Notes under the pieces: generated by a model | Seen by the model: the letters and a program-made list of their open reading frames with translations, nothing else | What the model was told of the DNA's origin: nothing | Database searches by the model: none | Program-made: the position numbers and the translations under genes | IMG/VR virus record: IMGVR_UViG_3300033074_002207 | Direction: 5' to 3' (one strand) | From: a virus | Lineage: Duplodnaviria; Heunggongvirae; Uroviricota; Caudoviricetes | Length of the DNA: 64,000 bases | In this document: one piece after another, positions 1-64,000 of the stretch | Numbering within the stretch: position 1 is the first letter of the stretch | How the letters are laid out: the number at the start of each line of letters is the position of its first letter

Positions 1-2
1 CT

Positions 3-749
3 GAGTACGACTTCCCCCTTTACAAATTGTGGGGACACAGACACTCTCGTTTCACAGATGACAGTGTTCTAACCATCGCTACTGCGAGTGCGTTATTGAA
101 GAGTAACGACGCAAAAAATCTCAACGTAGACCTGTTTGCCTCAGAATATAAAGAATTTCACAGACGCTTCCCACACCGTGGTTATGGTAGAGGGTTTGTG
201 GCATGGACAGGGGAGCCAGAGGGTGTATATGGCGATAGCTACGGTAATGGTTCGGCAATGCGCGTCTCGCCTATTGGGTGGGTGTCGAATAATGTTACTG
301 AAGTTTTGAACCTCGCCACCATGTCCGCTTGTTGTAGTCATGGACATGAAGAGGGTATCAAGGGCAGTCAGGCTATTGCTGGAGCTATATGTATTGCACG
401 AACTACACACTCAAAAGAAGCTGTAGAAAGCTTCATTCTCAATCATTTCGACTATGATTTAAATGCAACAGTGCAAGAACTGATTCCACACAGTAGTTTT
501 GCCGCTTGTCAATCCACGGTTCCGCCAGCAATCAGGGCGTTTTTGGATTCAGACAACTATGAAGATGCGATTCGTCGCGCTATTGTAATGGGTGGGGATT
601 CTGATACGATTGCTGCAATGACAGGTAGTATCGCTGAAGCCTATTACGATGGTGTTCCAGTGAGATTGCGTTCGATAGCTTATTTGTTGCTTCCGCTTTC
701 GATGCGAAAGATTGTCACTCAGTTTCGAATCACTTACGGAGTGCCATAA
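3..749 (+). CDS. ADP-ribosylglycohydrolase (DraG/ARH family), 5'-truncated by the window edge
   Basis: FTDDSVLT, SYGNGSAMRVSP and GGDSDTIAAMTGSIAEA motifs; the frame is open to the window start (EYDFPLY...). Confidence 0.92.
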   Translation, partial: EYDFPLYKLWGHRHSRFTDDSVLTIATASALLKSNDAKNLNVDLFASEYKEFHRRFPHRGYGRGFVAWTGEPEGVYGDSYGNGSAMRVSPIGWVSNNVTEVLNLATMSACCSHGHEEGIKGSQAIAGAICIARTTHSKEAVESFILNHFDYDLNATVQELIPHSSFAACQSTVPPAIRAFLDSDNYEDAIRRAIVMGGDSDTIAAMTGSIAEAYYDGVPVRLRSIAYLLLPLSMRKIVTQFRITYGVP

Positions 750-769
750 ATTTTCCTCAAATTTAAAAT

Positions 770-795
770 TCCTCAATATTATAATAGAGGACATA
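770..795 (+). promoter_or_regulatory. TCCTCAA-N15-CATA putative phage-sigma promoter
   Basis: Motif, then 7 nt, then ATG 803. Confidence 0.7.
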
Positions 796-802
796 TAAAA
801 AC

Positions 803-2275
803 ATGAAACATCTAATTGCAGTTTTATCGTTGTTGGTTGCTCTTATGGGATTTGCCCATAGTGAAGAAATTGTTGTCACACCCAAAAATCCAAATGGGTG
901 GGTGTTTGGCGTACAGGGTTCAAGTAAGACCGTTTCGTGGTTGCTAGGCTATAATCGAAATGCACCCAATCTTGGCACGGGAGACTATTGGCTTTACACA
1001 GGTGAGTGCGATGGCGTCCCTTATGCTGAAACTGACGCTTTTAAGGGTGTTCCACTTGCTAGTATCACAAGGATTGGGTATGATACTTTTACACCCATGA
1101 TTCCTGGTCGTGGCGATATCAATATCGCGCCCGAAATGCGCATTTACTTGGATGTGCCAGGAAAACCGAATGGTTTCTATATTCAGTATTCTCCCGGTTT
1201 ACAGGGAAACGTCCCTACTGGTCGTTGGACATCATGGAATCCACTTCTGGGCAAATGGTACAATAGCCAAGATGGTTCAGGTGTTGTTTTACCTCTTGCC
1301 GAGTGGCTGGTTCAATATCAGAACGCAACGCTAAAGAACCTGCGCATTTATGCTGGAGCGATTAGTAAAGACCCAGGTGCTTACAGAATTTTTAGTCGAT
1401 GGCAGTTGGGCGTCGATAATGTATCGTTCTCTTATGCTCTGAACAGTATTGTCGTCTATAACTTTGAAGCAGACCCTGTGCCTGTGCCTGAACAGGGCAA
1501 CAAACCCAGTGTGGCTCCAGTTGTTGGCTTCAGTATCAACATCAGTCCAATCGTGATTGAATACCCAGTGTACTATATCTACGAAGGCGAACCTGTGGAG
1601 AAGAAGACGCCAGACAAGACAGAGCCCAAGCCCACAAAGCCCGAAGAAACGCCTAAGACCAACCCTTATAAGGTTGAAGATGGCACGTATATTCCGCTTG
1701 TTTTTAAGGGCAACACTGATATTTTAAGTATCTTGTCTCAAATTGCCGAAGTGGGCAATCCTGACCCCAAATTAACTGGCGGCGGTGCGTTCTTGTTTGG
1801 TTCGATTCCATTCTATATTCCTAAAGAGAACAACGCATGGGACGCGGCTCTTTACAAGGACAAACTAGAACACAAAATGGTTGTTAAAGCCAATCTGGAT
1901 GGTGTGACAGAAATTCATACACTCATGAATATAAGCAATGGCACACTTGAAAAGGACAAATTGTTTATCGAGTTTAGGGGTTCTAGGGGCTCTTTCTATC
2001 GCGTCCCGCTCATTACCAATAAGCATGTTCGTGATTGGCATTGGTTTCAGTACAATACTATTGAATCGCCAACAAAAACTGTATGGTCACGACATTTGAC
2101 CACCCATAAGGGTCACACCGACTGCGAATTGCGTCTAGACTCTCAGGTGTTTAAGCTGCCAAGTGAGTTTGCCGATGACACATTGCAATCGGTAACTATT
2201 GTAGACCGTGGCGCACAAGGGGTGCAGCGTGTCTTTTTGGCGGGTATGACTGCTAAGGTTAAGTTAAACAAGTAA
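803..2275 (+). CDS. Secreted two-domain protein with PEP-CTERM-like remnant and Pro/Lys/Thr-rich linker
   Basis: N-terminal signal peptide (AHS/EE); YNFEADPVPVPE; KKTPDKTEPKPTKPEETPK linker. Confidence 0.7.
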   Translation: MKHLIAVLSLLVALMGFAHSEEIVVTPKNPNGWVFGVQGSSKTVSWLLGYNRNAPNLGTGDYWLYTGECDGVPYAETDAFKGVPLASITRIGYDTFTPMIPGRGDINIAPEMRIYLDVPGKPNGFYIQYSPGLQGNVPTGRWTSWNPLLGKWYNSQDGSGVVLPLAEWLVQYQNATLKNLRIYAGAISKDPGAYRIFSRWQLGVDNVSFSYALNSIVVYNFEADPVPVPEQGNKPSVAPVVGFSINISPIVIEYPVYYIYEGEPVEKKTPDKTEPKPTKPEETPKTNPYKVEDGTYIPLVFKGNTDILSILSQIAEVGNPDPKLTGGGAFLFGSIPFYIPKENNAWDAALYKDKLEHKMVVKANLDGVTEIHTLMNISNGTLEKDKLFIEFRGSRGSFYRVPLITNKHVRDWHWFQYNTIESPTKTVWSRHLTTHKGHTDCELRLDSQVFKLPSEFADDTLQSVTIVDRGAQGVQRVFLAGMTAKVKLNK

Positions 2276-2515
2276 ATGGGCATCAAAACCATTCATGTAT
2301 GCGACATCACAGGAGAGCCTTTGGTATCTCCTGTGAAACTTGGATTTACGATTGGCAGCGAGCAAATCATATTAGAGGTTAATATGAAGATTGCCGAAAA
2401 GCTAGTGTTCGCTCTTGCAAGCAGACTTTCTTCTGAAGAAATGGAAGAGGCAACGAAAGAGGCTTTCGGGAAAAATTGGCTTGATGATTTCCGCAAAGCT
2501 CAGAACAGCGGCTGA
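2276..2515 (+). CDS. Hypothetical protein
   Basis: 79-aa ORF abutting the previous stop; CDITG motif. Confidence 0.65.
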   Translation: MGIKTIHVCDITGEPLVSPVKLGFTIGSEQIILEVNMKIAEKLVFALASRLSSEEMEEATKEAFGKNWLDDFRKAQNSG

Positions 2516-2747
2516 CGCTTATCTGTTTTACTGTCCTGGTTGTCAAGAATACCATCAAGTTCCAAGAGATGGGCGTTGGCAGTTTAATGACAATTTAGAC
2601 TCACCAACATTTACACCCTCGATAGTAACTGGTGCGTCACTTGGCCGGACATGTCATATTTTTATTACTGATGGGCGAATCCATTATTTAGGTGATTGCC
2701 ACCATTCTTTGGCAAATACCATTGTTGACATGGAAAATGAAGATTAA
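2484..2747 (+). CDS. DUF6527-like small Cys/His protein
   Basis: FYCPGC..H, W.FN..LDSPTFTPSI, CHIFITDGRIHYLGDCHHSLA; start placed at ATG 2484. Confidence 0.75.
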   Translation: MISAKLRTAADAYLFYCPGCQEYHQVPRDGRWQFNDNLDSPTFTPSIVTGASLGRTCHIFITDGRIHYLGDCHHSLANTIVDMENED

Positions 2748-2754
2748 GAATTGT

Positions 2755-3956
2755 GTGAACTATATCTTTTGATACTTCAAGCTTCATTCACGTGGTCAAA
2801 CCACAGTGTCCACTTGCGTTGATTCGGACTGTTCCAGCCCTATACATCTAATCAAATTCTGACGTTGAAAAGCCATTCTGCGAATGTTTTCGGCGGCATT
2901 TATGTCCCTATCATGACATGCGCCGCAGGCGCATGTCCATGCTCTGTCGGACAGTTTCAGTTCCTTATTGACTACGCCACAGGCGCTGCACATCTTGGAA
3001 CTTGGTTCGAATCTCCCGATGTCGAGAAGATTCTTTCCTGACCATTCACATTTGTATTTGAGAAAGTCAAAGAATATTCCCCAACTTACATCTGCGATGG
3101 ATTTTGCAAGACAGTGATTCTTCTGCATGTTTTTAATTGAAAGGTCTTCAATACAAAATGTTGTTGCTTGGCTCTCGCTAACAAGTTTTGTTGTCACTTT
3201 GTGTAGAAAATCTCGTCTTTGATTAGATATATGCTCGTGAAGGCGAGCTATTCTTTTGCTTTGCTTGGCTCTGCTGGCAGAGCCTTTCTTCATCTTGCTA
3301 AGTCGATATTGCTCGTAAGCTAATTTCTTCTCCGACTTCCGAAGGAACTTGGGGTTATCGACAATCATTCCATCCGAGGTTGCGAGGAATTTACTAATTC
3401 CCACGTCGATGCCTACGGCATCTTCAGCCTTGAGAGCCGCCTTCGGCGGAAGAGGTTGGCTGTTCTCAACAAGAATCGAAGCATAGTAATGTCCAACAGC
3501 ATTCTTACTGATAGTTACTGTCTTAATTTCTCCATCAAACTTACGATGGAACTTTGCCTTAATTGCTTTGATTTTAGGAATGGAGAGCGCCCCGTTCTCC
3601 CAATCCACTGAACAATGTTGAGGACATTGGAAAGACTGTTTTGGATTGTGTTTTGATTTGAATTTCGGAAAGCCCTTCTTCTCTCGAAAGAATTTAGTGT
3701 AAGCATTGTCCAAATTCCGCAGAGCTGTTTGCAGGCTCTGCGAATTGACTGTCTTCAGCCAAGGTTCGTCCTCTTTCAGTTGTTTGAGATTGTTGATGAG
3801 TTCAAAGCAGGAGAGAGTCTTCGACTCCTGCTGATATGCTTCTGTCTTCTTTTCAAGCCCCCAGTTATAAACAAATCTTGTCGCCCCGAAATGCTCGTTG
3901 AGCATTTCGACTTGCTTTTTATTCGGATATATTCTATACTTAAAAGCTTTAAGCAT
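2755..3956 (-). mobile_element. IS200/IS605-family (IS1341-like) solo tnpB element; left end not defined
   Basis: tnpB followed on the - strand by ...GATATAGTTCAC (right-end-like, ends at 2755); no tnpA nearby. Confidence 0.6.
2796..3956 (-). CDS. tnpB: TnpB RNA-guided endonuclease
   Basis: MLKAFKYRIYPN HTH; RuvC GIDVG / IEDL / DRDINAA; CSACG..CACG zinc finger. Confidence 0.95.
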   Translation of the reverse strand: MLKAFKYRIYPNKKQVEMLNEHFGATRFVYNWGLEKKTEAYQQESKTLSCFELINNLKQLKEDEPWLKTVNSQSLQTALRNLDNAYTKFFREKKGFPKFKSKHNPKQSFQCPQHCSVDWENGALSIPKIKAIKAKFHRKFDGEIKTVTISKNAVGHYYASILVENSQPLPPKAALKAEDAVGIDVGISKFLATSDGMIVDNPKFLRKSEKKLAYEQYRLSKMKKGSASRAKQSKRIARLHEHISNQRRDFLHKVTTKLVSESQATTFCIEDLSIKNMQKNHCLAKSIADVSWGIFFDFLKYKCEWSGKNLLDIGRFEPSSKMCSACGVVNKELKLSDRAWTCACGACHDRDINAAENIRRMAFQRQNLIRCIGLEQSESTQVDTVV

Positions 3957-4059
3957 ATTGGTTGTTTCGTGATTGTTTTTACAGAAACCTTTATTTACTT
4001 TAAAAAATCAAAATTATCCGATTTGTTTCTCTTCATTGTATAAATCCATTATTGGTGAA

Positions 4060-5337
4060 ATGATGGATTTATACGACAAGAGCAAAGTTTACTTTACCTA
4101 TCACTCTAAGCTGCATTCGGCGCAAAACACAGATGCTTTTGCTTTCTCACAACTAATTCCGTATATTGGTAACAAAAGAAAGCTTTTGCCGTTGATTATT
4201 GACGGCTTGCGCGAGACTGGATTACAAAACGGCAAATTCTTGGATATGTTTTCTGGCAGTACAGTTGTTGCAAGAATGGCTAAAGAATTTGGTTTTCAAA
4301 CTTTTGTTAATGACTGGGAGCCATACGCATGGCATCTTAATCGCTGTTTCATCACACTCAATAAAGAGCCAGAATTTTCCATGCTTGGCGGCGCTGATAA
4401 AGTCTTTGATATTCTAAACAACATCCATCCCAAAGAAGACTGGGTAACAACTTACCTGTGTCCTGATGATGATGACAACCCAGATTTGTCCCGCGAGCGA
4501 TTGTTTTTCACAAGAGAAAACGGCATGCTTATTGATGCGATGCGGTGCCAAATTCAAGAATGGTATTCTGATGGACAGATTGATTCTGATGAGTTGTCAT
4601 ATCTTATAGCACCGCTGCTATATTCAGCAAGTTATGTATCAAACACGAGTGGTTTGTTTAATGCTTTTCATGCGGGGTTTGGCGGCGGAACTAAAACTGG
4701 GTTGAATAGAATTAAAAGTTGTATCGCTTTGCAAAAACCTATTCTTTTTGACAACAAAAAACAGAATGTGGCTTTTTGTCAAGATGCGTTAACTTTAGCT
4801 TATGATTTACGAGATGCCAATTTGGATGTTGTGTATCTTGACCCTCCCTATAATCAGCATTCATATGGCAGCAACTATCATGTATTGAATAGTATTGCTC
4901 TGTGGGATAAGCCAGAGACACCAGAATATATCTCTAGTGGGCGCAAATCGGCTATTAGGACTGACTGGCAAGATTCGCGGCGCTCAGAATACAACTCCAC
5001 CAAAACTTCTTCGATGGCTTATGATGAGTTAATAAACTCTATTCAGTCTCGCTATATGTTGGTATCGTACAGCACTGAAGGAAATATCCCGCTTTATGAT
5101 TTGTTGTCTTCAAGCGGCAGCGTTGGAAGTCTCAAATGTGTTATGGAGCCATATCAAAGATACAGGGTGTCTAAGCAGCGCCCAAGCGTTCGTCCGAGAA
5201 CTTTAGAATTTGTTTTGGTGATTGACACATCTGGCAAGCCATCTAAATCAAATGTTGATGAGGTGTTTGAAAAGATTGTTGAGTCTGAGAAAACATTGCA
5301 AACCAGAACTGAAGAATTAATGGAGATGGCGAAATGA
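4060..5337 (+). CDS. DNA adenine methyltransferase (D12 class, FokI-M-like)
   Basis: PYIGNKRKLL, DMFSGSTVVA, YLDPPYN; start placed at ATG 4060. Confidence 0.9.
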   Translation: MMDLYDKSKVYFTYHSKLHSAQNTDAFAFSQLIPYIGNKRKLLPLIIDGLRETGLQNGKFLDMFSGSTVVARMAKEFGFQTFVNDWEPYAWHLNRCFITLNKEPEFSMLGGADKVFDILNNIHPKEDWVTTYLCPDDDDNPDLSRERLFFTRENGMLIDAMRCQIQEWYSDGQIDSDELSYLIAPLLYSASYVSNTSGLFNAFHAGFGGGTKTGLNRIKSCIALQKPILFDNKKQNVAFCQDALTLAYDLRDANLDVVYLDPPYNQHSYGSNYHVLNSIALWDKPETPEYISSGRKSAIRTDWQDSRRSEYNSTKTSSMAYDELINSIQSRYMLVSYSTEGNIPLYDLLSSSGSVGSLKCVMEPYQRYRVSKQRPSVRPRTLEFVLVIDTSGKPSKSNVDEVFEKIVESEKTLQTRTEELMEMAK

Positions 5338-5498
5338 GAATTGAAAGGCTTCCACAATATTATAAAATTGCCATTGGTTCTTTTGTAATAAGACTAGGAA
5401 ACTCACATCCTAGTAGAAAACAAAAAATATGGTATACTAAAAACGGCTCAGGTTTTCGCTGGTGGCTTCATATCTTTGCTGTGGATATCATGTATTAG
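5334..5498 (+). CDS. Small hypothetical protein (54 aa, not in ORF track)
   Basis: ATGA overlap with the MTase stop; MRIERLPQYY... Confidence 0.45.
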   Translation: MRIERLPQYYKIAIGSFVIRLGNSHPSRKQKIWYTKNGSGFRWWLHIFAVDIMY

Positions 5499-5507
5499 GA
5501 GAAGAAA

Positions 5508-5633
5508 ATGAAATCAAAATATCTTTTGTGTGGCGTGCTTGTTGGGGCAATCGTTGTTGCCGCGATTTTGCTGAACCACAAAGAAATACTCACAGCACAA
5601 GACCTAGACGAAAACTGGCGCTTCGGATGTTAA
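5508..5633 (+). CDS. Small membrane protein (41 aa, not in ORF track)
   Basis: AGGAG RBS; one hydrophobic helix MKSKYLLCGVLVGAIVVAAILL. Confidence 0.55.
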   Translation: MKSKYLLCGVLVGAIVVAAILLNHKEILTAQDLDENWRFGC

Positions 5634-5634
5634 A

Positions 5635-5898
5635 ATGATAACCAAAGAGATGGTGGTGAAAGAAACAGAAGAAATTACTTCTGTTACCTGTGATTTGTGT
5701 GCAAAATCTACTCTTATAGGGGAGGAACACGCAGATTTTGCACATTTTTCATATGGCACACTCCGATTTCACGGTGGCTACGGAAGCTCGCATGACGGCA
5801 CTCTGGTAGAATTACAGTTATGCGAAGAATGTGTTTTTGAGTTGGTGAATCGCAGAAAGAGCGGAAATGTTCAAGAACATATGTTTTGGGGCTCCTAA
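5635..5898 (+). CDS. Hypothetical protein, Zn-ribbon-like
   Basis: CDLC...LCEEC. Confidence 0.7.
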   Translation: MITKEMVVKETEEITSVTCDLCAKSTLIGEEHADFAHFSYGTLRFHGGYGSSHDGTLVELQLCEECVFELVNRRKSGNVQEHMFWGS

Positions 5899-5934
5899 AT
5901 ACGATAATGGTATTGAGGGCTGTATAAACAATAT

Positions 5935-6537
5935 ATGTTACAAGAACACGCAAAACAAACACTTATCGTCAACCTCTTTGGTGGACCTGGCACGGGTAAA
6001 TCGACTCATGCCTCTGGAACGTTTTATCGTCTCAAGCGCAGTGGTGTAAACTGCGAATACATCCAAGAATACGCCAAGGACAAAACCTGGTCAGAAGACA
6101 GACAAACTCTTCTTTGTCAACCTTACGTAACTGGTAAGCAATTTTATCGCACTGCCCGACTCTTGGGCAAGGTCGATGTCGCCGTTACAGACTCGCCAGT
6201 TATCACGGGGTTGCTATATCAAGGATTTGGATGCACTCCCAGTTGGGAAAGATGGGCTGTCGAAGCGTTCAATGAATTTAACAACCTGAACATCTTCTTG
6301 GTTAGAAACACTAACAACCACCCTTATAACCCCAAGGGGCGCAACCAGACTGAAGAAGAGGCGCGGATGAAAGACCAAGAGGCTAGGGCTATCCTTGACC
6401 GCGAAGGAATACCGTATCATGTGGTGGAAGTAACTGCGGTTAATGATTTTACTTGGGATGATGCTGGGCTTGACAGGATTTATGAACTGGTGATGTCTAG
6501 ACTAAAACAAGAACGAGAATCTCGTCTTGAGGTATAA
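5935..6537 (+). CDS. NadR/Ttd14-like P-loop AAA kinase
   Basis: NLFGGPGTGKST, EYAKD, VTDSP, YNPKGRNQ. Confidence 0.8.
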   Translation: MLQEHAKQTLIVNLFGGPGTGKSTHASGTFYRLKRSGVNCEYIQEYAKDKTWSEDRQTLLCQPYVTGKQFYRTARLLGKVDVAVTDSPVITGLLYQGFGCTPSWERWAVEAFNEFNNLNIFLVRNTNNHPYNPKGRNQTEEEARMKDQEARAILDREGIPYHVVEVTAVNDFTWDDAGLDRIYELVMSRLKQERESRLEV

Positions 6538-6543
6538 TAAGCA

Positions 6544-6891
6544 GTGATGTTAAATGACCCCTGGATTGACCCGTTGACGTGTGAGATGGAAGATGTTCTT
6601 GACGAGAGAAGCTTCCATCTCGTATGTTTGATGGGTGGAGATGATGATGTTTTTCATTTAGTAGATACTGCAACATTTGTTGCTGTAATGCACGGAGATT
6701 TTAGTAAATACACCTCCAACTACATGTCTCTTTCGATTGAAAAGAATATGGTTGAACGTGTCGAAGATAACAAGGTGTATACTAAGGATATTCCACGAAC
6801 TAAAATTGCCATTGACTCTATATTTGTTAATTTAGACGATATTGCTGATTTGCGCAGAAAGCTGTCAGAAGACTACTTTGTATTCATTTAA
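6544..6891 (+). CDS. Hypothetical protein
   Basis: 115-aa ORF in a tight gene run. Confidence 0.6.
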   Translation: MMLNDPWIDPLTCEMEDVLDERSFHLVCLMGGDDDVFHLVDTATFVAVMHGDFSKYTSNYMSLSIEKNMVERVEDNKVYTKDIPRTKIAIDSIFVNLDDIADLRRKLSEDYFVFI

Positions 6892-6893
6892 CA

Positions 6894-7376
6894 ATGGAAT
6901 GGGTTTATGGTGACATGATAGATGTTTGCCGTGAGCGCGATTACGATGGTATCGTGTTCACGGCAAATTCTGTTGTAAACAAAGACAGCGAACTAGTTAT
7001 GGGCGGTGGGGCGGCGCTTCGGGTTAAGAATGCCTTCCCCAAAGCAGCGCTAGTCTTAGGAAATCAAATTAAACAAGATGGTTACAACTGGGTGCAGCCA
7101 GATTATTATTTGGCTGGCTGTGTGTTTGATGCAGTGAAACCATTCTATGTATTCGCCCTTCAGGTTAAGCGAGATTTTAGGCACAAAGGTGACATTCAGC
7201 TAACGATTCAATCACTCAAAGACCTTGCCACTTGGTGTGAAGAAAATCCAGAGGTTAAACTGGTGATGAATTGTCCGTTAATAGGATTGGGTGGATATCG
7301 CTCAAGGGTTGATGAGGTAAAGGAAATTGTTAGTTCTATACTCAAAAATACAAGTATAGTGGTGACAATTTTATGA
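6894..7376 (+). CDS. Macrodomain (ADP-ribose binding/hydrolysis) protein
   Basis: TANS...VMGGGAAL..K..FP; CPLIGLGG. Confidence 0.8.
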   Translation: MEWVYGDMIDVCRERDYDGIVFTANSVVNKDSELVMGGGAALRVKNAFPKAALVLGNQIKQDGYNWVQPDYYLAGCVFDAVKPFYVFALQVKRDFRHKGDIQLTIQSLKDLATWCEENPEVKLVMNCPLIGLGGYRSRVDEVKEIVSSILKNTSIVVTIL

Positions 7377-8977
7377 ATTACAATATTCAAAAAGCAAAAG
7401 ATGTAATGAAAATCATAGAAGATTCGCAGGGCGAAGAACTAGATAATCGTTTGTCTATTGTTATTGCTGTTTTGGATTCTCTAGAGTACACCAAGGCTTG
7501 CATTGCAAGTCTTCAAGAACACGCGCCAAATGCCGAGATTATTATTGTCAACAATGGAAGCCAACCAGATACAAAAGAATATTTAGATAGTTTGTCTCAT
7601 GTAAAAGTCATTCATTGGAAGACCAACCTGGGAGTATCAAAAGCATGGAATGCTGGTTTAAAAATTGCAACGCGAGATATACTGTGCGTGCTTAACAACG
7701 ACGTGGTGGTTCAACCAAATGGCATGCAGAATTTAGTTCTTGCAGCAATGACCGATGGTATTTCTGCCGATACTGGCGCGTGTATTAACACTGATTTTAA
7801 TTACGCTTATGCTACATACAACAATGATGAAGCAGATTTTCTAGGCGGTTATTGCCTAGTATTTAGGCGTGATGTTTTAGAAAAAGTGGGGATGTTCGAT
7901 GAGTTTTTCTCGCCCGCCTACGGTGAAGATAGCGATTGGTGCCTAAGAGCAAAACAAGCGGGATGTAAATGGCAAATTCTTCCAGGGAGTGTCTATCATC
8001 ATACAGCAAGAACATCTACTAGAATTTTTGACATGGGGTCGTTTTTAGCTGGGCAAAGAATAAAATTTATTAACAAGTGGGGGAAATCAGCCAACGGATT
8101 AGGAGAGCGCATTTTGATTCGGGCTGGTACAAGCTCAAACGAACGCATCCAACAATGTATTGATGAAATAAGACTCAGAAAACCCCTTGCAAAAATACAA
8201 GTTTTAACTGATGCGAACCCAGATTTGTTTACTGGACAAGATTGTGTTAATTCAGTGCCTCGATTTAGGGGATACACACAAGAGGTTGAGTGTGAAGAAT
8301 ATTTAGCGCGACCACTTGTGTCATTTATTACATGGGTGAATAATGAAGTTCATTATAGAAATTTTCTCAAACATTCTCACAATATTAAAGCCGAATATAT
8401 TAGATTGGGACAAGAGTATGATTCTATGTCGAAGGCATATAATGCTGGGACGGAGCTTGCAACGGGGAAATATTTGGTGTATGTGCATCAAGATGTAGAA
8501 ATTTTAGACAATCTTTTTGAAGAAAAACTAAGGAAATTATTTGACCAACACGACAATCTGGGTTTTGTCGGTGTTGTTGGCAGTTTAACAAACAATGCAA
8601 GAGCGTTGTGGTTCTCAGAAGGAGCACCAAATTGCCGAGGAATAGCAGTTCAGAGCACACATCAGTTGTTAAACCTTGGGGCATATAATGGTCCTGCGTG
8701 TCTATTAGACGGATTGATGTTAATTACGGACAAGAAGTTTAATTTTCCAGAATCCCTGCCGCATATTCACTTTTTAGACACATGGATGTGCAATCTTGCG
8801 ATGTCTCATGGATATCAAAATTGGATTATTGATATTTTGGTGAATCACAACTCGCCCGGTGAAACTAAATCCAAGGAATTTAAAGAAAATCTGGTGCGCT
8901 ATCGCCTGAAGTGGTTTATGGACGCAAGTGACAACTATAACGGATTGTCATTTGATGAGTTAAAATCTATTTCCTAG
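7373..8977 (+). CDS. Two-domain family 2 glycosyltransferase
   Basis: IIIVNNGS, LNNDVVV, FSPAYGEDSDWC; second domain YVHQDV, CLLDGLML. Confidence 0.9.
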   Translation: MNYNIQKAKDVMKIIEDSQGEELDNRLSIVIAVLDSLEYTKACIASLQEHAPNAEIIIVNNGSQPDTKEYLDSLSHVKVIHWKTNLGVSKAWNAGLKIATRDILCVLNNDVVVQPNGMQNLVLAAMTDGISADTGACINTDFNYAYATYNNDEADFLGGYCLVFRRDVLEKVGMFDEFFSPAYGEDSDWCLRAKQAGCKWQILPGSVYHHTARTSTRIFDMGSFLAGQRIKFINKWGKSANGLGERILIRAGTSSNERIQQCIDEIRLRKPLAKIQVLTDANPDLFTGQDCVNSVPRFRGYTQEVECEEYLARPLVSFITWVNNEVHYRNFLKHSHNIKAEYIRLGQEYDSMSKAYNAGTELATGKYLVYVHQDVEILDNLFEEKLRKLFDQHDNLGFVGVVGSLTNNARALWFSEGAPNCRGIAVQSTHQLLNLGAYNGPACLLDGLMLITDKKFNFPESLPHIHFLDTWMCNLAMSHGYQNWIIDILVNHNSPGETKSKEFKENLVRYRLKWFMDASDNYNGLSFDELKSIS

Positions 8978-9537
8978 TTGTCTGACAACACAACAACCCA
9001 GCTTTCGTCTTCATATACGTTGGCTGGAGTGAGGTTTAAGATTTTTAAAATGTCAGTCACGGCGCTATAGTCGTGTCCCATTAATAATCCGTCTGGTTTT
9101 AATTTCTTTCGCCACGATATGATGTCAAATCCCGCCGACTCATAATCATGCGCACCGTCAATATAAACATAATCTAATGAGGCGTTTTGAAAAATACCCA
9201 GAGCTTCTGCTGAAAACAATTTGTGTTTAATGATGTTGTCATACACTTCTAGCAGCTTGTCAAATTCTTTTTCTGCTTCGGCAAGCATCTCATAAGTAAC
9301 TTCGCCGTAATTAGATTCAATGACTCTTGTCCAGGGGTCTACGGCATTGATACAAGCGCTAAAATTTGCAAATACCTCTGTAGAAGCGCCTCTAAAACAA
9401 CCCACCTCACAGCCAACCATTGTGTTTTTCAAATGGTCTTGGCATAGTTGTATTAATCCTTCGGTAGAATTTACCGAAGTGTTAAAATCATGGTCTTCTG
9501 CCCAAACTCTCGTTCTTGGTTTAATCATAATGGTCAT
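8974..9537 (-). CDS. Class I SAM-dependent methyltransferase (Methyltransf_24-like)
   Basis: EVGCFRGAST, DYVYIDGAHDY, LMGHDY. Confidence 0.85.
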   Translation of the reverse strand: MTIMIKPRTRVWAEDHDFNTSVNSTEGLIQLCQDHLKNTMVGCEVGCFRGASTEVFANFSACINAVDPWTRVIESNYGEVTYEMLAEAEKEFDKLLEVYDNIIKHKLFSAEALGIFQNASLDYVYIDGAHDYESAGFDIISWRKKLKPDGLLMGHDYSAVTDILKILNLTPANVYEDESWVVVLSDN

Positions 9538-9589
9538 TTCCTATATTTTACAGTCAAAACCTGTCTTTCTGCCTTTCAAGTGTGCTATA

Positions 9590-9994
9590 ATGAAAGACGA
9601 CATGTTTACATTCTATGTGATAAAAAACCTTGACACAGGTGAATATTTGTGCCGATGTCCACAGTCAGCGAGTGATTTGGGGTTTATTTGGACATCGAAG
9701 GCGAACGCAGCAAAAGTATATGCAACAATTGGTCCTGCTCGTGCAGCATCTACTACTATTTCCAGAATTTGTTATGATAATGATATACCCAAGCCAAATT
9801 TTGTTTTAGTAGAACTTGCCACCGTAGAGCATATTATTGACGACAGTATCAGGGCGGCAACAGCAGTGTCAAAAATTAGAAACAAGAAATCTCAACAGCA
9901 AAAAATCTACACACAACAAGAGATTCAGGCATTACATCAAGAAATGGCCGCAATGGCAAGAAAAATTTCTCAACTCAGCGGAAAGCAACAATGA
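9590..9994 (+). CDS. Hypothetical protein
   Basis: Start after TGTGCTATAAT (ATG 9590 or 9602); C-terminal coiled coil. Confidence 0.65.
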   Translation: MKDDMFTFYVIKNLDTGEYLCRCPQSASDLGFIWTSKANAAKVYATIGPARAASTTISRICYDNDIPKPNFVLVELATVEHIIDDSIRAATAVSKIRNKKSQQQKIYTQQEIQALHQEMAAMARKISQLSGKQQ

Positions 9995-9996
9995 TT

Positions 9997-10022
9997 TCCT
10001 CAAAATATATGTTGTCCAGATA
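9997..10022 (+). promoter_or_regulatory. TCCTCAA-N15-GATA putative promoter
   Basis: Motif, then 7 nt, then ATG 10030. Confidence 0.7.
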
Positions 10023-10029
10023 AATAGGC

Positions 10030-10089
10030 ATGATTCGAGATATCAGCAAGGTTTTGCTAGTTGAAGGTAATATGGCATATATGTTCTAA
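10030..10089 (+). pseudogene. Orphaned 5' end of the exonuclease gene
   Basis: MIRDISKVLLVEGNMAYMF* versus MIRDITKVLCLD at 10940. Confidence 0.75.
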
Positions 10090-10107
10090 TACCATAAAAG
10101 GTGTTAG

Positions 10108-10947
10108 ATGAAAACTAAAGAAATTACCTCCGAAATACGCTCGTTTGTCTTGTCAGAATACCAAAGGGGTGTTGGCACATGTGAGATTGCGGCACAGCTT
10201 GGTGTAAAGCGATGGGTACCCTGGCGGGTTTTATCACAGGCTGGTGTAAAAATGCGCCGCAAATCCGTTTATAAGAAAAAATATAACCAACAATTTTTCG
10301 ACACATACACTCCTGAGTCGGCATATTGGGCTGGTTTTATTTTGGCTGACGGAAATATAACTAGAGATTCTAGCTTGTTACAGATATCTTTAAGCCAAGT
10401 TGACGAGTTTCATCTGCTTAAATTTTGCCAAGCGATTGAGCTGGAAAGCAAATTGACCAAAGATAATGATTGCGTCAGGATGTCGGTGAGTGGCAAGCAT
10501 ATATGCAAAAGTTTAGCTGCTAATTTTGGGGTTCATCCTCGAAAAAGTAATATATGTGTTTTTCCAGAGCAAATTCCAGAATATTTGTGGTCGCATTTTA
10601 TTCGCGGCATATTTGACGGCGATGGAAGCGTAACGCATGGCAGCTACGTTAACAAAAGCATGGAGCAGAAGCATAATATTATAATTAATTTTACAGGCTC
10701 TGTTGAGTTATTAAATTTCCTCAAAAGTTTCTTTCATGAACATATAAATATTGTGGTGAAGCGCTCTTCGATGACGGGGGTTCCACCAACACACATTGTT
10801 GGGAAAAACAAACAAACTGGACAAATAGCTTACAGCGGTATAAATGCTGTCGCAATATTAGATTGGCTTTATGCTGAGTCTGATGAGGCAACAAGACTAA
10901 ACAGGAAGTATGAAAAATTTCAACATTTAAAAGAGTATTATGATTAG
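10108..10947 (+). CDS. Free-standing LAGLIDADG homing endonuclease
   Basis: YWAGFILADGNI and HFIRGIFDGDGSV; N-terminal HTH. Confidence 0.9.
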   Translation: MKTKEITSEIRSFVLSEYQRGVGTCEIAAQLGVKRWVPWRVLSQAGVKMRRKSVYKKKYNQQFFDTYTPESAYWAGFILADGNITRDSSLLQISLSQVDEFHLLKFCQAIELESKLTKDNDCVRMSVSGKHICKSLAANFGVHPRKSNICVFPEQIPEYLWSHFIRGIFDGDGSVTHGSYVNKSMEQKHNIIINFTGSVELLNFLKSFFHEHINIVVKRSSMTGVPPTHIVGKNKQTGQIAYSGINAVAILDWLYAESDEATRLNRKYEKFQHLKEYYD

Positions 10948-11518
10948 AGACATTACAAAAGTTCTGTGCCTGGACACAGAGCACACATGTTATGAAAACG
11001 GAAATTTTCCGCATGGAGAGCAGTCAGACATCATTCAAATTGGATGGTGTTGGTTGCTGTTGCCCTCGCTAGAGATTACCAAGCCGCAGATGTTATATGT
11101 TCGCCCCACAAGGTCACGCATCAGTGATTATTGTGTTGAACTCACAGGCATCACCCACAAGCAGGTAATGTCTGCGCCACCACTTGCACACGTTTGTCAG
11201 ACGCTTATTAACAAGCATGGCACACGCGCTCGACCGTGGATGACATGGGGATATGATATTGAGGGGCTAAAGGCTGAATGCGAGGCATTTGGCGCAACGT
11301 TCCCATTTTCAGAATCATATATCAATGCTCAGGACATGGCTTCTATTTTGCTCGGACTACCGTTGCGAATGGGATTAGACGCAACACTTCGTCTAATGGA
11401 CATGTCATTTATAGGCAATCATCACCAAGCACCAGATGACGCTTATAACTTGGCACGAATTGTGCAAAAGTGTTGCACACCAACCACAGAAAGATACGAT
11501 TATAAGAGGATAGGATAA
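10940..11518 (+). CDS. DEDDh 3'-5' exonuclease (KapD/ERI-1-like)
   Basis: CLDTEHTC, IIQIG, LTGITH, HHQAPDDAYN. Confidence 0.88.
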   Translation: MIRDITKVLCLDTEHTCYENGNFPHGEQSDIIQIGWCWLLLPSLEITKPQMLYVRPTRSRISDYCVELTGITHKQVMSAPPLAHVCQTLINKHGTRARPWMTWGYDIEGLKAECEAFGATFPFSESYINAQDMASILLGLPLRMGLDATLRLMDMSFIGNHHQAPDDAYNLARIVQKCCTPTTERYDYKRIG

Positions 11519-11531
11519 GGAGAAAGAATTT

Positions 11532-12794
11532 ATGACCAAACATGTATTGAAAAACGGCTTAACAGTATTAATGACACAAATGCCCCACGTTAAATCGGTT
11601 AGCGCGGGGATTTATGTTAAAACAGGCAGTGCCTACGAACCTGACACCAAGGCTGGCATGTCGCACTTCTTGGAGCATATGCTTTTCAAGGGCACCAAGA
11701 ATCGAACAGCCAAAGAGGTTGCCGCCGCAATTGAAGGCAAGGGCGGAATGCTAAACGCATACACCGATAGGGGTGTGACAGTATACTACGCCAAGGGTAT
11801 CTATACCGAAGTTGATACTATTCTTGATGTTCTTGCTGACATGTATCAAAATTCGCTTCTTGCTCCCGAGGAAATAGAACTAGAAAAGAAAGTGGTGTTG
11901 GAAGAAATTTCACGAGAATTTGATGACCCTGACAGTTTTATTCACAGTCTGTACATTTCACAACGATGGAATGGCTCATCATGGGGACGCCCTATCCTTG
12001 GAACCCGTGAAACTGTTAGCGCACTGACATCACAAGACCTGAAAAATTATGTGACAACTCATTATACTGCCCCAAACACTGTTGTTTCGATTGCGGGTAG
12101 TTTTGATGAAAAGCATGTTTTGGAACAGGTGGAAAAGCTGTTTTCTGGACTATCGAACGCAAATGTCGCAGAACCTGTATTTGCCAACACCATAAACCGC
12201 GAATCGCTGGCTATTCAGCGAGATGTTGAACAGGCTTGTTTTTGTATCGGGTTTAGCGGAATGTCCAACACGGACGAACGACGGCATACAATGCATGTCA
12301 TTAGCACCGCGTTAGGTGGCGAAATGTATAGTCGGCTCTTTCAAGAAATACGCGAAAAAAGAGGGTTGGCATATTCTGTGGGCACCTATACAGCGTCATA
12401 TAAGCACGATGGTTTGCTGGTTGTTTATGGTGGAACCAACTATAAAAATTGGGATACTGTGCAACAGATTGTCACAGAGCAAATTGCAGACATCACCAAA
12501 AATGGCTTGACATCACAAGAGTTTGAAATGTCCAAGGACAACAACATTGGGCTTACTATGTTAAGTCAAGAGCGCCCCGCTGACATTATGGCAAATCAAG
12601 CATACGACGAGATTAATCATGGGCGCAGAATCTCAGTCGAAGAAACTGTGCAAAAAATCAAAGATATCAACAATGATATGATAATCGAAGTGGCACAGCA
12701 GATATTTCCTGGCAATGAAAGCCATGCGATTATTTATCCAAAAAGCCACAAACCCGGCTTTTTGCGTGGTATACTTGGAATGTGGAGAAAGTAA
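11532..12794 (+). CDS. M16 (pitrilysin-family) zinc peptidase
   Basis: GMSHFLEHMLFKGT (HxxEH); SRLFQEIREKRGLAYSV. Confidence 0.95.
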   Translation: MTKHVLKNGLTVLMTQMPHVKSVSAGIYVKTGSAYEPDTKAGMSHFLEHMLFKGTKNRTAKEVAAAIEGKGGMLNAYTDRGVTVYYAKGIYTEVDTILDVLADMYQNSLLAPEEIELEKKVVLEEISREFDDPDSFIHSLYISQRWNGSSWGRPILGTRETVSALTSQDLKNYVTTHYTAPNTVVSIAGSFDEKHVLEQVEKLFSGLSNANVAEPVFANTINRESLAIQRDVEQACFCIGFSGMSNTDERRHTMHVISTALGGEMYSRLFQEIREKRGLAYSVGTYTASYKHDGLLVVYGGTNYKNWDTVQQIVTEQIADITKNGLTSQEFEMSKDNNIGLTMLSQERPADIMANQAYDEINHGRRISVEETVQKIKDINNDMIIEVAQQIFPGNESHAIIYPKSHKPGFLRGILGMWRK

Positions 12795-12798
12795 TTTT

Positions 12799-12824
12799 TC
12801 CTCAAACAAATCTTGCAAACAATA
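12799..12824 (+). promoter_or_regulatory. TCCTCAA-N15-AATA putative promoter of the ABC/OmpA operon
   Basis: Motif; ATG 8 nt later opens a 9-codon ORF, main ORF starts at 12869. Confidence 0.6.
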
Positions 12825-12868
12825 TAAACAACATGCTCCCGATGTGCGGGACTGGAGAATAAAAAACT

Positions 12869-14461
12869 ATGGAATCTCGAAGAAAAATGAAACCAGCAGG
12901 GAAGGCTATCCTTCTTATTGCGGCTGTCGCCATTCTTGGTGGCGGGTTTTACCTTTGGCGAACTCGTGGACACCAAGGCACCCTTGTAGAAAAGCTTACT
13001 GGCGCGGCTGCTACGGCACCCGTCGCTCTTGGAAGCGACCAAGGCACACTTGGACGCCCACTGCGTGTCGCTATCAACCAGTGGCCCGGATTTTCGCCTG
13101 GGCTTGTCGCCAACAATGGATTGGCAGCGAATAAGAATTCGCTCAACTGGAAGGATTATGGACTTCTTGTTGAATATACTATCATGGATGACCCCATCGC
13201 TATGACAAAGGCTTATGCCGCTGGCGACTTGGACATTATTTGGTCTACCATTGACTCAGCCGCTACACAGCTTGGCGGACTCAAGAAGGGCGGTGCAGAC
13301 ACTCGCGTATTTATGCAAGTGGACTGGAGTCGCGGTGGTGATGCTATTATTGCTGCTCGTGGCATCAACAGTATCGAAGACCTAAAGGGCAAGACTGTCG
13401 CTCTGATTACACAGAGCCCCTCAGAATTCTTGCTTCAATACGGCTTGCGCAACTCAAGCCTTGACGAAACTGAGCAGAAGGCTATTCTCAACCGCATGGT
13501 CGGTAATGATACGCCTGACCAGGTTATCAGCGCGTTTGTTGCTGGTAAGGTGGATGCGATTGTAACTTGGGAGCCCAACATCACTGCGGTGTTGAAGAGC
13601 GGTGCAGACCGTGGCGCACACGTTATTCTTTCTACTGCAACCATTGCAAATGCCATTGGTGACGTATTCATGGCTCGCTCCGAATTTATTCAGCAGAACC
13701 CTGAAGTTGTCAAAAAGTTTGCAGAGGCATGGTTTGCTGGTGCCCGTGAGGTTAATCGAAATACTCAGGGTGCAGTTGACCTGATGACTTCCAACCTGCC
13801 AATGTTTAAATCGCTGGGTCGAAATCAGACACTTGACACGTTTGCTCAGGTTAAGATTACCGATATGAGCGACAACATTAAGACCTTTGGTCTTGACGGA
13901 AAGGCTCCGCTTTATGATAGCATTTTCCGAAATGCTACTGACATGTACGCTTCTCGTGGTGTTCTTGAAAGTCGTGTTTCGCCCGATGAATCAAAGAACG
14001 TAACTGCTCTGCAAGCTTACTACGCTTCACTTCCGGTGGAAGACCAGAAAGCCGCCCCGAAGGAAGAGTTTAAGTTCCCCGCAAAGCAACGAGAACTTGC
14101 TAAGAGAGCACCTGCGGTGTTTACAAAGCAAATCACGATTAACTTTGCCACCAACAGCGCTGAGTTGACAGCAACATCCAAGGCTGTTCTGGACAAGAAT
14201 GTTGCGGGATTGGCAGAGATTGCATCGAATGCTTTCTTTAGAATCGAAGGTAACACTGACTCCAAGGGTAATGTGGACTTGAACATTGGTTTGAGTCAGC
14301 GACGTGCCCAAGCAGTTGTCAACTACCTTGTCAGCAAGGGATTCGATGCCAACCGCCTCATTCCTGTCGGAAATGGACCGACCAAGCCTGTTGCTTCGAA
14401 CGAAACAGCAGAGGGTCGTGCCGCCAATTGCCGCACAGACATTAAGGTGGTTGCGAAGTAA
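12869..14461 (+). CDS. ABC substrate-binding protein (NMT1/SsuA-like) fused to a C-terminal OmpA domain
   Basis: N-terminal TM anchor; DWSRGGDAII, DLKGKTVA, TWEP; INFATNSAEL, IEGNTDSKG, LSQRRAQAVVNYL. Confidence 0.9.
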   Translation: MESRRKMKPAGKAILLIAAVAILGGGFYLWRTRGHQGTLVEKLTGAAATAPVALGSDQGTLGRPLRVAINQWPGFSPGLVANNGLAANKNSLNWKDYGLLVEYTIMDDPIAMTKAYAAGDLDIIWSTIDSAATQLGGLKKGGADTRVFMQVDWSRGGDAIIAARGINSIEDLKGKTVALITQSPSEFLLQYGLRNSSLDETEQKAILNRMVGNDTPDQVISAFVAGKVDAIVTWEPNITAVLKSGADRGAHVILSTATIANAIGDVFMARSEFIQQNPEVVKKFAEAWFAGAREVNRNTQGAVDLMTSNLPMFKSLGRNQTLDTFAQVKITDMSDNIKTFGLDGKAPLYDSIFRNATDMYASRGVLESRVSPDESKNVTALQAYYASLPVEDQKAAPKEEFKFPAKQRELAKRAPAVFTKQITINFATNSAELTATSKAVLDKNVAGLAEIASNAFFRIEGNTDSKGNVDLNIGLSQRRAQAVVNYLVSKGFDANRLIPVGNGPTKPVASNETAEGRAANCRTDIKVVAK

Positions 14462-14483
14462 CCTGACGTAAGGTGAGCAAACA

Positions 14484-15254
14484 ATGGTTAGAAATCAACT
14501 TTCAGCAAAAAAAGACTTCGCTTTGGGTCTTGCAGGATTGACAACTTTGATTACGCTATGGTGTTTGCTCACCTACGGCGGGTTTGTAAAGCCTCTATTC
14601 CTTCCCTCTCCTACGGGGGTATGGGAAGGAATGGTGAGCTTTGCGAACAAGGGTTGGCTTGATAAAGCTGTGATTGCAAGTGCATGGAGAGTCCTTAAAT
14701 CACTCTTCCTTGTGTGTCTGGTTGGTATTCCTGTCGGAATCATCATGGGCGCATTTCCAGTCGCAGATGCCTTTCTACGCAAGATTATCAACGCTGGCAA
14801 GGCAGTACCGCCACCCGCTCTTATTGGATTGATTATCCTTTGGTTTTCAATCGAAGAGAAGGCGAAGATTATCTTTCTCTTTCTTGGCGCAATCTTTTAC
14901 CTGATTATTCTTGTCAAAGATGCAATCTCGAATGTCCGTGAAGAATATGTTCGTGTTGCAACGGATATGGGCGCGAACTCTTGGCAAGTGGTGTCTAAGG
15001 TGCTGATTCCCGGTGCAATGCCGCAGATTTGGGAAGCAGTTACAATCTCTAGCGGCATCATGTGGACATACATTATTTTGGCAGAGTTTATTAACTCAAG
15101 CCAGGAGCAAATTGGACTAGGATACTTATTGCAGATTGGAAGTCGCACACAAGAATCGGGTATGGTATATGCCGCGCTGATACTTATTGTGCTGATTTCA
15201 GTCAGCTTCGACTTTGTAATGAATAAGATTAAGAAGCACTACTTCTCTTGGTAA
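14484..15254 (+). CDS. ABC transporter permease (SsuC/TauC-like)
   Basis: LFLPSP, multiple TM helices, EAA-like loop EEYVRVATDMGA, IPGAMPQI. Confidence 0.92.
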   Translation: MVRNQLSAKKDFALGLAGLTTLITLWCLLTYGGFVKPLFLPSPTGVWEGMVSFANKGWLDKAVIASAWRVLKSLFLVCLVGIPVGIIMGAFPVADAFLRKIINAGKAVPPPALIGLIILWFSIEEKAKIIFLFLGAIFYLIILVKDAISNVREEYVRVATDMGANSWQVVSKVLIPGAMPQIWEAVTISSGIMWTYIILAEFINSSQEQIGLGYLLQIGSRTQESGMVYAALILIVLISVSFDFVMNKIKKHYFSW

Positions 15255-15258
15255 AGAC

Positions 15259-16191
15259 ATGAGCGATAACAAAACACTACAAGAAATTTTAGCAGACGCA
15301 TCTAGCGGTAAGGCATCCGTTGCGCCTAACGAGGCTGTGGCAACCATGCCAGATACACAAGTCCAGATTGCCCCACCACCGCCTGTTATCGAAATGGTTC
15401 ATGTCAGCAAGTGGTTTAATAAACCCACCAAGGAAGATAAAGAAGGTCGCATTGATGTGGTTAATGATGTTACTCTGGTGGTTGAAGACAACCCCAATGG
15501 TGAGTTCATCGCCATTCTTGGACCATCCGGTTGTGGTAAATCCACTCTATTAAATCTCTTGGCTGGACAGTTTGCACCCAATATCGGAACTGTGAAAACG
15601 TTTGGTAGCAATGTTGAGGGCGATAATCCGCAAGCGGTAACTGTTCAACAGGCATATACAACGTTTGACTGGCGTGATGTGCTGAGCAACGTTGAGCTTG
15701 GATTGGAGATTCAACGTGTTCCTAAAAAGGAACGTGAAGCCATTGCAATGCACTATCTGGAGAAGGTAGGACTTGCCGATAGAGCTTATGCGTTTCCGAA
15801 GGAGTTGTCTGGTGGCATGAAACAGCGTGTGGCTCTTGCTAGAGCTTTAGCCATGAAACCCCGTCTCATGCTTATGGATGAACCATTTGGAGCATTGGAT
15901 GCTAATATCCGCGAAGAGATGCAGCAGATGCTTTTAAATATCTGGCATGAAGAAAAGAACACAATCTTTTTCATCACCCATGATATCACCGAAGCGGCAC
16001 TGTTGGCAGACAGGGTTGTGGTAATGAGCCCAAGACCCACAACTATTATTCATGATGTTGTGGTACCATTTGATAGAAATAGTCGCACAGCCGAATTGAC
16101 TTTAACTCAAGAATTCAACAAGTTCGTTCAAGAGCTTCTGGGAGTCTTGAAGAATCAAGATGGTGGTGGACAGATTAGAGTATCTGTGTGA
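15259..16191 (+). CDS. ABC transporter ATP-binding protein (SsuB/TauB-like)
   Basis: GPSGCGKST, LSGGMKQRVALARAL, LMDEPFGALD, FITHD. Confidence 0.95.
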   Translation: MSDNKTLQEILADASSGKASVAPNEAVATMPDTQVQIAPPPPVIEMVHVSKWFNKPTKEDKEGRIDVVNDVTLVVEDNPNGEFIAILGPSGCGKSTLLNLLAGQFAPNIGTVKTFGSNVEGDNPQAVTVQQAYTTFDWRDVLSNVELGLEIQRVPKKEREAIAMHYLEKVGLADRAYAFPKELSGGMKQRVALARALAMKPRLMLMDEPFGALDANIREEMQQMLLNIWHEEKNTIFFITHDITEAALLADRVVVMSPRPTTIIHDVVVPFDRNSRTAELTLTQEFNKFVQELLGVLKNQDGGGQIRVSV

Positions 16192-16195
16192 ATTT

Positions 16196-17134
16196 ATGGA
16201 AAACCGATTTCGACAAGCATTACACGAGGATTATAACAAAATTGGACTTGCAGCCTTTGCTGCATTGTCAGTGGTGTTCTTAACTCCAATCCCGCTATTT
16301 GTGGGATTGGGATTAGAAACACTCTATCTCTTGTTCTTTCCAGACTCCGCTCTTTATGACAAGATTTTGCTCGAAAGACAAAAGAAAGCTATTTTGGAGT
16401 ATAGAGAAGCACTAAAAGAAAAGGTGTTTCCAAGGGCTTCACACGAGTTTGTGAACGATTACAACGAACTAGAAAGCGCACGTTCACAGTTGGATGATGA
16501 ATATGAGCGTTCAAATGACTGGAAAGATGTAATTGATAGGTTGGATTTGCTGCTCAACAAATATCTGGAGTTCGCTTTGCTAAGATTCAAGCTTGAGAAA
16601 TATATCTCTGGGTTGTCTGAACAAGCAGAGGAAGAGCTTCCTGAAATGTTGAGTCCAAAAAACAATGCCACTTCAGAGTTGCGCAAAAGACTTCAGGCAA
16701 CACAAAAAAGCGCATCAGAATACAGTGATAGCACTGTTCGATGGGTGGAAACACAAATGTCATCTATTCGACTGTATTTTGAAAGCCAGATTATGGCAAT
16801 CCAACAATTAATGACAGAAGAAGAAGTGCGCGTAGCCAACGGGACTGGTAACATTAACAATCTCGATACGCTACGCAAGCGCATAGATATTCAAAAAATG
16901 ATGTTGAATCAAGCGGAAAAGATGGGGCAGTGTTTAACCAATCTCAATCAACAGATGGCTTTAATGGCTGAAACCATTAATCTCATCAATGGTCAGGTTA
17001 GCTCAAGACAGCCTGGACAGGTATTGCAAGAGATTGAAAATCTGGTGGACCAGTCAGAAACAGTTTCTAATTTCTTGCAAGATTTAACAGCATTCAGCGA
17101 TACAGAGTCACAACAAATTCTACTAACGAGGTAA
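16196..17134 (+). CDS. Membrane-anchored coiled-coil hypothetical protein
   Basis: N-terminal hydrophobic hairpin, long heptad region; start placed at ATG 16196. Confidence 0.75.
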   Translation: MENRFRQALHEDYNKIGLAAFAALSVVFLTPIPLFVGLGLETLYLLFFPDSALYDKILLERQKKAILEYREALKEKVFPRASHEFVNDYNELESARSQLDDEYERSNDWKDVIDRLDLLLNKYLEFALLRFKLEKYISGLSEQAEEELPEMLSPKNNATSELRKRLQATQKSASEYSDSTVRWVETQMSSIRLYFESQIMAIQQLMTEEEVRVANGTGNINNLDTLRKRIDIQKMMLNQAEKMGQCLTNLNQQMALMAETINLINGQVSSRQPGQVLQEIENLVDQSETVSNFLQDLTAFSDTESQQILLTR

Positions 17135-17140
17135 ACAACT

Positions 17141-17872
17141 ATGGGATTAAAAGAACTAGCAAAAAAGGCAAGCGGCATCTTCTTCGAGGATGTTGGCAAC
17201 ACACTCGACCAAACTCAGGATAGCGGCGGGTTAGACCCAGATTTATTGAAGAAACTTCAGGGTAACTCATCAATAACCCTGGATGAACTAAACAAACAAC
17301 TGGGCGGCACAACACAACCAACAGTTGCGGTTGACCAGTCTGTTATACAGCCAAGTCAGGCACCAGTCAACAAGCCACCAGCCGCGCCAATCGTCAATGG
17401 CAATGTTGTAGATTTTTCACCGATTTACAATGAGGCGCAAATTCCAACTGCACCTTTGTCGGCGGAAGAGTTCTTAAAGATGTTGGCAGATTTGGGAGAA
17501 GACATTCCCCTGACTGCCAAGCGAACAATGGCTGGCACAATGCTGAAGGCATTGGCAAAGAACACTCCGGGGTTGACTTCAGTGACCATTGTTAATGATG
17601 CTTTGGCTAAGATTAAAGCTCTTGCTGCATACAATGATGGTGTTAAGACACAGTTGGACAGCTTTGTGGCTGACCGAGAAAAAGCCATCGCTGATGCTCA
17701 AGCCAGGATTGAATCTGAGAAGAAGGCAATGGAAACAGCCAAACAGCGTGTCGCTCAAATCACCACTTGGTGTGAAGATGAAGGGAACGTACTGGATGAT
17801 GTTCTTGAATTCTTTAGTTCTGACACGGGCGCATCACGGCTTGCCACAGAAGAACCCGTTCTGAAGGTTTAA
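17141..17872 (+). CDS. Hypothetical protein (Pro-rich linker, C-terminal coiled coil)
   Basis: 243-aa ORF closing the operon. Confidence 0.75.
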   Translation: MGLKELAKKASGIFFEDVGNTLDQTQDSGGLDPDLLKKLQGNSSITLDELNKQLGGTTQPTVAVDQSVIQPSQAPVNKPPAAPIVNGNVVDFSPIYNEAQIPTAPLSAEEFLKMLADLGEDIPLTAKRTMAGTMLKALAKNTPGLTSVTIVNDALAKIKALAAYNDGVKTQLDSFVADREKAIADAQARIESEKKAMETAKQRVAQITTWCEDEGNVLDDVLEFFSSDTGASRLATEEPVLKV

Positions 17873-17881
17873 GCGAGAAGT

Positions 17882-17916
17882 AAAAAGAGAGGCTGAAACT
17901 TCAGCCTCTCTTTTTT
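17882..17916. terminator. Bidirectional intrinsic terminator
   Basis: AAAAAGAGAGGCTGAAACTTCAGCCTCTCTTTTTT between convergent genes. Confidence 0.9.
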
Positions 17917-17935
17917 GTTTATCATCCCACGCCAA

Positions 17936-19105
17936 CTACCAGCGTCGAAGCGCGTAGTTTTCGATGTAGATGCCGTTTTCAGCAGCCCAGCGCTTTAGCA
18001 TTCCTGCCTCGTGATTATCTGGCATTCGATTCACAGAACACCGAGCCTGAACAACACTTCGACCGCTACGCACCTCAATGGTGACGCGATATTGTTCATC
18101 GCCAGGTGTGTAAATTGAGTTGCCCTCGTCATCAACACCGATAGTCTTTTTATAGTATCCGCGCATCGAAAAGATGTGACATGTGCCGCTCACACAAGCC
18201 GAGACATAGCTGAACACACAGTGTTTTTGCTTTCTGCCTTCGTTTGCAAGCTCTTTGTTGTCGCACAACTCTTGCACCTGCCAGATATAATGGTTGTCGA
18301 TATACTCCCAATCTTTCACATTCATGGACTTCCACTGAACGTGCTTGCCCAATTTTGCCTTTTGCATCATGTGGTGCCATTCATTAGACAGACCAATCAT
18401 AGACGTTGATGTGCGACCCTTAAAGCGGAATTCCACGTCGTTGCGCAGTTTCCACGCTACAAAGTCTGTTACCGCATCAAAATCCTGTTTATCAAGAGCG
18501 CGACCGTGGTTTGCATAAAATGTAACCACTTCAGCGAGTCGTCCATCTTCATCCAAAATATCATCTGGATTATTGAAGAAGTAATTGCCAAAAATTCTTT
18601 CGATAAGCTGCTTGGCTTGGCGCTCATCTACTCCAGCGTGCTTCAACCTTGCCCACCAAAAATTCTTATGGATTTCGGTATATGGTGCATTCAGAAAGTA
18701 GTAAGCCTCTTTTGCGTTCATGTACGGCTTCACCATTTTGGTGAAGCTACGACCTTGAGCAAGTGCCAAAAACCATGCACGATAAGTTTCGTGCATTTTT
18801 GGATAGGGCTGCTTAAAATCCTTGCGTAAAACATCGTACATCCAGTAGGGGCATGAATATTTCACATACAGATGTCGAATTAATCCAACAACCTGTTTAT
18901 CCTGATTGTATGAACGGTTTGGGTATGCTTCCAGCGGACGAACTTCAAATTCTTTGTCCACCCACACCAACTGATTTGTTAGCGACGATACCGGAAGTCT
19001 TTTTGGACCCTTTTTCTGTTTTTGTGCATTCGATTTGCGCAGCGTCTCAAGATATCTTGCCTCTATTTCGGCTTGTCTCTGCTGTTTTTCCGCCAATCTT
19101 CCCAT
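17936..19105 (-). CDS. PcfJ-like domain protein
   Basis: ELANEGRKQKHCVFSY...VTIEV..VVQAR..VN. Confidence 0.8.
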   Translation of the reverse strand: MGRLAEKQQRQAEIEARYLETLRKSNAQKQKKGPKRLPVSSLTNQLVWVDKEFEVRPLEAYPNRSYNQDKQVVGLIRHLYVKYSCPYWMYDVLRKDFKQPYPKMHETYRAWFLALAQGRSFTKMVKPYMNAKEAYYFLNAPYTEIHKNFWWARLKHAGVDERQAKQLIERIFGNYFFNNPDDILDEDGRLAEVVTFYANHGRALDKQDFDAVTDFVAWKLRNDVEFRFKGRTSTSMIGLSNEWHHMMQKAKLGKHVQWKSMNVKDWEYIDNHYIWQVQELCDNKELANEGRKQKHCVFSYVSACVSGTCHIFSMRGYYKKTIGVDDEGNSIYTPGDEQYRVTIEVRSGRSVVQARCSVNRMPDNHEAGMLKRWAAENGIYIENYALRRW

Positions 19106-19112
19106 GATGCTA

Positions 19113-19138
19113 TATGTATTATAGCCAAAAAATGAGGA
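19113..19138 (-). promoter_or_regulatory. TCCTCAT-N15-CATA putative promoter
   Basis: Motif on the - strand, then 7 nt, then ATG 19105. Confidence 0.7.
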
Positions 19139-19172
19139 AATTATCCAAATATTAGAGATGAAGCAGTGATTT

Positions 19173-19198
19173 TCCTCAAAAGCGCGGTATAATCCATA
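19173..19198 (+). promoter_or_regulatory. TCCTCAA-N15-CATA putative promoter (divergent partner)
   Basis: Motif; next ATG is at 19233 (leadered). Confidence 0.6.
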
Positions 19199-19232
19199 TA
19201 GGCTTATAAATACAAGCTAGGGTAACAACATC

Positions 19233-19625
19233 ATGGACTCGACTCAGACATTCAATATGAATATCACCGAAGAAGCGGCGAACAACTTGAAGACTCTCAT
19301 TGCAGAGGGTAATCAAGCCGATGCTTTTTTGCGTGTCTGGGTGTCGGGTGGCGGATGTTCGGGACTTCAATATGGTATGGCTCTTGACGACCAGCGTGAA
19401 GAGGATGATATTGAGGTTCGAGACAGGGATATAACTATCGTTGTCGATGCCCTCTCCGCAAAATATTTAAGCGGCTCTACAATCGAATACAAGGACGACC
19501 TTTTAGGTGGTGGATATAAAGTGAATAACCCAAATGCAAAACATAGTTGTGGATGCGGGTCAAGCTTTAGCCCCGAAGAAACACCAGGCGAAGAAAAGGG
19601 TTGTCAAGGTTGTAGATGCAGCTAA
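19233..19625 (+). CDS. iscA: HesB/IscA/ErpA Fe-S cluster carrier
   Basis: VSGGGCSGLQYGM, NPNAKHSCGCGSSF. Confidence 0.93.
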   Translation: MDSTQTFNMNITEEAANNLKTLIAEGNQADAFLRVWVSGGGCSGLQYGMALDDQREEDDIEVRDRDITIVVDALSAKYLSGSTIEYKDDLLGGGYKVNNPNAKHSCGCGSSFSPEETPGEEKGCQGCRCS

Positions 19626-19830
19626 TCGGTTAAAAATCCAACCATACCACTCTCGAAAGAGAGAATCTAGGAAGAACCGACAACTAAAGCGGAACCTTCA
19701 CCCCTTTTCACCGCCATACTAAGGCGTAGATTTTTGGGCATTCTTATGCCCAAATTGGACAACAAAAATGAAAATAGCAATAGCAATGAAAATCCCGAGG
19801 GCTTACATACCACCGGGTTAGGAGTAAACA
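19626..19830 (+). ncRNA. Candidate structured intergenic RNA or leader upstream of the sigma gene
   Basis: TCGGTT/AACCGA stem, CTCTC-GAAA-GAGAG hairpin, TTTGGGCAT/ATGCCCAAA hairpin. Confidence 0.35.
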
Positions 19831-19832
19831 AA

Positions 19833-20381
19833 ATGGATGAGACAACTGCATTAAAGAAGTTCGACCGACTTGCGCACAAGTTGGCGACATATTATCATGA
19901 GCGTTCTAACGGTCGTTACGATTATGACGACTTGTACCAGGCTGCGCGTTTGGGTATCCTCAACGCTGCGCGAACATTCAATGCCGAGATGGGCACTGAA
20001 TTTATCACACACGCCTGGAACTGCGCACGAAACTCTGTTAAGAAGGCTATTCGGGATGACCGAGGTCTTATCAGAGTGCCCGTGGCATCAGAAACCGTGA
20101 TTACAGTTGTTGATTCCGAGACAGCTTCAACATTGCTGGAAATGCAGGGTTCTGACGCAGACGCACGTGCATCAGAGCAGAACGTTATGCTGGCTCAGGC
20201 TATGGCTTCCATTCCCGAGCGTCAGCGCGAGGCGGTTCGTTTGGTTTACCTTGAGGGGTTGACCTACGAAGAGGCGGCTGAGCAGCTTGATGTAAGCAAG
20301 CAGTATGCTCATCAGCTTACTGCGCGTGGACTTGACAGCCTAAGAAGCGTCTTAGGCGACAATATGGCACAAATGCTTTAG
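19833..20381 (+). CDS. Sigma-70 family factor (FliA/SigF-like region 2 plus region 4)
   Basis: DDLYQAARLGILNAARTFN...FITHA; IPERQREAVRLVYLEGLTYEEAAEQL; GGAG RBS before ATG 19833. Confidence 0.9.
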   Translation: MDETTALKKFDRLAHKLATYYHERSNGRYDYDDLYQAARLGILNAARTFNAEMGTEFITHAWNCARNSVKKAIRDDRGLIRVPVASETVITVVDSETASTLLEMQGSDADARASEQNVMLAQAMASIPERQREAVRLVYLEGLTYEEAAEQLDVSKQYAHQLTARGLDSLRSVLGDNMAQML

Positions 20382-20412
20382 GCATTTGCACAAAAAACTG
20401 TAAATTCTGTTT

Positions 20413-20610
20413 ATGGCTACAGAATTTACAGTTACTGTCTCCACTGTCATCGCTGGAGAGATGTACGTTTTTGAAAGAAAATGGCCTCTCTCCAATGAAA
20501 TGGCTCGCAAACTTGTTGGAGCCGAGATTTCAATGGTACTGGATGAATTTCACAATGCTCTGAAATCCTCCAACCTAATCTTGAACGAAAATACCAAAGA
20601 AGAGGATTAG
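20413..20610 (+). CDS. Hypothetical protein
   Basis: 65-aa ORF in the gene run. Confidence 0.55.
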   Translation: MATEFTVTVSTVIAGEMYVFERKWPLSNEMARKLVGAEISMVLDEFHNALKSSNLILNENTKEED

Positions 20611-20626
20611 GCGGTATAATTCACTC

Positions 20627-20989
20627 ATGCCTTCTGATGAAACTCTTGCTCGTTATTTAGCTGCTCGGGAATACCTGTCCTCATTGTCTCCAAAAATATC
20701 AGAGTCTCAAGTGTCAGAATTGTTGCGACAAATTGAAGAGGCTGAGTTAGCTGGTGGCGCATACATTGTGCCGATTAGGTTACTTAATCGAAAACAGCTT
20801 ATTCAATATTACAACAAGATGGAGAGCGGTTACAAGAAGAGTTTTGCTCCATACGTACTTAGAAAATCCAAGTGGCACAGGCTTCGCATTCCAACTCGCA
20901 TATTCAATGAAACACTGCCCAAAAACTGGAAAAGCATCGTGCAACACGCAGAAGGGCTTCAAAAGCGTGGTATACTTCCAACATCATGA
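20627..20989 (+). CDS. Hypothetical protein
   Basis: TATAAT 6 nt before ATG; stop overlaps the next start. Confidence 0.65.
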   Translation: MPSDETLARYLAAREYLSSLSPKISESQVSELLRQIEEAELAGGAYIVPIRLLNRKQLIQYYNKMESGYKKSFAPYVLRKSKWHRLRIPTRIFNETLPKNWKSIVQHAEGLQKRGILPTS

Positions 20990-21882
20990 CAGATACCATG
21001 ACCTCTACCGCAACCCGCGCTATTTGTCGCGTTCCTCTCGTTGGCTGTCTACAAAAAGCAGTCGAATATAAGTCACTCAATGGTAACTGGATTCCAAAAA
21101 ACGACGAACAAAGAGATTTTCTTCGTCATGTGGAAGCCACTAGTGAACTTTCCGCCTTTAATAAAGAAGAATTTGACAGCATTGCATCCGAAGTTGCTGA
21201 AGAAATTAACAAATGGCTTTCCGACAATGGCTTTACTTTGAAGTGTCCAGAAATTCAACCAGGACAATTTGCTACAGCTAGTTTTGTCAAAATGTTTGTA
21301 AAGTGGCTCGAAGAGGGTGATAAAACTCTCATTCGCGTCGATGATACACAATATCCAGCGGTTTCTTTTAAAGAGGAAATCGGCAAAAACATTCATCATA
21401 TGGGTGCAAATTGGGGCGTCACTTGTCTTTCAACAAAGGAAGATAATACTAAGGTTTATTGTGCCATGCGCACCGATGCAGACGCAGACTTTAATGCATT
21501 ATCAGAAGAGCAACTTCTGGATGTTGCAAGCGCGTTAGAATTCATCTACCCTTCGTCTTCAAAGTCTTACGAAGGTGTCCGAGTGCCAATGATTGATTTG
21601 GATGTTGAAGTCAATCAGGTTTGGCTGCGCGGTATACAAAACGAAGAATGGTTTGTTGCCGAATGTCTTCAGCAATTTATCTTGAAGCTGAATGAAAAAG
21701 GTGCGACGGCCAAATCAGCAGCAGTCATGGTACTATGCCGCTCCGCTATGATGTCTCACACACCAGTTCTAACCTTCGACAAACCGTTCCTTCTGTGGTT
21801 TAGTCGCGACGGTTTGACATACCCAGCATTCCTTGCTGTATGTGGCACCGATTGCTGGCAAGAACCAGCAAATCTGGACTAA
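20986..21882 (+). CDS. Short serpin-like protein
   Basis: QQFILKLNEKGATAKSAAV hinge-like segment and FDKPFLLWF serpin C-terminal signature. Confidence 0.6.
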   Translation: MTDTMTSTATRAICRVPLVGCLQKAVEYKSLNGNWIPKNDEQRDFLRHVEATSELSAFNKEEFDSIASEVAEEINKWLSDNGFTLKCPEIQPGQFATASFVKMFVKWLEEGDKTLIRVDDTQYPAVSFKEEIGKNIHHMGANWGVTCLSTKEDNTKVYCAMRTDADADFNALSEEQLLDVASALEFIYPSSSKSYEGVRVPMIDLDVEVNQVWLRGIQNEEWFVAECLQQFILKLNEKGATAKSAAVMVLCRSAMMSHTPVLTFDKPFLLWFSRDGLTYPAFLAVCGTDCWQEPANLD

Positions 21883-21977
21883 ATTCATCAATCTCACTTG
21901 TTATGCCAGCAGAGCTTTGACTTTGCTGGTATAATGACCTTGTTAAACACAAAAGAGAAAAAAACAAGGATAAGAAA

Positions 21978-22652
21978 ATGAGAATAAATCCTAATTTACA
22001 ACAGGTGGGGTTCACTTCCGACTACCACCTGTTCCACAGAAACATCATCAAATACTCCAATCGACCTTTCAGTAATGTGCTGGAAATGAACGAGGCGATT
22101 CGAGACAGACACAATGCAACATTTGATAAAGATGCTGTAGTTTTTAATCTTGGAGATGCGTTGCTTCTTCCAAGAGAGCGCGGGAAAAAATACCCGAGTG
22201 ACGAAGACATCAGACTCGCAGAAAGTTTACTTTCCACATTTAAGGGCAGGATTCACTATCTCCCCGGCAACCACGAATCATCTCTGGATTTGATTCGAGC
22301 GCGATGGAAAATCATGCCACAACTATGTGAAGTGCATTTTGAAGATGACGATGCTGAAAACGGACGACAAAGCATCGTTCTTTGTCATTATGCTCTGCGC
22401 ACTTGGAACAAGGCACATCACTCGTCATGGCACTTATACGGTCATAGTCACGCTGGGTTGAAGAATGATTTTGGGGATTTAATGCAAGACTATGAATTTA
22501 CCCTTTCAATGGACGTTGGGGTGGACACCAATAATTTCTATCCATATTTATATGAAGACATTAAAACTCGAATGTCCGCCAAAACATTCAGAGCCACAGA
22601 CCATCACAGCGCCCGCATGTCTAATTTCGGCGGCGAAGATTTAAGCAAGTGA
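21978..22652 (+). CDS. Calcineurin-like metallophosphoesterase
   Basis: TSDYH, NLGD, PGNHE, LYGHSH, DVGVD. Confidence 0.92.
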   Translation: MRINPNLQQVGFTSDYHLFHRNIIKYSNRPFSNVLEMNEAIRDRHNATFDKDAVVFNLGDALLLPRERGKKYPSDEDIRLAESLLSTFKGRIHYLPGNHESSLDLIRARWKIMPQLCEVHFEDDDAENGRQSIVLCHYALRTWNKAHHSSWHLYGHSHAGLKNDFGDLMQDYEFTLSMDVGVDTNNFYPYLYEDIKTRMSAKTFRATDHHSARMSNFGGEDLSK

Positions 22653-23216
22653 GTCTGGGCACACATTCTTAATAATAGCGCGACAAAGTTTGCAAAGATA
22701 TTCTGTTGAAAATGTGTTTTTCATTAAATTAACATCTTTGTGAACCCATTGAATGTTACCCGGAATATACCCAATGCTGGAATCTATTCGGTCTAAAGAA
22801 GCTGTATAGTTTCCATCATTATGCTCTTTAGCGTTTTTTGCCATTGTTATATCCCAGCCAGTTAAGGCACACTTTCTGTTTTGGGATAAAAATAAATCAA
22901 ATGCCTCTTCTTTTGTGATAGAAATTGTAATATTGCGTTTAGCAGCATTGGTATTAATTCTTTTCCAGAGTGGTGGCGGAATCCCATGAACTCCATAGCC
23001 TGGACGCTTTGTAGCACATATTGTGCATTGCGTCGAGGTGCCGTTTTTCAAATACTGAGCACGCACCCATTTTTCCAAGCCGCAATCACATTTACACCAC
23101 CAGGCGCGGTTGTGTGTTTCATCAATTTCCCATTTGTTTGAAACCAGCCATTTTCCGAATCGTTTGCCGCTTAAATCATGTTTTTGTGGTAACATACAGA
23201 TATTATTCGGAGTCAT
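22641..23216 (-). CDS. Free-standing HNH-type homing endonuclease
   Basis: DLSGKRFGKWLV, WWCKCDCG, CALTG, SLDRIDSSIGYIPGNIQWVHKDVNLMK; start at ATG 23216 or 23195. Confidence 0.82.
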   Translation of the reverse strand: MTPNNICMLPQKHDLSGKRFGKWLVSNKWEIDETHNRAWWCKCDCGLEKWVRAQYLKNGTSTQCTICATKRPGYGVHGIPPPLWKRINTNAAKRNITISITKEEAFDLFLSQNRKCALTGWDITMAKNAKEHNDGNYTASLDRIDSSIGYIPGNIQWVHKDVNLMKNTFSTEYLCKLCRAIIKNVCPDSLA

Positions 23217-23287
23217 CCGTGATGAATCCTTTTTTATATTACAGCTACCATCATGGATTCGACGTATTTTTATGACAAACCTAATAT

Positions 23288-23602
23288 TTGGCAGGTACAC
23301 ACATTTTGAAAATTCAAAGTAAAGATGTGTGTATACCACGGTTTCACGATGTTGTGTTCTATCCGTTTTCTTCCATAGAAAATCGTCCCATTATTTGTGA
23401 AAGCGATTTTTGTCGCTACATATGTGTATTCGTTGATTATTTTCCAATGGAATACGCATACTCCACGGAAATTTGTCAAATGCGAGACTTGTTAGAGTTC
23501 GCACAATCTAATAAGGTTGACAAATTTATTCTAATTCATTCTAATCTTCCAAATATAGCTATGAGTCTCGATGAATATATTGAGGCAACTCGCCCTGAAT
23601 AA
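23288..23602 (+). CDS. Hypothetical protein (start uncertain)
   Basis: ORF filling the gap before guaB. Confidence 0.45.
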   Translation: MAGTHILKIQSKDVCIPRFHDVVFYPFSSIENRPIICESDFCRYICVFVDYFPMEYAYSTEICQMRDLLEFAQSNKVDKFILIHSNLPNIAMSLDEYIEATRPE

Positions 23603-23638
23603 CTGTGATTTTGTCGAAGAAAATACGATAACTAAGAT

Positions 23639-24694
23639 GTGATGCCACGTCTTTATAGTTCCACTCCTGCATTGTCGTTTGATGATGTTCTGTTTGTACC
23701 TCAGAAGAGCGATATTGATAGTCGCTCTAAGCCAGATTTAAGAACCAAGCTGAGTAGAAATATTGAAATTGCCCACCCTATTGTGGCAACCAATATGTCA
23801 ACTATTACAGAGCATCAAATGATGCTCACCTTCTGGAAAACTGGCAGCTTTGCTATTCTGCATAGATTTATGCACAAGCAAGACTTTCTGCTGAATATTG
23901 AACGTTTTATTCAAGAGGCAGATGAATCCGACTTGGACATCCCAATTAATGCTGCAATCAGCGTAGGTGTAAAGGGTGAAGAGTTGGATAATGGCTGGCT
24001 GTACAGGGGAGATAATATAACAGCGGTTGTTGTGGATGTGGCACACGGAGATTCACAAGCTGTCATTAACACCATTAAATCCGTAAAACAACAACGCCCC
24101 GATGTAGATGTTATTGCTGGTAATGTTGCCACCCGCGACGGATTCATGCGACTTGTTGAAGCGGGCGCAGACGGTGTTCGAGTTGGTATCGGTGGAGGAA
24201 GCGCCTGTACCACACGCCTTGTAACAGGTCATGGCTTGCCGACACTGGCTAGTGTTATTGATTGTGCCGAGGCTTCCCAAGCAACAGGAGTTCCTATTAT
24301 CGCAGATGGTGGAATCCGTGAATCGGGCGACATTGTAAAAGCACTGGCTTTTGGCGCGAGTGCGGTGTGTGTGGGTAATATTCTGGCGGGTACATCTGAC
24401 ACACCTGGTGATATCCTCGAACTACCAAATGGTCGTTTTAAAGAGTATTATGGTATGTCTTCTAAAACCGCACAGGAAAGACATAAGAGCGGTAAACGAA
24501 GAGGAATCGCAGCAGAGGGCATTGACAGGCTGATTCCATATAAGGGCGATACTATGGAAAGACTGCTCGATATTATCGGCGGCGTGAAATCTGGATTGTC
24601 CTACTCTGGCGCTCTCACCATTGAAGAATTGCGCGAAAATGCAGAATATGTGCTGTTGTCACCAGGCTCTATGCGAGAGAGCAAGTTTGTGTAA
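23639..24694 (+). CDS. guaB: IMP dehydrogenase/GMP reductase family, no CBS domains
   Basis: [45 protein letters not shown]. Confidence 0.92.
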
Positions 24695-24696
24695 CC

Positions 24697-24864
24697 ATGT
24701 TATCACCAATTTATGAATTTGCCAGAAAAACACCCTTTGAAATAAGGGTGGATGAAATCATTGAAGAGATGAGCTATGAGTTCTCAGAAGATGAAATAGC
24801 ATACATCAAAGAGAAGATGTTGTCGCTTGCCACTTTCCTCAATACCGGGGACGACAAGATATAA
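24697..24864 (+). CDS. Small hypothetical protein (55 aa, not in ORF track)
   Basis: MLSPIYEFARKTPF...; fills the gap exactly. Confidence 0.55.
   Translation: MLSPIYEFARKTPFEIRVDEIIEEMSYEFSEDEIAYIKEKMLSLATFLNTGDDKI
24836..24861 (+). promoter_or_regulatory. TCCTCAA-N15-GATA putative promoter
   Basis: Motif, then 7 nt, then ATG 24869. Confidence 0.7.
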
Positions 24865-24868
24865 AGTC

Positions 24869-25708
24869 ATGTTTCGATACCCTGGCGGAAAAAGCAAAGT
24901 TAAAACCCAAATTTACGACGTTCTCGCTCGACATCGCTCGCAAATGAGCCCAGATGCAGAGTTGCGCGAACCTTTCCTTGGCGGCGGCGCGATTACAATT
25001 TACTGCTTGCAAAAGCGACTGACCAATCGTGTTTGGTTCAATGACTTCGACCCCGGCATTGCAAGCATTTGGGAATCGGCGCTTAATACGCCAGAGCAAC
25101 TGATTAATAAAATCCTTGCATACACCCCAAGTGTCGATGATTTTTGGCGTTTCAAAGCCAATCTCACCAATGATGAATTCCTAAATAGCGCCGACAAGTT
25201 GACAATCGCTTTCCAGAAGATTGTTGTGCATCAGTTTTCATATTCTGGCTTGGGCGTAAAGGCTGGCAGTCCCATCGGTGGCAAAACCCAAGTGGATGAA
25301 TCGGGAGCCAAGAAAAAGTATGCTTTTGACTGCCGATGGTCGCCTAAGAAAATCATTAAAGACATCAGCGAATTTCAGCGCATTACCAAAGATGCAACGG
25401 TGCGCGGAAATACATGCACCAGTCTGGACTATCGTGAACTTATTGTTGCTCCAGAAGAGGCGTTAATCTATCTTGACCCGCCATACTATGAGCAGGGTGA
25501 AGCGTTGTATCAGTTCTTTTTTACAGAAGAACAACATGAAGAAATGGCTAGATTGCTGAAAGCCACTCCGCATCGCTGGGTGCTGAGCTATGACAACCAT
25601 CCACGCATCAGAGAGCTATACAGTTGGGCAAATATTCAAGACCTCGATATTCAGTATAGTATCACTGGCGCAAACCAAGCCAAGGAAATAATCATTACAA
25701 ACCTATAA
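24869..25708 (+). CDS. Dam-family (D12) DNA adenine methyltransferase
   Basis: FRYPGGKSK, EPFLGGG, IYLDPPYY, WVLSYD. Confidence 0.93.
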   Translation: MFRYPGGKSKVKTQIYDVLARHRSQMSPDAELREPFLGGGAITIYCLQKRLTNRVWFNDFDPGIASIWESALNTPEQLINKILAYTPSVDDFWRFKANLTNDEFLNSADKLTIAFQKIVVHQFSYSGLGVKAGSPIGGKTQVDESGAKKKYAFDCRWSPKKIIKDISEFQRITKDATVRGNTCTSLDYRELIVAPEEALIYLDPPYYEQGEALYQFFFTEEQHEEMARLLKATPHRWVLSYDNHPRIRELYSWANIQDLDIQYSITGANQAKEIIITNL

Positions 25709-26316
25709 TGAATCATTTAAGAAGCGGCGTGTTCGCAGTAGGCGAGTTTCGATATCATGTAAGCAAAGAGATTCAGCAAAAAGCTGTTGAGTTTGCAACT
25801 CAGCGCTACCGAAACTACAGCGACACCAATCAAAACAATCCAGACAAAACGTTTCAAGATGATTTTGTGGGCAAAGTTGGTGAAGATGTTGCTCGTCAAT
25901 GGCTTGTAGAATTTCTGTCTTCAGATATAACTGAAATTGATTTTGAAATCTATTCCCTTTCTGAGCGCAACTGGAATCCCGATTTTTATTTAGGGGATAT
26001 TGGCATTCATGTGAAGAGTTGTTTGGTTAATTCTCCTTGGGGCATCAGTTGGATTTTTCAGAAAGATTCTTCAAGAAGAAAAGATGATTTATTTAAACAA
26101 AAAACGGAGAAAATGAACGATATTATAGTATGTGTACAGATATCGCATTCCTCTATAAATGAAAATTTGTATGGCGATGTGCTAGTGGTAAATACATGGG
26201 AAAATTTACACCGAAAAATGCGCAAACCCATACTAAATCATTTAAAGGCTTCTAAAGCGGCTTTGTATTACAACACACTACTTGAACAAGAAAATACTGA
26301 CTGGGAAGTGGTATAA
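25708..26316 (+). CDS. Putative PD-(D/E)xK nuclease
   Basis: GKVGE...PDFYLGDIGIHVKS; 1-nt overlap with the MTase. Confidence 0.5.
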   Translation: MNHLRSGVFAVGEFRYHVSKEIQQKAVEFATQRYRNYSDTNQNNPDKTFQDDFVGKVGEDVARQWLVEFLSSDITEIDFEIYSLSERNWNPDFYLGDIGIHVKSCLVNSPWGISWIFQKDSSRRKDDLFKQKTEKMNDIIVCVQISHSSINENLYGDVLVVNTWENLHRKMRKPILNHLKASKAALYYNTLLEQENTDWEVV

Positions 26317-26341
26317 TAAACGAGTTAGAGGACACACAACT

Positions 26342-27385
26342 ATGGCTAAATATAAATTTGAATACATCTGGCTAGATGGCTACACGCCCGAACCCAACCT
26401 GCGCTCTAAGACAAAGGTCATTGACATTAATGAAGACAAATTAGTGTTTGACAGCATGACGGGATTAGAAACGTTCCCGGTTGGAGATTTGCCGATATGG
26501 TATTTTGACGGAAGCAGCACCCAGCAAGCCGAGGGTAATTTTTCCGACTGTGCCTTAAAACCAGTCAAAGTCATTGTAGATATTGCACGAGACAATGCTT
26601 TTCTGGTTTTGTGCGAAGTTATGAATGCAGATGGTGTTACACCACACCCGTCAAACACTCGCGCACTTGTTCCAGATGGTGCCGATGACTATTGGTTTGG
26701 ATTTGAACAAGAGTATATTCTTATCAACCCAGATACGCTTCGACCACTTGGTTTTCCCAAGGAAGGATTTCCAGCACCGCAAGGCATGTATTACTGTGGC
26801 GTCGGACACAAGGTTGTAGAGGGTAGAAACATTGTTGAAAACCATCTGGACGCTTGCTTGGAAGCAGGGCTTGATGTTACTGGCATTAACGCAGAAGTTA
26901 TGCTTGGTCAGTGGGAGTTTCAGGTGTTGGGCAAGGGAGCAAAAAATGCCGCAGACGACCTTTGGTTATGCCGATATTTGCTCTACCGCGAAACAGAAAA
27001 TCACAATGCCCAGTTAGAGTTTCACCCCAAGCCAATTAAAGGCGACTGGAATGGCAGCGGACTGCACACCAATTTTTCAAATGCAAAGATGCGCGACGTG
27101 GGTGGTAAGGAATACTTCGATGCAATTTTTGCAGCCTTTGAGAAAAATCATGTGGCTCACATCAAAGAATATCGCTCTTCCAACGACGAACGACTGACTG
27201 GTAAGCACGAAACTGCTAACATCAACCAGTTTAAGGTTGGCGTTAGTGACCGTGGTGCTTCAATCCGCATTCCTCAAACAACAGATAAAAACTGGAAGGG
27301 CTATCTTGAAGATAGGCGTCCAGCATCAAACGCAGACCCGTATCGAATTGTTGCTCGTATTGTGCAAACAATGCAGGGTCTTTAA
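26342..27385 (+). CDS. glnII: Glutamine synthetase type II
   Basis: EYIWLDG, FDGSSTQQAEG, GFEQEY, GINAEVMLGQWEFQ, WNGSGLHTNFS, GYLEDRRPASN. Confidence 0.95.
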   Translation: MAKYKFEYIWLDGYTPEPNLRSKTKVIDINEDKLVFDSMTGLETFPVGDLPIWYFDGSSTQQAEGNFSDCALKPVKVIVDIARDNAFLVLCEVMNADGVTPHPSNTRALVPDGADDYWFGFEQEYILINPDTLRPLGFPKEGFPAPQGMYYCGVGHKVVEGRNIVENHLDACLEAGLDVTGINAEVMLGQWEFQVLGKGAKNAADDLWLCRYLLYRETENHNAQLEFHPKPIKGDWNGSGLHTNFSNAKMRDVGGKEYFDAIFAAFEKNHVAHIKEYRSSNDERLTGKHETANINQFKVGVSDRGASIRIPQTTDKNWKGYLEDRRPASNADPYRIVARIVQTMQGL

Positions 27386-27394
27386 GGAATAAAC

Positions 27395-28411
27395 ATGAGC
27401 TTGGAAAATAACGACAACGAAGAACTCAACCAAATATTGGCTGCACACGTGCGAGAAAATGATGTTCATATGACTTATGAACAGGTCTTACCCGCGCAGC
27501 CATCTATGCCGCGAGAAGAGGATAAAAAATTCGATTTAGACGCGACACAGTGGTCTACTTCAAATGGCGTCGTTTATTTTCCAACAGGTAAAACAGTCTC
27601 GTCATTGCAGCCAGGATATTATGAAATACAAGTTCATCCAATGGCGGGACTGTATTTTGAACGAATACCTGTGAAAACAGACGGTTTGTTAAATTTTCCA
27701 GATGCCAGCACTGGCAAAGTAATATCTGAAATCAAAAAGTTTTGGGACAGAGAACAGATTTTTAAAGATTATCAGTTGACTTACAAGCGCGGCATTATCC
27801 TATGGGGTCCACCTGGCGGTGGAAAAAGCTGTACCCTACAACTTGTGTGCAGAGATGTTATCGAGCGAGACGGCGTGGTTATAAAGTTCGATAGTCCTGA
27901 GTTGTTCAGCATGGGCTACCGAAAACTAAGAGCTATTCAGCCAGATACACCTATTGTTGTGTTAATGGAAGATATTGATTCGACAATCAGAATATATTCG
28001 GAAACTCAAGTTATCAACATACTTGATGGTGTAGACTTATTAGATAAAATAGTGTTCTTAGCTACAACCAACTATCCAGAACTGCTTGGCGACCGTATTA
28101 TGAATCGCCCAAGTCGTTTTGACAAAAGGTTTAAAGTTGGATATCCCAGCGCCGAAGCTAGAAAAATGTACATCGAGCACTTAATAGATAAGCGCACGAT
28201 TGACTTGATTGATGTAGATAAGTGGGTGGAAAATACAGAGGGGTTTTCATTGGCACACCTTAAAGAGCTTTTTGTTGCTGTTGTGGTGTTGGGTGATGAT
28301 TATGATGATGCAATCAACACGCTTAAATCTATGAAAACGGAAGTTACATCATGGGGTTCAGAAGAGAAAAAACAAGTGGGCTTCCGCGCCAATAGAGACG
28401 ATTTCTTCTAA
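27395..28411 (+). CDS. AAA+ ATPase (BCS1-like)
   Basis: WGPPGGGKS, LMEDID, ATTNY, RPSRFD. Confidence 0.9.
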   Translation: MSLENNDNEELNQILAAHVRENDVHMTYEQVLPAQPSMPREEDKKFDLDATQWSTSNGVVYFPTGKTVSSLQPGYYEIQVHPMAGLYFERIPVKTDGLLNFPDASTGKVISEIKKFWDREQIFKDYQLTYKRGIILWGPPGGGKSCTLQLVCRDVIERDGVVIKFDSPELFSMGYRKLRAIQPDTPIVVLMEDIDSTIRIYSETQVINILDGVDLLDKIVFLATTNYPELLGDRIMNRPSRFDKRFKVGYPSAEARKMYIEHLIDKRTIDLIDVDKWVENTEGFSLAHLKELFVAVVVLGDDYDDAINTLKSMKTEVTSWGSEEKKQVGFRANRDDFF

Positions 28412-28413
28412 TT

Positions 28414-28439
28414 TCCTCAAAACAAAGAGTGATAGCATA
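28414..28439 (+). promoter_or_regulatory. TCCTCAA-N15-CATA putative promoter
   Basis: Motif, then 7 nt, then ATG 28447. Confidence 0.7.
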
Positions 28440-28446
28440 ATAAAAT

Positions 28447-29445
28447 ATGTCATCACTCTTTGTAAAGGTTTGCAAGTTCGACCGCTTGCCACATCCAACA
28501 GCGGATGCTATGTTCATTGCCGTTCCAAACGGAACAAGCTGGCGATGTTGCTGTCGTTTTGACAGCTTTGAAAACGAAGATTTAGGTATTTATATCCCTG
28601 TGGACAGTCTTTTGCCTTATGAAATGGCGCGAGATATGAATTTGCCCAATCTTAAAGAGGGTGAACCATATCGCATTCGAACTATCCGCCTTCGTGGACA
28701 GCTTTCTCAGGGTCTTTTGATTCCCAATCGCGGCAGGTGGAGCGAGGGGGAAGATGTTGCTCAAACTCTTGGTATCACCAAGTATGTCGAGCCAGACCCG
28801 GACGACGAAAATTTGCGCGTCACACCAGCGGGGTTTGTTAAATACACTGATATTGAAAATATCATGAACTTTCCAAACGTCTTACAAGAAGGCGAAGAAG
28901 TTGTCATGACTGAAAAAATTCACGGCAAGACATTTCGTTGTGGATGGGTGAATGGCGAGTTTTGCACAGGAAGCGCGAGAACCACTTTCAAAGCCGAGGC
29001 TTCTACAAAGTGGATGGATGTTGCACACAAGCACAATCTGCCCGAAAAACTACGAGAATTCCCCGGTGTCATTGTATATGGCGAGTTGTTTGGCGCAGGA
29101 GTTCAGTCACTTCGTTATGGACTTGACAACGACTGGGATTTGCGCGTGTTTGACATCTATCTGTGTGACGAAGACCGATACGCCAACTTTGATGAAATGT
29201 TGGAATGGTGCGAGAAGTTCGGGTTGCCAACAGTGCCATTGCTTTATCGCGGTGCATTCTCTGCTGATACATTAGCTCAATGGACAACAGGAAGGTCTGC
29301 AACAGCCCTACGACTTGGTGGCGACCATATCACCGAGGGTGTCGTTGTTAAGCCAGCCACAGAACGATGGGACTTTGACAACGGTTTGGGACGAGTGATT
29401 TTGAAATCAATCAACCCAGATTATCTGTTAAAGAAACTTGATTAA
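28447..29445 (+). CDS. ATP-dependent RNA ligase, DRB0094 family
   Basis: PHPTAD, LRGQLSQGL, TEKIHG, YGELFG, VFDI, EGVVVK, KSINPDYL. Confidence 0.92.
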   Translation: MSSLFVKVCKFDRLPHPTADAMFIAVPNGTSWRCCCRFDSFENEDLGIYIPVDSLLPYEMARDMNLPNLKEGEPYRIRTIRLRGQLSQGLLIPNRGRWSEGEDVAQTLGITKYVEPDPDDENLRVTPAGFVKYTDIENIMNFPNVLQEGEEVVMTEKIHGKTFRCGWVNGEFCTGSARTTFKAEASTKWMDVAHKHNLPEKLREFPGVIVYGELFGAGVQSLRYGLDNDWDLRVFDIYLCDEDRYANFDEMLEWCEKFGLPTVPLLYRGAFSADTLAQWTTGRSATALRLGGDHITEGVVVKPATERWDFDNGLGRVILKSINPDYLLKKLD

Positions 29446-29458
29446 AGGAAAGCTAACA

Positions 29459-29833
29459 ATGCAAAACGAAAACAATAATATGAATATTCGTCTTGCATTG
29501 TTAGAAGTAGCCACTGAGCTTGACAACCACGGGCTGTCACGCGAATCAGATGTTATCGCCAGTGTGTTAAAATCTGTAGTGGCGCAGTTGGGCGGCGTGG
29601 ATGTACAGGATATCTTATCCATGCCAGACGCACAACAAATCGTACAAGACGCAAGAAATTGGGTGGAAGATTGTCAATGGGGCGAAGACCCAGAAGTCAT
29701 AGAAAGCTTGCCGGATGAAAACATTCTAAAAGGAGTAGATAGGCACTATGAAGGTGGTCTCGCTGCATTTTTGCAGGACAGAATCCCATACAAACCAGAA
29801 GAGCACACTCCAATGGAAGAATATCCGGTATAA
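29459..29833 (+). CDS. Hypothetical protein with A..LD..G...(E)xD module
   Basis: LEVATELDNHGLSRESDVIASVLKSVVAQ. Confidence 0.7.
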   Translation: MQNENNNMNIRLALLEVATELDNHGLSRESDVIASVLKSVVAQLGGVDVQDILSMPDAQQIVQDARNWVEDCQWGEDPEVIESLPDENILKGVDRHYEGGLAAFLQDRIPYKPEEHTPMEEYPV

Positions 29834-29840
29834 TAGAACT

Positions 29841-30245
29841 ATGAAATATACAATAACACTTATCTTAGCGTGCGCGTTGTCTACCACAGCTTTTGCACAG
29901 TTGCGAAAAGATAACGTTTTAGACTTAAACTACAATGCGAGTTTTAAGGATTCTTTTAGCCTGCGATGGTCTTCTCGTATTGCCGAGAGTCAAGATTGGA
30001 CTCTTAAGGGTTTCAATGCTGGCGGTGCATACTCTTTGAACAAAGGACCAACTCGCCTTGCGGTCACATACGACTTGATGCGTGGCTATAACGATGGTGC
30101 AGAAATTGGTCATAGATACGGACTGTCTTTTTCAACCAATGCACCAAACATGAATCTTGCGTTTTCACTATTCAAGAGTGACGGTATGATGAACCAAATG
30201 AATGGTTTTTCTGGACGCTTAGATTTAAATATGAAATTCAAGTAG
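29841..30245 (+). CDS. Secreted beta-rich protein, possible small outer-membrane protein
   Basis: Signal peptide (AFA/Q); alternating beta pattern; C-terminal LNMKFK. Confidence 0.6.
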   Translation: MKYTITLILACALSTTAFAQLRKDNVLDLNYNASFKDSFSLRWSSRIAESQDWTLKGFNAGGAYSLNKGPTRLAVTYDLMRGYNDGAEIGHRYGLSFSTNAPNMNLAFSLFKSDGMMNQMNGFSGRLDLNMKFK

Positions 30246-30310
30246 GACGTTCGAACTACCATAAAGCATTTTGGCGTTTTGTGGGTAATAATAAGGGTGT
30301 GAGGTGAAAA

Positions 30311-30691
30311 ATGTTGACCACAACACCCTTATTGTTGTTTGCAGTCCCCTTTTTAGTATGGGGGCTCGTCGCCCACCTAGTTGCCGACTGGTTGTTCCAA
30401 AACACCTGGCAGGCACAATACAAACGCGATTGGAGACACCCCGCCGCCTGGGTGCATTCGGGAATCCACACGTTTCTCTACCTGTTCATTTTTCCTTGGT
30501 ATGTAGCTATCGCACTAGGCGTCATTCATATGATGATTGACACAAGAAAGCCGCTGCTATGGTGGGAAAAATATGTGAAACAAACCCATGATGGTGAAAT
30601 TGCTATGCACATCACCATTTGGCGCGACCAAGTGTTACATATTGCTTTTCTAGCAATCGCAGCACTTGTTTCAGGAATAATCCTCATTTAA
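30311..30691 (+). CDS. DUF3307-like membrane protein
   Basis: HLVADWLFQ..WQA..K, HSGIH, H..ID, DQVLH. Confidence 0.8.
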   Translation: MLTTTPLLLFAVPFLVWGLVAHLVADWLFQNTWQAQYKRDWRHPAAWVHSGIHTFLYLFIFPWYVAIALGVIHMMIDTRKPLLWWEKYVKQTHDGEIAMHITIWRDQVLHIAFLAIAALVSGIILI

Positions 30692-30716
30692 AGCCCAGAC
30701 GCTGTATATAATCAAG

Positions 30717-31091
30717 ATGTCTCAGGCATTAGGAACACATATCATTCTCGATTTATACGGATGTAACCCGGACGTGATGTTGCACGTTCCTACAGTCCAG
30801 TCTATCATGAGGAGCGCCGCTGAAGAAGCACAGTTCACGATTGTCACGGAAGAATACCACCAATTTGAACCACACGGGGTCAGCGGCGCAACAATCATCC
30901 AAGAGAGCCATTTGTGTTTGCATTCTTGGCCTGAATATAAATTCGTCTCTATTGACATTTATTATTGTGGTGAAAACGACCTGGTGGAACAAGCAATTAG
31001 CTTTTTAATCAAGAATTTTAAACCAGAGTTTATTGAGCGAAAAGATTCACCAAGGGGTATTCCAGAAATGTATAATAAATTTCTGAAATAA
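30717..31091 (+). CDS. speD: S-adenosylmethionine decarboxylase proenzyme
   Basis: GTHIILDLYGC, HQFEPHGVSG, QESHLCLHSWPE, IDIYYCG. Confidence 0.95.
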   Translation: MSQALGTHIILDLYGCNPDVMLHVPTVQSIMRSAAEEAQFTIVTEEYHQFEPHGVSGATIIQESHLCLHSWPEYKFVSIDIYYCGENDLVEQAISFLIKNFKPEFIERKDSPRGIPEMYNKFLK

Positions 31092-31128
31092 TGCAGGAAT
31101 GTCACCTAGCTTTACATAAAGTGTTTAT

Positions 31129-32025
31129 GTGGCTAAGACAATTTTTACCCCCGAACAAGATGAAATGCTTAAACAACTGTATCCTGTCATGGGAACAGAT
31201 GTCGTTGTTTTTTTACCTTTTACTCGAAAACACATTTCCACAAGAGCTTATGGGCTGGGGTTAAGAGTATGCAAAGAATCTAAAAGTAAAAAAGCTGCAA
31301 TTTTTGCATCACGCCCTCGACCGGATTTGTGTGGTGTTGATTCAAATTTATTTACTAATATACACTCGCCAGAAATAGCATATTTATTGGGTATGATTTG
31401 GGCAGACGGTTATGTAGACAAAAAATCATTTCGAATTATGCTTTCTATTTCAGAAAATGATGCTAACCAAATCGAGTCTGTTGTTTCCCGTACAGGAAAG
31501 TGGAGCATTCGCACCTGGCAGCCTCCGGGTAAAAGGAAACCCCAAAAAAGTTTTACTATCTCCAATAAAGTGATACATCATTTTTTATCCGAAAATGATT
31601 ATCAATCTAAAAGTGTATCATCCGCGTGTAAAATTTTAAATTGCATCCCCGAACAATTGCAGCATTATTTTTGGCGCGGTTATTTTGACGGCGATGGTTG
31701 TATTAGTAATCGCTTGCGTCATGGAGGGCATTCGTCACAAATGTCTTTATCTGGCTCCTTTAATCAAGATTGGACGTTTGTTAGCAAGCTTTTTGCAACA
31801 TTAAATATTGAGATGAAAATACAAAAACAAGAAGCTAAGCATAGATATTCTCGCGTAGTGGTTTATAACATGAATGACATCAACACCTTCTTTGAATACA
31901 TATATCCCGAGAAAAAATATGATGGTATTGGGTTAGAGAGAAAATATGGTAAATGGATAGAAATGCTTCACAATAGTTCTCAATCGAGATATTCTACGAT
32001 TAAAGCATTATCTCAACTGGGCTGA
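31129..32025 (+). CDS. Free-standing LAGLIDADG homing endonuclease
   Basis: YLLGMIWADGYV and FWRGYFDGDGCI. Confidence 0.9.
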   Translation: MAKTIFTPEQDEMLKQLYPVMGTDVVVFLPFTRKHISTRAYGLGLRVCKESKSKKAAIFASRPRPDLCGVDSNLFTNIHSPEIAYLLGMIWADGYVDKKSFRIMLSISENDANQIESVVSRTGKWSIRTWQPPGKRKPQKSFTISNKVIHHFLSENDYQSKSVSSACKILNCIPEQLQHYFWRGYFDGDGCISNRLRHGGHSSQMSLSGSFNQDWTFVSKLFATLNIEMKIQKQEAKHRYSRVVVYNMNDINTFFEYIYPEKKYDGIGLERKYGKWIEMLHNSSQSRYSTIKALSQLG

Positions 32026-32176
32026 GCATAAATACGCCTCGATTGATGTGTTTTATTGTGGTGAAAACCTGCATGCACAAAAGTGTATCGACCACCTAAT
32101 CAAAGCATTTGAAGCAACACATTATGAAATTGCAACTATTGCTCGCGGTTTGAAAAACACATACGAGCGTTTCTGA
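32015..32176 (+). pseudogene. speD: Orphaned 3' half of a speD allele
   Basis: NWAEHKYASIDVFYCGENLHAQKCIDHLIKAF...ARG aligns with SWPEYKFVSIDIYYCGENDLVEQAISFLIKNF...PRG. Confidence 0.85.
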
Positions 32177-32211
32177 GAGGATTAAGCCATGCTTTCTTGT
32201 AAAAGAAGAGT

Positions 32212-32613
32212 ATGAATACTCTTAAACGATTAGCACGTCTAGCAAACGATTTAGACGATATGGGTATGTACAATGAGGCTGATGCTATTACTGGTGTCGT
32301 CCAGCGAGTTGCACAACAAACACCACCAGAACTGTTGAACATGGATGCTCGAAGCTCGACACATGGAAACTATGACCTTACAGCTTGGCGACAAGCCTTT
32401 ATGGATAAGTATAACAAATTCAATCAAATGGTGAGCATTGCCAAGGATGACCAAACACCTATGGATGCCATCAATCCTGCTGGTATTCAATCTCTTTACA
32501 ACGAAATGTTGTATATTGCTGGTAACTATCTTTCAACCGACCCAGCAATTTTCAATCTTATGAAAAATGTAGTGCTTGAATATAAAGGAATTTTTGAAAA
32601 CGGAGCAGTATAA
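32212..32613 (+). CDS. Hypothetical protein with A..LD..G...EAD module
   Basis: LARLANDLDDMGMYNEADAITGVVQRVAQ. Confidence 0.75.
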   Translation: MNTLKRLARLANDLDDMGMYNEADAITGVVQRVAQQTPPELLNMDARSSTHGNYDLTAWRQAFMDKYNKFNQMVSIAKDDQTPMDAINPAGIQSLYNEMLYIAGNYLSTDPAIFNLMKNVVLEYKGIFENGAV

Positions 32614-32619
32614 AATATC

Positions 32620-32847
32620 ATGTGGAACTTATTCATCATTTTCCTCAAAAACATATTCAGTCGTCATAATTACACTGTCGAGCCGCGAGTTGAAATCAGC
32701 GATACGCCTGTTGAAAATCCGGTAGTGACTGTAGTGGTTGGTAATAAACGTTTGATGTTGTCTACTGCACAAGCTAGAAAGCTTTTTGGTGTGCTAGGAC
32801 AACATTTGGAGCGTTTAACTCCAGACCCGAAGGAATATCGCCCATAA
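32620..32847 (+). CDS. Hypothetical protein
   Basis: 75-aa ORF in the gene run. Confidence 0.55.
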   Translation: MWNLFIIFLKNIFSRHNYTVEPRVEISDTPVENPVVTVVVGNKRLMLSTAQARKLFGVLGQHLERLTPDPKEYRP

Positions 32848-32883
32848 ATAGCTTTTTTCACACAAAAAACGTGAAAACGGGGC

Positions 32884-32916
32884 AGAAATGGGACATAATG
32901 ATTATGTCCCATTTCT
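32884..32916. repeat. Perfect 16-bp inverted repeat with 1-nt spacer (operator or terminator)
   Basis: AGAAATGGGACATAAT-G-ATTATGTCCCATTTCT. Confidence 0.85.
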
Positions 32917-32959
32917 TTTAAGCTAGGAGAGAAAATACAATGCGCAGAGGTAGAAACAA

Positions 32960-33430
32960 ATGTCAGAGTTCAGAGAAATCAACCGACCCTCCTACGAAGA
33001 GTCTGCGCAAGAGCAACAAGAGAAACTGACATTTGGACAGAAAGTCTCTGATTGGGTGGCAAAATTTGGCGGAAGCTGGCCGTTTGTCATCACCTTTGTC
33101 CTAGTGCTGTTAGCCTGGATGTTTTTTAACACATTCAGCTATTTTAAGCTGTATCAGTTTGACAAGCCGCCATTTGTCCTGCTTAATCTTGTACTATCAA
33201 CCATTGCCGCGATTCAAGCACCCATCATTATGATGAGTCAAAATCGACAAGCAGACAAAGATAGGCAACACTTGCAGGAAGATAGAGAAGTTAATCGTCA
33301 AGCAGAACTCGAAATCCGCAATTTGAAACGACAGTTGACGGAAGTACAAAAAACGCTAGAAGAAGAGCGCAGGGCGAGAGAACAACAAAGCAAGCTGCTG
33401 CAAGAAATTAGAAATCACTTAAAGAAGTGA
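32960..33430 (+). CDS. DUF1003-like membrane protein
   Basis: FGGSWPFV, FD.PPFVLLNLVLS..AAIQAPIIMMSQNRQ. Confidence 0.9.
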   Translation: MSEFREINRPSYEESAQEQQEKLTFGQKVSDWVAKFGGSWPFVITFVLVLLAWMFFNTFSYFKLYQFDKPPFVLLNLVLSTIAAIQAPIIMMSQNRQADKDRQHLQEDREVNRQAELEIRNLKRQLTEVQKTLEEERRAREQQSKLLQEIRNHLKK

Positions 33431-34294
33431 CTTCCATTTTTTAATGTAGTCTATAATGTCTGTTTGAGGTTGCCATCCAAATTCCTCAAACATTTTATGT
33501 GGGAGTGCAAGTCCTGATTTGCGCTCCCCTTTCTTTTCTGGGATTAATTCGATTGGATGGTCGAACGCCTCGGCAATCTCAAGCAGCGTGTAATTTTTAC
33601 CCGTGCCAATCATATAACCATCCCCACTACCGCGCTCGCCAACCATTATTAATCCGCGCACGATATCATCTATGTGTGTAAAATCTCGTGTCTGAGTGCC
33701 AGGTGCCACAACTGTTAACGGTTTGCCGCTCCTGTACTGCTCTTGAAAAATACCAATCACAGTCGCCATTTTTCCTGTGCTGATTTGTCCCTCTCCATAG
33801 ACATTATAGAAATATGTAACAGCATAATCTAATCCATACCAGTTGTGATAGTTCTTGATAAGCTCGATGTTTTTTGCCTTGAACCATGCATAAGGAGATA
33901 GATGTTCGTTGTTGTTATCACCGAATTTTGATGAGCTTCCTGCATATATGAGCTTTGCAGACTTTTCTCGGCAATATTCTAAAATGTTGAATGTGCCTGT
34001 GGCATTAAAGTTTTGACATATTTTGATGTCGTCAAACGATGTGGTAATTCTTGAATACTCGCCCAAATGATAAACAACGTCTGGGCAGAATTTCAACACC
34101 TGGTCCGAATAATGTAACTGCGCGGTGTCGCAGTAGACATACTCAACATTCTCAGCGCGGATTTGTTTTTCTGGGCTGCTTGCATAATAGTTGTCAATAG
34201 ACATAATAATAGTATCTGGGTTGCGAGACAGTTCTTTAACAAGATTGCTGCCGACAAATCCGCAGCCGCCAGTTACTAAAATTCTATTTGACAT
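33419..34294 (-). CDS. NAD-dependent epimerase/dehydratase
   Basis: VTGGCGFVGS, YAGSSS, YAWFK (YxxxK), YNVYG, RDFTHIDD. Confidence 0.93.
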   Translation of the reverse strand: MSNRILVTGGCGFVGSNLVKELSRNPDTIIMSIDNYYASSPEKQIRAENVEYVYCDTAQLHYSDQVLKFCPDVVYHLGEYSRITTSFDDIKICQNFNATGTFNILEYCREKSAKLIYAGSSSKFGDNNNEHLSPYAWFKAKNIELIKNYHNWYGLDYAVTYFYNVYGEGQISTGKMATVIGIFQEQYRSGKPLTVVAPGTQTRDFTHIDDIVRGLIMVGERGSGDGYMIGTGKNYTLLEIAEAFDHPIELIPEKKGERKSGLALPHKMFEEFGWQPQTDIIDYIKKWKSLL

Positions 34295-34304
34295 ATAGCC
34301 CCTT

Positions 34305-36092
34305 TTATTTGTACCAATTTACGCGACGTTTTGAATATTTCCATCCACCTTCATCAAAAACACTTTCGTCAGGTTTGCCGTTCGGCAAGGTTGGATAATC
34401 CATTGTGGTAAAATCGTGTTTATGCTTCATTAATCTTGGTTGAAGTTGCTCCATGAGCCTTTGGCTCCACACACCTGTGTAACCGCCAGATGAGTAAGCG
34501 TCCACCATGTGATATAGGTGGCTTTCTGGCAATCCAGTTACCCTTGCATACTCTTGTGCTATCTTTGGTAGCTCGGGGGTAATTTCTTGTAATGTCATGT
34601 AGTACAAAAGAAAATCATTATCTTCGTTTGCTAACGCTTTTGCGTCTGGATGACCAGTTCCATCTTGTAACTCTGGATAATTTGATGCTGCCTCGGTGAG
34701 TTTCTCCTCATACTTATTTACAATGTCTAAAACACCCAATTTGTTTAATACCCATCTGAAATTAAAAGTTTTGGTTTGCTCATCATAAATATTGTGTTCA
34801 GATTTCTGTTGTTTATACTCGTCAGGATTTTCTGCAATATGTTTCAAAAGTTGTACATCGTGGTCAACAATAACACTTCCTAAAGCCTGCGTAATTTCTG
34901 AGCCGTCATCATTATCTGCAAGCCTATCCCATCCGCCAAGCCCTCCCCTTGTTCCATTCATGTTTGTTTCTACTTGCCACAGAAGATTGTTTATATCCAG
35001 TTCTTTAATATCTCTTGATTCATCGTCTGCTTCAACCGGAATGCCATAATCACTGTGCCTATCTCCAGTAGAATAATCGACCTCATCATTATCTCGCCCG
35101 TAAGCCTCTTCATAGATTGCCCACTTAATAGTATCAGGATATGTGTCCCAATGAACTTCTGTGTTGTCAGTCTTTACACCGGGAAATCTGGCGTCTTCTA
35201 ATGTGGCAAACCATTCTCCAATTTTCTTTCTTATTTCTTTACCAGGCTTTGCATTGTTTTTTGCCTTAATTTGATGAACAACATTTTCTGCACCGCCTAA
35301 TTCAATTGTAGCCACTGGTTCGTTTCTTGGATTTCTCAGTGAAAAAATACGTAAATCTCCTGCCTCAACATCTGAACAATAACTACCAACACAATGGTTC
35401 ATTCGATTACCCTCAACTGATAAATCATTTTTGTTGGTAACTTGTGAAATATGCCATCCATCTGGATATGTATAAACAACACGCTCGTCTTCTAAATCCC
35501 CAAACTCATTGCGCTTGTAAGGCGTATAAGTCAAATTACTTCCCTGACCAGCCATAGCAATGTGCCAGTCTTTAGCCCGCTCTATTGCTTGTTGTAAGTT
35601 GAAGGTTGATAACTGGAAATATGGGTCTTCTCGCGCTGCATGTTTAGCCCAGTCAGCAATTTCTTGAAAGGTATTTTGAAGATTCCATCCCTGGTCTTCT
35701 TCATTACCACCGTCAAAGCCACGGTATGTATATCCCTTTGGTGTTTTTTGCAACCTGAGTTTTCTTAATTGAACCTGTGGCCATAGCTGCATAGTTTCTG
35801 GAAATAAATCAATAATTTGTTGCTCAGCCATACTCGGCGCATTATTTCTCTGCAACTGCTCAGTTCGCATACGCGCATTTAAATTAGAGTCGTATATATG
35901 TCCCTGAATATCCTGAAGCGAGGCAGATGGATTACCCTTAAGGTAATTAATCGCCATTCCCTTATCAGCGCCCTGTTGCTGCACCAAATAGGCAATTGTT
36001 TCTTCTGGTATACCTTGCGCCCGAAAATCAGCCACCATCTCATCAAAGGTCGCGGCAAAAATTTCTTTATATGGCAAGGCTGAATACCACAT
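34305..36092 (-). CDS. Large PcfJ-like domain protein
   Basis: DLSVEGNRMNHCVGSY, IFSLR, ATIEL, QIKAKNN; start placed at ATG 36092. Confidence 0.75.
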   Translation of the reverse strand: MWYSALPYKEIFAATFDEMVADFRAQGIPEETIAYLVQQQGADKGMAINYLKGNPSASLQDIQGHIYDSNLNARMRTEQLQRNNAPSMAEQQIIDLFPETMQLWPQVQLRKLRLQKTPKGYTYRGFDGGNEEDQGWNLQNTFQEIADWAKHAAREDPYFQLSTFNLQQAIERAKDWHIAMAGQGSNLTYTPYKRNEFGDLEDERVVYTYPDGWHISQVTNKNDLSVEGNRMNHCVGSYCSDVEAGDLRIFSLRNPRNEPVATIELGGAENVVHQIKAKNNAKPGKEIRKKIGEWFATLEDARFPGVKTDNTEVHWDTYPDTIKWAIYEEAYGRDNDEVDYSTGDRHSDYGIPVEADDESRDIKELDINNLLWQVETNMNGTRGGLGGWDRLADNDDGSEITQALGSVIVDHDVQLLKHIAENPDEYKQQKSEHNIYDEQTKTFNFRWVLNKLGVLDIVNKYEEKLTEAASNYPELQDGTGHPDAKALANEDNDFLLYYMTLQEITPELPKIAQEYARVTGLPESHLYHMVDAYSSGGYTGVWSQRLMEQLQPRLMKHKHDFTTMDYPTLPNGKPDESVFDEGGWKYSKRRVNWYK

Positions 36093-36235
36093 TGTAGTTT
36101 TATTGGGCTTTTTATAAAAGTTTTCCTGTGTTTGCAGGCTCCTAAAATGGGATGTCGTCCAGTGATTTTTGACGGAGAAGAGGATTAATAAGCGAATTTG
36201 TGCCATCTTCCCAAAAGATGTACTATAATAGAGAT

Positions 36236-37021
36236 ATGTTTGAAATCGCAGAGCGTTTTCGTGAACAATTGATGTTTGTTAACACTGCAAATAATTTGCG
36301 GGTTTTCTGGGTGTCTGTGACAAATGACAAAGAGAGCGACTTGGTGTTCTATTCTTTGATAACACAAGAACACGGAAAAAATGTGGCAACAAAGATTGAT
36401 AACATTGAAGATTGGTTAATCACAACGCCCGTTACACCTGTTAACTGGAAAACCAGTGAGTTTGTAGAAAACATCGCCCCCACTACCACGTATCACTTGT
36501 TTGAAACCTGTATCGGACCGCTTGAACAAGTGTTGGCACGATTTACTTTTGATGGTAATAAAGAGGTGCCAGCAAATCACTGGGAAGTGGTGTATGAAAA
36601 CAACCAATATGGAACGCAAGAAGTTCAATTCGTTGAAGATGACTTCTTTAAGACGAGTTTCACCCCAGCAGATGCGCTCAGTAAAAAATACGCCGAATTT
36701 ATCACAAGTGTTGTTTTCAGACCTTCGGTTTTAGCTCTTCCAACACTCTCAGAGGAACTTGTTGAAAACGAACTTCGATTGCCATGCGATTGCTATACGC
36801 ACGAGCTTTCAGTGCTGTACGATGAAGAAACTGACATGTTTGAACTGGCTTATTGGCAGCGCGGCAGAGGTGAGCAACCCTGGTCATGGAAGACTCGCTT
36901 CAAGATGATATGGGATATTCTTACAACTGGCAATCCATATTCAGACATGATAATTCTTAAGCGAAAAAACATGTATAAATTACATGACTACATCGAGGGA
37001 TTTATGCGAAATGCCAAGTGA
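36236..37021 (+). CDS. Hypothetical protein
   Basis: TATAAT 6 nt before ATG 36236. Confidence 0.7.
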   Translation: MFEIAERFREQLMFVNTANNLRVFWVSVTNDKESDLVFYSLITQEHGKNVATKIDNIEDWLITTPVTPVNWKTSEFVENIAPTTTYHLFETCIGPLEQVLARFTFDGNKEVPANHWEVVYENNQYGTQEVQFVEDDFFKTSFTPADALSKKYAEFITSVVFRPSVLALPTLSEELVENELRLPCDCYTHELSVLYDEETDMFELAYWQRGRGEQPWSWKTRFKMIWDILTTGNPYSDMIILKRKNMYKLHDYIEGFMRNAK

Positions 37022-37421
37022 TATTAATTCCAAAATATCAGAACTGCAAAAACAAATGGATGCTTTGCGGTTGTCCCTTGAAAAACACCCAGATGCCAAA
37101 ATATCTGTAGACAGGTGGCAAAACCAACAGGTTGAAGCAAATCTTGGCTCCGCAGACAATGTAGAATTAATGTTTAGGCACTCTTGTGGGTGTTGTCAAG
37201 ACGCAGCGTTGTACGCTGTGTTTTACGTTAAATATGGCGATAGCCTGACCGTATATCATCCGAAAATCTATATTGGACATGGTGCTTACGGCGGCGGCGA
37301 AATACCTTCTGAAAACTGGCAAGACGAGATTACAAATCAGGGTTTTGCGCGATTTATTCCCGAGATTGAAACATATTTTCAAGCTAATGACCCCGCTGAA
37401 TGTAGCATTTTTGATTACTAA
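37011..37421 (+). CDS. Hypothetical protein
   Basis: GAGGGA RBS; HSCGCC motif. Confidence 0.7.
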   Translation: MPSDINSKISELQKQMDALRLSLEKHPDAKISVDRWQNQQVEANLGSADNVELMFRHSCGCCQDAALYAVFYVKYGDSLTVYHPKIYIGHGAYGGGEIPSENWQDEITNQGFARFIPEIETYFQANDPAECSIFDY

Positions 37422-37619
37422 ATGAAAAACACGCAAAAAAATCGCATCGCAGAACTTGAAGACAAATTAGATAAAGCCAGCAAGTATAACGACCATTCAG
37501 ATTATGACTGCCCGCTGTGTGAAATGTGCGGCGAGATTATTAACGGCACCCCTACGAAATACTGCTCTTTACACCTGCAAATCGCCGTTTTAGAGAAAGA
37601 ATTGGAATCCCGCACATAA
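37422..37619 (+). CDS. Small Cys-rich hypothetical protein
   Basis: CPLCEMCG..CSLH. Confidence 0.6.
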   Translation: MKNTQKNRIAELEDKLDKASKYNDHSDYDCPLCEMCGEIINGTPTKYCSLHLQIAVLEKELESRT

Positions 37620-37640
37620 AGTGTGGTAAAATAGGGCATC

Positions 37641-38207
37641 ATGACCGGAACACAACATGCCCCCGATTGGCTGGCAGGACGATTGTCAGACAACAACCAC
37701 CCACATAAAATTGCTATTTACCCAGGCAGTTTTGACCCGCCCACATTTGGACACCTTAACTTAATTCAAAGAGCATCAAAAATGTTCGATGAGCTAGTAG
37801 TGGTGGTGAGTTTAAATTCACGAAAGCCATCATTTATATCAATGGAAGACAGGCTTCAACTATTGCGCACCATCACGCAGGATTTATCCAATGTCTTTAT
37901 TGACACAAATATGGGTTTGACAGCAGATTATGCTAAACAAATTGGAGCAACTGCAATCGTGCGCGGAATGCGACCCGCTGGTGATTTTGAACCCGAATAT
38001 ATCCTTGCAATGAGCAACTATGACCTGGCACCCAATATTGAAACGTGCTGGCTTGCCACCGCTCCAATGTATAGCCATATTTCCTCAAGTCTCGTGAGAG
38101 AGGTATATAATCTTGGGAAAAATGCAGAATGGACAAAATGGGTGCCGCTACCTGTGGTAAATCACCTGAGCCGATTGCTAGATAATAACAATGAGAACAG
38201 CCAGTAA
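37641..38207 (+). CDS. coaD: Phosphopantetheine adenylyltransferase
   Basis: YPGSFDPPTFGH, IVRGMR...DFEPE, ISSSLVRE. Confidence 0.93.
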   Translation: MTGTQHAPDWLAGRLSDNNHPHKIAIYPGSFDPPTFGHLNLIQRASKMFDELVVVVSLNSRKPSFISMEDRLQLLRTITQDLSNVFIDTNMGLTADYAKQIGATAIVRGMRPAGDFEPEYILAMSNYDLAPNIETCWLATAPMYSHISSSLVREVYNLGKNAEWTKWVPLPVVNHLSRLLDNNNENSQ

Positions 38208-38745
38208 AGTCACTACGCTTTTTAACTCAGCAGATGAATTTTGTGGATTCTTCCTTGCTGCCGATTTTTGTGCGGAACATGAGTGGGGCATTGACAGAAT
38301 GCAAAGTCAACTCTGTATGAAAAAGGATATTCTTGGTATCCAAGGTCGTGTTATTCGTTCAGCCGCATTGCCAAATATAGCATTGCACAAGACTAGTCGC
38401 GCAACATATCTTTGCGCATCTGGCTGGTTCTCTGACCGATTGGATAGACTGGACAAACTCGATGCTTTGTATCGAACTAAAGAAAGTGCCTTGCCGTTCG
38501 TGGCAGCTTGGAACGGAGAAGATTTTTGTATTGCCGCTTTTCAAAAAGAGGGGAAGGCAATGCTGGAAACACTGATGGCGGCGATTGAACAAGAAGATTG
38601 CGCAGTATTTCTTGGTGGTAAGACAGCAAATCCATTCGATAGGGGTGGGCTAACAATTTGTATTGTTTCTAAAACAGACCAAGAACATATAGATGGCATT
38701 ATGGCATATGATGTCAATATGATGCAAAACACCCAAACCAAATAG
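38191..38745 (+). CDS. Hypothetical protein
   Basis: 184-aa ORF overlapping the coaD stop. Confidence 0.7.
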   Translation: MRTASKVTTLFNSADEFCGFFLAADFCAEHEWGIDRMQSQLCMKKDILGIQGRVIRSAALPNIALHKTSRATYLCASGWFSDRLDRLDKLDALYRTKESALPFVAAWNGEDFCIAAFQKEGKAMLETLMAAIEQEDCAVFLGGKTANPFDRGGLTICIVSKTDQEHIDGIMAYDVNMMQNTQTK

Positions 38746-38968
38746 TTATGCTTTGGTTGCTCTTTCGTTCCATATTTGGTGTCATCTTTGGCACTTTGCG
38801 CTTTGTCATCGTCGGTACAAATCGTGCGCCAAAAACAAAATACGACATTCAACGTAAGAAACGACACTCTTAAACAGTAAAAACAGCAGATTCCTGTATA
38901 TAAATGGTGTGGATTTGGCTGAAAACCTACGATGATATTATTATCCGAATCACATCACAGGAAGTTTT

Positions 38969-41218
38969 ATGAATCTAGACGCAAAGCTACGAGAAGAAAT
39001 AACTAGAAAGAACAACGAGTTGGAAGCTATTAAGCCCATTCTGAAAGAAGAATATCGCGGTATTGACGATGTTATTGATGGAATTATAGAAGCCATTCGT
39101 CCGTTCTATGTGTTTCCCAAATCCTTGAAGCGACCACTGGTGGTAAACCTGTGGGGACTCACTGGTACAGGAAAAACATCAGTCGTCAATCGAATCGTAG
39201 AGTTGCTTAACCTGCAACACAAGTATTGTAAGTTCGACGTAGGCGAGTATGTTCATGCCTCGTCAGAGTACAAGCTGAAGTTCGACCTCTCAGACAAAGT
39301 TGAAAAGTGTGTTGATAAGCACTTAATCCTGGCATTCGATGAGTTCCAGCTAGGACGAACAATCGCAGAGAATGGCTCAGAAATCGACCGCCCATCGCTG
39401 CGACCTATCTGGGATGTTATTGACAGCGGTGTTATCCATCACTTCAATCGGCGCGGAAACAACTGTGCTGAAATTGCAATGAAACTCAAAAAGTGCCTTG
39501 ATTCAGGCGTGGTGGTTGAGGATGGACTTGTCGTTGAGGGAGCAGAAATTTATAATGCAATCTTCCGCAACACCTATCTGCGACCCGTTGACTATAAAAC
39601 TCACCCTAGCTATGAAGAATATATCGCAAAACAAAAGGGTGAAGATACAGACGATGAATCGGTAGACCCCGATGATTCAGATGACGATAACTGGTACGGG
39701 CTGGACAGAGACGATGATTCATACAATCCAGCAGAAGAGTTGTCGGCAACAAAAAGAGCGTTTATGTATCGAACATACTCGAACTCTGCAATTAACCGAC
39801 AGTTGTTTGCTGAACCGTATTTCATCAAATATGAAATCTTCAACGCATTGTTTGGAATCTCGCCAGCATTCTTCGAAGAAATTAATGACTACGAAAGGTG
39901 GAAGCATTCGTTCCGAGATGGTAAGGATGGCGATGCCCTGTATCAACTGGTGATGACCGAGTTTGTACAGAAAACACCGTTGATGAATTCGGAGAATTAT
40001 TCTCAGTCTTTGGTGTTCAATATCGGCAACATTGATGAGGCGTATAATATGACGCACTCGTCAGACCCCGATGCAGATGCCGACCTGTTCCATGAACATT
40101 CAAAGAAAATCACTGTTCCGAAGATGAAAGATGCACTTTCAACACGGTTTAGAATGGAGCAGATTGGACGACTGGGCAACAATCATATTATCTATCCTGC
40201 ACTTAGCAAGAAGACATATGAAGAAATCATCGACAGGTATATCCAACAGAGAGTTGAAGACTTTAGCACTTCATTCGGAATGACATTGGAGCCAGATAGC
40301 ACAATTAAGGATATTCTCTATAAAGAGTCTGTCTTCCCAACACAAGGCGCTAGACCTATCCTGTCTACATTTAATACACTGGTGGATGCGTTTATTGCAA
40401 GACTGGTGAGCGATGTAATCTTCAACAACCCAGACGCCACCCAGGTGTTATGGACATATGTAGAGGGAGATGACCCCCACTTTGTCTTTACTGCCGTGGC
40501 AGAAAACAAATCTGTGGAACTAAAGTATCCGGTTAAGCTTACAATCGAAAATCTAAGAAAGTCAGACTTTAGTGAAGCACAAGCGGCGGTGGCAGTGCAT
40601 GAAGCTGGACACGCAGTAACAGCATTGATTAAACTACAACTGATGCCTAAAGAAGTCAAATCCCGCACCGCGTCGGTGGCAGAAGGTTTTTGCTATACGC
40701 AAATGCCAGATACCAAAACCAAAGACTTGTTCTATGCCGATATCGTCTATTCTCTGGGTGGACTTGAGGCGGAAAAACTCATCTTTGGCGACAACAATAT
40801 GAGCAATGGCGGTGGCTCTGACCTGAGAAGCGCAACAGCTACAGCCGCAGCGATGGTGAAAACATATGGCATGGCAGACCATATGCACCAAATCTCTGTC
40901 CAAGGCTTGAGCCCGAATGCTATCTATAATACGGATTCAAACCAAGAAGCAGAAGATTGGGCTATCAAACTTGTAGAACAAGCACAAGCCGAAGCGAGAC
41001 AAATTCTAGAAGAAAACAAAGCGTTGCTTTTGGAAATCTCACACTACTTGTCAATCTATCCGAGCATCAGCGAAGAGGATTTGAGAAAGATTACCGACAA
41101 GTATAACATTACAGTTAAATCCAAAGATAATTATTATGGCTATAAAGACATGATAAAGGAAACTATGCTGAAAATGGGGCTTGAGTATTCTGAAATACCC
41201 GTGCCGCCCACTAAATAA
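38969..41218 (+). CDS. Clp-type AAA+ ATPase fused to an FtsH-type (M41) metalloprotease, no TM segments
   Basis: GLTGTGKT, FDEFQ, FRMEQIGRL, GARPI; AVHEAGHA, LGGLEAEKLIFG, GGGSDL. Confidence 0.82.
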   Translation: MNLDAKLREEITRKNNELEAIKPILKEEYRGIDDVIDGIIEAIRPFYVFPKSLKRPLVVNLWGLTGTGKTSVVNRIVELLNLQHKYCKFDVGEYVHASSEYKLKFDLSDKVEKCVDKHLILAFDEFQLGRTIAENGSEIDRPSLRPIWDVIDSGVIHHFNRRGNNCAEIAMKLKKCLDSGVVVEDGLVVEGAEIYNAIFRNTYLRPVDYKTHPSYEEYIAKQKGEDTDDESVDPDDSDDDNWYGLDRDDDSYNPAEELSATKRAFMYRTYSNSAINRQLFAEPYFIKYEIFNALFGISPAFFEEINDYERWKHSFRDGKDGDALYQLVMTEFVQKTPLMNSENYSQSLVFNIGNIDEAYNMTHSSDPDADADLFHEHSKKITVPKMKDALSTRFRMEQIGRLGNNHIIYPALSKKTYEEIIDRYIQQRVEDFSTSFGMTLEPDSTIKDILYKESVFPTQGARPILSTFNTLVDAFIARLVSDVIFNNPDATQVLWTYVEGDDPHFVFTAVAENKSVELKYPVKLTIENLRKSDFSEAQAAVAVHEAGHAVTALIKLQLMPKEVKSRTASVAEGFCYTQMPDTKTKDLFYADIVYSLGGLEAEKLIFGDNNMSNGGGSDLRSATATAAAMVKTYGMADHMHQISVQGLSPNAIYNTDSNQEAEDWAIKLVEQAQAEARQILEENKALLLEISHYLSIYPSISEEDLRKITDKYNITVKSKDNYYGYKDMIKETMLKMGLEYSEIPVPPTK

Positions 41219-41231
41219 TAGGAATATCGAC

Positions 41232-41606
41232 ATGAGTTGGCAACAACTAGACGCATTAACTGACGAAGACATTAATGCTGAAATAGCAAAAAGGATTGGA
41301 TGGCAGAAGGTTCGTAAAACTAATACAGGGTTTACAGGCATAAACCCTGTCAACAATACGAAGGAAAACATCCCGCCCTTTACGCTGTGTCCAGAAGCAA
41401 TCAAACTCGCAGAAAACTATGTTGCCAAACATGTCGGTATGGCTTATATCATCTACTTGGGTAAAATCTTAGCCCCGTCTGAAAAGGATGTCTCGTGGGC
41501 GCAAATTCAAAAGGCGTTTGCAGAACCCAAAACAAGAGCCAAAGCGTGCTTAATAGCCTTGCGTGATATTGACAAGCCTGCGAAACCACTCGTTTCTGTA
41601 CGATAA
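41232..41606 (+). CDS. Phage hypothetical protein (ABA-sandwich-like)
   Basis: LTDEDINAEIAKRIGW; C-terminal RAKACLIAL. Confidence 0.65.
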   Translation: MSWQQLDALTDEDINAEIAKRIGWQKVRKTNTGFTGINPVNNTKENIPPFTLCPEAIKLAENYVAKHVGMAYIIYLGKILAPSEKDVSWAQIQKAFAEPKTRAKACLIALRDIDKPAKPLVSVR

Positions 41607-41613
41607 TAAAGAT

Positions 41614-42018
41614 ATGTCGAAACCACGCTGGCGTACATGGGACAGAAATCCAGAACCAACTTTTACCGACTATACATACGTTAGCTATGATGGAGAGCGG
41701 ATAGAAAGTTTCAAGGATTGCCTTGATTATAACCTAACGTCTTTCCTCAACGCAAACAATGTGAAACTCTCAAGCCCACCAACTCCAGAAGAAATTAATA
41801 TGGTGGTGGAAACATATCGGACATTTGAAGAAAGGTGTACCGAAATATCTAAAAATACACGTAGAAAGATAGAGATGCTGGAAGCCTCTCGCAAACAAAA
41901 AATGCTTGACCTTGGCGACGAGTTGGCACAATATCTACAGGAGAAAATCAATGGCAATAGCACCACTAATGGGACACTGCATACACGGCTGGAAGACAAA
42001 ACCGAACAACCACTTTGA
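41614..42018 (+). CDS. Hypothetical protein
   Basis: ORF in the gene run; coiled coil. Confidence 0.6.
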   Translation: MSKPRWRTWDRNPEPTFTDYTYVSYDGERIESFKDCLDYNLTSFLNANNVKLSSPPTPEEINMVVETYRTFEERCTEISKNTRRKIEMLEASRKQKMLDLGDELAQYLQEKINGNSTTNGTLHTRLEDKTEQPL

Positions 42019-42196
42019 AGTAAATGGCAAAAAGATTGAAATTAACTGCCCCTGGTGTGCGGCAGAAGACCGCAAACGAAGAGACGACCGAGAATACGCG
42101 CAACAGGCTGATTTAAATTTGGTTAAAACTAATCTTCTCTATCTACTCGAACATGATAGAGATTTTAGAAATCAAGTGAAGTATCTATTATCATAG
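41906..42196 (+). CDS. Hypothetical protein (start uncertain)
   Basis: CPWC motif; overlaps the upstream ORF. Confidence 0.45.
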   Translation: MTLATSWHNIYRRKSMAIAPLMGHCIHGWKTKPNNHFEVNGKKIEINCPWCAAEDRKRRDDREYAQQADLNLVKTNLLYLLEHDRDFRNQVKYLLS

Positions 42197-42209
42197 GGGA
42201 ATATAAATC

Positions 42210-42605
42210 ATGCCGCAAACGAAGAAAGATAAAAAATATCGTTTCTTTTCTAAGAAGATAGTTAAAAGATTGCGTCAGGCGATAAAAGAATCTGAAGAAG
42301 ACTACGAGTATGTACAAGAAGCGGTTAAATGTCTGGAAGAAATTATCCATGAGCACAATGACAAATTCTTTCTAAAAATAGAAACACGCGGTAGACACTA
42401 TGTCGTTAATTTGGTCAGCAATGTAGGTGTGTTGCGGGCAAATATAGAGTTAATGTATATCGACATGTTGACATTAGAAATCACTTATGATGGAATAGTA
42501 CATATCAGGGGCGGCAGATATGACCTCAAATCGAACGTTATGGAAGCTTTCTTAAAACAAAAGGGTTATCCGCATTACACAGCTATGATACGATTCTTTA
42601 AATGA
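42210..42605 (+). CDS. Hypothetical protein
   Basis: GGGGA RBS; 131 aa. Confidence 0.65.
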   Translation: MPQTKKDKKYRFFSKKIVKRLRQAIKESEEDYEYVQEAVKCLEEIIHEHNDKFFLKIETRGRHYVVNLVSNVGVLRANIELMYIDMLTLEITYDGIVHIRGGRYDLKSNVMEAFLKQKGYPHYTAMIRFFK

Positions 42606-42609
42606 ATTT

Positions 42610-42635
42610 TCCTCAAAACTAGTTTTTGCTGCATA
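42610..42635 (+). promoter_or_regulatory. TCCTCAA-N15-CATA putative promoter
   Basis: Motif, then 7 nt, then ATG 42643. Confidence 0.7.
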
Positions 42636-42642
42636 CACCATC

Positions 42643-43323
42643 ATGCCTCAAACAAAAACACTCGAAAGCCTAAGCGAACACATTGAAAATGTGTACCACG
42701 TTGGGTGGCGTAAAGGCGTTGACGGCGAAGGCTCGGGAGAAATTTGGCGGACGCTAGGAAGTGGATACGATAGCCAGAACCCAGTCGTCAGAAACATCTT
42801 GGAGCAACATCTGAACGCTGTCACCACTGCGGCGGCAAGTGTTTTAATGAACAACCCGCAAGCAACAGACGAAGAGTTGGGACAGGCGATGAAACAAGCC
42901 GCATGTGTCGAGTATACTGCGACGAATAAAGAGCCCCGTTCGTTTGATGAACAAGGAAAAAAGATTTTCCGCGCCATGTTGCCGCTAGAATATACAATCT
43001 ATGGTTGTAGAGAAAAGGTAGATGTGGACATTCCAGACCACCCCGGAGACGAACCAAGCGATAGTTTGTATACATATCGCTGGAATGAAGAAAAGGTACA
43101 GTGGGATAAGTTTCGATACCTTGACTACAACGCAGTATTTGGCGCACATCTTGTTGCCTTTAATCTGGTGATGTCGTCACCCGAACTGATGGAACGATAT
43201 AGCGAAATTTTCACACAAAGCACCGCGAAGGAATTTTCACAAGCTCTTTATCAGGCGTCTTTGGGTGTCACTGATGATGGATGGGAAGCTCTGGCGTCTT
43301 GGATTAAGTATTGCTTGGAGTAA
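42643..43323 (+). CDS. Hypothetical protein
   Basis: 226-aa ORF. Confidence 0.75.
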   Translation: MPQTKTLESLSEHIENVYHVGWRKGVDGEGSGEIWRTLGSGYDSQNPVVRNILEQHLNAVTTAAASVLMNNPQATDEELGQAMKQAACVEYTATNKEPRSFDEQGKKIFRAMLPLEYTIYGCREKVDVDIPDHPGDEPSDSLYTYRWNEEKVQWDKFRYLDYNAVFGAHLVAFNLVMSSPELMERYSEIFTQSTAKEFSQALYQASLGVTDDGWEALASWIKYCLE

Positions 43324-43325
43324 AA

Positions 43326-43351
43326 TCCTCAAAACCAATCCAAGCCAGATA
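43326..43351 (+). promoter_or_regulatory. TCCTCAA-N15-GATA putative promoter
   Basis: Motif, then 7 nt, then ATG 43359. Confidence 0.7.
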
Positions 43352-43358
43352 TACAATC

Positions 43359-44372
43359 ATGGCACAATCTATTTGGGACTCCGCACTCTGGACAAAAGCA
43401 ACCGTCCGATTCAATGTCGAAGTACACCACAATTTGGTGGATTATGGCAACTCAACCAGAGGCTGTGATGCCGTTTGTGCGAACACCATCCGCGATGTCT
43501 ACCTCGTAGACTATGATTCAAGCGCGAAATCCCACTTGGTGGATATGGGGTATTATGATATTATCCCGCTGTCGCCAGAAGAGTTCACCATCCTCTCGCT
43601 TGGAGACACAACCAAACAGCATCCAACAAAAATCATCATGGAACAACACAAGAACACACCAGCGAAAAAGAATTTGACAGAACTGATGAAGGAACTGAAA
43701 TCAGCTATTCCAAATTGGTTCCCGTCATTGATGTACTCGGATTTTACCGAACAATGGTATGTGAGTGCGCCAGAAGTGTACATGAGAGATAACGACCTCA
43801 TGGGCGATGTGACGATTGGCGACCATAAAGATACACCAGAAGAAGCTGTGGAAGCGGCACTTGATGAACTTAAGAAAGCACCTTACTTCTACAATACTCT
43901 GAAAAGCGTTCATGATAGAACAAAGCAGTATCCTGTGCGGTTCTATAAATACAACCAGACAGAACAGAGGTTTCAAGAGATTGAACGACAAGAGGGTTAT
44001 GTCACCGCAGAAGATGTCATTGATACAGAGTTTTGGACAACCGAAGAACTTATCAAAAACCTGGAATCTCGTCTCGATATTCACCCCGGTATTCTTGGCA
44101 CCACTATTCAGCGCGTTATGATGGATAAGAAGGTTCTTTGGAGACACGACCTTACACTACCAGCACACCTTCCGCAGAATAAGGAATGCTATAGCGTTTG
44201 GTGCGTGGCTGTCGGCGCAATCTCTGAACCGAAAACTTTCTTCTATGGCTTCACGATTAAGGAAGCGCTGGATAAAGCTGTTCTTGCCGTTTTAGAATTT
44301 AAAGGGCAACCACCAACGGAAGCGGATAAAATGCGCGAGACGCTTTATGAACTTTCTGTGGGAGACAACTAA
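43359..44372 (+). CDS. Hypothetical multidomain protein
   Basis: Long ORF; start placed at ATG 43359. Confidence 0.75.
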   Translation: MAQSIWDSALWTKATVRFNVEVHHNLVDYGNSTRGCDAVCANTIRDVYLVDYDSSAKSHLVDMGYYDIIPLSPEEFTILSLGDTTKQHPTKIIMEQHKNTPAKKNLTELMKELKSAIPNWFPSLMYSDFTEQWYVSAPEVYMRDNDLMGDVTIGDHKDTPEEAVEAALDELKKAPYFYNTLKSVHDRTKQYPVRFYKYNQTEQRFQEIERQEGYVTAEDVIDTEFWTTEELIKNLESRLDIHPGILGTTIQRVMMDKKVLWRHDLTLPAHLPQNKECYSVWCVAVGAISEPKTFFYGFTIKEALDKAVLAVLEFKGQPPTEADKMRETLYELSVGDN

Positions 44373-45460
44373 TGATTGATATTTATAGCTTCAACCCGAA
44401 TGTTACTCCGTCAGACTTTCAGCCTGACCGTCGCACCATCGCGGGTTTGCGCTCTATTGCATTGTATAAACGATACCTCAAATATCTCCGCGCAGTAGAC
44501 ACGGAAGGGCTGATAGACCAAATCTATAACGCCCCACCACTTGCTCCCGCAATCGTCTTCGATATCCAAGATAAACACGATTCGCATGGACTCCACACCA
44601 CCAATAAACTCGGCGGACTCCCCGACCTGAGAAAACATTGGCTGATGGAATATCGCAAAGATGCCACCGTAAAACATATGGTGGAGCAAATTTGGCCGCG
44701 ACATCCACAAGGCGGATACCTTGAATGCCTCGGAACCGTGCAGTTTACAGCCAAACATATCAGATTCTTACTCGATACCACAAACGAAACATCCGTCTTT
44801 CAAAGCAGACTGATGAGAGAACATCTGATGATTACACCGGGTGTCGCTAAATTGCTCGGAGTAGCAGAATATCTGCCGCCACAAATCGCGTTCTTCGCAC
44901 CGTGGCAACCTATGTTCGATAACCGATTGGATGCATGTATGATTAAAATGGATGCAAACAATACACACGGTATCTCGGAAGACGAATATCTGGATGCACT
45001 CGACCAACTCGGATTGCTCCGCAATTCCTACGACCACTTTAGAAATGAAGAAAGCGACCACTCGCCACTGCAACACTATCCGCTTACTTCGCCTAAAATG
45101 CACTTCGACCTAGACGCATATCACGGCGATTGGTGCGACCATAGACTTGTGCCAGAACCACTGAGAGACGCATTCGACAACCTATGTGATAAAATCATGT
45201 GGGATGACCCGAAAAGCCCGTGGAATGACACAAAATATCAGGGAAGCAAGGCAAGTTTCGGCGGCGCACCGCGAAGCCAACAAGTCGAACGACGATACTT
45301 CGACCTGGACGCGCACGTGAATCCCGTCCGCATGACCCCATTCGTCAACTTCCTGCACCCGGAACACGACATGACTTACCAAATCTATATGCCGCGCCGC
45401 CCAGCAATGGAAACGGCAGACTCGACATTTTATGGTAAACTAGATGCATCTTGCACGTAA
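44372..45460 (+). CDS. Hypothetical protein
   Basis: 362-aa ORF with start/stop overlap. Confidence 0.75.
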   Translation: MIDIYSFNPNVTPSDFQPDRRTIAGLRSIALYKRYLKYLRAVDTEGLIDQIYNAPPLAPAIVFDIQDKHDSHGLHTTNKLGGLPDLRKHWLMEYRKDATVKHMVEQIWPRHPQGGYLECLGTVQFTAKHIRFLLDTTNETSVFQSRLMREHLMITPGVAKLLGVAEYLPPQIAFFAPWQPMFDNRLDACMIKMDANNTHGISEDEYLDALDQLGLLRNSYDHFRNEESDHSPLQHYPLTSPKMHFDLDAYHGDWCDHRLVPEPLRDAFDNLCDKIMWDDPKSPWNDTKYQGSKASFGGAPRSQQVERRYFDLDAHVNPVRMTPFVNFLHPEHDMTYQIYMPRRPAMETADSTFYGKLDASCT

Positions 45461-45472
45461 GAGGAACATGAT

Positions 45473-45688
45473 ATGATTTTCATTGCCAAATGTAACATCG
45501 AAGAACATCCCTATATGAACGATAGCCGTCGCTATACAAAGACACACCTTGTGGAAGCAGACGACGAATCGTCGGCAATTAAAAAGATTGAAAGATTCTA
45601 TCATCTTAAGAACGATGCATATTGTATCGCTTACTCTGTCGATGTTGTGGATATTGACGAAATGATTACGGACGAAACAATTTCATGA
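45473..45688 (+). CDS. Hypothetical protein
   Basis: GAGGA RBS. Confidence 0.6.
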   Translation: MIFIAKCNIEEHPYMNDSRRYTKTHLVEADDESSAIKKIERFYHLKNDAYCIAYSVDVVDIDEMITDETIS

Positions 45689-45960
45689 GCGAACTACACC
45701 CAACAATTCAGAAACAACTCCAACGTGCCTATCAAACAGGCGTTATCACTTTCCGCACTCTGGATAATAAAAGTGTAACCTGCAAAGCTGATGAAATTAA
45801 CGTTCTTGTGTATAACGAAAACACAAAGAATGAACACATTGCGACAGTACATCACACAGACTATCCGGTTAGCTATGCACAACTTAAAAAGCTAAGATGG
45901 TTTTTGAAACAACAAAATTCCCCAAGCAACAAAAGACGGAAATACTACGACTATGAATGA
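45685..45960 (+). CDS. Hypothetical protein
   Basis: ATGA overlap. Confidence 0.6.
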   Translation: MSELHPTIQKQLQRAYQTGVITFRTLDNKSVTCKADEINVLVYNENTKNEHIATVHHTDYPVSYAQLKKLRWFLKQQNSPSNKRRKYYDYE

Positions 45961-46528
45961 AGACTACTTTGTTATCGGATATAATGTTATCCTCACCTTT
46001 ACTGTTGGGGACTTGCCCACTATCACCGATGACGAAAAGGCAACAAAGAAATATCTGAAAGAAAAACTCATGTTCATGATTGCACACGATAAGTACATGA
46101 TTGAACTCTGCTGCAAACAAGACAAAGATAAAGACGACGATTATGCAAAGTTCCATGAAAGAGTCCTGAACGAACATATCAAACTCTACCGATATGTCGT
46201 CAAACACCACACCGTGACAAAGGAAGGCAACATCTACACCATGACACTGCCCTTCGTCGGCAAACTGATGGAAGACCGCCCTCAAGAAACAAGAGACTAT
46301 AACGATGGAGTGTCTATCGAATTTGTATACGACGCGCTCAGGAGTATCGGCATGTGTCACTTGATGCGACTGAAAGTCGATGTATGCAAGAAAGTTTCTT
46401 TCACTAAATATCTTCCTAAAACATTAGAAGAATGGGAAGAGTGGGACAAAGCAGATAAACCAGAATCCGATTACTGGCTCGATAAAGCTGAAAAATTTAG
46501 AATCGTAGCCATCCCAAGAACAACATGA
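45953..46528 (+). CDS. Hypothetical protein
   Basis: 191-aa ORF overlapping its neighbours. Confidence 0.7.
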   Translation: MNEDYFVIGYNVILTFTVGDLPTITDDEKATKKYLKEKLMFMIAHDKYMIELCCKQDKDKDDDYAKFHERVLNEHIKLYRYVVKHHTVTKEGNIYTMTLPFVGKLMEDRPQETRDYNDGVSIEFVYDALRSIGMCHLMRLKVDVCKKVSFTKYLPKTLEEWEEWDKADKPESDYWLDKAEKFRIVAIPRTT

Positions 46529-46851
46529 TTGAAATACTGGAACTCCAAAAAGGAAAGGTGCTGTACTTCGATGAAGACGATACGAACTTCGTCAGCATGA
46601 ACGGAACACCCCATAAAGTAAAGAAGGCAGTCTGCCCGCTTTGCCAACAAATTGGCGTACCATTCGATAACATCTTCCTGCACTCCGTCTTTATCGGGAA
46701 AGACTACGCACCAACACCTAGACATTGGTGCGACCCGAAAACAAAGAAACTCCATTGGGTGAACAAAAAAGAACGACAAAAGGATAAACTTAAAATTAGA
46801 CAAATCGTCGCCGCATATAAAGAACTGAAACATAGGATTTCACATACATGA
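46525..46851 (+). CDS. Hypothetical protein
   Basis: ATGA overlap; CPLC. Confidence 0.6.
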   Translation: MIEILELQKGKVLYFDEDDTNFVSMNGTPHKVKKAVCPLCQQIGVPFDNIFLHSVFIGKDYAPTPRHWCDPKTKKLHWVNKKERQKDKLKIRQIVAAYKELKHRISHT

Positions 46852-47207
46852 AAATTATCAATACACAAAACATGGCGGCAAACGATATCCTCGACTTTAC
46901 CACCGATGAACCGATGTATTGGGATAAACGATTGCCTAGAAATAAAATCCATAAAATGAAATGCCCCTATTGTGGAAGATGGGCGAAAGTAGACGAGTTC
47001 TTTGAGAACTACGACCATCAAGCACTCATCCTCGACAATAACCATTTTGATATCTTCGATACGTGCGCCACACCAATCGAAACGTGTCAGGAAATCCAAA
47101 CCATCCGACGAACAACAGCACTCAACCTGCCCGTGGATGAAACACTCTTCTCAACAGACGCTATCCGTATCGCAAAACTGAGAGGCTTTATCCAAACATC
47201 TGTATAA
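46848..47207 (+). CDS. Hypothetical protein
   Basis: ATGA overlap; CPYCG. Confidence 0.6.
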   Translation: MKIINTQNMAANDILDFTTDEPMYWDKRLPRNKIHKMKCPYCGRWAKVDEFFENYDHQALILDNNHFDIFDTCATPIETCQEIQTIRRTTALNLPVDETLFSTDAIRIAKLRGFIQTSV

Positions 47208-47214
47208 CATTTAC

Positions 47215-47553
47215 ATGTCTAATACAGCCGTCTTCGCTCGCCATACACACCCCGCCGCACAAGGAAGCCACTCCTATAGCCTCGCACTCGTCCAATACGA
47301 CACAGAAGAGCAGCTAGAGGCACTAAAAAGGCTCTTCGGCTTTAGAGGCGAAGGACTGCCAGAACCCATGAAACATAATTATCAATGGTATGGAGGAAAC
47401 CAGTTCGACCTCATCGCTACTTTCCCAACACCACCAACAACACTCGCCCCGCAACAATACTCCGTACAAGAAGATATGAACGCTAATAAATATAGCGTGG
47501 GCGACCATAGATGGGTGGGATACTATACAGCAGAAGAACTCCTCAAAGAATAA
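47215..47553 (+). CDS. Hypothetical protein
   Basis: 112-aa ORF. Confidence 0.65.
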   Translation: MSNTAVFARHTHPAAQGSHSYSLALVQYDTEEQLEALKRLFGFRGEGLPEPMKHNYQWYGGNQFDLIATFPTPPTTLAPQQYSVQEDMNANKYSVGDHRWVGYYTAEELLKE

Positions 47554-47565
47554 ACATGTGCTATA
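47540..47565 (+). promoter_or_regulatory. TCCTCAA-N15-TATA putative promoter overlapping a TGnTATAAT extended -10
   Basis: Motif, then 9 nt, then ATG 47575. Confidence 0.65.
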
Positions 47566-47574
47566 ATATCACAC

Positions 47575-48003
47575 ATGGCAGATATAACAAAACAGCCAAT
47601 CAAATGTAATACGATTGAAGACGTGAGACAAGTGCTGAAAGATATCAGCTATAAAGATAATGTTCAAATTCATGTCGAACATTTCAAACTTAAGAACGAA
47701 TGGCGTCTTAAACTAAGGGTTGTAGAAAAATGCAACTATACAGATTCCAATATCACCCTGAATGTAGAATTAAATAATAGACACCCGCTGCCTTGCAAAT
47801 CTTCCGCTGTCATCAAAGTCGCAATGGAGCTTATTCTATGGTGGGAATGCCATGAAGCATTTGAGAAATTTAAATATCATGGAGAAATGGTGCTCGACCC
47901 ACACGAAAAACGATACGCCACACCAATGAGGGAAAGTGTCTTCAACAGTATGACTGCCGCACCAGTCTTTGATTCTGTCAAATATCTCATAGGCAATTCC
48001 TAA
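47575..48003 (+). CDS. Hypothetical protein
   Basis: 142 aa; ECHEAFEKFKY...DPH. Confidence 0.7.
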   Translation: MADITKQPIKCNTIEDVRQVLKDISYKDNVQIHVEHFKLKNEWRLKLRVVEKCNYTDSNITLNVELNNRHPLPCKSSAVIKVAMELILWWECHEAFEKFKYHGEMVLDPHEKRYATPMRESVFNSMTAAPVFDSVKYLIGNS

Positions 48004-48021
48004 CAACAAAATACTGTATAA

Positions 48022-48064
48022 CAAAAAAAAGAAACTGCCAGGGGAAAAAACGTTTCCCCTGGCA
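48022..48064 (-). terminator. Intrinsic terminator-like hairpin oriented on the - strand
   Basis: 12-bp stem TGCCAGGGGAAA/TTTCCCCTGGCA preceded on + by an A-run (U-tail on -). Confidence 0.6.
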
Positions 48065-48087
48065 TGCGGAAATACTCGGGCGAAAAA

Positions 48088-48615
48088 ATGGAAGAAACAC
48101 CTATAGAACTATCCCCAGAATACGACTATAAGAAAGTATGGCATTACATCCGAATGATGAAGAAAGCATACGAAGTGTCTAATGGCGAATTAAGATATAC
48201 AACACCATCGGAATATCAACTGCCAGAAGATGTGGATGAAACAATACTGACACCAGAAATCAAAAATAGATTTATCATACCAACATCACTGACAATACCT
48301 GTATATAGGAAAAGTGGAACATTCGCTCCACCACAAATACCAGAACTGTATGTGATGAGATGGAAGTATGGAGTAGCCCTTAGAGAACACTATGGATTTA
48401 TGACGGAATTCACAAACCTGATAAGACAAAAGAGCGGAGAATATCAAAACAACTTTAATACACAAGTGATGGCGTATGCAAAAGGAAGACTCATCAAAAC
48501 ACTGGCTCCACATGAACACTGGAAAGCTATGGATGCTACTAAATTACATGTGGAAACAGAAGACTACCTGAATGCATATATAGCAACACAAATACTGGAG
48601 AACGAAGATGAATAA
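48088..48615 (+). CDS. Hypothetical protein
   Basis: ORF; start at ATG 48088 or 48064. Confidence 0.7.
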   Translation: MEETPIELSPEYDYKKVWHYIRMMKKAYEVSNGELRYTTPSEYQLPEDVDETILTPEIKNRFIIPTSLTIPVYRKSGTFAPPQIPELYVMRWKYGVALREHYGFMTEFTNLIRQKSGEYQNNFNTQVMAYAKGRLIKTLAPHEHWKAMDATKLHVETEDYLNAYIATQILENEDE

Positions 48616-48733
48616 CTATACACTTAATTTTGACTACATCGAAGACGGAATCATCGTCTTTGAACTGCTCCACCCATATGCCTACGATATCTCAAACTGC
48701 GGCACCGTCCAACTCTCTCAACTGAAGGATTAA
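48608..48733 (+). CDS. Small hypothetical protein (41 aa, not in ORF track)
   Basis: MNNYTLNFDYIEDG...; fills the gap. Confidence 0.45.
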   Translation: MNNYTLNFDYIEDGIIVFELLHPYAYDISNCGTVQLSQLKD

Positions 48734-48738
48734 CAATC

Positions 48739-49053
48739 ATGTCGGAATATGAAAAAGTAGATGATGAAATTGTTCAAGCATTGTCCATATCCAATACACC
48801 AGCAATAGGCGGAATCCATATCGGAAGCGATGGAAGCGAAAGCCACTTCTACCGAGTAGAAGAAACATTAACAGAAAAAACAAAATTGTTTTCCATCATG
48901 CAAGAAAATATAGCACTGAGAATGACACAACGAGACGGTGTGGAATTTGTTAATATGCAAACTGGCAAAACATTGATGAGACTTTCTCAAGATGGAGATT
49001 TGTATATCAAAGGTATCGTGAAAACACTGCCAGAGGATGATAATGTGCTATAA
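48739..49053 (+). CDS. Hypothetical protein
   Basis: Beta-rich C-terminus LMRLSQDGDLYIKG. Confidence 0.65.
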   Translation: MSEYEKVDDEIVQALSISNTPAIGGIHIGSDGSESHFYRVEETLTEKTKLFSIMQENIALRMTQRDGVEFVNMQTGKTLMRLSQDGDLYIKGIVKTLPEDDNVL

Positions 49054-49061
49054 TAGCCATT

Positions 49062-49349
49062 ATGCCCTATAACGTTAGGAAGTGTGCGTCTACCAGACCC
49101 ATTGCAGCCAATCGGGTGAGCCAGTATACAGCACCCAACTCATATACACCTAAACCCGTCGAACCCTATGTGAAAATCCAAGACGGGAATCCTATCATCG
49201 TGCGAAGCAAGGGCATGGACTTCGTTGTGGAAGATGATAGCGTCTGCGTCTTCTCTATCAAACATGATAAAGTCATCTTCTCTATTACAGATGATGAAAT
49301 TGTTATCGGAAATAAAGACGGAGAACATATCAAGGTGAAACTGTCATGA
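49062..49349 (+). CDS. Hypothetical protein, GEHIK family
   Basis: C-terminus FSITDDEIVIGNKDGEHIKVKLS. Confidence 0.7.
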   Translation: MPYNVRKCASTRPIAANRVSQYTAPNSYTPKPVEPYVKIQDGNPIIVRSKGMDFVVEDDSVCVFSIKHDKVIFSITDDEIVIGNKDGEHIKVKLS

Positions 49350-50053
49350 ACAACCCTGCCTACAACGCATCACTCAGCAAAGAAGCTTTGAAGTATCTTC
49401 TGGAAAACCCAGACGCGGAATATCTTGCCGCTATGATGGTAGAAGAAGAGGATGATGACTATGAAGATGTTGACACTCCTGTATATGATGCTATTCCTAC
49501 AGATGTGGCGGATAACAATGGAGATATAATTTCATATGACGAAATGCAACAGGCTATCATTATGGATGCACTCAACAACCCCTCTGAACAAATGAAGAAA
49601 ATATGGCACACAAACGATGATAAAAACGGAGACTGGATAAAAGCTGCCAACACACCACCTGTCTATAACAATCAAGACTTCATAGATGCAATGAACTATG
49701 CACAACAACATGCCATTAAACATGATAAACAAATCATGGAATATGAAGCTCTGAAAAAAATAGTCCAACAACAAGCTGGCGAAATCAGCAATCTCAAAAG
49801 CATCTACACCAGTGCTATCAAAACCATCATGGCACAAGATACGGCTATCGAACAACTCACTAAAGAGTTTGAAACAATGAAACGATATGTCCAAAAAATG
49901 CATGACGCACTCTCACTGCTCAACATCCATAAACAAAATGGAGAGACAATACTGAAGACCAGCGATATGGGCGCTCTCAACGCTATCACTATCAACTCTT
50001 CATATATCATCATTGGCAACCCCAATGGAGAACATATCAAACTGATGCTCTAA
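49346..50053 (+). CDS. Hypothetical coiled-coil protein, GEHIK family
   Basis: C-terminus ITINSSYIIIGNPNGEHIKLML. Confidence 0.75.
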   Translation: MNNPAYNASLSKEALKYLLENPDAEYLAAMMVEEEDDDYEDVDTPVYDAIPTDVADNNGDIISYDEMQQAIIMDALNNPSEQMKKIWHTNDDKNGDWIKAANTPPVYNNQDFIDAMNYAQQHAIKHDKQIMEYEALKKIVQQQAGEISNLKSIYTSAIKTIMAQDTAIEQLTKEFETMKRYVQKMHDALSLLNIHKQNGETILKTSDMGALNAITINSSYIIIGNPNGEHIKLML

Positions 50054-50055
50054 CA

Positions 50056-50361
50056 ATGGCTATCAACATCAACTATCAACGTAATAAAGAACTGAGAGAG
50101 TATATCGCTCAACATACGAACAATATGCCAAACAATCCAGCACCACATAATATGCCAAGCAAGTTCGGTATCTTATCCAATGGAAATCCCACTATTTCTC
50201 CTATGCCCACTCGAACACCGTCTGTCGCAGAGATTGTATACACAGACGATTCTGTCCAGTTTATACATAGGAAAACAAACAAAGCCGTCATCACCATCAC
50301 CGACGACGAAATCATCATCGGATGCCTAGACGGAGAACATATCAAACTTGATATCAAGTAG
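50056..50361 (+). CDS. Hypothetical protein, GEHIK family
   Basis: C-terminus ITITDDEIIIGCLDGEHIKLDIK. Confidence 0.7.
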   Translation: MAININYQRNKELREYIAQHTNNMPNNPAPHNMPSKFGILSNGNPTISPMPTRTPSVAEIVYTDDSVQFIHRKTNKAVITITDDEIIIGCLDGEHIKLDIK

Positions 50362-51251
50362 TATTACTGGGATATAAGTGTAAGTCTTGAAAAATGTAGA
50401 AAATTGTCTAAAAGCTCTCTCAATACCAGTCTGAAAGAATATCTGAAGAAAGTCAGAGTCAGTATGATGAAAATGATTTTCAGACTTCGTTGAACCTGGG
50501 CTTTAGGCGAAGTCGAGAAGTGGTAGGGAAAGTCGAGAGAGAAAAGATGATGCCCCACCACTGAGAAGCCTGTTGGAGAGTAGGCTAAGGAGAATCAAGG
50601 AATAGTTTACTCAAGTGGATGGGGCTTATTTGTGAGCAGAGATGGAGGAAATAACATCGGTGCTACCACTAGATAATAACGAAGAAAAGATTTGCCAAAC
50701 TTCAGAACTATCTATTATAGAGTTCTGCAATTTTGAATCTGCGTCCTGCTTTTGGGAGACTTTTTTGAAGATTATTTCGTCTGGCTGGAAGAGGGGTGGT
50801 GGAGAGGCGTCCCATCTTCATCCCATGATTTGCCCAGTCTTATCCCATGTCAATCCCTATTTTAGATTTTCGTGTCAACAGGGAATAATTTTGATGTTTA
50901 TTTATGTAGGGTGGAAAAGGATTCCTACATGATGTTAAAAGGCTTCTCGGCGCGGAAAAATGCCCCAAAAAGCGTGATGACAAGAATTTCGAAAGGGGCT
51001 GGGGTTCGGCTGGCGCGTTCGACCCGACCCTATTTCAAATTTTAGATATGAAAAATTTACATTTCGAGGCATAAAATCGAACCAATTTTGTTTGACCCTA
51101 TGGTGTTGCAATTAAATCGGCGCGGGGTATGAATTTAGGTTCGGAAATTTGCTTTTCTGAGAATTTTATGATATGGCGGGTAATTTTGAAAGGAAAAGTA
51201 GGGGATATGAGTAGTGCCCTGTAAATCTATTTATGTTGGGGAGTTACAACA
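50362..51251. other. Large non-coding region at a compositional switch; candidate replication origin
   Basis: No credible ORF; A/C-rich + strand upstream, G/T-rich downstream; phased repeats inside. Confidence 0.45.
50810..50860 (+). repeat. Five imperfect TCCCATG-like repeats at an exact 11-bp period
   Basis: TCCCATC 50810, TCCCATG 50821, GCCCAGT 50832, TCCCATG 50843, TCCCTAT 50854. Confidence 0.7.
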
Positions 51252-51455
51252 ATGACCAGTGAAGAAATTCAGCGAAAGTTAGATGAGTTAGAGGAAAAGC
51301 GTTTGCAGATGTCGGAGCGTGTTTTGGCTCATAAGGCTGCTGCTGCCAATGCTTTGGATGCGATACAAAGTTCTATTGTTTCTATGCAAAATACTGTAGA
51401 AGAATTAGAGGTGTCCAATGGAAAGAAATCTCGAAAGCATCTTGCAAGAAATTGA
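51252..51455 (+). CDS. Small coiled-coil protein
   Basis: GGGAG RBS. Confidence 0.7.
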   Translation: MTSEEIQRKLDELEEKRLQMSERVLAHKAAAANALDAIQSSIVSMQNTVEELEVSNGKKSRKHLARN

Positions 51456-51585
51456 AGTCTCCGCTCAGGAGTTAGAAGACCGCGATTATATCCGCGAGGC
51501 TTCCGACCTACGCAGTTTAGTTGATTCCCTAAAGACAGGCGTACCGTTGCGTTCTCACAAAATTGTCCAGACTGTTGACAAATAG
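51418..51585 (+). CDS. Small protein (55 aa, not in ORF track) with A..L(D/E)...EAxD module
   Basis: GAGGTG RBS; SAQELEDRDYIREASDLRSLV. Confidence 0.6.
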   Translation: MERNLESILQEIEVSAQELEDRDYIREASDLRSLVDSLKTGVPLRSHKIVQTVDK

Positions 51586-51603
51586 TCCATGTAGGGATAT
51601 AAT
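51575..51603 (+). promoter_or_regulatory. Consensus sigma-70 promoter
   Basis: TTGACA-17 nt-TATAAT. Confidence 0.9.
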
Positions 51604-51608
51604 GGTTT

Positions 51609-51764
51609 AGGCTGTAAGCATTGGTTGCGGCTTAAAGAGAAACAACGATGAGTAATTACTCTTCCTAAAACTAGCATCCGCTGGAGTACCGTACTCCAAT
51701 GCCCGTGCGAGATGTTGGAAAACTAATCATACGGGACGGCAGTATCAAAACGGACAAACAGCCT
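51609..51764 (+). ncRNA. Unassigned structured ncRNA (~156 nt)
   Basis: Own promoter and terminator; terminal stem AGGCTGT/ACAGCCT; internal hairpins; no credible ORF. Confidence 0.7.
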
Positions 51765-51771
51765 GATAATT

Positions 51772-51803
51772 GAAGAAGCCCGCCATAAGCGGGCTTTCTT
51801 CTT
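51772..51803. terminator. Intrinsic terminator (likely bidirectional)
   Basis: GAAGAAGCCCGC-CATAA-GCGGGCTTTCTTCTTT. Confidence 0.85.
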
Positions 51804-51828
51804 TATTCCCAGTGTTTTCTTCTTACTC

Positions 51829-52581
51829 TTACCAGTTCCATTGGTCTGGATTATATTCGCCTATTGCGTTTTCGCTTGGCATATATTCGTTTGACATTTC
51901 GTTTGTATCTTTGCTACCGCCTGGTTTATAGATAAAGACTGTTCGAGATGGGTCTGCATAGACCACTTCAGGTATTTGGTATTCCCTTACCCAGTGTTGT
52001 CCAAGCATAGGGATTTCACTTCTATTCATAGATTCAAGTCCATAATCTCCTGGTGAGCCATGAATTGTGAATGATTTATCCAATTCAAACATTGGAATCA
52101 TTTGGTCTTTTCGGATTTCTGGTTCCACATGTGCTTGTGAGATAACTCTCCACCATGTTTCAGCGCTTTGTGCCATTTTAATAATCGCGCTGATTTCATC
52201 TGCAAATTTGTATGCATGTTTTTCGTCAAGAATATCGGCGGCGCGGATAATTTTGTTCAGTGTTGATGCTTGTCTCCATTCTTGAACGCTATATTCTGCG
52301 TGTCCTTCTTCGTCTGCTCCGTCGATGACTTCCCATCCTTCCATATCTGCGCCGCAATCGACACATACGCCATAGCATTCTCTAGCGGTTTCATTTTCGC
52401 CATCATTACCGAGGTATTCGACGTTATTATGTGGACATTGTGTTGTTTGTCCAATTGAGTCCATTGCATCGGTGATATCGAACGATTGTGCGATTTTAGT
52501 AATTCGAGTTGCATCGCTATAAAGTTTTGCCTCATCGAGTTTATTGGCTACTGAAAGAAGTTGGGCTACGATTTTTTTCAT
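51829..52581 (-). CDS. Hypothetical protein with two A..LD...AD modules and a CxxC pair
   Basis: VANKLDEAKLYSDATRITKIAQ; AADILDEKHAYKFADEISAIIKMAQ; CPH...CVDCG. Confidence 0.75.
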   Translation of the reverse strand: MKKIVAQLLSVANKLDEAKLYSDATRITKIAQSFDITDAMDSIGQTTQCPHNNVEYLGNDGENETARECYGVCVDCGADMEGWEVIDGADEEGHAEYSVQEWRQASTLNKIIRAADILDEKHAYKFADEISAIIKMAQSAETWWRVISQAHVEPEIRKDQMIPMFELDKSFTIHGSPGDYGLESMNRSEIPMLGQHWVREYQIPEVVYADPSRTVFIYKPGGSKDTNEMSNEYMPSENAIGEYNPDQWNW

Positions 52582-52794
52582 ATTAACACCTGTAATTATT
52601 CAACACCTGGGAACTATTGAATATTCATGTTGTTTGTTTTCTATTTACATGGATATAATACCTTATCTACTGAATGTGAATTAAGAATTTCGAGCGCGGG
52701 TATATATGTGCATGCGTGCGTATACATGTATATACGAGTTAGAATTTCGAGCGAGAATTTCGAGTGATGTAGAAAAAGTGAGGTATCATATAAA

Positions 52795-53061
52795 ATGGAT
52801 GACATGTTAGCAAAGGAAGGCAACGAGAAAAAAGAGAGTGAGGATATTCACTGGATTGCTCGCGCTCGATATCATGTACGTATGGAAGATTATTGGCGTG
52901 ACAGAGCGAAGGCTGCTGAATTAGAGTTAGAGCAAGTCAAGCACGAATTGAGACAATTGAAAAATTCGAGGCGACTTAAAAAATCGAGCAAGAATTTCGA
53001 GGAAGACATGAACAAGAATTTCGAGGAAGAGCGTCTTAATATTTCGAGGTGTTGCGATTGA
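52795..53061 (+). CDS. Hypothetical coiled-coil protein
   Basis: GAGGT RBS; contains an 18-bp direct repeat. Confidence 0.55.
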   Translation: MDDMLAKEGNEKKESEDIHWIARARYHVRMEDYWRDRAKAAELELEQVKHELRQLKNSRRLKKSSKNFEEDMNKNFEEERLNISRCCD

Positions 53062-53642
53062 ATAGAGATAAGGTTATAGTTTTTGATATTGATGGAGTAG
53101 TGTGCGATAGTTCTGCACGCATTCATAAATATTCTGATTACAAAGCATTCGAGCGCGGTGATTATAATGCGTTTCGAGTTTCGATGCGTGCGTATAATAC
53201 TGCTCCTGTAGATGAGGATATTCCTATTGAGCACGGTATCAAGTTATTACACAGCTTGTTACATTTTCACAACCCTGAGCACTTCACATTTTTGACTAGT
53301 AGGGGTAATGAATCTCGCGCCAACACTTTGGGTTGGTTGAGGGAACATGTTTTCTCTTGGTTAACTGACGATAATTTAATTATGCGTCCAGAGTACATCG
53401 AGACAGAGCCTGGAGTTTTCTGGAGAGAGGGCGAACCTAAATTTTGTCATGTACAATTTAAGCGTGAGGAGACTTTAAAACTCGCGCAAAAATTCGATGT
53501 TGTGATGGCTGCTGACGACCACTTGCCAATTTGCGAGATGTATCAAGAGTTGGGGGTTCCGGCTTTGCATGTTAAATTTCCTGGTGTCGATTGTTTGTCT
53601 AAGGCTGGTATGGTTGAAGTTGTGGGCTCAAAGAGTATATAA
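53049..53642 (+). CDS. HAD-family phosphatase (PNKP phosphatase-like)
   Basis: VFDIDGVVCD, FLTSRG, MRP, FKRE, ADDH. Confidence 0.85.
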   Translation: MLRLNRDKVIVFDIDGVVCDSSARIHKYSDYKAFERGDYNAFRVSMRAYNTAPVDEDIPIEHGIKLLHSLLHFHNPEHFTFLTSRGNESRANTLGWLREHVFSWLTDDNLIMRPEYIETEPGVFWREGEPKFCHVQFKREETLKLAQKFDVVMAADDHLPICEMYQELGVPALHVKFPGVDCLSKAGMVEVVGSKSI

Positions 53643-53672
53643 GGGCAAAAATGAATTTGAGGAAAATCTAGT

Positions 53673-54338
53673 GTGATGGGAAATCTTTTATCAATTTCCT
53701 CGATTCTTCAGCAGAGCGAGGTGAATGGACCAGGTGAGCGTCTGGTGATTTGGACTCAGGGTTGTACGAAGGCGTGCCCTGGATGTTTCAATCCAGAGAC
53801 CTGGAAGTTCACGCGCCGGAATGTATGGGATTCTACTGAGCTAGCTGAAAAAGTGTTTTCCTCAAACCCTGAAGGGTTGACCATAACTGGAGGAGACCCT
53901 CTCGAACAACCTGAAGCTTTGCTTGAGTTTCTGCGGGCGCTGCACAAAGATGAACACCCAGAGTATCTGCCATCGAATTTTCTGCCACGTGGAATTATAT
54001 GTTTCACAGGATTTGAAATTGAGGAAATTTCTGGCGCTGCTTTAGAGTGTCTGAAGTACATCGACCTTTTGATTGATGGCAGATACATCGAAGCTCTTCG
54101 TTACACGAGTGGTTTGGCGGGCAGTTCGAACCAGCGTTTTCACTTCAACCAAATACCTGGTCGTGGAGAAGCTCGATTGCGCCGCGAAGAAATTGAAATC
54201 GACCAGTCGATTGAGGTGCATCTCGATGAAACAGACACTGATGGCGTCATCGTCACTGGGTTCCCATTAATAAACCGCAGATTTTTGCGCGAATTAGGTT
54301 TAACAGTTCAAGATTCTTCCGTTGATAAGGTAGAATAG
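53673..54338 (+). CDS. nrdG: NrdG-like radical SAM activating protein
   Basis: NGPGERLVIWTQGCTKACPGCFNPETW, TGGDPLEQ, IDGRY, GSSNQR. Confidence 0.88.
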   Translation: MMGNLLSISSILQQSEVNGPGERLVIWTQGCTKACPGCFNPETWKFTRRNVWDSTELAEKVFSSNPEGLTITGGDPLEQPEALLEFLRALHKDEHPEYLPSNFLPRGIICFTGFEIEEISGAALECLKYIDLLIDGRYIEALRYTSGLAGSSNQRFHFNQIPGRGEARLRREEIEIDQSIEVHLDETDTDGVIVTGFPLINRRFLRELGLTVQDSSVDKVE

Positions 54339-54411
54339 ATTCATTCTTTGATTTCCTCTTGTGGGCTCCAGGCGTGCAAGTTGTAATTTTCGTCCGTAGA
54401 AGTGGCGATAT

Positions 54412-55275
54412 GTGGTTATCATGTCTAGACGAATTTTTACAAGCGCTTCTGGCGAAGCTTACAGTTATGAAATATTTGACCGCGACCTCTCTCAATATGA
54501 ACTGAAACACCTGGGTGAAATTGCTGTTTGGTGGGAATACAAGAGGTTGAAGAGATTCCCTGGTGTGAATCAGGCGCTGCAAGAATTGTTTGTGCGTCAT
54601 GATGGTATGTTGAGACAAATAGCTCAGCAATCTCATGCCATCCACTCCGGCTTAAGTGAGTTTGACGATAAGTTGCAGCACGCTCGATGCGGCGCAATCA
54701 TTGCATATGAGCGCTTTGATTTGGACAAAGCCCAGGATGCTGGCGGTCGATTATCCACATTTGTCCGCACCACGGTGTTTCGACATCTCCAGTCGGCCAA
54801 CGATGAGGATGCATTTATTGTTTGTCCCCCGACTCGACGGTCGCTGCGCAATTATCTAAACGGTCGATATGACTCGGACCCAGTAAAAAAGCGTTCGGTC
54901 GAGGAGAAGCTCGGCATCTCAAGTTCAGATGACATCCATAATTTGCGCAGAGATTTTGGGTTGTTGAATTCAAAGTTCTATTCCTACGACCACCCAATGG
55001 TCAATCCCCACCACCACGAGGTGGATTTCGATGAAATCATCTCTGGAAAGAACGTCACTGAGAATAATATTATCGACAAGGTTCAACTGGAGAGCAGCAT
55101 CTCTACGATGACACCTCGTCAACAAGAGGTGTTCACCAGGTATAACAGCGATGAATCTGTGGAATCCATCGCACAGTCGATGGGATTATCACAAAGCGCA
55201 ATTCGAAATGACATCAAAGCTGCGCGAGCAACTCTAGAAAACAGTTTTTCTGCCGATAATATTTCACATGTATAA
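54412..55275 (+). CDS. Divergent sigma-70 family factor
   Basis: Region 2-like AIIAYERFD...RLSTFV; region 4 MTPRQQEVF...SVESIAQSMGLSQSAIR. Confidence 0.75.
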   Translation: MVIMSRRIFTSASGEAYSYEIFDRDLSQYELKHLGEIAVWWEYKRLKRFPGVNQALQELFVRHDGMLRQIAQQSHAIHSGLSEFDDKLQHARCGAIIAYERFDLDKAQDAGGRLSTFVRTTVFRHLQSANDEDAFIVCPPTRRSLRNYLNGRYDSDPVKKRSVEEKLGISSSDDIHNLRRDFGLLNSKFYSYDHPMVNPHHHEVDFDEIISGKNVTENNIIDKVQLESSISTMTPRQQEVFTRYNSDESVESIAQSMGLSQSAIRNDIKAARATLENSFSADNISHV

Positions 55276-55702
55276 TCAGCCTGTGATGGAAGAGGAATTC
55301 ATGGAGTGGACCCCGTTGTCCTGGAACGAGGTGTCGTTCTGGTGGAACAGCAGCACCAAGAATTTCGAGGTGTACTCAAATCTCAGTGCAGCCACTCCTC
55401 AGAATCTCCCCTTCAATTATCGAATGTATCGAGTCGCCGGAGTCTGGGTGCTAGAGCAAGTCAAGTTCGGAGAGGCAACTCCTCATCTCATCATCAGTGA
55501 AATTCCAATTTTTCGAGGGATGTCTTTGCTGCATTGCTTGTCGATGTGCTGCTACATGTGGAAGCACCAGGTGGATTTAAAGGGGATATTCTCCGACCCA
55601 TCACGTGTCCAGGAACTGGAAGTCATCTGGGACACTCTCGAATCCTACGCGCAAAATCCACCCGAGTGGTTAGGTTCAATTGAATCTGAGTTTTCGAGCT
55701 AG
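55268..55702 (+). CDS. Hypothetical protein
   Basis: 144-aa ORF overlapping the sigma stop. Confidence 0.6.
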   Translation: MYNQPVMEEEFMEWTPLSWNEVSFWWNSSTKNFEVYSNLSAATPQNLPFNYRMYRVAGVWVLEQVKFGEATPHLIISEIPIFRGMSLLHCLSMCCYMWKHQVDLKGIFSDPSRVQELEVIWDTLESYAQNPPEWLGSIESEFSS

Positions 55703-55769
55703 AATTTCGAGCCGGAAACTTTTTTTGACTTTTTTTCGAAAAAACGCGATGACTTTTTGAAAAAGGGAG

Positions 55770-55775
55770 TATAAT
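55770..55775 (+). promoter_or_regulatory. -10 element for the tRNA-like array
   Basis: TATAAT 6 nt before the first element; no clear -35. Confidence 0.6.
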
Positions 55776-55781
55776 ATAAAT

Positions 55782-55824
55782 GTAAGCGAAGCTGCACTCA
55801 CAAAGTGGAGCGGAACTTACACCA
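55782..55824 (+). ncRNA. CCA-ended minihelix (element 1 of array)
   Basis: GTAAG...CTTAC-ACCA enclosing a GCT/AGC and CACT/AGTG hairpin. Confidence 0.55.
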
Positions 55825-55827
55825 AAC

Positions 55828-55900
55828 GCGGGTTTACCTCAGAGCAGAGGAACTCTGTCAAAGGAGTCAGTCGAAGAGTAGCGACCTTCAGCCCGCACCA
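55828..55900 (+). tRNA. Atypical tRNA-like RNA (73 nt, element 2); anticodon ambiguous (CAA or GTC)
   Basis: Acceptor GCGGGTT/AGCCCGC-A-CCA; D CCTC/GAGG; stem ACTCT/GGAGT with loop GTCAAAG; T arm GAAG-AGTAGCGAC-CTTC. Confidence 0.75.
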
Positions 55901-55903
55901 AAT

Positions 55904-55996
55904 GTCTGGGTAGCTCAGAGCGATTAAGAGCAGCTTCGTGGATTGTCAAAGAAAAGCGAAGTGCGTCGATGGTCTCGCGCCCATCCTCAGACGCCA
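55904..55996 (+). tRNA. Atypical tRNA-like RNA (93 nt, element 3) with extended anticodon arm
   Basis: Acceptor GTCTGGG/CTCAGAC-G-CCA; D GCTC/GAGC; GCTTCG/CGAAGT enclosing TGGATTGTCAAAGAAAAG; T arm GATGG/CCATC. Confidence 0.75.
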
Positions 55997-55999
55997 TAT

Positions 56000-56093
56000 G
56001 CCCGAGTAGCTCAGAGCTTAGAGCGGCCGACAAGGGGAGGGAGACCAACTTCTTGTCGGAGGGACGAAGAGTAGCGACCTTCCTCGGGCTCCA
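56000..56093 (+). tRNA. Atypical tRNA-like RNA (94 nt, element 4) with extended anticodon arm
   Basis: Acceptor GCCCGAG/CTCGGGC-T-CCA; D GCTC/GAGC; CCGACAA/TTGTCGG; T arm GAAG-AGTAGCGAC-CTTC; followed by a T-run. Confidence 0.75.
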
Positions 56094-56145
56094 TTTTTTT
56101 ATCCCGCCTTATTTTCCCAAGTCTTATTTTGTGGTACAATGCAGT

Positions 56146-56649
56146 ATGCGTGATTTCCAAAGAAGTCGAGTGTACCGTTGGGAGGATAGTCTCCCTCTTG
56201 ACCACATGTCAATTTCTAAGCGGCGATGTAGTTTCCGTCGCTGCAAGGAATTAATTGCTCAGGCTGTTCAATTATATGATTTGCCTGAAATCCCAGTGAT
56301 GCAGCCAACCAATCCCAGGCAGAGCACGGCCATGTATTGTGAGTTCCACAATTTCGACTCAGAATTTCGAGGAGATGGAATCATTTTGCTGCCGAAGAAC
56401 TTCTGGCGCTTTGACATCGCTCTTCATGAAGTTGCCCATTATATAGTCGCTGCTCGATTTCATCGACGCGAGGATTGTGACCACGGACCTGTGTTTGTTC
56501 GTGTGTACATGCATTTGCTGCAAAGTATTGCTGGTGCAGATATAAAAGTGTTAGAGCAATGGGCCACCTGGCACGGATTGAAATTTTCGAGGCTGAAGCG
56601 TTACGCACCCATTATTCCTCAATCTAAGATTTCGAGGGATACTATTTAA
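56146..56649 (+). CDS. SprT-like zinc metalloprotease
   Basis: ALHEVAHYI (HExxH), DHGPVF; start at ATG 56146 (the longer track ORF runs through the RNA array). Confidence 0.75.
   Translation: MRDFQRSRVYRWEDSLPLDHMSISKRRCSFRRCKELIAQAVQLYDLPEIPVMQPTNPRQSTAMYCEFHNFDSEFRGDGIILLPKNFWRFDIALHEVAHYIVAARFHRREDCDHGPVFVRVYMHLLQSIAGADIKVLEQWATWHGLKFSRLKRYAPIIPQSKISRDTI
56616..56641 (+). promoter_or_regulatory. TCCTCAA-N15-GATA putative promoter
   Basis: Motif, then 9 nt, then ATG 56651. Confidence 0.65.
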
Positions 56650-56650
56650 A

Positions 56651-57259
56651 ATGGCATTGCGTCCTAGAGATTCCCAGAAGTCTAAATTCTGGAGATGGTT
56701 GAATGGTGGTATGCTGCGGGACTTTCCAAATATCCGCAGCATGTCTGTGCATGAGCATGACATCGTTCATACTTTCGAAGCTGAGTGCCGTCGAATTGGT
56801 ATACCACCTCCTGATTTTCGGGTTAGAAAAAATTCGAAGACTAAGTTCAGCTATCGACTGAACGAGTTGACTTATTATCCCACGTCGATGACTGTGACAT
56901 ATTTATCTGTTGCACTTTCTTGGCATCGCATGTATCAAAGTGGTTGTACAGAACCTTATCATGGTCCACAGTTTTGTCTTTGGTTTGCTGAGACCGTGCA
57001 TCATATAACTAAAATTCCTCTTGATGATATCAAGGAGTCGATGAAGCGTGCGAACCTTAAGTTTGCTGGAGCAACTCCCAAAAAAGTTTCTGCCAGGATG
57101 ATGAAGCGATATCAACTCGCTGAGCAGCGGGCATCTCAAATCGAGACATCCATCCGGCTCGCCCGCGAGGAATTCGAGGAGTTCCTGAAGCCTGTCATCG
57201 AGGAGCATAAAAAGATTTCTACTGAGATGGTTGAACTTAAGCAGAAGCTTGGGCTTTAA
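56651..57259 (+). CDS. Paralog of the SprT-like protein lacking HExxH, with C-terminal coiled coil
   Basis: RDSQKSKFWRW versus RDFQRSRVYRW; YHGPQF retained. Confidence 0.65.
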   Translation: MALRPRDSQKSKFWRWLNGGMLRDFPNIRSMSVHEHDIVHTFEAECRRIGIPPPDFRVRKNSKTKFSYRLNELTYYPTSMTVTYLSVALSWHRMYQSGCTEPYHGPQFCLWFAETVHHITKIPLDDIKESMKRANLKFAGATPKKVSARMMKRYQLAEQRASQIETSIRLAREEFEEFLKPVIEEHKKISTEMVELKQKLGL

Positions 57260-57295
57260 TCCTCAAAGATTGTTTTGTTGCGGTACAATATGTCA

Positions 57296-57991
57296 ATGAA
57301 TGCACCTCGATACAAAGAAGCTTTAGATTGGCTTGTCGATTTATACCAGGATGATGTCAGAAAATCATCTGGTTGTCCTGCGATTGGACATCCACTGGGT
57401 GTGATGGACCTGGTGATGGGAGTTGGCGGCGATGAAGATACATGCATTGCAGCGCTCTTTCATGATTTCGGTGAAGACAAGGGTGGCGAGGAGATGCTCC
57501 AGGAAATCGAGCGTCGATTTGGAGCACGAGTTGCTCGCATCGTCCGGGATTGTTCAGACACTCTTCCAAATTCCTATAATGTGAAGGAACCTTGGGTGGA
57601 CAGGAAGGTCGAGCATATTCGTCACATCTCTCACCTCGATGCTGATAGCTGCATCGTTTTATGTGCAGACACTCTTCACAACACCCGAGACCACACTCGT
57701 GGTTTCATCAAAAATGGAGATGATTGGTGGACTAACTTCAGGTCGAACGTCTATACGGACCGCGAGCGCACGACTGGAATTGGTGTGGCCTCCACGATGT
57801 GGTACCTGGAGCAGAAGAGTACAGCACTCGCCAAGCGCTCAGATTATCTGGATAGTGCTCCTTTAAAAACAATTGCAGAAGAATTGGAGCTTGGTGTATT
57901 CCAATTGTTTCTCTTGTGTAATAAAGCATATATGTCGAATATTGAAGAAATATACGAGTATATGTATAATACCTATGGTGATATTACATAA
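57296..57991 (+). CDS. HD-domain hydrolase, RelA/SpoT/Mesh1-like
   Basis: HPLGV, DEDTCIAALFHDFGED, ERRFGARVARIV, ADTLHN. Confidence 0.85.
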   Translation: MNAPRYKEALDWLVDLYQDDVRKSSGCPAIGHPLGVMDLVMGVGGDEDTCIAALFHDFGEDKGGEEMLQEIERRFGARVARIVRDCSDTLPNSYNVKEPWVDRKVEHIRHISHLDADSCIVLCADTLHNTRDHTRGFIKNGDDWWTNFRSNVYTDRERTTGIGVASTMWYLEQKSTALAKRSDYLDSAPLKTIAEELELGVFQLFLLCNKAYMSNIEEIYEYMYNTYGDIT

Positions 57992-58719
57992 TGGATGAAA
58001 GATTTATTGTTGGTGGTAGTGCTCATAACCCTAAGTCGATAATTGTTGGCATGGATGATGCTCCAGAGCCAATTGAAGAAATCGAGGAAATCGAGCCAGT
58101 TCAAATGGCAATTAAGGAAATCGAGTTTTCTCTGGGTGATGCTTCAGCAATTGCGCGAGATTCCTGTGTTAGAGGTGGGGCTCATGGCAGTGTTGTCACG
58201 TGTCGAACACTTGGTGCAGCGTTACACCGTCTCGGCATCGACTGTCTTCCTGTCACAACCCGGACTGTCGTTTTCAATCCATATGTGTCCAAAGAGTTCA
58301 AGCCGGAGCGCATGCCAAGTAAGAAGAGGATGTCCGCGCTGCTCAACCACCCCAAAGGATACTCGGTTGGATTGGGTATGGAAGAGGCTGAAGGAGATGG
58401 TTGGAAGGGACATTTGGTGTTGTTGGCGAATATGAGAGATGGGATTTATCTTTTAGACCCCACTTTAGACCAGGCAAATCGACCAAAATATAAAATCGAG
58501 CTAATGCCCATCGCATTAAAACTCGTTGATACATTCATATTGTTCGACGGAGCACGAATTGCGTTCAATATTAATGGCTGCGCAATTATGTACAGCATGT
58601 TGCCATCTGACAAATCTTTTGCAGATTTAGAAGATTGGTCCCTGCAAACTCCAGAATTTAACGTAGATAGTATCAGCAATCAAATTTTCGAGCGCCTGAT
58701 TAGCTTAGGCACTCAATAG
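57991..58719 (+). CDS. Hypothetical protein
   Basis: 242 aa; GHLV...YLLDPTLDQ. Confidence 0.7.
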   Translation: MDERFIVGGSAHNPKSIIVGMDDAPEPIEEIEEIEPVQMAIKEIEFSLGDASAIARDSCVRGGAHGSVVTCRTLGAALHRLGIDCLPVTTRTVVFNPYVSKEFKPERMPSKKRMSALLNHPKGYSVGLGMEEAEGDGWKGHLVLLANMRDGIYLLDPTLDQANRPKYKIELMPIALKLVDTFILFDGARIAFNINGCAIMYSMLPSDKSFADLEDWSLQTPEFNVDSISNQIFERLISLGTQ

Positions 58720-58731
58720 GTAAGTTCAACA

Positions 58732-59349
58732 ATGACATCAATAGAGAAATTCGAGCAAGCTGACTCCTCTTTTGAGCGTTTAATGCAAATGCATGGCGCT
58801 AAGATTAAGAGTCATGCCATGCGATTAACCAGGAACGCTGAGGATGCTGAAGATTTATACCAGGAAACATCCATCAAAATCTTCATGAACATCGACAAGT
58901 TGACGAATGAGTCAACGTTTTATAATTGGGCTCTTCGAATTATGCAGCGCACCTTTCTCGATAAAAAGCGCTATGATTCCCGTCGCCCAGAAACAACTTC
59001 ATTTGATGAGTTGAATGCTCAATTCGGCTGCGAGGTTGAATTCGAGGATGCCAAGGTTGACATCGAGTCTGAAGTGATGCTCGGCATGGTGAAGGAGATG
59101 AACAGCATGCAGCTTCGCGGTTTGGTGAAGGGACTTGCTCCAGTATACTCTTCAGTGCTGTCGATGAACACATATGGCACGAAAGATTCTCTGGATGTCG
59201 CCAACTCTTTGGAAGAGGGACTCACTTACAGCGAGATTGCTGCTGCTGAAAACACCACAGAGCGTGCTATTGCATCTAGATTGCAGCGTGCTAAAGAAGC
59301 GCTGCGTCGAGTTGCAGCAACAAATGCATACACCCCGATTCAAGAATAA
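58732..59349 (+). CDS. ECF-type sigma factor
   Basis: AMRLTRNAEDAEDLYQET, FYNWALRIM, GLTYSEIA, IASRLQRAK. Confidence 0.92.
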   Translation: MTSIEKFEQADSSFERLMQMHGAKIKSHAMRLTRNAEDAEDLYQETSIKIFMNIDKLTNESTFYNWALRIMQRTFLDKKRYDSRRPETTSFDELNAQFGCEVEFEDAKVDIESEVMLGMVKEMNSMQLRGLVKGLAPVYSSVLSMNTYGTKDSLDVANSLEEGLTYSEIAAAENTTERAIASRLQRAKEALRRVAATNAYTPIQE

Positions 59350-59437
59350 GACTTGGCAAAATAAGGGGCGGTGGTTTTCCTCAAAATAGCGCTCCATATG
59401 CATATGTAGAATGTGTAGTTAACATGACGCCCCGGAT

Positions 59438-59463
59438 TCCTCATTCGAGGGATTCCGGGGATA
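59438..59463 (+). promoter_or_regulatory. TCCTCAT-N15-GATA putative promoter embedded in a CCCCGGA/TCCGGGG inverted repeat
   Basis: Motif, then 7 nt, then ATG 59471. Confidence 0.7.
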
Positions 59464-59470
59464 TTAATGT

Positions 59471-59857
59471 ATGGAAACACCATACGAACAAGCAACACGT
59501 GAAACACAGCAGCGGGGTGAATTTGTCAGTAACCTGGTTGCACAAGTTGAATCTTTTGATTTAGCTTCAGATTTGGTCAGGGCTCTTGAATACAAATTTG
59601 GATTCTGGTGCATTTTGACATCGACCGCAGACCTCCAGGAATACATGGACGACTATCTCGGCGTCGAGTGGTTTATCGAGCGCGGCTACACCAACCCAGA
59701 TGGCAGCGAGCTTGAAGAAGTCCCTCGTATTTCTGCTGAACAGATTGAGGAGTTGGCACTCGACATGCACCCTTGGCGCGAAATTGAAGAGGATGTTTGG
59801 CCGAGGATTCACGACGGTCTTGGGGATACTATCGACTCAATGTTCCCCAAGAAGTAA
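59471..59857 (+). CDS. Hypothetical protein
   Basis: 128-aa acidic ORF. Confidence 0.7.
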   Translation: METPYEQATRETQQRGEFVSNLVAQVESFDLASDLVRALEYKFGFWCILTSTADLQEYMDDYLGVEWFIERGYTNPDGSELEEVPRISAEQIEELALDMHPWREIEEDVWPRIHDGLGDTIDSMFPKK

Positions 59858-59860
59858 AAT

Positions 59861-59886
59861 TCCTCATTTCCGGGCGCGGGGGAATA
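59861..59886 (+). promoter_or_regulatory. TCCTCAT-N15-AATA putative promoter
   Basis: Motif, then 7 nt, then ATG 59894. Confidence 0.7.
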
Positions 59887-59893
59887 TAGAATT

Positions 59894-60580
59894 ATGGAAC
59901 AAACTTCCCCCGTGATTGCTGTTGAAATTTCAGATAACAGCAAGGTAGGAAAAATTTCAATCACTGCGGCAAGTCAATCGTCTTGTCCCCCGACTTGTCC
60001 GTTGCGCGGTGCGGGTTGTTATGCTGAGGTGGGTAGGGCTAACCTGGTCACTTCTCGTTTGAATCTCTCTCAAGTTACGGACCCTGTTTATATTGCGAAG
60101 TTGGAAGCAGAAGCGATTCGTAAGCTTTCAGGTCGCAGAATGCTCCGGCTCCATGTAGTTGGTGACTGTTACGTCGATGAGGGCGCTCAGATTTTAGCTG
60201 AGGCTGCGGCAGAACACACTGCCAAACTCGGTAAACCAGTTTTCACCTACACGCATGGACATTCTACCAAACGTTCTTCGTGGGGCAGTATCAGCGTCTT
60301 GCGCTCTTGTGAGAAATTCGAGCAAGTTGAGCAAGCCCATAAAGATGGGTTTGCGGCGGCGATGGTGGTGGAGAGTCATGAGTCCAAGAAAGCGTATCGC
60401 AAGAATGGGTTCACGATTATTCCGTGCCCGCAACAAACTGGCAGTGTCAAGGATTGTGCTCAGTGTAAGCTCTGCTCTCAAGATAAGAAGCTACACTCGA
60501 AGCGTGCAGTCATTGCATTTGCTATCCACGGCGCTCGTGAGAAAGCCGCTCGTGAAGTCCTGAACAGACTTCACAATTAG
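59894..60580 (+). CDS. Cys-rich phage protein (DUF7227/gp88-like)
   Basis: SCPPTCPL...GCYA, LRLHVVGD, FTYTH, CPQQ...CAQCKLC. Confidence 0.7.
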   Translation: MEQTSPVIAVEISDNSKVGKISITAASQSSCPPTCPLRGAGCYAEVGRANLVTSRLNLSQVTDPVYIAKLEAEAIRKLSGRRMLRLHVVGDCYVDEGAQILAEAAAEHTAKLGKPVFTYTHGHSTKRSSWGSISVLRSCEKFEQVEQAHKDGFAAAMVVESHESKKAYRKNGFTIIPCPQQTGSVKDCAQCKLCSQDKKLHSKRAVIAFAIHGAREKAAREVLNRLHN

Positions 60581-60584
60581 GTTT

Positions 60585-60610
60585 TCCTCAATCCCAGGCG
60601 TTTCGTCATA
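60585..60610 (+). promoter_or_regulatory. TCCTCAA-N15-CATA putative promoter
   Basis: Motif, then 8 nt, then ATG 60619. Confidence 0.7.
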
Positions 60611-60618
60611 TAGAAAGT

Positions 60619-60930
60619 ATGACGAAGCGCCTTTTGCTTTTAGAGATTTGCGCCCTCGATGATGAGGTCAACTTTATCGCCACGTGGCACCGCACCATGA
60701 ACTATGAAGACTTGGTTCTTGCTGCTCCTGGCAATCACAACGGACTGTTGATTGTTCTCAACGAGAAAGATAATGGGCTGGAAAAGCTCGCCTCATGGAT
60801 TGAAGAGGAGCATGAAGTCAAACATTACAACACCCTTCCTCTCTTTGTGATTTGGGATGACGCGGATGTTGTCCACGAGTATGCACCATTTGAAAATGGC
60901 GTGCGCCAGTTGGTGAAGGAATACGACTAA
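60619..60930 (+). CDS. Hypothetical protein
   Basis: 103-aa ORF. Confidence 0.7.
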   Translation: MTKRLLLLEICALDDEVNFIATWHRTMNYEDLVLAAPGNHNGLLIVLNEKDNGLEKLASWIEEEHEVKHYNTLPLFVIWDDADVVHEYAPFENGVRQLVKEYD

Positions 60931-61214
60931 TGATTAAACGCGCCCTGTACGAAGAATTTTTCACGACTGATTCTATCAGTCGCAAGGCTGAGCTTCGACA
61001 AATGATTGAAGATGCCGTCGATGAGGCATTCAAGAAGTTGTTCGACAACTCTTCAGAGTGGAGTTACTGGTGTTTTCCAGATGCTGAGGAAAACGAACTT
61101 GGAACCTTCGAAAAATTCATTGAAGATGACGGTGTGCAAGTTGAATATAAACTTGCTTTGTCGGGAAGACAAAAATTCGTCACCATCCCCTTCAATGAAT
61201 TTATTGAGGATTAA
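60930..61214 (+). CDS. Hypothetical protein
   Basis: TAATG overlap. Confidence 0.65.
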   Translation: MIKRALYEEFFTTDSISRKAELRQMIEDAVDEAFKKLFDNSSEWSYWCFPDAEENELGTFEKFIEDDGVQVEYKLALSGRQKFVTIPFNEFIED

Positions 61215-61453
61215 ACGTCGCCTTGAGCTGTGGCTTCGGCAGCAGCGCGGGCAATTTCTGCCCGCTGTCGAATATATGCCTGCACAAACAATTTCTTTAA
61301 GGTTTGCTTAGCAAACTGCACCTTGGTTTGTGGGTTGGCGATAAAACCACCCTGTCCATCGTCTATCATATCCTTGTAACCCTCTTGGGCGCACCAGGCG
61401 TCGATGATAGCTGTTTCTTTTGCATCTGGAATCTGAAATGAGAATTGAGCCAT
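61211..61453 (-). CDS. Hypothetical protein
   Basis: TATAAT 8 nt upstream on the - strand; convergent overlap. Confidence 0.65.
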   Translation of the reverse strand: MAQFSFQIPDAKETAIIDAWCAQEGYKDMIDDGQGGFIANPQTKVQFAKQTLKKLFVQAYIRQRAEIARAAAEATAQGDV

Positions 61454-61493
61454 GATAGTAAATTATACAGCTTTTAGTGGTTGAATCCCTTTT

Positions 61494-61519
61494 TCCTCAA
61501 TCCCAATCCTGCTTTCATA
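61494..61519 (+). promoter_or_regulatory. TCCTCAA-N15-CATA putative promoter
   Basis: Motif, then 10 nt, then ATG 61530. Confidence 0.65.
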
Positions 61520-61529
61520 TAAAATCACT

Positions 61530-61964
61530 ATGCCATGTCGTTCAGATTATTTGGAAGCCAATGAGCGCGAAACCGAGTCAAAGCGAGTCGCGGGTCATCT
61601 TTTCTATTTGTTCACCTCTCTTGGACAGAAGTCCAACATCACGGATGAGATTAAGATTGCCAAGGATGAATACTACGGCAATGTGAACAAGGTTGATGAG
61701 TGGACTGCGCTTTTGTGCGGCACTATCCGAAAGATGACGGATGCTCAGAAAGACAAGTTCATCTATGACGGTAAGAATGCCAAGGCTCGTTCACTTGCCG
61801 ATTGGTGGGAGCGTCATCAGGCGTGGGACAAGAAGCGCGAAGCTCAGGAACGAGCCGAAAAGAGGCGCAAGCAGTCGGATAATCTGACTCAGCAGTTCCA
61901 CAAACTCTCTATGGCAGAAAAGCAGCGTTTGCTCGCTCTTGCCAACACCAAGGGGACTCCATGA
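61530..61964 (+). CDS. Hypothetical protein
   Basis: MPCRSDY...DWWERHQAWD. Confidence 0.75.
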   Translation: MPCRSDYLEANERETESKRVAGHLFYLFTSLGQKSNITDEIKIAKDEYYGNVNKVDEWTALLCGTIRKMTDAQKDKFIYDGKNAKARSLADWWERHQAWDKKREAQERAEKRRKQSDNLTQQFHKLSMAEKQRLLALANTKGTP

Positions 61965-62362
61965 TTAAAGCACACCAAGAGATGCTGAAGAAGCTCTCTC
62001 CAGAGATGCGGGAAGCGGTGAAGCCCTTCATCAAAGAGTATGAAGCTCTTAGTAAGGGTGAAGTTCATACCATTCGCGCATATTTTGGATATATAAAGAG
62101 CGACATGCCTGAAGTGGATGTTGAAATCAAGGCGCGATTATTCTGGCAGTCAGACCTTACCGCCTCTTTCGAGCGAAAGTCCAGTAAGAAGGATATGAAA
62201 ATTCCCTTCTGCGACTATTTGGTGGAACAATCACCTGAGCTTATGTTTTTCAATGACCGAATTCGCAATTTTGTCAACGAAACAGAAACAGTAGGCAAAG
62301 AGAAGTTCGGAGATAAAGATGCGTTGTGGAATGAATTCTTCTGGAACTCGCCACTCTGCTAA
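61961..62362 (+). CDS. Hypothetical protein
   Basis: ATGA overlap. Confidence 0.7.
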   Translation: MIKAHQEMLKKLSPEMREAVKPFIKEYEALSKGEVHTIRAYFGYIKSDMPEVDVEIKARLFWQSDLTASFERKSSKKDMKIPFCDYLVEQSPELMFFNDRIRNFVNETETVGKEKFGDKDALWNEFFWNSPLC

Positions 62363-62373
62363 AAGGAAACAAT

Positions 62374-62769
62374 ATGAGACAACTTTACCCAGACATTTAT
62401 CATGATTTCGTTTTGAGCACAGCGAGAATCGAGTCTTTGCGCACTGTTCGCCCTGAAGTCAGTCAATCCGAAGAGATTGCGCTCACGATTCTCGATGACA
62501 TTCTTGACCGTCGTGGCTATCGCCAGGAATTTGATGAATTCGCTGAAGATATTCAGAATGAAGTTCTGAATGATTGGATTGGGATTATCGACTCCTGCAT
62601 CACTCCCTTCAGTATGGTTCAGGGTATTCTCAGCGATGTTCGTCAACGCAGCGGGTGGGATGACATTTACGATTCCGTGGACGAAGACATCACCGCAGAT
62701 ATGATTAAGACTTGGGAAAATAAGGTGATGAATATTCTCAAGCCCGAATCACAAATTCCTCAATCCTAA
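62374..62769 (+). CDS. Hypothetical protein
   Basis: AAGGA RBS. Confidence 0.7.
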   Translation: MRQLYPDIYHDFVLSTARIESLRTVRPEVSQSEEIALTILDDILDRRGYRQEFDEFAEDIQNEVLNDWIGIIDSCITPFSMVQGILSDVRQRSGWDDIYDSVDEDITADMIKTWENKVMNILKPESQIPQS

Positions 62770-62782
62770 AAATCGAGTCATA
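62757..62782 (+). promoter_or_regulatory. TCCTCAA-N15-CATA putative promoter
   Basis: Motif, then 8 nt, then ATG 62791. Confidence 0.7.
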
Positions 62783-62790
62783 GTATAGCC

Positions 62791-63126
62791 ATGACTGAAA
62801 TCAAACCTTTATGGGAAATCCTGGTGCCTTATAAAATGGGGCGCAAGAATGTACAGGTTCCTTATCACAGAGAATGGGATGAAAAGGTTATGGCTATCTC
62901 TGGCGGCATGACGTTGATGAAAGTCGCCAAGGGTAGTTGGGTGAGCCCTACTACTGATAAGACTCACAAGGAACTCATGATTCCCGTGCGGATTGCTTGC
63001 TCTGAAGAACAGATTCGAGAAATCATGAAGATGACGATTGTCCACTACAAACAGGAAGCTGTCTTCTGCACCCTGATTAGCGAGAAGACAATCATCATGC
63101 ACGCAGACGAGGTTCAAAATGCCTGA
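62791..63126 (+). CDS. Hypothetical phage protein
   Basis: WEILVP...KGSW...E.MIPVRIAC...YKQEAV. Confidence 0.75.
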   Translation: MTEIKPLWEILVPYKMGRKNVQVPYHREWDEKVMAISGGMTLMKVAKGSWVSPTTDKTHKELMIPVRIACSEEQIREIMKMTIVHYKQEAVFCTLISEKTIIMHADEVQNA

Positions 63127-63394
63127 GACTTATGAGTATGAATACATCGACCGCGAACACTATGACACCATTTGTCTTGGCACGTTTGAAAATGCTCCAA
63201 CTGATATCAATGTGTTGGAAGCCAATCGTGACACATTGATTGGACGGCGTTTCATTGCGCCAACATATATACTTGACCAAACCACCAGACTTCCTATTAT
63301 CTTAACCATTAAGGATGTTCGATGTTATCATTTTATGACAGAGAATCATTATGGAAGTCTTGCTTCAGACATTTGCTTCTTGGAGACTCAATAA
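63119..63394 (+). CDS. Hypothetical protein
   Basis: Overlap with the previous stop. Confidence 0.6.
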   Translation: MPETYEYEYIDREHYDTICLGTFENAPTDINVLEANRDTLIGRRFIAPTYILDQTTRLPIILTIKDVRCYHFMTENHYGSLASDICFLETQ

Positions 63395-63396
63395 CT

Positions 63397-63858
63397 ATGA
63401 TTTTGACGAAATCCGAACACGAAGCGCTCATCATTATGAAGCGCAACAAGAACTCATCCATGCTTGGCAATCGCAACTGGGAAGCAGTGAACATGATTCA
63501 CAACAGTTGCGGGCGGTCTTTAGAGCGCAAGGGTGTGGTGACTTTGAGGCTTGCTGGAGATGGAAGCGTTTTTGCTTTCCTGAATGAAGGAATCGAGAAG
63601 TGCGAGTTTAAAGTTGGAGATGTGGTTCAACTCCTTGGTACGAACAGCAAAGCCACCATCCTCTCCATCGACGGCGACGAATATACCATCGACTGCGGCA
63701 GGCACGGACAACACAAAGTAACGCGCATGAGTCTCATCGACCCACTGGCAACAAACGATTGGATATTCCGTCATGGGCAAGAAATTAAGATTCGCCCCAA
63801 GTTTCAAGCCTTCTTTGAAGAAATCCTAAAAAATCCTCAAAATCCAGTTGACAAATGA
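63397..63858 (+). CDS. Hypothetical protein with SH3/KOW-like segment
   Basis: FKVGDVVQL...ATILSIDG; start placed at ATG 63397. Confidence 0.7.
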   Translation: MILTKSEHEALIIMKRNKNSSMLGNRNWEAVNMIHNSCGRSLERKGVVTLRLAGDGSVFAFLNEGIEKCEFKVGDVVQLLGTNSKATILSIDGDEYTIDCGRHGQHKVTRMSLIDPLATNDWIFRHGQEIKIRPKFQAFFEEILKNPQNPVDK

Positions 63859-63877
63859 TATAGACTCATATCATAAT
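63848..63877 (+). promoter_or_regulatory. Sigma-70-like promoter
   Basis: TTGACA-18 nt-CATAAT. Confidence 0.65.
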
Positions 63878-63896
63878 AGAAGAAAGGAACGAAACA

Positions 63897-64000
63897 ATGT
63901 TTAACATCAGCAACACATCCATATCAGGAACCACGGGTATCACATCCGTGTTTGTTGCTGTTTCAGGGACAGGCTCGGATAGTGATACCACCGGAGGCAA
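63897..64000 (+). CDS. CDS start, truncated by the window edge
   Basis: AAGGAA RBS; MFNISNTS... open to the end. Confidence 0.5.
   Translation, partial: MFNISNTSISGTTGITSVFVAVSGTGSDSDTTGG

What the first reader, a model, noticed from the sequence alone, without database searches (positions are those of the whole stretch)
9997..11518. LAGLIDADG gene flanked by two differently coded starts of the same exonuclease gene
Seen: the TCCTCAA promoter points to ATG 10030, which encodes MIRDISKVLLVE and stops after 19 codons. After the endonuclease gene, the intact exonuclease begins MIRDITKVLCLD. Eight of the first nine residues are identical, but the DNA differs mostly at synonymous positions (ATGATTCGAGATATCAGCAAGGTTTTG versus ATGATTAGAGACATTACAAAAGTTCTG). 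Known: fungal mitochondrial homing endonucleases can invade genes while supplying a foreign replacement gene end. Inference: the endonuclease invaded the 5' end of the exonuclease gene, captured its promoter and carries a cleavage-resistant recoded 5' end. This would be a non-splicing homing strategy.
Basis: partly seen in the sequence, partly recalled or inferred. Interest (0 to 1): 0.7.

Follow-up and report, generated by a model that had tools for sequence, protein, structure and literature searches.

The report
Homing endonuclease cassette replacing a gene start
A selfish DNA-cutting-enzyme gene sits 12 codons into a giant phage's exonuclease gene and keeps that gene working without splicing, because it brings a differently spelled copy of the gene's first 12 codons and leaves the original promoter and start as a dead stub.

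Summary

- **The insert.** Window 10065-10974 (910 nt) holds a 43-nt leader, an intact two-domain LAGLIDADG endonuclease gene and a replacement 5' end for a DEDDh (ERI1-like) exonuclease gene.
- **The stub.** The resident leaderless promoter and first 35 nt survive at 9996-10064.
- **The empty site.** A 96-98% identical strain (L025) lacks exactly these 910 nt. It reads from the same promoter and start straight into the exonuclease gene.
- **Other relatives.** Four further lineages without the endonuclease have a single start. One lineage has a half-deleted endonuclease.
- **Co-conversion.** In the window, 133 nt beyond the insertion site are also foreign.
- **Selection.** The endonuclease is under purifying selection (dN/dS 0.05-0.17, one pair 0.33).
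- **New here.** A copy of the phage's own promoter box inside the endonuclease gene is invariant in all eight copies. It probably drives the displaced exonuclease gene.
- **Same strategy elsewhere.** It recurs at a second 5' end in L025 and at a 3' end in this window.
- **Intron reading.** No intron-like structure was found, so an intron is unlikely.

The closest published parallel is the fungal mitochondrial mobile ORFs that replace 3' gene ends. Earlier notes of this scan report similar 5'-end cassettes on other DNA.

The parts
9996..10029 (+). Resident leaderless promoter of the exonuclease gene, now driving the stub and the endonuclease. It consists of the TTCCTCAAAA box (9996-10005), a 15-nt spacer, a TAAATA -10-like element (10021-10026) and 3 nt before the ATG.
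   Evidence: The motif is 11-fold enriched and strand-biased. The layout matches other promoters of the window. The same box lies 30-40 nt before the single start in all endonuclease-free relatives.
10030..10064 (+). Stub: the original first 35 nt (codons 1-12) of the exonuclease gene, cut off in catalytic Asp codon 12. The reading frame runs on to a stop at 10087-10089 (19 codons).
   Evidence: 35/35 nt, plus the 80 nt upstream, are identical to the start of the intact gene in L025. The stubs of the window and L014 and the real start of L007 differ only at synonymous sites.
10065..10974 (+). The inserted cassette (910 nt; the ends are ambiguous by the shared dinucleotide GA). It comprises leader, endonuclease gene and replacement 5' end.
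   Evidence: It is exactly absent from the L025 / run X6 contig. BLAST joins L025 5509 to window 10064 and L025 5508 to window 10973.
10065..10107 (+). Cassette leader with a Shine-Dalgarno-like AAGGTG before the endonuclease ATG.
   Evidence: The leader is conserved in all endonuclease-bearing lineages (AGGT..TAT..GTAT.TG.TCTAATACCA..TTAGATG).
10108..10947 (+). Intact monomeric two-domain LAGLIDADG homing endonuclease gene (279 aa) with an N-terminal three-helix region that looks helix-turn-helix-like. The motifs are FILADGN and GIFDGDGS.
   Evidence: Pfam and PHROG hits. Invariant D81/G82 and G167, D170-G173 in 26 homologues. AlphaFold model pLDDT 89; Foldseek top hits are I-Tsp061I, I-LtrWI, I-AniI and I-OnuI, E 4e-9 to 1e-6. 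dN/dS 0.05-0.17.
10717..10749 (+). Promoter-like site inside the endonuclease gene: TTCCTCAAAA (10717-10726), a 15-nt spacer and ATATAAAT (10742-10749), 223 nt before the exonuclease ATG. It is the inferred promoter for the displaced exonuclease gene.
   Evidence: The box is invariant at nucleotide level in all 8 copies, including the half-deleted remnant. It is one of the three longest invariant runs in a 5-lineage codon alignment in which only 19% of conserved degenerate codons are identical. In L003-L006 it is the only such box left before the exonuclease gene.
10940..10974 (+). Replacement 5' end: new codons 1-12 of the exonuclease gene, overlapping the endonuclease stop (ATGATTAG).
   Evidence: Every endonuclease-bearing locus has this overlap and an open MIRDxxKxLxxD start.
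10975..11107 (+). Co-converted flank: exonuclease gene positions 36-168, of foreign origin in the window.
   Evidence: Over gene positions 36-170 the window is 81% identical to L025 and 91% to the L026 lineage. The next 1336 nt are 98% identical to L025 and 83% to L026. In L001 the same stretch is 134/135 identical to L025.
10940..11518 (+). Functional DEDDh 3'-5' exonuclease gene (192 aa, ERI1/KapD-like).
   Evidence: Pfam RNase_T. PDB ERI1, E 5e-11. D12, E14, H162 and D167 are invariant in 20 homologues.

Best explanation
**What it is.** The 910-nt insert is a free-standing LAGLIDADG homing endonuclease cassette that spreads at the DNA level and does not splice.

**Proposed homing cycle.**
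1. In a mixed infection the enzyme cuts the uninterrupted exonuclease gene of a cassette-free phage at codon 12/13. This is the Asp-x-Glu active-site motif, around GTTGA|CAC.
2. The break is repaired from the cassette-bearing genome.
3. The cassette carries its own copy of codons 1-12, so the exonuclease gene stays whole. The recipient's own promoter and first 12 codons remain upstream as a stub.
4. Neither junction re-creates the full target. The stub has the left half-site followed by the leader. The new start has a changed left half-site followed by the right half-site.

**Proposed expression.**
- The captured leaderless promoter starts transcription at the stub ATG.
- The 19-codon stub ORF ends 18 nt before the endonuclease start, which has its own Shine-Dalgarno-like sequence.
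- The exonuclease is no longer leaderless. It would be translated from the ATG that overlaps the endonuclease stop, behind a purine-rich stretch.
- It is probably also transcribed from a promoter box embedded in the endonuclease gene.

**Shown:** the anatomy, the empty site, the co-conversion tract, the decay series and purifying selection.

**Inferred:** the cleavage position, immunity of the recoded start, and the use of the internal promoter.
For: 1. **Empty site.** L025 (96-98% identical strain) has the same promoter and start running uninterrupted into the gene, and lacks exactly window 10065-10974.
2. **Patchy distribution.**
   - Intact cassettes occur in the window/L001, L026, L014, L018-20, L021-22 and L023-24.
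   - Sister lineages lack it. L011 is sister to L014 (NMT1 94%, M16 81% identical). L015 is sister to L003.
3. **Decay.** L003-L006 keep only endonuclease residues 157-279, with a frameshift in L003-5.
4. **Co-conversion.**
   - In the window, 10975-11107 is foreign.
   - In L001 the foreign DNA stops exactly at the insertion site.
5. **Stub origin.** The stubs of the window and L014 and the real start of L007 differ at 5-8 of 35-38 nt, all synonymous. They therefore diverged as parts of working genes.
6. **Replacement starts stay coding.** They keep the family pattern MIRDxxKxLxxD in six diverged lineages.
7. **Functional endonuclease.** Fold, catalytic residues and dN/dS 0.05-0.17 (one pair 0.33).
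8. **Internal promoter box.** It is invariant in 8 copies and is the only such box left in front of the exonuclease gene in L003-L006.
9. **Same architecture at two other genes.**
   - L025 has a second endonuclease in the 160-aa ORF, with a 114-nt stub identical to window 6894-7007.
   - The window has a third one with a duplicated 3' end of an AdoMet decarboxylase gene. Its native version is the C-terminus of P0149.
Against: - No cleavage assay exists. The target site and the immunity of the recoded start are inferred from junctions only.
- The only empty-site allele of this particular strain comes from an RNA-library contig (run X6), so splicing cannot be formally excluded for that contig.
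- With the junction shifted by 2 nt, the upstream side ends in U and the insert ends in G, as in group I introns.
- The endonuclease diverges between the window and L014 (80% aa) about as much as neighbouring genes do (75-82%). This fits long vertical co-inheritance as well as repeated homing.
- L011 has no endonuclease yet starts almost like the window's replacement start. That spelling is therefore not exclusive to cassettes.
- The -10 part of the internal promoter is poor in three lineages (ATATCGGT and ATATTGGT).
Confidence: 0.85

Rival explanations
1. The 910 nt are a self-splicing intron carrying the endonuclease gene. On this reading, the joined form seen in the RNA library is spliced exonuclease mRNA that uses the upstream start.
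For: - The exact joined form (…GTTGA|CAC…) stands in a metatranscriptome contig at depth 75, and that run has no cover of the endonuclease gene.
- Removing the insert gives a perfect reading frame.
- Shifting the junction by 2 nt gives U before the insert and G at its end.
Against: - Rfam gave no intron match at gathering scores, nor at E up to 10 over 9900-11200.
- Only 43 + 27 nt of the insert lie outside the endonuclease ORF, too little for a ribozyme core.
- The last 35 nt of the insert are a start codon plus 11 codons kept coding in six diverged lineages. An intron end has no reason to preserve that.
- Stub length differs between lineages (2, 12 or 13 codons), which would mean different splice sites.
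- The same RNA-library contig keeps a second cassette of the same architecture unspliced, and spans a gene on the opposite strand.
- Empty sites of other lineages occur in JGI metagenome assemblies, taken to be DNA.
- A sister RNA run has a contig running unjoined across 10056-10299.
Confidence: 0.04
2. The cassette is an old, now immobile insertion. The endonuclease has been kept for another use, such as attacking competing phages or regulation. Its patchy distribution would then come from losses and ordinary recombination, not from ongoing homing.
For: - Endonuclease divergence between the window and L014 (80% aa) is similar to that of neighbouring genes.
- Purifying selection is strong.
- All copies sit at the same locus.
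Against: - A 96-98% identical strain has a clean empty site.
- A sharply bounded foreign tract starts exactly at the insertion site in the window but is absent in L001.
- Half-deleted copies exist, as expected in the invasion-decay cycle.
- Loss would have to be precise to the nucleotide, several times over.
Confidence: 0.09
3. The two starts come from a local tandem duplication of the gene's 5' end. An unrelated gene later landed between the copies, and the endonuclease played no part.
For: A duplicated 35 nt flanking an insert could in principle arise from a duplication.
Against: - The two copies are only 71% identical, while the stub is 100% identical to a relative's working start.
- The replacement start travels with the endonuclease in every lineage and overlaps its stop codon.
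- The same architecture recurs with two other, only 25-27% identical, LAGLIDADG genes at other genes.
Confidence: 0.02

Closest known systems
Mobile endonuclease ORFs (mORFs) of fungal mitochondria that carry a foreign gene end: Allomyces macrogynus atp6; Glomus atp6, atp9, cox2 and nad3; Rhizopus atp9; Mortierella cox2 (PMC3630166 and the work cited there)
   Same: - A LAGLIDADG (or GIY-YIG) ORF inserts into a protein gene without an intron.
- It brings a diverged copy of the displaced gene end.
[quoted passage not shown]
- The differences are mostly synonymous.
- The window's third cassette (30717-32173) has exactly this 3'-end layout.
   Different: - Here the 5' end is replaced, not the 3' end. 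The element therefore has to deal with the promoter and the start codon: it captures a leaderless promoter, overlaps stop and start, and probably carries its own promoter.
- The host is a giant phage, not a mitochondrion.
Intronless homing by free-standing endonucleases of T4-like phages (SegB, SegF, SegG, MobE; review PMC2988022)
   Same: - A free-standing endonuclease gene in a phage spreads by double-strand-break repair in mixed infection.
- Flanking markers are co-converted.
- Closely related phages differ in presence and absence.
   Different: - Those genes lie between genes and usually cut at a distance from their insertion site.
- They are GIY-YIG or HNH enzymes.
- Here a LAGLIDADG gene lies inside a coding sequence, apparently at its cut site, and repairs the gene with a duplicate end.
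MobA element in the T4 topoisomerase gene (genes 39/60 with the 50-nt bypass) and MobE inside nrdA of phage Aeh1 (bioRxiv 10.1101/2022.08.31.505936; PMC2988022; PMC3045599)
   Same: - A phage homing endonuclease gene is inserted inside an ORF without an intron or intein.
- The element carries extra coding sequence that keeps the host function.
- Insertion destroys the target site.
- Near-identical phages with an empty site exist, and the endonuclease decays progressively.
   Different: - Those insertions split the protein into two chains with added tails that reassemble.
- Here the short first piece is discarded and the whole protein is made from one new start. No bypass and no protein reassembly are involved.
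Group I intron or intein-borne LAGLIDADG homing endonucleases (for example I-AniI, I-OnuI and I-Tsp061I, the nearest folds)
   Same: - The enzyme fold and two-domain monomer are the same.
- The target lies in a conserved catalytic-site coding sequence.
- The insertion sits at the apparent cut site.
   Different: No splicing element was detected. Gene function is restored by duplication of the gene end rather than by removal of the insert.

Membership tests
LAGLIDADG homing endonucleases | Two LAGLIDADG helices, each with a conserved acidic residue | tested here: met
   The motifs FILADGN and GIFDGDGS are present. D81, G82, G167 and D170-G173 are invariant in 26 homologues. Pfam LAGLIDADG_3 scores 29.7 bits against a cut-off of 22.5.
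LAGLIDADG homing endonucleases | Pseudo-dimeric alpha-beta-beta-alpha-beta-beta-alpha fold | tested here: met
   The model has pLDDT 89.2 and pTM 0.77. The 50 Foldseek PDB matches listed are LAGLIDADG enzymes or the related bI3 maturase, the best being I-Tsp061I at E 3.7e-9.
LAGLIDADG homing endonucleases | Site-specific cleavage of the allele that lacks the gene | not testable with these tools
   This needs an in vitro or in vivo cleavage assay on the L025-type empty site.
Mobile homing element (population signature) | Presence or absence at one site among close relatives, with a clean empty site | tested here: met
   L025 lacks exactly 10065-10974. L011 versus L014 and L015 versus L003 are sister pairs that differ in occupancy.
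Mobile homing element (population signature) | Co-conversion of flanking sequence starting at the insertion site | tested here: met
   Window 10975-11107 is foreign: over gene positions 36-170 it is 81% identical to L025 and 91% to L026, whereas the next 1336 nt are 98% identical to L025. In L001 the foreign DNA stops at the insertion site.
Group I / group II self-splicing introns | Conserved ribozyme core detectable by covariance models | tested here: not met
   Rfam gave no match at gathering scores in the window and none at E up to 10 in 9900-11200. Only 70 nt of the insert lie outside the ORF.
Group I / group II self-splicing introns | Spliced RNA from an insert-bearing genome | tested here: inconclusive
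   The joined form stands in one RNA-library contig of a different strain. That contig keeps another cassette unspliced, and the run has no cover of this endonuclease. No DNA run from the same sample was available.
Fungal mitochondrial mORF gene-end replacement | Endonuclease ORF plus a diverged copy of the displaced gene end, with the native end retained and matching a relative's gene | tested here: met
   The stub is 35/35 identical to L025, and the replacement is 71% identical to the stub. The layout is mirrored, because the 5' end rather than the 3' end is replaced.
Fungal mitochondrial mORF gene-end replacement | Replacement of the 3' (C-terminal) end in an organelle genome | tested here: not met
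   Here the 5' end is replaced and the genome is a phage's. It works like an mORF but is not a member of that set. The window's third cassette does replace a 3' end.
DEDDh (RNase T / ERI1-like) exonucleases (the host gene) | Exo I Asp-x-Glu, Exo III His-x4-Asp and the overall domain | tested here: met
   Pfam RNase_T scores 41.7 bits against a cut-off of 24. PDB ERI1 matches at E 4.8e-11. D12, E14, H162, D166 and D167 are invariant in 20 homologues.

The most novel reading that the evidence does not exclude
Giant phages of wastewater and freshwater may carry a whole family of LAGLIDADG 'cut-and-rescue' cassettes.
- These would invade coding sequences at either end by bringing a re-spelled replacement gene end and, where needed, an embedded phage promoter.
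- They would be a general third route, beside introns and inteins, for a homing endonuclease to live inside a gene.
- They would be a natural counterpart of engineered home-and-rescue gene drives.
- They would also make gene starts and ends hot spots of exchange between co-infecting phages.
Probability: 0.5. Interest if true: 0.75.

Novelty: new variant of a known kind. Interest (0 to 1): 0.6.

Why it matters
**A third way to sit inside a gene.**
- Homing endonucleases are thought to survive inside genes by hiding in introns or inteins, or, in a few phage cases, by splitting the protein.
- This locus shows another solution in a phage, with population evidence: replace the gene's start. In the papers I searched this was described only for 3' ends in fungal mitochondria.

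**Extra problems of the 5'-end version.**
- It must deal with the promoter, the start codon and a leaderless gene.
- The apparent answers are promoter capture, stop/start overlap and a promoter box written into the endonuclease's own codons.

**Practical consequences.**
- Short orphan ORFs that mimic gene starts in phage genomes can be homing scars.
- Gene 5' ends can be horizontally swapped in short tracts.
- Such elements give ready-made enzyme and target-site pairs (empty site versus recoded site) for testing.
- They also offer a natural model of nuclease-plus-recoded-rescue drives.

Tried and rejected
- **Searches that returned little or nothing.**
  - DNA search of the phage collection with 9300-12000: no match.
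  - Protein search of the same collection: only three distant exonuclease hits at 25-34% identity.
  - Scan of viral contigs with the exonuclease: no relative.
  - No whole genome is held for the window.
  - No tRNA and no Rfam family in the window.
  - PDB sequence search with the endonuclease: nothing. The fold search was needed instead.
- **Independent acquisition of the window and L001 cassettes: dropped.** I considered this because endonuclease dS is 0.25 between them. The upstream flank is equally diverged (94.0% against 93.7% identity). Only the 10975-11107 tract is clearly of separate origin.
- **Leaderless GTG after the internal promoter: dropped as a general feature.** I considered that a GTG at about 10759 might give a short endonuclease tail peptide coupled to the exonuclease start. 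No such start codon is present at that place in L014, L018 or L023.
- **Leader derived from the target site: dropped.** The idea rested on a 7-nt reverse-complement match, which is too short to mean anything.
- **Cover in the laid runs: not used as evidence.** Runs X4, X3 and X20 carry cassette-bearing pieces. Parts without cover in X6 and X20 are not evidence of absence.
- **Literature.** Searches for a published phage case of 5'-end replacement found none. The search is limited to open-access text.
Full report
**1. The observation**

Searches confirm the reported coordinates.
- A 19-codon ORF starts at 10030 (MIRDISKVLLVE…, stop at 10087-10089).
- A 279-aa ORF runs 10108-10947.
- A 192-aa ORF runs 10940-11518 and begins MIRDITKVLCLD.

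The middle ORF passes the Pfam LAGLIDADG_3 threshold and the downstream one passes RNase_T. The last two genes overlap in ATGATTAG. The endonuclease stop TAG therefore uses the AGA codon of the new start; the CGA of the stub would not give a stop.

TTCCTCAAA occurs 13 times in the window against 1.2 expected, 12 of them on the + strand. At 9996 the box is followed by 15 nt, TAAATA, 3 nt and the ATG. This is the layout of other promoters in the window. Earlier notes of this scan describe it as the leaderless promoter class of this uncultured giant phage.

**2. Relatives**

The exonuclease has homologues at 65-82% identity on long metagenomic contigs with the same neighbours: a glycosyltransferase upstream, and an M16 peptidase and ABC-transporter genes downstream.

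Cassette-free lineages each have a single start 30-40 nt after a TTCCTCAA box:
- L007-10
- L011
- L012/13
- L015-17

Cassette-bearing lineages carry an intact 279-280-aa endonuclease gene that overlaps the exonuclease start in the same ATGATTAG:
- L001 and L026-28
- L014
- L018-20
- L021-22
- L023-24

A 12-13-codon stub is present in the window, L001 and L014. In L018-24 only ATGATT survives, as a 7-codon mini-ORF. All share a conserved leader before the endonuclease ATG.

L003-L006 keep only residues 157-279 of the endonuclease, with a frameshift in three of the four contigs.

Identities of flanking genes show that L011 (free) is sister to L014 (occupied), and that L015 (free) is sister to L003 (decayed).

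**3. The empty site**

Laying public runs on the locus gave one contig of 6,980 nt at depth 75 in run X6.
- It reads window 9306-10064, then 34 nt that are the L001 version of 10975-11008, then 11009 onward.
- Fetched as L025, it shows the window's promoter and stub sequence, 115/115 nt identical, running straight into the exonuclease gene as MIRDISKVLLVD-TEHTCY….
- BLAST places the break at window 10064/10973-5, with a 2-nt ambiguity.
- L025 is otherwise 96.5-97.8% identical to the window.

The stub is therefore the resident gene start, and the insert is 910 nt.

**4. DNA polymorphism or spliced RNA?**

X6 is an RNA library, so this question had to be weighed. With a 2-nt shift, the junction even obeys the group I rule (U before the insert, G at its end).

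Against splicing:
- Rfam finds nothing at gathering scores or at E up to 10.
- Only 43 + 27 nt of the insert lie outside the endonuclease ORF.
- The last 35 nt of the insert are a start codon plus 11 codons that keep the family pattern MIRDxxKxLxxD in six diverged lineages.
- Stub length differs among lineages.
- Empty sites of other lineages stand in JGI metagenome assemblies, which I take to be DNA.
- A sister RNA run has a contig running unjoined across 10056-10299.
- L025 itself carries a second LAGLIDADG cassette of the same design, unspliced, and spans a gene on the opposite strand.

I put the intron reading at about 4%.

**5. Signs of homing**

- *Foreign tract in the window.* Over exonuclease positions 36-170 the window is only 81% identical to L025 but 91% identical to the otherwise distant L026 lineage. 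From position 171 on it is 98% identical to L025 and 83% to L026.
- *No such tract in L001.* L001, which also carries the cassette, is 134/135 identical to L025 across the same tract.
- *What this means.* Foreign DNA starts at the insertion site and extends a variable distance downstream, as expected for repair of a break at that site.
- *Origin of the stubs.* The stubs of the window and L014 and the working start of L007 differ at 5-8 of 35-38 nt, and every difference is synonymous. They therefore diverged while still parts of working genes.
- *Selection on the endonuclease.* dN/dS is 0.05-0.17 where dS is not saturated; the L018/L023 pair gives 0.33.

**6. The enzyme and its target**

- An AlphaFold model built on 26 homologues has pLDDT 89.
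- Its best PDB matches are monomeric two-domain LAGLIDADG enzymes: I-Tsp061I, I-LtrWI, I-AniI and I-OnuI.
- Both acidic motif residues are invariant.
- The host gene is an ERI1-like DEDDh exonuclease.
- The insertion lies in codon 12, the first catalytic Asp of the invariant D-x-E motif. Targeting a conserved active-site sequence is usual for such elements; this point rests on established knowledge.
- In L001 the sequence after the junction is identical to the empty-site allele. Any immunity must therefore come from the 13 nt before it, which differ at 5 positions and change residues 10-11 from Leu-Val to Cys-Leu. This is inference.

**7. Expression**

Promoter capture follows from the anatomy.

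One new element emerged. TTCCTCAAAA, 15 nt, then ATAT lies inside the endonuclease gene at 10717-10749, 220-226 nt before the exonuclease ATG.
- The box is identical in all eight copies, including the half-deleted remnant.
- In a five-lineage codon alignment only 19% of conserved degenerate codons are identical. The box is one of the three longest invariant runs.
- In L003-L006, where the resident promoter, the stub and the first half of the endonuclease gene are gone, it is the only such box between the upstream gene and the exonuclease start.

I infer, at about 60%, that it is the cassette's own promoter for the displaced gene. In that case the exonuclease switches from leaderless translation to an internal start behind a purine-rich stretch.

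**8. The same strategy elsewhere**

- *A second 5' end, in L025.* A 272-aa LAGLIDADG gene, 27% identical to this one, sits in the 160-aa ORF.
  - A 114-nt stub is identical to window 6894-7007.
  - A replacement start is visibly diverged (roughly a third of positions) for about 125 nt.
  - After that, identity with the window resumes.
  - The window has the empty site there, so the two strains are reciprocally occupied.
- *A 3' end, in the window.* A third LAGLIDADG ORF at 31129-32025 follows an AdoMet decarboxylase gene.
  - The last 53 residues of that gene recur at 40% identity just after the endonuclease (tblastx E 4e-12).
  - The downstream copy is 48/52 identical to the C-terminus of P0149.
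  - The first 57 residues of P0149 are identical to the window's protein.
  - This is the fungal mitochondrial layout.

**9. Comparison with what is known**

- *Fungal mitochondria.* Mobile endonuclease ORFs there replace 3' gene ends and leave the native end as a remnant (PMC3630166).
- *Phages.* Published in-ORF insertions without splicing are MobA in the topoisomerase gene and MobE in nrdA. Both split the protein (PMC2988022; bioRxiv 10.1101/2022.08.31.505936).
- *Literature search.* My searches found no published phage case of gene-start replacement.
- *This scan.* Earlier AI notes report similar 5'-end cassettes on other DNA. They are not independent evidence, but they suggest the strategy is common.

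I class this as a new variant of a known kind.

**10. Verdict**

- Confidence in the non-splicing homing cassette is 0.85.
- Cleavage specificity, immunity of the recoded start and use of the internal promoter remain to be tested.

Noticed in passing
L025:1392-2460, corresponding to window 6894-7020: A second 5'-end-replacing cassette. A 272-aa LAGLIDADG gene (27% identical to the one studied) sits in the 160-aa ORF of strain L025. It has a 114-nt stub identical to the window's gene start and a diverged replacement start. The window has the empty site, so the two strains are reciprocally occupied.
   Followed up: partly
window 30717-32173: A third LAGLIDADG ORF (31129-32025) follows an AdoMet decarboxylase gene (30717-31091). 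The C-terminal 53 residues of that gene are duplicated at 40% identity at 32015-32173. The downstream copy matches the C-terminus of the endonuclease-free allele P0149 at 48/52, so this cassette replaced a 3' end, as in fungal mitochondria.
   Followed up: partly
L018:2906-3000, L021:2280-2370, L023:697-787: In three cassette-bearing lineages the stub is reduced to ATGATT (GTGATT in L021) and forms a 7-codon mini-ORF (MIFAQVL) right after the promoter. It may only be a deletion product. It could also be kept as a leaderless entry site for ribosomes ahead of the endonuclease gene.
   Followed up: no
L014:4053-4168: The stub of L014 (13 codons) is followed by about 35 nt that look like a partial duplicate of the cassette leader. 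The left junction therefore differs from that of the window. This suggests either a separate joining event or later rearrangement.
   Followed up: no
L011:4960-5040: L011 has no endonuclease, yet its single start is spelled almost like the window's replacement start (AGA codon, Thr6, Cys-Leu at residues 10-11) rather than like the stub of its sister L014. It may be a resistant allele or the product of cassette loss.
   Followed up: no
window 11532-12794 and its counterparts in L003-L015: The M16 peptidase gene next to the exonuclease is far more diverged between lineages (44-63% aa for most pairs) than its neighbours on either side (75-85%). This hints at fast evolution or replacement of that gene.
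   Followed up: no

Follow-up and report, generated by a model that had tools for sequence, protein, structure and literature searches.

The stretch of DNA analyzed here, 64,000 nucleotides from a virus of the Caudoviricetes (referred to as the window), raises the question of why a complete speD-family gene is followed, on the far side of a LAGLIDADG homing endonuclease gene, by a second and different version of its own 3′ end. It should be noted that speD is used as a family name (AdoMetDC/SpeD class 1 pyruvoyl decarboxylases, PF02675) and does not imply a substrate; two reports indicate that phage SpeD homologues may act as ornithine or arginine decarboxylases (PMC10407285, PMC9992855). The comparisons described here indicate that a LAGLIDADG homing-endonuclease cassette has very probably converted the 3′ part of the speD-family gene of a giant phage.

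The intact gene extends from 30717 to 31091 and encodes 124 residues. In a profile search it matches PF02675 over the complete domain (profile positions 1–107 of 107, E 2e-34), which bears out the description, in an earlier note on this DNA, of a complete speD ahead of the endonuclease, and in an alignment with relatives Glu63 and Ser64, the Glu-Ser self-processing site, are conserved. The gene is a chimera of a native front and a foreign back half (Table 1). The window protein is identical to that of a relative, P0006, over residues 1–57, after which P0006 switches to a sequence resembling the second speD end of the window (92%), and the identity of the current speD to the contig encoding P0006, L001, is 57% over codons 54–70 and 72% over codons 71–87. 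We take the second mismatch to L001, at 30875, to be the first foreign base. The foreign part contains the Glu63-Ser64 self-processing/pyruvoyl site and the whole α chain; it is in phase with the native 5′ part, and the PF02675 domain is unbroken across the junction.

Table 1. Features of the speD locus, with their positions in the window and the evidence on which each is based.
Feature	Position	Strand	Evidence
Native speD 5′ part, codons 1–53	30717..30874	+	157/159 nt identical to L001 over 30717–30875
Foreign speD 3′ part, last base of codon 53 through codon 124 and stop	30875..31091	+	Drop in identity to L001; grouping with P0001/P0002
Whole foreign cassette (spare gene end, spacer copy and endonuclease without its own stop), ~1.14 kb	30875..32017	+	No counterpart in L001
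Spacer ahead of the endonuclease, 37 nt, a diverged copy of the native speD-to-next-gene spacer	31092..31128	+	Shared motif
LAGLIDADG homing endonuclease, 298 codons, GTG start	31129..32025	+	PF14528 LAGLIDADG_3, E 2e-13
Stranded native speD 3′ end (remnant), codons 71–122 and stop TGA	32018..32176	+	Matches to L001 and PF02675

The second speD end, referred to as the remnant, was recognized in an unannotated frame, 32015–32176, which matches profile positions 64–107 of PF02675 (the C-terminal 44; E 1e-10) and aligns without gaps with SpeD residues 70–122, with identity at 21 of 53 positions (40%, pairwise E 5e-15). The gapless but strongly diverged match to the C-terminal part of SpeD reported in the earlier note is thus confirmed, as is its 3′ boundary; the 5′ boundary given there needs correction, as the AAC at 32015–32017 is the end of the endonuclease and homology begins with the TGG at 32018. 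The remnant frame is the sole second speD-like stretch in the 64-kb window (tblastn E 5e-10), so that the match is far beyond chance. There is no start codon of its own at the remnant boundary, and the last 8 nt of the endonuclease, stop included, fall inside it, the stop TGA (32023–32025) being in a different frame. The two speD 3′ halves of the window have a DNA identity of ~60%, and the positions that they share are clustered in TGG..GAG..AAA and TATTGTGGTGAAAAC stretches.

About 20 SpeD relatives with identities of 58–99% were found by a protein search, among them P0006, whose metagenomic contig L001 carries a DUF3307 gene, speD, and the next gene, the endonuclease being absent. L001 aligns with window positions 29400–30977 and again from 32018 (to 32276); the upstream region, the DUF3307 gene, and speD codons 1–53 are 98.7–99.0% identical in the two, and past the remnant the spacer is 91% and the start of the next gene 97% identical. 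These segment identities show that the window is an L001-like genome in which the cassette has replaced native codons 54–70. The remnant corresponds to the 3′ half of the L001 speD in 141 of 159 nucleotides (88.7%) and 48 of 52 amino acids, a protein identity to P0006 of 92% as compared with 40% for the current end. The differing codons comprise 12 synonymous and 4 non-synonymous changes (dN/dS 0.05); the remnant was stranded recently, because nearly all of its divergence from L001 arose while both were working genes. However, it is 11% diverged from the L001 3′ half, as opposed to 1% for the left flank, which suggests either that L001 is not the exact recipient type or that the remnant travelled with the cassette.

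Separate comparisons of the three pieces, which the earlier note had proposed, give discordant partners. The 5′ part of speD groups with P0006; in a maximum-likelihood tree of 3′ halves the remnant also pairs with P0006 (support 99/87), whereas the current 3′ end pairs with P0001 (98/89) and P0002 (95/88). Together with the empty allele in L001, the trees support the view, advanced in the earlier note, that the inserted element brought a replacement 3′ half and stop. The contig of P0002, L003, lacks the endonuclease and matches the window at ~78% identity throughout, which indicates that an end of the same kind as the spare one exists as a normal allele in another lineage. Among the sequences sampled, which do not include the donor lineage, the closest endonuclease has 70% identity and the closest spare end 77%.

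The hybrid speD and the endonuclease are not continuous, being separated by a stop codon and the 37-nt spacer, and the endonuclease has its own start codon, GTG in the window and ATG in the related contigs L084 and L094. The spacer follows the pattern AGGAAT, 15 nt, ATAAA, 8 nt, GTG. The motif AGGAWT-N15-RTAAA is present in three copies in 64 kb as compared with 0.21 expected, at 31095–31120 before the endonuclease, at 32178–32203 before the next gene, and at 50926–50901 on the minus strand, the first two having the same 8-nt distance to the start codon; throughout the phage group it is conserved between speD and the next gene, and all endonuclease-bearing relatives keep it. The spacer copy indicates that the cassette consists of a donor speD end with its downstream expression signals, the endonuclease standing in place of the downstream gene. 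The motif may serve as a promoter or as an initiation signal, different from the other boxes of this genome; a scan of 30200–32700 for σ70 promoters and terminators gave nothing above shuffles.

The endonuclease contains two LAGLIDADG motifs in one chain, Trp91-Ala92-Asp93-Gly94 and Asp187-Gly188-Asp189-Gly190, which are invariant across 29 homologues and each have a catalytic acidic residue at the end, as in the monomeric double-motif type. A profile of the family matches I-MsoI (1.2e-4), a putative archaeal homing endonuclease (2dch), I-HjeMI, I-DmoI/I-CreI, and I-AniI, with E values from 1e-4 to 6e-3 for I-MsoI, I-HjeMI, I-DmoI, and I-AniI; a PDB search with the single sequence returned no match. 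Between this gene and its ~70% identical relatives, and among the four speD-associated copies as a whole, dN/dS is ~0.1, so that the endonuclease is under purifying selection, and because its catalytic motifs are also intact, it is probably active.

Syntenic contigs of four related lineages, L002, L084/L085/L086, L087, and L094/L095 (L084 type), carry the endonuclease; the three closest copies (L002, L084/L085/L086, and L087) are 70–72% identical to that of the window, the next being 43% identical, and in all four lineages the gene starts 38 nt behind speD. In the four related lineages the cassette is located at the 3′ end of speD and the endonuclease frame closes in flanking native sequence. 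A long remnant is absent from all of the endonuclease-bearing relatives, where only the last codon and stop are found; since their cassette is at the very end of speD, the long remnant is special to the window lineage. Relatives free of the endonuclease are L001, L003, L096, L186, L188, and L189–L191, and there is a presence/absence polymorphism at the locus both between the window and L001 (99% identical flanks) and between L084 and L189 (90–93%). In the latter pair, the sequences are homologous up to about codon 98 and again from the last codon and stop onward, placing the insertion at the very end of speD. L002 and L084 are ~95% identical on both sides of the cassette but 60–80% identical exactly from about codon 65 of speD to the endonuclease stop; because the drop is confined to the cassette, the spare end and endonuclease have been exchanged as a unit. 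In wider searches, a scan of metagenomes with the speD alignment yielded at least one relative, of 61% identity, among the matches listed; a DNA search against 50,697 phage records gave no match, and protein-pattern, alignment, and junction-word scans of IMG/VR gave only speD at ≤47% identity, with no relative of the endonuclease and no junction.

The left boundaries of the foreign tracts differ, being at codon ~53 for the window and L001, ~65 for L002 and L084 and for P0003 and P0008, and ~98 for L084 and L189, but all are at or behind the best-conserved DNA of speD. This variation, and the location of the crossovers in DNA where any recombination between diverged alleles would be favored, would be compatible with ordinary phage mosaicism, in which the foreign 3′ half and the endonuclease came in by general homologous or illegitimate recombination, with the endonuclease carried along passively and never cutting speD. 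However, the foreign tract adjoins the endonuclease in 5 of 5 endonuclease-bearing lineages and ends at its last sense codons in the comparisons of both the window with L001 and L002 with L084, and the endonuclease has intact catalytic motifs and evolves under purifying selection; we consider mosaicism improbable, though it is the strongest of the alternatives.

With regard to conversion by the endonuclease cassette, we infer cleavage, the position of cleavage, and the direction of events from these comparisons. The endonuclease would cut an endonuclease-free speD allele during co-infection and the break would be repaired from a cassette-bearing genome; the left crossover would resolve in the well-conserved central part of speD, which in this case means codon 53 or immediately before it, and the spare end would keep speD intact. 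In the window lineage, the right junction would have formed at codon 70/71 and not at the speD stop, stranding native codons 71–122 as a dead copy. A fixed cut site at the ES|H codons, which encode the self-processing site, was considered and dropped: L084, with the endonuclease, and L189, without it, are near-identical around codons 64–78, so that a mid-gene site cannot be the target of the L084-type enzyme. It is more likely, from the L084 and L189 sequences, that this enzyme targets the junction of the speD end and spacer, which its own insertion disrupts. For the window enzyme, codon 70/71 is the obvious candidate target, by position only. The proximity of junctions to the ES|H codons may partly reflect the resolution of crossovers in the best-conserved DNA of the gene.

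The right edge of the cassette is in every case formed by the last sense codons of the endonuclease. In L084 the endonuclease frame ends with ...AACC TGA followed by ATAACAGGGTGCGC, letter-identical to the speD end and spacer of L189, which indicates that the L084 endonuclease borrows the native last codon and stop. The edge in L002 is the same apart from a 2-nt deletion, whereas that of L087 has a 1-nt deletion and its endonuclease extends into the spacer by 12 codons. The homologous end in the window, ...CAAC, abuts the TGG of codon 71, and the frame closes 8 nt later. The edge …CAAC|TG is therefore joined to the speD stop TGA in the relatives and to the TGG of codon 71 in the window, and a single putative illegitimate event at the TG dinucleotide connects these states, whichever came first. 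A 9-mer, AGCATAAAT, is shared by speD codons 73–76 and the spacer that follows speD in L189-type sequences; it was rejected as a guide for the ectopic right junction, as the best local match was no better than that in 14% of shuffles, and is suggestive by position only.

The junction between the endonuclease and remnant is known from one assembly, and both allele types occur in metagenomes, so that strains with and without the endonuclease might have been misjoined to give an apparent remnant. At the junction, however, the overlap shared with alternative paths is at most 2 nt (TG), far below the word length of an assembler, and the lack of a long shared word makes such an error unlikely; the frame also closes 8 nt into the remnant in the way that related endonucleases close in native flanks. 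The left junction is confirmed independently by 16 contigs from several samples, which encode P0001, 99% identical to the chimeric SpeD of the window, and carry the chimeric speD with the first 45 endonuclease codons at 99% identity. An assembly chimera is, on this evidence, very improbable.

These sibling contigs are from the same phage type, being 99% identical over window positions 30325–31263 and 97% over 32193–36284, and show the endonuclease in decay. Beyond about codon 45 of the endonuclease, window positions 31264–32192, which hold what is left of that gene together with the remnant and 16 nt of spacer, are replaced in them (L097:989–6725, L098, L099–L104, and L105:1481–2170) by three genes on the reverse strand, of unknown family and encoding 407, 220, and 139 aa. 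In L097-type contigs, L097 and L098 among them, there is in addition a 3.3-kb IS607-like element at the joint, which encodes TnpB, a serine recombinase of the MerR-resolvase kind, and ORFs of 64 and 352 aa and is absent from L105.

The remnant is dispensable, because it is absent from the sibling genomes (L097/L098/L105). This bears on the possibility, scarcely more credible than the least of the alternatives, that the remnant is a separately expressed small gene (42 aa from the GTG at 32048) or a fragment that complements SpeD. The frame is open for 53 codons, has few non-synonymous changes (dN/dS 0.05), and contains the in-frame GTG at 32048, but the pyruvoyl serine and β chain are missing from it, there is neither a promoter-like nor a spacer motif ahead of it, the siblings that do without it are 97–99% identical to the window, and a database search for small ORFs homologous to it gave none; the low dN/dS is expected if the stranding was recent. 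Finally, an in-situ tandem duplication of the speD 3′ half, with later divergence and unrelated to the endonuclease, would account for two collinear copies of one gene segment 1.1 kb apart, but the ~60% DNA identity of the copies, as against 99% for the flanks relative to a one-copy genome, and their different nearest relatives contradict the recent tandem duplication considered in the earlier note and reduce the likelihood of this explanation to almost nothing.

Conversion of a gene end by an endonuclease cassette is of a kind already known from two sources, the mORF hybrids of fungal mitochondria and co-conversion by free-standing phage endonucleases. Hybrids of the first type have been described for atp6, atp9, cox2, and nad3 of Glomus sp., atp9 of Rhizopus oryzae, and cox2 of Mortierella (PMC3630166), and, as cited there, a hybrid of atp6 with an endonuclease ORF in Allomyces macrogynus (Paquin et al. 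1994). They share with the window an endonuclease in a coding gene with a foreign C-terminal piece in phase with the native 5′ part, and a native C terminus left downstream that is closer to the genes of relatives than is the inserted one; the identities of native and inserted ends are 92% versus 40% in the window and 91–98% versus 64–81% in Glomus (PMC3630166). Unlike the mORFs, the window cassette resides in a giant double-stranded DNA phage and not in a mitochondrion, its endonuclease has a frame of its own, preceded by a copied host spacer, and is not in phase, that frame takes its stop from the flank, and in relatives of the window the cassette is at the very end of the gene, with almost no remnant.

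Free-standing endonucleases of T4-like phages, including SegB, SegG, MobE, and others, carry out intronless homing with co-conversion of flanking markers (PMC2988022, PMC2790892, PMC2330249), and nuclease genes are found at recombination boundaries in phages (PMC10448857). These papers (PMC2988022, PMC2790892, PMC2330249, PMC10448857) describe no stranded duplicate gene end and no endonuclease frame that terminates in the target gene. Shared features are a stand-alone gene beside a conserved gene, its presence or absence among close relatives, sharp drops in identity adjoining the endonuclease, and co-conversion of flanking gene sequence; the enzymes described there are, however, of the GIY-YIG, HNH, or T5orf172 types, whereas that of the window is a LAGLIDADG enzyme. 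In T4, mobA and the bypass sequence of gene 60 reportedly form one mobile cassette (Bonocora et al. 2011). There the endonuclease likewise travels with an adjacent alteration of its target gene, which stays functional and is presumably shielded from cleavage by it, but the companion of mobA is reportedly a 50-nt translational bypass insert, in contrast to the whole replacement gene end in the window. In the literature that was searched, neither a phage cassette with a spare gene end nor an endonuclease linked to speD is described.

A more tentative reading, which we regard as possible but doubtful, is that the speD cassette is a phage counterpart of the mitochondrial mORFs that is able to shift its insertion register within one gene. 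If so, the stranded end would act as a right homology arm, the composite of spare α-chain end, spacer copy, endonuclease, and old end would spread as a unit, and the catalytic α chain of a pyruvoyl enzyme would be shuffled between phages as a side effect. The occurrence of ES-NCCF and ES-HLTL variants after the pyruvoyl serine suggests such shuffling of the α chain.

The locus is a clear natural example, from phage metagenomes, of a homing endonuclease that resides inside an enzyme gene with neither intron nor intein, by means of a spare gene end. Several stages are represented among the samples, from the empty site through cassettes that have either a long remnant or hardly any to an endonuclease in decay and overrun by other DNA. 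The LAGLIDADG enzyme is open to experiment, and candidate natural targets for it are available. Since speD genes with the cassette are chimeras, phylogenies based on the single gene will mislead, and for annotation it should be recognized that short unannotated gene ends beside endonuclease genes are recombination scars.

Several further observations concern speD itself. In P0003, P0004, P0005, P0011, and P0019, the residues after the pyruvoyl serine are ES-NC(C/S)F instead of ES-HL(T/C)L, a variant that is found both with the endonuclease (L002:2277–2666) and without it (L096:2573–2947) and may reflect a change in enzyme properties or in the nuclease target. In about 10 distant IMG/VR contigs (L009, L015, L018, L022, L024, L030, L033, L035, L054, and L063), the tblastn match to SpeD ends at residue ~86, and these may represent other interruptions of speD or divergence.

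Other sites are also associated with endonucleases. In one relative only, a gene for a GIY-YIG/NUMOD3 endonuclease is located just upstream of an RNA ligase gene (L094:1–659), another endonuclease whose presence varies in the phage group. The PcfJ-like gene on the minus strand of the window (34305–36206) encodes 633 aa, its counterparts in L097 and L098 595–612 aa, and those in L084, L189, and L191 774–946 aa, with faint LAGLIDADG_3 matches (L084:7989–8304, L189:5974–6375, and L191:3866–4267); the gene in these relatives may hold an intein or an in-frame endonuclease insertion. Elsewhere in the window, a 12-codon 5′ stub at 10030–10065, of which 8 of 12 residues are identical to the start of an exonuclease, is followed by a second LAGLIDADG gene (10108–10947), 24% identical to the speD-associated one, and then by a complete gene for the exonuclease, of the RNase_T family (10940–11518). 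This layout fits a putative mirror-image cassette with a spare 5′ end.

What the first reader, a model, noticed from the sequence alone, without database searches (positions are those of the whole stretch)
51575..51803. Stand-alone ~156-nt structured RNA with a perfect sigma-70 promoter and terminator
Seen: TTGACA-17-TATAAT is followed by a unit whose ends pair (AGGCTGT 51609 / ACAGCCT 51758). Inside are GAGTAATTACTC, TGGAGTAC-C-GTACTCCA, a CCCGT/ACGGG stem enclosing a further hairpin, and a possible GCGG/CCGC long-range pair. An intrinsic terminator follows, and there is no credible ORF. I could not match it by eye to 6S, SRP, tmRNA, RNase P, hammerhead or pistol cores. Inference: a strongly expressed early phage ncRNA of unknown class, next to the candidate origin. 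It could be an RNAP or protein decoy, an antitoxin-like RNA or a replication regulator.
Basis: partly seen in the sequence, partly recalled or inferred. Interest (0 to 1): 0.7.

Follow-up and report, generated by a model that had tools for sequence, protein, structure and literature searches.

The report
New folded small RNA of huge phages
A clade of uncultured huge wastewater and freshwater phages carries a separate gene, with its own textbook bacterial promoter and terminator, for a roughly 160-190-base intricately folded non-coding RNA that fits no catalogued RNA family; its job is unknown, but it is kept almost unchanged while the genes around it drift.

Summary
A 12/12 TTGACA-17-TATAAT promoter (51575-51603), the only one in 64 kb, and an intrinsic terminator (51775-51797) bracket a 156-nt unit closed by AGGCUGU/ACAGCCU. 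I found the same unit in about nine phage lineages from metagenomes. It always lies between two small co-directional ORFs and a convergent zinc-ribbon ORFan. The -35 box (TTGACA or TTGACG), the -10 box and the 17-nt spacing are kept, while the spacer sequence varies. In a 16%-diverged relative the RNA body has 2 changes in 166 nt (p = 9e-9). Covariation supports P1, a hairpin with an invariant UUGGUUGCG loop, a dispensable variable hairpin, P4, a two-tier P5 with a GNRA-type tip, and the terminator. A P4-loop/3'-strand pairing (YCGU:ACGR) changes on both sides. No ORF is conserved: the invariant block is read in all three frames. Rfam gives nothing. My best reading is a trans-acting, pseudoknotted RNA made by host RNA polymerase that works through a protein partner. 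That mechanism is inferred, not shown. Expression evidence is only a weak hint. I regard it as a new RNA family of unknown function.

The parts
51575..51603 (+). Sigma-70-type promoter: -35 TTGACA (51575-80), 17-nt spacer, -10 TATAAT (51598-603). The -35 box overlaps the stop codon of the upstream 55-aa ORF.
   Evidence: 12/12 match, the only one in 64 kb. In 10 variants the hexamers (TTGACA or TTGACG, and TATAAT) and the 17-nt spacing are kept while the spacer sequence differs.
51609..51615 (+). P1 5' strand (AGGCUGU). The predicted transcript start lies at its first bases.
   Evidence: Pairs with 51758-64. Two pairs show changes on both sides (A-U/U-A at the outer pair; G-C to A-U in L023).
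51616..51633 (+). P2 hairpin: AAGC 51616-19 / GCUU 51630-33, with loop AUUGGUUGCG 51620-29. The core UGGUUG is invariant; the full UUGGUUGCG departs only in L067 and L068.
   Evidence: The stem is AAGC/GCUU here and GAAC(U)/(G)GUUC, GGAAC/GUUCC or UGAAC/GUUCA in other lineages. The loop is kept in 11 of 13 sequences.
51647..51664 (+). P3, a variable and dispensable hairpin (GA-GAGU ... ACUC-UC)
   Evidence: A hairpin of different sequence sits at the same place in most lineages (GAGC/GCUC, UUGAGC/GUUCAA, AUGAGC/GCUUAU). It is absent in L067 and L022.
51682..51698 (+). P4 hairpin: UGGAG 51682-86 / CUCCA 51694-98, loop UACCGUA 51687-93
   Evidence: 100% of cells paired. Pairs 3 and 4 change on both sides (G-C/A-U in L069; A-U/G-C between clades).
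51699..51701 (+). Invariant AUG linker between P4 and P5. It is not a conserved start codon.
   Evidence: ORFs from this AUG are 3-35 codons long, and the invariant CGGCAG block falls in frames 0, 1 and 2 in different lineages.
51702..51735 (+). P5 domain: CCCGUG 51702-07 / UACGGG 51730-35, enclosing P5b GUU 51714-16 / AAC 51721-23 with a GGAA (GNRA) tetraloop at 51717-20
   Evidence: Compensatory changes in L068 (C-G to U-A) and L066. G-U wobbles fix the strand. The tip is GGAA, GGCA or GGCGA in different lineages. The natural T51724G variant adds a U-G pair to P5b.
51733..51753 (+). Most conserved block, GGGACGGCAGUAUCAAAACGG. ACGG 51750-53 is complementary to the P4 loop CCGU 51689-92. GCAG 51739-42 is complementary to the P2 loop UUGC 51625-28.
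   Evidence: A 19-nt pattern from this block retrieved further homologues. YCGU:ACGR is paired in all 13 sequences, with C-G in 6 and U-A in 7. The P2-loop pairing is invariant and therefore untested.
51758..51764 (+). P1 3' strand (ACAGCCU)
51765..51803 (+). A/U-rich linker and intrinsic terminator (stem 51775-97, then U-run). It may also end the convergent 250-aa gene.
   Evidence: The stem covaries at 4 pairs, and the loop has three variants among near-identical phages.

Best explanation
This is an independent gene for a trans-acting structured RNA. It is about 156 nt from P1 to P1 and about 190 nt including its terminator hairpin. Host sigma-70-type RNA polymerase starts at the first bases of P1 and stops at the intrinsic terminator. 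Both points are inferred from sequence. The transcript folds into a closed multi-helix body: P1; P2 with an almost invariant 9-10-nt loop; an optional P3; P4; and P5/P5b with a GNRA-type tip. The invariant 3' strand GGCAGUAWCAAAACGR is proposed to tie the P4 loop (YCGU:ACGR), and possibly the P2 loop (UUGC:GCAG), into a pseudoknotted core. About 40 or more unpaired bases are invariant across lineages whose neighbouring NrdG protein is at most 78% identical to the window's. No complementary target was found nearby. I therefore infer that the RNA acts as a shaped ligand, either a scaffold or a decoy, for a protein of the phage or the host, and not by antisense pairing. The existence of the gene and its fold is well supported (about 0.9). 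The protein-partner mechanism is inference.
For: The promoter is unique and consensus. Its hexamers and 17-nt spacing are kept in 10 variants while the spacer varies. The terminator is kept with a covarying stem. The locus is syntenic in about nine lineages found through the neighbouring protein. It is also syntenic in L035, which was found independently by an RNA pattern. Purifying selection is strong: window versus L008 shows 75/465 differences upstream and 2/166 in the RNA body, Fisher p = 9e-9. The terminator loop has 3 variants where the body has none. Structure: 93-94% of cells are paired against 86-88% in shuffles; 14-15 pairs changed on both sides against 6-7 +/- 1.7 (0/500 shuffles); slid controls give 0-4. 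G-U wobbles fix the + strand. No ORF is conserved. There is one copy per locus and no paralogue in the window. No site complementary to the conserved loop was found in the window or in related loci. Weak expression hint: in two 'metatranscriptomic' sludge runs of one study, short contigs cover only 51621-51782.
Against: No partner is identified. The adjacent proteins are ORFans with no Pfam, PHROG, PADLOC or NCBIfam family and no PDB fold match. Transcription is not demonstrated: the two clear RNA-seq runs give low-depth contigs that bridge the promoter and the terminator, as DNA or read-through transcripts would. Covariation rests on few independent events. Many double changes follow a single split between two clades, and that split also produces many spurious 'covarying' column pairs. 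The flanking-gene trees are unresolved. L068 alters the P2 loop without any compensating change.
Confidence: 0.45

Rival explanations
1. It is a base-pairing regulatory RNA. The almost invariant P2 loop (C/A)UUGGUUGCG, which contains YUNR-type U-turn words (CUUG, UUGG), is a recognition loop that kisses a host or phage RNA. The rest of the molecule is a stabilising scaffold.
For: It has its own promoter and terminator plus an A/U-rich stretch before the terminator, as in many bacterial sRNAs. The loop is invariant in 11 of 13 sequences. That YUNR loops speed antisense pairing comes from my own knowledge (Franch et al. 1999) and was not checked here.
Against: No complementary site beyond chance occurs in the 64-kb window (23 one-mismatch hits against 16.7 expected; the only exact hit is the locus itself) or in related loci. 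No gene overlaps it on the opposite strand. Conservation extends over far more unpaired bases than a seed needs. L068 mutates the loop (GCG to GAA).
Confidence: 0.2
2. It is an RNA that works through its own chemistry or assembly. It could be a small ribozyme, a ligand-binding RNA, or a unit that oligomerises through the conserved loop-strand complementarities used between molecules, as phi29 pRNA rings and GOLLD/ROOL cages do.
For: It has a dense set of invariant unpaired bases, a GNRA-type tip and pseudoknot-type complementarity. Covariation cannot tell intramolecular from intermolecular pairing.
Against: There is no match to any ribozyme, riboswitch or pRNA model in Rfam. There is no downstream co-directional gene to regulate. 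At about 160 nt it is far smaller than known cage RNAs. No cleavage-site signature is recognised.
Confidence: 0.12
3. It is a cis-acting transcription or replication element. One version is a put/EAR-like RNA that makes the polymerase read through the terminator towards the PNKP-NrdG-sigma operon. The other is an origin-proximal primer or activating transcript.
For: It is the only host-consensus promoter in the window and lies 2.8 kb upstream of a phage sigma-factor gene. One RNA-seq contig spans the terminator. The cumulative GC skew has a local minimum at about 50 kb.
Against: In every lineage, between 0.4 kb (L003, L066, L067) and 1.3 kb (L023-L026) of convergent genes lie between the terminator and the next + strand gene. 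The terminator with its U-run is strictly kept. The closed P1 fold with covariation points to a released, folded RNA and not to an R-loop. Two ORFs separate it from the gene-free gap, and that gap is not conserved in distant lineages.
Confidence: 0.08
4. It is not an RNA gene. It would instead be a short protein-coding gene (24-codon ORF from ATG 51699, or MSNYSS from ATG 51648) or a DNA-level protein-binding site formed by the two perfect palindromes.
For: The AUG at 51699 is invariant and sits 12 nt after a GGAG. GAGTAATTACTC and TGGAGTACCGTACTCCA are DNA palindromes.
Against: ORF length from that AUG varies from 3 to 35 codons. 1-2-nt indels put the invariant CGGCAG block in all three frames. 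The 51648 mini-ORF lies in P3, which is absent or different in other lineages. The palindromes are not kept as palindromes elsewhere; only the compensating stem pairs are. G-U wobble pairs are strand-specific.
Confidence: 0.03

Closest known systems
Stand-alone phage small RNAs with their own promoter and terminator (lambda OOP, P22 sar, T4 RNA C and D; from my own knowledge)
   Same: It is a short non-coding transcript with a host-type promoter and an intrinsic terminator, encoded among early or regulatory genes.
   Different: OOP and sar are cis-antisense to a neighbouring gene, whereas this RNA overlaps no gene. It is larger, multi-helical and pseudoknotted, and it is conserved as a fold across divergent lineages. 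There is no sequence or model similarity.
phi29 packaging RNA (pRNA, Rfam RF00044)
   Same: It is similar in size (120-174 nt). The 5' and 3' ends pair in a closing helix, and there is a multi-helix junction. A 4-nt loop complementarity co-varies, and the RNA is made from an early host-type promoter.
   Different: There is no Rfam match. The host phage is a huge phage, not a phi29-like podovirus. Here the complementarity is between a loop and a single strand, and it may be intramolecular. No link to packaging genes is seen.
Orphan 'ornate' structured RNAs of bacteria and phages (GOLLD, ROOL, raiA, OLE)
   Same: It is phage-associated, highly conserved and elaborately folded. It has many invariant unpaired bases, its function cannot be read from context, and some members are transcribed as stand-alone genes.
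   Different: Those RNAs are 200-800 nt and are catalogued in Rfam. This one is about 160 nt, matches none of them, and is restricted to one clade of uncultured huge phages.
6S RNA (RNA polymerase decoy)
   Same: It is an abundant-type stand-alone RNA of 150-200 nt with paired ends, and a plausible role is sequestering a protein.
   Different: 6S is a long irregular rod with a central open-promoter-like bubble. This RNA is a branched, pseudoknotted fold, and there is no Rfam 6S hit.

Membership tests
Any Rfam 15 family (6S, SRP, tmRNA, RNase P, tRNA, ribozymes, riboswitches, pRNA, known sRNAs) | Score at or above the family's gathering threshold with its covariance model | tested here: not met
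   There were 0 hits in the whole window. At E up to 10 only sub-threshold hits driven by the terminator appear, for example STnc430 at 20.9 bits against 47 and GadY at 18.1 against 45. In five relatives' loci the best hit is AbsR25 at 32.9 bits against 47, in one locus only. ARAGORN finds no tRNA or tmRNA.
Cis-antisense phage RNAs (OOP/sar type) | The transcript overlaps a gene on the opposite strand | tested here: not met
   The nearest opposite-strand gene ends at 51829, beyond the terminator.
Trans base-pairing sRNA | A conserved single-stranded seed with a complementary, conserved target site | tested here: inconclusive
   A conserved loop exists. No target was found in the window or in about 60 kb of related loci. 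The rest of the phage genome and the host are not available.
Riboswitch or leader-peptide attenuator | A co-directional regulated gene downstream, and for attenuators a conserved leader ORF | tested here: not met
   The next gene is convergent in all lineages. No ORF is conserved.
phi29-type pRNA | A match to RF00044, and presence in phi29-like phages that use a pRNA-dependent packaging motor | tested here: not met
   There is no Rfam hit. The window comes from a huge phage with sigma factors, NrdG and tRNA-like RNAs.
phi29-type pRNA | Covarying 4-nt complementarity that links molecules into a ring | not testable with these tools
   YCGU:ACGR covaries, but sequence alone cannot separate intramolecular from intermolecular pairing.
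Small protein gene | A reading frame conserved in length and phase | tested here: not met
   ORFs of 3-35 codons; the invariant block is read in frames 0, 1 and 2.
tRNA-like / Y-RNA-like RNA | A T-loop (UUCRANY) and D-loop elbow, or a Ro-binding helix | tested here: not met
   ARAGORN is negative. The P4 loop UAYCGU(U) lacks the U54/A58 pattern, and the P2 loop shares only UUGGUU with D-loops (direct reading).

The most novel reading that the evidence does not exclude
The two conserved complementarities (P4 loop YCGU with ACGR, and P2 loop UUGC with GCAG) act between molecules. On this reading the RNA self-assembles into a defined homo-oligomer, a miniature RNA-only ring or cage in the manner of phi29 pRNA or GOLLD/ROOL. 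Alternatively it is a new small ribozyme or ligand-binding fold, made by the host polymerase at the very start of infection by a huge phage.
Probability: 0.1. Interest if true: 0.85.

Novelty: new variant of a known kind. Interest (0 to 1): 0.58.

Why it matters
Huge phages are known mainly from metagenomes, and their non-coding RNAs are almost unexplored. This one is compact, so it is easy to synthesise, probe and solve. It has a clear transcription unit, an unusually strong conservation signal and a testable pseudoknot. It lies in a regulatory neighbourhood with two sigma factors and a tRNA-like RNA operon. If it titrates or scaffolds a host or phage protein at the onset of infection, it would add an RNA-based take-over tool to phage biology. 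If it self-assembles or catalyses, it would be a new small RNA fold. At the least it is a well-defined new family that could be deposited in Rfam.

Tried and rejected
**GenBank phages.** blastn and megablast found no match. No whole genome is held for this window.

**IMG/VR.** Single-protein scans with three neighbours gave only one distant NrdG locus (L001), which lacks the RNA. Three exact or degenerate RNA patterns gave nothing or only coding chance hits.

**Gapped pattern.** TGGTTGCG-N45-75-CAATG-N25-50-CGGCAG was too loose. Absence from cellular genomes is therefore not shown.

**Metagenome pattern scan.** Of 39 stretches, 5 are the RNA (L035, L037, L041, L044, L062). The rest are chance matches or coding sequence, for example one that reads like the end of a protein-coding gene, possibly ATP synthase delta (my reading of the sequence, not searched).

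**Single-sequence MFE.** The long-range helices GCAUUGG/CCAAUGC and UGCGG/CCGUA are contradicted by the relatives. Per-sequence constrained folds are inconsistent with one another.

**All-against-all covariation.** The listing is swamped by the two-clade split and is unusable on its own.

**Trees.** NrdG and PNKP trees, built to count independent events, are unresolved.

**RNA libraries.** X19 and X20 contigs bridge the promoter and the terminator at depth 2-7. X17 and X18 may be DNA. This is no proof of a discrete transcript, and uncovered stretches mean nothing.

**Neighbouring 250-aa protein.** The AF2 model has pLDDT 71. Foldseek against the PDB gave no match below E = 0.05, and the Atlas search gave no usable hit. 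The 250-aa protein and the neighbouring ORFs scanned with it gave no hit in PADLOC or NCBIfam, no family in PHROGs, and in Pfam only weak matches far below the gathering scores.

**Anti-terminator idea.** GCGGCUU could pair with the terminator's 5' arm in the window, but this is not conserved in other lineages (direct reading).

**Resemblances seen by eye.** Similarities to 5S rRNA, to the 16S 341F region and to the 16S 1100 region span only 7-13 nt. No Rfam model backs them, so I dropped them.

Full report
**1. What is in the window**

- TTGACA (51575-80), a 17-nt spacer and TATAAT (51598-603) form the only 12/12 sigma-70-type promoter in 64 kb. Shuffles predict 0.03 such sites.
- The -35 box overlaps the stop codon of a 55-aa ORF.
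- Five bases after the -10 box, AGGCUGU (51609-15) begins. It pairs with ACAGCCU (51758-64).
- An intrinsic terminator follows: stem 51775-97, then a U-run.
- The next gene is a 250-aa ORF on the opposite strand that ends at 51829.
- The stretch folds better than shuffles: -64.6 kcal/mol, z = -4.0.
- Rfam 15 gives no hit at gathering thresholds in the whole window. At E up to 10 only sub-threshold matches driven by the terminator appear. ARAGORN finds nothing.

**2. What genome this is**

There is no match in GenBank phages, and no genome is held for this window. Neighbouring genes include a PNKP-like HAD phosphatase, an NrdG-type radical-SAM activase and a sigma factor. Earlier notes of this scan describe the genome as an uncultured huge phage with its own non-canonical promoter class, a GOLLD RNA and a tRNA-like RNA operon 4 kb downstream. 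I used those notes as context only. Near-identical copies of the 256-nt stretch occur in 20 public runs from 14 studies: wastewater, sludge, river and marine samples.

**3. Relatives**

The 250-aa neighbour has only three close clusters in 5.8 billion proteins. Their contigs, and those carrying the upstream 55-aa protein, gave 17 loci at 90-100% identity.

Across these loci the RNA body (51604-51783) varies at two places only: T51724G, and the length of an A-run at 51756-58. The promoter spacer has 5 changes with both hexamers intact. The 5-nt terminator loop has three variants with the stem intact. Against L008, the upstream 465 nt differ at 75 positions and the 166-nt body at 2 (Fisher p = 9e-9). 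The 890-nt gene-free gap upstream is only 96% identical in loci whose RNA body is 100% identical.

An exhaustive HMMER search with the 250-aa protein found distant homologues at 37-55% identity. Their contigs keep the gene order. Running along the RNA's strand it is:
- two co-directional small ORFs (the 68- and 62-aa class);
- a gap of 240-270 nt (about 380 nt in L022);
- the zinc-ribbon protein gene, convergent;
- then the PNKP-like, NrdG and sigma-factor genes.

Every gap holds a homologue of the RNA. From the first alignment I took the invariant block GGACGGCAGUANCAAAACG. One metagenome scan with it returned further variants (L035, L037, and the partial L041 and L062) among chance hits. L035 was found by RNA sequence alone and has the same neighbours.

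In total there are 13 distinct full-length sequences from about nine lineages. NrdG identity to the window is 78% at best.

**4. The transcription unit is conserved**

All ten promoter variants read TTGACA or TTGACG, exactly 17 nt of unrelated spacer, then TATAAT. The distance from the -10 box to P1 is 4-6 nt in nine of them. L066 instead has a 26-nt leader with an extra hairpin. All variants end in a GC-rich hairpin plus U-run whose stem covaries at four pairs. Transcript ends are inferred from these signals and were not measured.

**5. Structure**

I built a covariance model from the 11-sequence alignment and realigned 13 sequences with it.

On the nested model, 93.2% of cells pair, against 86.4% in shuffles. 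Fourteen pairs changed on both sides, against 6.2 +/- 1.6 (0 of 500 shuffles). Registers slid by 1-3 columns give 0-4 such pairs.

Helix by helix:
- **P1:** the outer pair switches A-U/U-A, and L023 switches G-C to A-U.
- **P2:** the stem is AAGC/GCUU here, and GAAC(U)/(G)GUUC, GGAAC/GUUCC or UGAAC/GUUCA elsewhere. It carries the loop (C/A)UUGGUUGCG, which is kept in 11 of 13 sequences.
- **P3:** a hairpin of varying sequence. It is missing altogether in L067 and L022, so it is dispensable.
- **P4:** UGGRG/CYCCA, with independent double changes in L069 and between the clades.
- **P5:** six pairs with a conserved A-purine mismatch in most lineages. L068 (C-G to U-A) and L066 carry double changes.
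- **P5b:** the tip is GGAA, GGCA or GGCGA.

Frequent G-U pairs would be A-C mismatches on the other strand, so the + strand is the RNA.

The single-sequence MFE helices GCAUUGG/CCAAUGC and UGCGG/CCGUA are not maintained in relatives.

**6. Pseudoknot candidates**

The P4 loop YCGU is complementary to ACGR at the end of the invariant strand in all 13 sequences. The pair is C with G in six sequences and U with A in seven. This is one compensatory double change. It follows the same clade split as many other columns, and the flanking-gene trees cannot say whether L068 is an independent event. I therefore rate it as probable, not proven.

The P2 loop UUGC (and UUG) can pair with GCAG (and CAA) of the same strand. 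Both sides are nearly invariant, so nothing tests this pairing. L067, L068 and L069 each break a pair without compensation. Either complementarity could also act between molecules.

**7. It does not code for protein**

The invariant AUG at 51699 opens 24 codons here, but 3-35 codons elsewhere. Indels of 1-2 nt in the P5 internal loop put the invariant CGGCAG block in frame 0, 1 or 2. In the closest relatives, the two natural variants are a Leu-to-Arg change and a frameshift in that ORF. The MSNYSS mini-ORF lies inside the dispensable P3.

**8. Expression**

Four RNA-labelled runs were laid on 51200-52100.
- In two sludge 'metatranscriptomic WGS' runs of a single study, short contigs cover 51621-51782 only. 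These include both T/G alleles at 51724. In X17 they have a depth of 6-15 and nothing covers the flanks. X18 also has an upstream contig at equal depth.
- In two RNA-seq runs of another study, low-depth contigs of a related strain bridge the promoter (51483-51633) and the terminator (51737-51947).

Contigs cannot show ends, strand or level. This is a weak hint at most, and it is also compatible with DNA carry-over or read-through.

**9. Mechanism**

Shown:
- a conserved promoter-RNA-terminator unit;
- strong purifying selection on the RNA body;
- a covariation-supported multi-helix fold;
- no conserved ORF;
- a single copy per locus.

Inferred:
- release as a stable RNA with paired ends and a terminator hairpin;
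- a pseudoknotted core organised by the invariant 3' strand.

So many unpaired bases are invariant, and no complementary site occurs in the window or in related loci. I therefore favour action as a shaped protein ligand, scaffold or decoy (0.45). The alternatives I rank below it are:
- loop-mediated antisense pairing (0.2);
- self-assembly, catalysis or ligand binding (0.12);
- cis antitermination or origin priming (0.08);
- coding sequence or a DNA site (0.03).

The conserved neighbours are obvious partner candidates: two small coiled-coil-like ORFs upstream and the zinc-ribbon protein downstream. They are ORFans with no family or fold match.

**10. Novelty**

There is no Rfam family and no match in GenBank phages or IMG/VR. 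My two literature searches found no paper that describes it. It is a new RNA family within the known kind 'orphan structured phage ncRNA'. It is small, sharply delimited and testable.

Limits:
- few independent lineages;
- an uncultured phage with an unknown host;
- no direct transcript evidence;
- the search of cellular genomes was uninformative.

Noticed in passing
window 50361-51252: A gap of about 890 nt without a convincing gene lies upstream of the two small ORFs, and gaps of similar size sit at the same place in relatives (L010 1944-2835, L023 6912-7866). It is 96% identical in close relatives. In distant lineages it does not align, except for an 86-nt piece in L067. The cumulative GC skew has a local minimum near 50 kb.
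   Followed up: partly
window 51829-52581 (-), and L003, L011, L016, L023: The convergent ORFan is modular. It has an N-terminal helix motif ANxLDE...FAD that occurs twice, a CxH...C...CxxC zinc-ribbon-like core, and swappable C-terminal domains that also exist as separate 160-aa genes (P0011, P0014). Its length ranges from 137 to 379 aa among near-identical phages.
   Followed up: partly
L066 2646-2666 (-): One lineage places about 20 extra nucleotides, able to form a small hairpin (UGUCG...CGGCA), between the -10 box and P1. The 5' end therefore need not be flush with P1.
   Followed up: no
L035 about 6292 (+): There is an 11-nt exact complement (CCGCAACCAAG) of the conserved P2 loop 5.4 kb from the RNA gene in one relative. 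It lies on the strand antisense to the local genes and has no counterpart in the window. It is probably chance.
   Followed up: partly
window 51724: The natural T/G polymorphism is seen in contigs (L004, L005, L008) and as two alleles within one sludge run. The G allele adds a U-G pair that lengthens P5b to the 4 bp seen in other lineages.
   Followed up: yes
window 54412-55275 and L002 3272-3889: Two sigma-factor genes, an HD_4 (RelA/SpoT-type hydrolase) gene and the tRNA-like RNA operon all lie within about 8 kb downstream of the RNA, in conserved order. This looks like a regulatory or take-over module.
   Followed up: no
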